Source of the DNA: an uncultured Gammaproteobacteria bacterium
GTDB taxonomy: Bacteria > Patescibacteriota > Microgenomatia > Daviesbacterales > UBA10151
Length of the DNA: 5,342 bases
Direction of reading: 5' to 3'
Assembly (NCBI GenBank): GCA_964522265.1
Contig: CAZFVS010000076.1
Coordinates: 1-5,342, forward strand
The notes under the pieces are model-generated. The model had not been told where the DNA came from. It searched no databases and was given only the letters and a program-made list of their open reading frames with translations. Positions within the stretch are counted from its first letter, which is position 1. Each line of letters starts with the position of its first letter. Made by a program: the position numbers and the translations under genes. Positions 1-5,342 of this stretch are shown one piece after another.

Positions 1-1376
1 TTCTTCTGGCAAAAGATATTTTCAATTTCAGACTAAGTATAATAGCATTTTTTTTATTAGCTATTACCCCATGGCATCTTCAGTATTCAAGGCAGGCAGG
101 CATTGAATCAGGCATGCTGCTTACCTTTATTATTTTTGCAGTCTGGTTTTTTATAAAAGGACTTAAAAAATATACGTGGTTATTAATATCGGTTCTACTT
201 TTTTCTTTGTCAATCTATGTTTATGCAACGGCCCTAATATTTGTGGTAACTTTGAGTATTTGCCTTTTAACTCTTTTTTGGAAAGATATTAAAAAACAGG
301 GGGTTATAAAAATAACACCTCTGGTAATTTTATGTTTTGTAATATTAATTCCGTATATAAATTTATATTCTAGCGGTAAGGCCGGGCAAAGATTTTCTAC
401 GATTTCAATTTTTGGCGATAAAGATATTAATGATGAGATATTTTCAAGAAGAAACCAAGAGACAGTTCCTTTTTCGTCGATATTTCATAGCCGTTTTTTA
501 ACTTTTAGCCAGGAAATTGGAAAAAATTACTTGCGCTCTTTTTCGACAGAGTTTTTATTTGTGAACGGTGATCCTAATCTTCGGCAATCGGTTGGAGGAG
601 TGGGTGAGTTTTTTATTTTTGAACTGATTTTAATACTTTTGGGATTTTATGTGTTTTTTAAGAAAGGTTACAAAAAAGAAACCAAAATACTTCTTTTCTG
701 GTTGTTGATTGCTCCTATACCTTCAAGTCTGACAAAGGATGGTGGTTATCATGCTTCAAGATTGATGTTTATGTTAGCTCCCCTGATTTTATTTGCAGCT
801 CTGGGTTTAAATTATCTGACCGAACAGGTTAATAGCTTCAAGAAAATATTGTTGATTTTGATCACTGGTTTGGCTGTTTTAAATATAATAATTTATCTGC
901 ATAGGTATTATACAGAATGGCCGAAGGATAGTTTCAGATTTTGGCAAGGTGGGTACAAGGAAGCGATGAGCTATATTAAAACTGAGGATTTAAAATATTC
1001 AAGAATTTATTTTAACAACACATATGAACCTGCTTTGCCAAGATTTATGTTTTGGTATGCTTATGATCCTGTAAAATTCCAAAAGGTATTTCAAGGGTCG
1101 GCGACAGAAAAGGATATTGTGCCAGGATTTAATGGTTTTAAATTAGAAGATAAGTATTACTTTGGTATTGTCAATAATCTGATTGAGGATAAAGGATTTG
1201 CCCAATTAATGAAAGATAAAGAGTTATATTTGGTATCAGTAAGGGACGAAGTTGGTTCGGCTGATTGGGAATCTTCACCGCCGGTTCATTTGAATATATT
1301 AAAAAAAATATATAATCCAGTAAATAGGAAACCAATTCTTTTTATTGTTACAAAAAAAGATGTGAAAAATGACTAA
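1..1376 (+). CDS. Polytopic GT-C-type membrane glycosyltransferase (GT39/ArnT/PMT-like), 5'-partial (codon phase starts at nt 3); divergent paralogue of 2125..3798
   Basis: The frame is open from nt 3 to the TAA at 1374-1376. The 37 codons upstream of the track's Met (nt 114) read LLAKDIFNFRLSIIAFFLLAITPWHLQYSRQAGIESG. This aligns with residues ~118-140 of the downstream paralogue (FLLAISPWSIQLSRTAFEGGIG), so the true start lies off-window. The protein has many hydrophobic helices. Shared motifs with 2125..3798: FSTEFLFVNGDPN / FSPTFFFTGSRPDN, IAPIPSSLT / FAPIPAALT, GYKEA in both. A non-hydrophobic C-terminal domain of ~150 aa follows. Confidence 0.85.
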   Translation, partial: LLAKDIFNFRLSIIAFFLLAITPWHLQYSRQAGIESGMLLTFIIFAVWFFIKGLKKYTWLLISVLLFSLSIYVYATALIFVVTLSICLLTLFWKDIKKQGVIKITPLVILCFVILIPYINLYSSGKAGQRFSTISIFGDKDINDEIFSRRNQETVPFSSIFHSRFLTFSQEIGKNYLRSFSTEFLFVNGDPNLRQSVGGVGEFFIFELILILLGFYVFFKKGYKKETKILLFWLLIAPIPSSLTKDGGYHASRLMFMLAPLILFAALGLNYLTEQVNSFKKILLILITGLAVLNIIIYLHRYYTEWPKDSFRFWQGGYKEAMSYIKTEDLKYSRIYFNNTYEPALPRFMFWYAYDPVKFQKVFQGSATEKDIVPGFNGFKLEDKYYFGIVNNLIEDKGFAQLMKDKELYLVSVRDEVGSADWESSPPVHLNILKKIYNPVNRKPILFIVTKKDVKND

Positions 1377-2064
1377 ACTTACCTCTCTATCCGTATTTTT
1401 CCCTGCTTTTAATGAAGAAAAAAATTTACCCGTTGTTATTGGTCAGGTTTTGAATCTGATACCAAATATAAGCGAAAAATTTGAAATCATCGTTATAAAC
1501 GACGGATCAGTGGATGGTACAAAAGAAGTGGTAGAGAGAACTACCAGAAAAAATAAAAACGTAAGATTGGTAAACCATAAAAAAAACTTAGGGTATGGGG
1601 CTGCTTTAAAATCAGGTTTTTATAACAGTAAATACGACTATATTACCTATATGGATTCAGATGGTCAGTTTAATTTTTCACAAATAGAAAAATTAATTTC
1701 AAAAATTGAACAAGCGGATATAGTTGTAGGATTTAGAATTAAAAGGGCGGATAGATTGATACGGGTTTTAAACGGAAAGCTTTGGAATTTAATGGTCAGT
1801 TTTCTACTGGGAATTAATTTAAAAGATATTGATTGTGGATTTAAGTTAGTTAGAAAAGAGGTTATTGAAAAAATCCCCAGATTGGAATCAAATGGTGCAA
1901 CTATTTCAGCGGAACTTTTGGTTAAAGCAAAAAAAATGGGATTTAAAATAGAGCAGGTTGGCCTTATCCACGAGCCCCGAAAATTCGGCAATGCCACAGG
2001 AGGCAACCCTTCGCATATTTTTAGGGCATGCTATGACCTGATTAAATTGCTGCCTAAATTATAA
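1369..2064 (+). CDS. GT2-family (GT-A fold) polyprenyl-phosphate glycosyltransferase, DPM1/GtrB/ArnC-like, with no obvious transmembrane helix
   Basis: 231-aa ORF. GT2 signatures: LSVFFPAFNEE near the N-terminus, IIVINDGSVDGT, NLGYGAALKSG, a DxD motif MDSDGQ (D-S-D at nt 1654-1662), and DCGFK (nt 1831-1845). The ATG at 1369 overlaps the upstream stop by 8 nt (ATGACTAA). The sugar specificity cannot be read from the sequence. Confidence 0.85.
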   Translation: MTKLTSLSVFFPAFNEEKNLPVVIGQVLNLIPNISEKFEIIVINDGSVDGTKEVVERTTRKNKNVRLVNHKKNLGYGAALKSGFYNSKYDYITYMDSDGQFNFSQIEKLISKIEQADIVVGFRIKRADRLIRVLNGKLWNLMVSFLLGINLKDIDCGFKLVRKEVIEKIPRLESNGATISAELLVKAKKMGFKIEQVGLIHEPRKFGNATGGNPSHIFRACYDLIKLLPKL

Positions 2065-2070
2065 ACAGAG

Positions 2071-2096
2071 TTTGCCAGACATATCTGGTAAGCAAA
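2071..2096 (+). promoter_or_regulatory. Imperfect AT-rich stem-loop in the only intergenic gap (2065-2124); function unknown (weak attenuator or processing site?)
   Basis: TTTG(C)-CAGA-cata-TCTG-(G)taa-GCAAA. The inner stem is CCAGA (2075-2079) paired with TCTGG (2084-2088), with a 4-nt loop. The outer arms TTTG/CAAA are separated by a 4-nt bulge. A T5 run lies at 2105-2109, not immediately adjacent. The stem is short and GC-poor, so this is weak as an intrinsic terminator. Confidence 0.2.
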
Positions 2097-2124
2097 GCTT
2101 GTAATTTTTAGTAGTACAAAAATT

Positions 2125-3798
2125 ATGAAAAGACTGCTTTTTGGAATAATCATTGTGGGGTTTTTATTAAGAGTTATTTGGCTGGATCAGTTTCCGGTTG
2201 GTTTTACAGGTGATGAAGCGCAGCAGGAATACAGCGCTTACTCTATCTTAAAAACAGGCAGGGATGAATGGGGGCAATTTTTGCCACTCTTCCCAAGAGG
2301 TTTTGGGGACTATAAACCGCCACTTTATACATATCTTTCTATCCCTTCAGTTGCAATTTTTGATCTTAATGAATTTGCCGTCAGATTCCCCGCTGCATTA
2401 CTGGGGACTTTAACAATACTGGTAGCCTATTTTTTAGGAAAAGAATTATTCAGTAGAAATGTAGGTTTTTGGTCTGCATTTCTTTTGGCTATTTCTCCAT
2501 GGAGCATACAATTATCCAGAACTGCATTTGAAGGGGGTATAGGAATACCGATATTTGGTTTAGGTTTGTTATTTTACTTATGGAGTAAAAGACCTAACCG
2601 TCTCGGATCTAAAAGAAACCAACTTTTTCTAATCTTATCATTTTTGGTCTTCGGATTTAATCTTTATTCCTATCATTCATGGAGACTGTTTATGATAATA
2701 TTTTTACCGGTAATTATAATAATTGAGTATCTAAAAAACAAAAAATGGAAAATACTGCTCTCCCCAATTTTAATATTTTCCCTGTTTCTTTTGCCTTTAG
2801 TTTTTAATGCAGCAACGGTTTTAAAAAGATCGAGTGATGTAAGTATATTCTCAGAAAAAAACATAAAAAATTATTTCGTTAATAAAGATACTTCGGACTT
2901 ACCGGAAAATATCGCGAGAATATTTGACAACAAAATAATATTTATAACAGACCAATTTTTGACCAATTACCTTTCTTATTTTTCACCAACGTTTTTTTTC
3001 ACCGGTTCCAGACCGGATAATTCGTACCTTAATTTTCCCGGCACACCTTTGATGTATTTTGTGGAAATAATATTTGTAGGTATTGGCATCTTGGGCTTGG
3101 TGAAAAATAAAGAGAAAAGTGCAAAATTAATTTATACATGCCTTATTTTCGCCCCGATTCCAGCTGCATTAACTGATGGTTTTAATGCACAGAGAGCCAC
3201 TACTTTTTTACCCCTGATGACAATTATATCTGCATATGGACTAAACTTAATTATTTCGAATACAGGTATTAAATTGTTTAAAAAATTTCAAAGTTTAATG
3301 AAATTTATTCCAATTTTTGTCCTTCTTGGTAGTACAATTTTATTTCTTTATAACTATATCTATAAATTACCCAAACATCCCGCTAGTAATTTACGGTATG
3401 GATACAAAGAAGCTTTTTTAAAAGCGATTAATTTGGAGGATCAATTTGACTCTATTGTATTTTCGAAAGAGTTTTCAATGCCGCAAATATTTATTGCATT
3501 TTATAAAAGAACAGACCCTTGGTATTTTCAAAACTCATCACAAGATTGGTTAAGGTATGAAAAAGCAAATAAAACTTATGTAGATCAATTGGAGAGCTAC
3601 AATCTAGGAAAATATGAAATAAAGGATATAGATTGGGAAAAAGAACTTAGAAGCGGTAAAAATGAGTTATTGGTAAGTTCTATCAATAACTTTCCAGAAA
3701 ACGTTAAAGCGATTTTTGATATTAAATCCCCCAAAAATGTTATTATTTATAGATTGGTTTCAACGAGTGAAAATCAACCCGCGGAAGTGCGAAAATGA
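2125..3798 (+). CDS. Polytopic GT-C-type membrane glycosyltransferase (GT39/ArnT/PMT-like), complete, 557 aa, with a C-terminal non-membrane domain
   Basis: The ORF is complete. The N-terminus MKRLLFGIIIVGFLLRVIWL forms TM1, followed directly by a loop-1 acidic pair FTGDEAQQ (D-E at nt 2212-2217). This resembles the catalytic acidic loop-1 motif of PMT/ArnT-type GT-C enzymes. KPPLYTY (PPL starts at nt 2317) precedes TM2, and ISPWSIQLSRTAFEG is also present. There are about 10 or more hydrophobic segments. The C-terminal ~140 aa are hydrophilic and carry GYKEA (nt 3400-3414). The TGA stop is at 3796-3798. Confidence 0.85.
   Translation: MKRLLFGIIIVGFLLRVIWLDQFPVGFTGDEAQQEYSAYSILKTGRDEWGQFLPLFPRGFGDYKPPLYTYLSIPSVAIFDLNEFAVRFPAALLGTLTILVAYFLGKELFSRNVGFWSAFLLAISPWSIQLSRTAFEGGIGIPIFGLGLLFYLWSKRPNRLGSKRNQLFLILSFLVFGFNLYSYHSWRLFMIIFLPVIIIIEYLKNKKWKILLSPILIFSLFLLPLVFNAATVLKRSSDVSIFSEKNIKNYFVNKDTSDLPENIARIFDNKIIFITDQFLTNYLSYFSPTFFFTGSRPDNSYLNFPGTPLMYFVEIIFVGIGILGLVKNKEKSAKLIYTCLIFAPIPAALTDGFNAQRATTFLPLMTIISAYGLNLIISNTGIKLFKKFQSLMKFIPIFVLLGSTILFLYNYIYKLPKHPASNLRYGYKEAFLKAINLEDQFDSIVFSKEFSMPQIFIAFYKRTDPWYFQNSSQDWLRYEKANKTYVDQLESYNLGKYEIKDIDWEKELRSGKNELLVSSINNFPENVKAIFDIKSPKNVIIYRLVSTSENQPAEVRK
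3783..3787 (+). promoter_or_regulatory. Weak Shine-Dalgarno-like GGAAG, 7 nt upstream of the fusion-ORF ATG and inside the end of the upstream CDS
   Basis: gcGGAAGtgcgaaaATG. It is only a partial match to GGAGG. The ATGs at 1369 and 2125 have no comparable purine-rich motif. Confidence 0.25.
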
Positions 3799-4520
3799 AA
3801 CAAATAAAACTATCAGTTATTATTCCGGCTTATAACGAAGCAGAAAATTTTAAAAGAGGGGTGTTAGACAGGATTAATAAATTCTTCAAAAAACAAAAAT
3901 ATTTGTGGGAGGTGATACTGGTTAATGACGGGTCTACGGATGCAACCTTCAAGTTATTAAAAAACTTCTCATTGAAAAATTCAGGATTTAGAGTTTTAGA
4001 TATACCTCACGGAGGTAAGGTGGCAGCTGTTACAGCCGGAATAAAAGATGCAAAAGGGGAGATTGTATTATTTACGGATTTTGACCAATCAACCCCGATT
4101 AGTGAGGTAAAAAAAGTTTTACAAAGTTTTAATAAAGGAGCGGATGTAGTAATTGGAGAAAGGTTAAGCAAGGATGTAAATAGAACCTTTTTCCAGCATA
4201 TCCGAAGTAAAATCTTTAACGCAGTTGCGCAATTGGTTTTGCTTCCCGGGATAAATGATACTCAATGCGGTTTTAAAGCATTTAAAAATGAAATAGGTAA
4301 AAAATTATTTAGTCAGCTGAAAGTTACCCAGCGTACGCAAAAGGGTGGTTATATGGGGGCTTTTGATGTTGAAATTCTTTATTTAGCCAGGAAACAAGGA
4401 TATAGAATCATCCCCATTCCGGTTTCATGGCAATATTTTGAATCAGGCAGGCTTTCTCTAATGGAACCTATAAAGATGTTCAGAGATATATTCTTGGTGT
4501 TTTTTACGAGCCTTCTGGGT
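3795..4520 (+). other. GT2 (GT-A fold) catalytic domain of the fusion ORF (approx. aa 1-242)
   Basis: Contains the DxD motif and the DTQCGFK signature described above. It ends in a hydrophobic/amphipathic stretch, EPIKMFRDIFLVFFTSLLGRY, which resembles the membrane-interface helices of GtrB/DPMS-type enzymes. The boundary was estimated by eye. Confidence 0.65.
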
Positions 4521-5342
4521 AGGTATAACATAGCTTGGTTTAAAGAAAATAATACCGGTTTTAGATATCATTTTGTTGCAATTTTTATTCTGCTGCTCCT
4601 AACCATTCCTACGTTAATTGGTACTATACAACCCGGATATTTCAGAATGCATGATGATTTGCAGGCTATGCGCCAATTAATTATGGATAAATGTTTCAAG
4701 GATCTGCAAATTCCCTGCCGTTGGTCCCAGGATTTAGGTTATGGTTTTGGTTATCCCCTTTTTAACTTTTATCCCCCCCTTCCGTATTATTTTGGACAGA
4801 TTGTTCATTGGGTTGGGTTTTCTTTTACTGATACCTTTAAAGTATTGGTGGTGTTGAATTTTATCGTTACAGGATTAACCATGTATTTGTTGGCTCAAAC
4901 CTTTTGGGGTAGATGGGGAGGACTTATTTCAGCTTTATTTTATGTTTATGCTCCTTACCATGCTGTTGATGTTTATGTCAGGGCAGCGATAAATGAAGCT
5001 TGGGCGCTTGCCTGGTTTCCCGTTATATTTTGGTCTTCATATAAATTGGTTATTACCAAGAAATGGTTTTATGTTCCAATTCTTGCACTATCAGCCGCTT
5101 TTTTAATGTTATCGCATAACCCGATGCTGATGATTTTTGCACCATTGTCAATAATTTGGGCAATTTATTGGTTGGTTGTGACAAGAGAATTTAAGGTTGT
5201 TTTTAAATTGGCTGTTGGAGGAATTTGGGCTTTGGGTTTGGCTGCTTTTTTTACTCTTCCGGTCATATTTGAGCAAAAATATGCCCATGTTGAAACTTTA
5301 GTAATAGGTTACTTTAATTATCTGGCTCATTTTGCCAATATA
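3795..5342 (+). CDS. Fusion protein, 3'-partial: N-terminal GT2 polyprenyl-phosphate glycosyltransferase (ALG5/DPM1-like) joined in frame to a polytopic GT-C-like membrane domain. NOT in the supplied ORF track (no stop before the window end)
   Basis: The ATG at 3795 overlaps the upstream TGA (ATGA). I translated codon by codon to nt 5342 and found 516 sense codons with no stop. N-terminal part: MKQIKLSVIIPAYNEAENF, EVILVNDGSTDAT, HGGKVAAVTAGI, DxD motif FTDFDQS (D-F-D at nt 4077-4085), INDTQCGFKAF (nt 4257-4277), FDVEILYLARKQGYRI. C-terminal part: YHFVAIFILLLLTIPTLIGTI (TM, from nt 4566), MHDDLQ (nt 4647-4664, with HDD at nt 4650-4658), GYGFGYPLFNFYPPLPYYF, then at least 5 more hydrophobic helices up to the window edge. 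Confidence 0.8.
   Translation, partial: MKQIKLSVIIPAYNEAENFKRGVLDRINKFFKKQKYLWEVILVNDGSTDATFKLLKNFSLKNSGFRVLDIPHGGKVAAVTAGIKDAKGEIVLFTDFDQSTPISEVKKVLQSFNKGADVVIGERLSKDVNRTFFQHIRSKIFNAVAQLVLLPGINDTQCGFKAFKNEIGKKLFSQLKVTQRTQKGGYMGAFDVEILYLARKQGYRIIPIPVSWQYFESGRLSLMEPIKMFRDIFLVFFTSLLGRYNIAWFKENNTGFRYHFVAIFILLLLTIPTLIGTIQPGYFRMHDDLQAMRQLIMDKCFKDLQIPCRWSQDLGYGFGYPLFNFYPPLPYYFGQIVHWVGFSFTDTFKVLVVLNFIVTGLTMYLLAQTFWGRWGGLISALFYVYAPYHAVDVYVRAAINEAWALAWFPVIFWSSYKLVITKKWFYVPILALSAAFLMLSHNPMLMIFAPLSIIWAIYWLVVTREFKVVFKLAVGGIWALGLAAFFTLPVIFEQKYAHVETLVIGYFNYLAHFANI
4566..5342 (+). other. Polytopic membrane domain of the fusion ORF (aa ~258 to >516), GT-C-like; the exact family is unresolved. It may match the set mis-named 'PTPS-related membrane protein' or be YfhO-like
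   Basis: The element order matches the N-terminus of the GT39-like paralogue. TM1 then an acidic pair: HDD vs GDE. A PPL-aromatic motif before TM2: YPPLPYYF vs KPPLYTYL. An amphipathic TM pair: FKVLVVLNFIVTGLTMYLLAQTFW vs FAVRFPAALLGTLTILVAYFLGKELF. A Pro-aromatic...R..A..E motif: YAPYHAVDVYVRAAINE vs ISPWSIQLSRTAFEG. The family name is recalled from memory, not searched. Confidence 0.5.

Follow-up and report, generated by a model that had tools for sequence, protein, structure and literature searches.

Transmembrane glycosylation has been described in several multi-component systems, among them CsbB/GtcA/YfhO (Bacillus subtilis, Staphylococcus aureus, Listeria), PgfS/PgfM1 and GtrB/PgtC2 (streptococci), GtrB/GtrA/Gtr* and ArnC/ArnT. 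As the original prediction for this locus had assumed, the donor synthase and the GT-C transferase are separate proteins in all the characterised systems (PMC8035078). A GT2 synthase does occur fused to a membrane enzyme in Ppm1 (Rv2051c) of Mycobacterium tuberculosis, with an Lnt-like rather than a GT-C partner, as had also been stated; the Lnt domain is thought to anchor and activate the synthase, and related species encode the two parts in separate, neighbouring genes (PMC3460810). In GacI/GacJ and WpsA/WpsB, a cytoplasmic GT-A C55-P-sugar synthase depends on a small membrane protein, and the two are naturally fused as GacJ-GacI in Geobacter and Desulfuromonas (PMC10821137). The prediction had named no characterised GT2::GT-C fusion, and full-text literature searches together with a dedicated review likewise found none. 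The architecture is nevertheless not unique to the DNA analysed here, for public databases already contain dozens of unnamed homologues.

The fusion gene and its relatives

The window (the whole 5,342-nucleotide stretch analysed; all features below are on its + strand) ends inside a GT2::GT-C fusion gene, of which it holds the 5' part (3795..5342). This segment translates as 516 codons with zero stops, and the frame continues past the window end; the uninterrupted frame was correctly noticed as absent from the ORF track, where it is missing because ORFs running off the source go unlisted. The start codon (ATG, 3795) and the TGA stop of the preceding gene overlap in the sequence ATGA, and the frame stays open through nt 4480-4600. 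The final 1.5 kb of the window contains the beginning of a genuine, conserved fusion gene from an uncultured groundwater-type bacterium. We put at about 65% the probability that this region encodes the first two-thirds of a naturally occurring single-chain fusion between two enzymes acting consecutively in transmembrane glycosylation, a figure that covers the whole best explanation, the pathway steps as well as the fusion.

The closest homologue (P0001, 816 aa, from a Candidatus Daviesbacteria genome) is 83% identical across 100% of the window protein, and the window is syntenic with loci L001 and L009. NCBI, ENA, JGI and Logan assemblies yielded ~37 independent fused clusters of full-length proteins (792-842 aa, 53-83% identical); the fused gene is present in four GTDB species (L009-L012) and recurs in many independent Microgenomates (candidate phyla radiation) assemblies. 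Relatives with split genes overlapping at stop and start do exist, and in principle a one-base assembly or sequencing error could merge two such neighbours. We give this explanation hardly any credence, because the junction is found in the ~37 distinct full-length homologues, which come from independent projects and assemblers. Moreover, the linker between the modules varies in length and sequence with the frame always kept, two Logan runs (L001, L002) both yielded the fused gene of the closest relative, whose protein sequence recurs unchanged in an NCBI MAG (L009), and the window has no in-frame Met in residues 228-285 that could start a separate GT-C protein.

Most relatives in the GT-C family stand alone, the fused state being a minority. 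In genomes with stand-alone forms an orthologous GT2 gene adjoins the GT-C gene, overlaps it or lies 1.5-4 kb upstream; the last arrangement was seen at every stand-alone locus with sufficient upstream flank. At L005/L006 the gene for a 251-aa GT2 and the stand-alone GT-C gene share 11 nt, and this GT2 matches fused residues 1-244 at 56% identity, versus 26% for the GT2 paralogue in the window; at L013 the split genes overlap by 35 nt. GT2 and GT-C form a true gene fusion/fission pair. Adjacent, overlapping, pathway-linked genes commonly fuse in evolution. Whether orthologues would prove fused or split had been left to a survey, and both states were found.

The two modules and their junction

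Residues 1-215 make up a GT2 domain of polyprenyl-phosphate glycosyltransferase type. Its catalytic core (GT-A fold; PF00535, Pfam E = 4e-27) spans aa 7-171 (3813..4307), and the two motifs on which the original prediction relied were both located within it. D95-F96-D97 (4077..4085) is the DXD metal/nucleotide-sugar motif, aligning in HMMER with the DAD of DPMS and GtrB, and the consensus of this region among fusions is DFDQSTP. DTQCGFK (aa 155-161, 4257..4277), with the presumed catalytic Asp of DPM1/GtrB-type enzymes, aligns in HMMER with DPMS 'ikDpvsGF' and reads DxQCGFKAFK in the fusion consensus. The best PDB sequence matches are DPMS 5mlz, GtrB 5ekp/9nye and ArnC 9bhc/8vxh/9hwj (seven of the best seven being polyprenyl-phosphate glycosyltransferases of these three kinds), and the 19 best Foldseek matches are likewise DPMS, GtrB or ArnC (E = 6e-12 to 1e-8), so that a module first described as an ALG5/DPM1-like GT2 can be placed in the DPM1/GtrB/ArnC type. 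The best NCBIfam matches are PgfS, ArnC and Dol-P-hexose transferase; orthology to any named enzyme was rejected because all equivalog-model scores fall far below the curated cut-offs.

The GT2 module ends in an amphipathic (interface) helix, aa 224-240 (4464..4514), which is a helix over the same residues in the AlphaFold model. Its Kyte-Doolittle maximum of 1.1 is under membrane-helix level, and a hydropathy scan found no membrane helix upstream of residue 256. The helix motif EPxKMLRD is kept in all fusions and recurs C-terminally in the split 251-aa GT2. A short variable linker follows at aa 241-255 (4515..4559); the shortest and longest linkers differ by up to ~25 residues, pLDDT drops to <50 at P0001 residues 249-255 (window 248-254), and the stand-alone GT-C homologues begin at the linker position. 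In the junction alignment of the fusions the conserved helix gives way to a variable but in-frame linker, after which the first membrane helix and the acidic motif beyond it are again conserved.

The polytopic domain starts at residue 256 with its first TM helix, aa 256-278 (4560..4628; hydropathy 2.6; helix 257-279 in the P0001 model). A Lys-rich N-terminus precedes this helix in the stand-alone forms and therefore indicates an N-in orientation. Eight residues past the helix, in the predicted first extracytoplasmic loop, conservation picks out the acidic motif H286-D287-D288 (4650..4658), a position that agrees with that described for the GT-C catalytic loop (PMC7801869, PMC5836110). The Asp pair is invariant in 44 fused and stand-alone sequences; in the stand-alone subset (23 sequences) the first Asp never varies and the second hardly does. 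A further ~50 GT-C residues are invariant in both forms.

A Pfam search of the 516-aa translation gave the predicted pairing of N-terminal PF00535 with a C-terminal family of the GT-C clan, in this case PF10131 (PTPS_related, clan CL0111) at aa 323-491 (4761..5267). The latter match is marginal at 27.1 bits against a cut-off of 26.4 bits (P0001 scores 24.4) and spans the first 169 of 621 profile positions; relatives score higher, with 53 bits for P0123 and, for P0121, 104 bits plus 63.5 bits to YfhO. PF10131, placed in GT-C clan CL0111, is without a characterised member and is listed as 'function unknown' (PMC7801869). The membrane domain was modelled confidently, with pLDDT 86.7 and pTM 0.80 for the full-length fusion and pLDDT 84.7 and pTM 0.88 for a stand-alone GT-C homologue. 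The top 33 PDB matches of the stand-alone model are all GT-C enzymes (STT3, AglB, PglB, AftA, Emb, AftD, AftB, Pmt4, DPY19), other folds appearing solely at E > 0.1, although TM-scores to the solved GT-C structures are just ~0.4; a profile of the membrane domain had zero matches among PDB sequences. The structure search thus speaks against a non-glycosyltransferase membrane family, which had been raised as a possible refutation, and fold matches and outer-loop acidic motif together bear out the GT-C hallmarks first noticed. The C-terminal module has a GT-C fold and, within that clan, falls in the PTPS_related/YfhO group.

Possible pathway and neighbouring genes

Upstream of the fusion gene the window encodes the C-terminal 457 aa of a PMT_2-like GT-C paralogue (3..1376; frame open from base 3, truncated by the window start), 25% identical (E = 1e-24) to residues 104-473 of a second GT-C, a 557-aa PMT_2/PMT-type protein (2125..3798; PF13231 E = 2e-10, PF02366 E = 7.5e-8, STT3 E = 7.5e-5) whose stop codon overlaps the fusion gene start. 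Between them lies a stand-alone 231-aa GT2, broadly similar in type to the fused one and without a membrane helix (1369..2064; PF00535 E = 1.5e-32; best NCBIfam matches ArnC, PgfS and Dol-P-hexose transferase). We rejected it as the fused partner; it is a paralogue, 26% identical to the fused GT2 domain.

In our preferred reading, the GT2 domain would sit at the cytoplasmic face, held there by the amphipathic helix and the GT-C membrane domain, since it lacks membrane helices itself, and would move a sugar from a nucleotide sugar onto polyprenyl phosphate. A flippase encoded elsewhere would carry the lipid-linked sugar to the outer face (none was seen encoded within ~6 kb of the fused genes), where the GT-C domain would pass it to an extracytoplasmic acceptor, be it a protein or a polymer of the cell envelope. 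The fusion would hard-wire the two modules at 1:1 in a complex into which the split proteins probably assemble non-covalently, and would take over the anchoring and activating function for which other helix-less synthases have a separate membrane partner (Ppm1/Ppm2, GacI/GacJ, WpsA/WpsB; PMC3460810, PMC10821137, PMC8035078). The two domains would, in this reading, be functionally coupled. A heptose-nucleotide gene set adjoins both fused and split versions, its matches all below NCBIfam curated cut-offs, and so a heptose-type sugar is a candidate donor.

The neighbourhood bears on how far the fused GT-C domain uses this donor itself. PMT_2 GT-Cs make up 16 of the 43 neighbouring proteins in five loci and GT2s six, so the Pren-P-sugar may serve several transferases, and in Amesbacteria the orthologous GT2 lies upstream of two different consecutive GT-C genes. 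With Ppm1/Ppm2 as precedent (PMC3460810), the GT-C domain might mainly anchor and activate the helix-less synthase in the manner of the Lnt domain of M. tuberculosis Ppm1, the Pren-P-sugar being used chiefly by the neighbouring PMT_2-type paralogues and not preferentially by the fused domain. We regard this as improbable, although it overlaps and is compatible with our preferred reading. The acidic motif and the other invariant residues are kept in fused and stand-alone GT-C alike, which argues that the domain is selected as an enzyme, and the fusion partner is always a GT-C of this family, never one of the more abundant PMT_2 neighbours, bar a separate GT2+PMT_2 fusion in L007.

The same GT-C domain also occurs fused to a different GT2 of a rhamnosyltransferase-like, glycan-elongating type, and the presence of a fused GT2 is therefore no proof by itself of a donor-synthase role. 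Haloferax AglJ...AglB works by primer-and-block transfer. Lactococcal WpsA/WpsB...WpsJ provides a precedent (PMC10821137) for an alternative along these lines, in which the GT2-made Pren-P-sugar would be extended in the cytoplasm by other glycosyltransferases into an oligosaccharide on a monophosphate carrier, flipped by a Wzx-type protein and transferred en bloc by the GT-C domain. Besides the second fusion type, it is consistent with the GT-C domain being closest in fold, among solved structures, to oligosaccharyltransferases, with split locus L005, where three further GT2 genes and one GT4 gene lie directly upstream of the pair, and with L007, where the stand-alone GT-C is followed after 0.6 kb by a Wzx-type Polysacc_synt gene and then by three more GT2 genes. 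We nonetheless think it unlikely, given that the window and the syntenic L001/L009 hold solely DPM1-type GT2 genes and GT-C paralogues, with neither an elongating glycosyltransferase nor a Wzx gene within ~6-10 kb; that Foldseek matches at TM ~0.4 cannot tell donor types apart; and that the characterised YfhO-family relatives transfer single sugars (PMC5836110, PMC12041528).

Comparison with known systems

Like the multi-component systems named at the outset, the fusion places a GT-A polyprenyl-phosphate sugar synthase before a GT-C transferase, in the same order of action and of genes. The likeness extends to the parts: the N-terminal domain finds PgfS and ArnC among its best NCBIfam matches, relatives of the membrane domain match the YfhO and PTPS_related models, and in the fusion, as described for YfhO, a large outer domain separates the last two membrane helices. 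The differences are that the fusion is one chain, that its GT2 has no membrane helices whereas GtrB, ArnC and CsbB have their own, and that no GtrA-type gene is found nearby.

In Ppm1, as in the fusion, a helix-less GT2 Pren-P-sugar synthase and a polytopic membrane enzyme form one covalent chain. Its partner, however, is an apolipoprotein N-acyltransferase that does not consume the lipid-linked sugar, and the order is reversed, the membrane domain being N-terminal in Ppm1 and C-terminal here. GacJ and WpsB differ in being small non-catalytic partners with three membrane helices, N-terminal in the natural fusions, where the present partner is a ~560-aa GT-C enzyme at the C-terminus. With the PF10131 and PF09586 (YfhO) families of clan CL0111, the membrane domain of the fusion shares a GT-C fold, as well as its match to PF10131.

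A reading frame that joins two modules

The window is AT-rich (31-37% GC) and holds four closely spaced genes, all on the + strand, with overlapping boundaries at 1369-1376 and 3795-3798. The first gene (3-1376) is open from base 3 and cut by the window start; what it encodes is the last 457 aa of a GT-C paralogue that is PMT_2-like. A Pfam search gave no match for this part, which aligns to the 557-aa PMT_2 protein of the window at E = 1e-24. A 231-aa helix-less GT2, the second GT2 of the window, is encoded at 1369-2064, and the 557-aa PMT_2/PMT GT-C, identified by Pfam, lies between it and the fusion gene. The fusion gene starts at 3795, with its ATG overlapping the TGA of the preceding gene. 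The original prediction that the last 1.5 kb form one uninterrupted frame is correct: 3795-5342 translates to 516 codons with no stop. This frame is missing from the ORF list, which ends at 3798, because ORFs that run off the source are left out. The motifs quoted for the GT2 domain are present, DFD at aa 95-97 (nt 4077-4085) and DTQCGFK at aa 155-161 (nt 4257-4277), and the Pfam layout came out as expected, with PF00535 at aa 7-171 (E = 4e-27) and PF10131 (PTPS_related) at aa 323-491, the latter a marginal match of 27.1 bits against a cut-off of 26.4 bits. No in-frame Met able to start a separate GT-C protein occurs between residues 228 and 285 of the window protein.

A possible objection is that the joined frame arose by frameshift or mis-assembly. 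Our homologue search, which covered 5.8 billion proteins, found about 37 clusters of full-length fused proteins of 792-842 aa (query coverage 92-100%, identity 53-83%), drawn from NCBI, ENA, JGI and Logan assemblies. The closest relative, P0001 (816 aa, 83% identical), was recovered twice from Logan, on contigs of two different runs; a gene in a Candidatus Daviesbacteria MAG encodes a sequence 100% identical to it. Candidatus Blackburnbacteria are also among the carriers, and the window is therefore from a relative of these bacteria inside the Microgenomates group, part of the candidate phyla radiation. The junction alignment of the fusions conserves the helix motif EPxKMLRD. The junction linker varies in length (the longest has up to about 25 residues more than the shortest) and is always in frame; past it, the first membrane helix and then GYFxMHDDLQ are kept throughout the alignment. 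This pattern recurs across dozens of independent assemblies, and is therefore not explicable by frameshift or mis-assembly. On the sequence record from so many assemblies, we regard the fusion as real and not an artefact.

Fold and class of the two modules

Two rankings agree in placing the N-terminal domain with the DPM1/GtrB/ArnC-type GT2 enzymes, as had been proposed. In the first, every one of the best seven PDB sequence matches of the GT2 module (E = 5e-15 to 4e-12) is a polyprenyl-phosphate glycosyltransferase, from Pyrococcus DPMS and Synechocystis GtrB to three entries for ArnC, and the next match after this Pren-P group is at E = 2e-8. In the second, the AlphaFold model of P0001 (mean pLDDT 86.7, pTM 0.80) had DPMS, ArnC and GtrB enzymes as its 19 best Foldseek matches, with probability 1.0. 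D95-F-D97 aligns with the DAD of DPMS 5mlz and GtrB 5ekp, and D155 of DTQCGF aligns with 'Dpvsgf' of DPMS, matching the catalytic Asp position of D-x-x-x-G-F. The top NCBIfam matches are PgfS, ArnC and Dol-P-hexose transferase, all far under their equivalog cut-offs; the module is a member of the Pren-P glycosyltransferase class, and is not an orthologue of any named enzyme. Its predicted reaction is the formation of a polyprenyl-phosphate sugar from a nucleotide sugar.

The membrane attachment of this module differs from that of its best-known relatives. GtrB and ArnC have two C-terminal transmembrane helices of their own and Pyrococcus DPMS has four, whereas the window GT2 module has none; its split orthologue ends at residue 251 without any, and in the fusion the next helix is already TM1 of the GT-C module. 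In these respects it resembles the helix-less subclass of Ppm1 D2, GacI and WpsA. The P0001 model has an amphipathic helix at 224-240, after the catalytic domain, which is kept in both fused and split forms; its hydropathy of 1.1 is under the level of membrane helices, and it is also too short to cross the membrane. Were the hydrophobic stretch at aa 232-242 a membrane helix, the topology of the GT-C module would be inverted; we rejected this reading because the stretch spans 11 residues with a hydropathy of 1.1, and is present in the soluble split GT2.

The membrane module required separate treatment. A sequence profile of it found nothing in the PDB, even at E = 10. Foldseek of the full-length model gave only GT2 matches among those listed, and we modelled the stand-alone homologue P0038 to isolate the membrane domain (pLDDT 84.7, pTM 0.88). 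The top 33 Foldseek matches of this model were all GT-C glycosyltransferases, bearing out the GT-C fold proposed for the C-terminal domain. They include STT3, AglB, PglB, AftA, EmbA/B/C, AftD, AftB, Pmt4 and DPY19 (E = 1e-5 to 7e-2), with TM about 0.4 to the solved GT-Cs, and unrelated folds appear only above E = 0.1. No solved structure of the PTPS_related/YfhO group is among the matches. The module has about 10 hydrophobic segments, and both the P0001 and P0038 models show a multi-helix bundle, as expected of GT-C enzymes (8-13 helices).

Family assignment points the same way. PF10131 belongs to the GT-C clan CL0111, with its function listed as unknown (PMC7801869), and relatives in the same GT-C family score 53-104 bits to PF10131 and 63.5 bits to YfhO. 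The YfhO family PF09586 matches neither the window fragment nor P0001, only some relatives (P0047, P0084, P0121). In the P0001 model the last two membrane helices flank a beta-rich domain (about 660-781, with the final helix at 785-815), which lies beyond the end of the window; a large outer domain in this place is likewise a feature of YfhO (PMC5836110). Judged by family profiles and the modelled fold, the C-terminal module is a GT-C of the PTPS_related/YfhO neighbourhood.

The pair D287-D288, part of an HDD motif (H286-D287-D288) in the first loop, does not vary across an alignment of 44 sequences, fused and stand-alone. Taken by themselves, the 23 stand-alone sequences all have the first Asp, and nearly all have the second. 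About 50 further positions of the module are also invariant. The pair sits eight residues past TM1, the position of the catalytic acidic motif of GT-C enzymes, which belongs to the first outer loop (PMC7801869, PMC5836110). Stand-alone homologues begin 8-25 residues ahead of the same first membrane helix, and their Lys-rich N-termini argue for an N-in orientation. In that orientation the HDD motif would lie outside, and a cytoplasmic domain could be attached at the N-terminus without change of topology. Fold, motif position, fusion and gene neighbourhood together are consistent with a GT-C module that uses a polyprenyl-(pyro)phosphate-linked sugar outside.

Fused, split and alternative partners

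The question of whether the fusion is conserved or split, raised with the original prediction, has the answer that it is both. Fused forms make up about 5 of the 150 best 50%-identity representatives, and stand-alone GT-C homologues (about 550-600 aa) far outnumber them. The modules are separate neighbouring genes at L005/L006, where the gene for a 251-aa GT2 runs 11 nt into the stand-alone GT-C gene behind it. This GT2 has 56% identity to the window protein over residues 1-244, a stretch that takes in the amphipathic helix. For the second GT2 of the window itself (1369-2064), identity to the fused GT2 domain is only 26%. Two further loci, L013 and L022, appeared fused by tblastn (covering residues 4-807), but inspection of their ORFs shows both to be split, with a 35-nt overlap in L013 and an intervening gene in L022. 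All stand-alone loci with enough upstream sequence (L014-L032) have an orthologue of the fused GT2 1.5-4 kb upstream (38-55% identical), the usual gene order being GT2, PMT_2 GT-C, then PTPS_related-type GT-C. A Berkelbacteria locus has two more pairs in which a polytopic membrane protein gene comes after a GT2 gene, one with a 4-nt overlap and the other 9 nt apart. From these gene arrangements, we read the fused gene as the covalently joined form of a gene pair that is conserved and translationally coupled.

The same GT-C domain has been joined to another kind of partner. In P0123, P0131, P0134 and P0183 it is 36-56% identical to that of the window and is fused to a GT2 of another subfamily, which has ≤29% identity or no match to the window GT2 and the motif YFMYYEDxDxC. 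The best family matches of this second GT2 are rhamnosyltransferase, EpsD and GlfT1, with no DPMS, GtrB or ArnC matches. There have therefore been at least two fusions of this GT-C to a cytoplasmic GT2, one of them to a glycan-elongating type. This, together with the module-joining habit of these genomes, fits the possible alternative in which an oligosaccharide, and not a single sugar, is transferred by the GT-C; transfer of a single sugar is the reading that we follow below.

Tandem GT-C-GT-C fusions also occur in the family, one of them with a TMEM260-like O-mannosyltransferase and TPR repeats. Six proteins of 1060-3329 aa (P0121, P0125, P0166, P0237, P0150, P0143) have two or more GT-C modules per chain, laid out as PTPS_related with PMT_2, as two PTPS_related, or as PTPS_related with a TMEM260-like module and TPR repeats; one has five matched stretches. 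These long proteins are either true multi-enzyme chains or gene-calling read-throughs. In Amesbacteria, a protein of 738-743 aa with PF00535 and PF13231 lies 5 kb upstream of a stand-alone GT-C (L007:1-793, L008:1-793); this GT2+PMT_2 fusion, of which the two loci cover the 3' end, involves a different GT-C family. Covalent joining of glycosylation modules is thus a habit of these genomes.

At the syntenic Logan contig L001, the fusion gene is followed by genes for a 386-aa polytopic protein, a PMT GT-C, two GFO_IDH_MocA oxidoreductase-like proteins and two DUF218-like proteins, and then by a heptose-type nucleotide-sugar set. The best matches in this set are HddA kinase, GmhA isomerase, GmhB phosphatase and an HddC/ManC-like nucleotidyltransferase, all under curated cut-offs; the cassette also has an SDR epimerase, likewise under its cut-off. 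The cassette occurs in three genomes, next to fused and split forms (L001:11205-15276, L005:7751-11859, L012:8460-13401); in L012 it comes straight after the fused gene, and in L005 straight after the split pair. That it adjoins both versions hints that the donor sugar may be a heptose derivative.

We made three further observations at these loci. The 386-aa protein (L001:5269-6429), also found in L002 and L009, is encoded in overlap with the 3' end of the fusion gene and had no match in a Pfam search; its ITPWFHYLTVARS motif resembles 'SPWSIQLSR' of the PMT_2 paralogues, so that it may be either an accessory subunit or a short protein akin to the GT-Cs. Genes are chained by stop/start overlaps (ATGA or 8-35 nt) in the window (1369-1376, 3795-3798), in L001 and in L009-L013, which suggests translational coupling along a long series of tandem GT-C paralogues. 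Finally, the record titles of L010-L013, L018-L020, L022, L024, L027, L029 and L030 read 'uncultured Gammaproteobacteria bacterium', in conflict with their gene content and their Daviesbacteria, Amesbacteria and Microgenomates relatives; the title is probably a placeholder or mislabel.

Among 43 neighbours at five loci (25 of 60 families listed) were 16 PMT_2 GT-C, two further PTPS_related and six GT2 proteins; we saw no GtrA- or Wzx-type flippase among them. Because a GtrA-type flippase is often encoded elsewhere in characterised systems (PMC8035078), and because 25 of the 60 families are listed, this absence is weak evidence. A bolder interpretation is that the single chain, perhaps as an oligomer, makes, translocates and uses a heptose-derivative Pren-P-sugar, which would pass from the GT2 to the outer site without a GtrA/Wzx flippase; we think this very improbable. 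The donor of this self-contained machine would be of a lipid-linked kind not yet described. If true, the machine would be a defined protein in which to study the flipping of a lipid-linked monosaccharide directly.

A proposed relay and its relation to known systems

Glycosylation at the outer face is a relay, in which a sugar is loaded onto a lipid carrier inside, flipped, and used by a GT-C enzyme outside. The pairing of a synthase with its GT-C is usually guessed from operon structure; to our knowledge, there is little to show whether the two touch, and no domain of life has a well-understood flipping step. As the most likely mechanism, we propose that the GT2 domain of the fusion, held at the inner face by the amphipathic helix and the fused membrane domain, would make a polyprenyl-phosphate sugar; that a flippase encoded elsewhere would carry it across; and that the GT-C domain would pass the sugar to an outer acceptor. 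The fusion would supply the membrane anchoring that helix-less synthases otherwise get from a partner protein, and would fix a 1:1 pairing between donor synthesis and donor use.

Adjacent overlapping pathway genes often fuse, and the N-terminus of the GT-C is predicted to be on the correct side of the membrane, so the fusion introduces no new enzymatic principle. It is nevertheless of use as a target for structural and biochemical work, and offers a lead to the function of a GT-C family that is uncharacterised. A natural covalent fusion whose modules are split in sister lineages counts as 'Rosetta stone' evidence that this synthase and this GT-C work as a physical pair, and it gives the PTPS_related family its first functional context. 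As a well-modelled single chain of about 93 kDa, the fusion is a target for cryo-EM and reconstitution, to see where its inner and outer active sites lie relative to each other. These loci also show that bacteria of the candidate phyla radiation, small as their genomes are, set aside long runs of tandem GT-C genes for surface glycosylation.

In line with the original prediction, our full-text literature searches and targeted reading brought no description of a GT2-GT-C fusion to light. The fused sequences themselves can already be had from public databases, as proteins without a name or annotated as hypothetical. There are precedents for the anchoring: in Ppm1/Ppm2, which M. tuberculosis has as one chain and its relatives as two proteins, a helix-less synthase is anchored by its partner (PMC3460810), and in GacI/GacJ and WpsA/WpsB the synthase likewise relies on a partner protein (PMC10821137). 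As a whole, the fusion system may be likened to the multi-component transmembrane glycosylation systems CsbB/GtcA/YfhO, PgfS/PgfM1, GtrB/PgtC2 and ArnC/ArnT. Each of these has its GT-A and GT-C enzymes as separate proteins (PMC8035078), whereas in the window fusion they are one chain.
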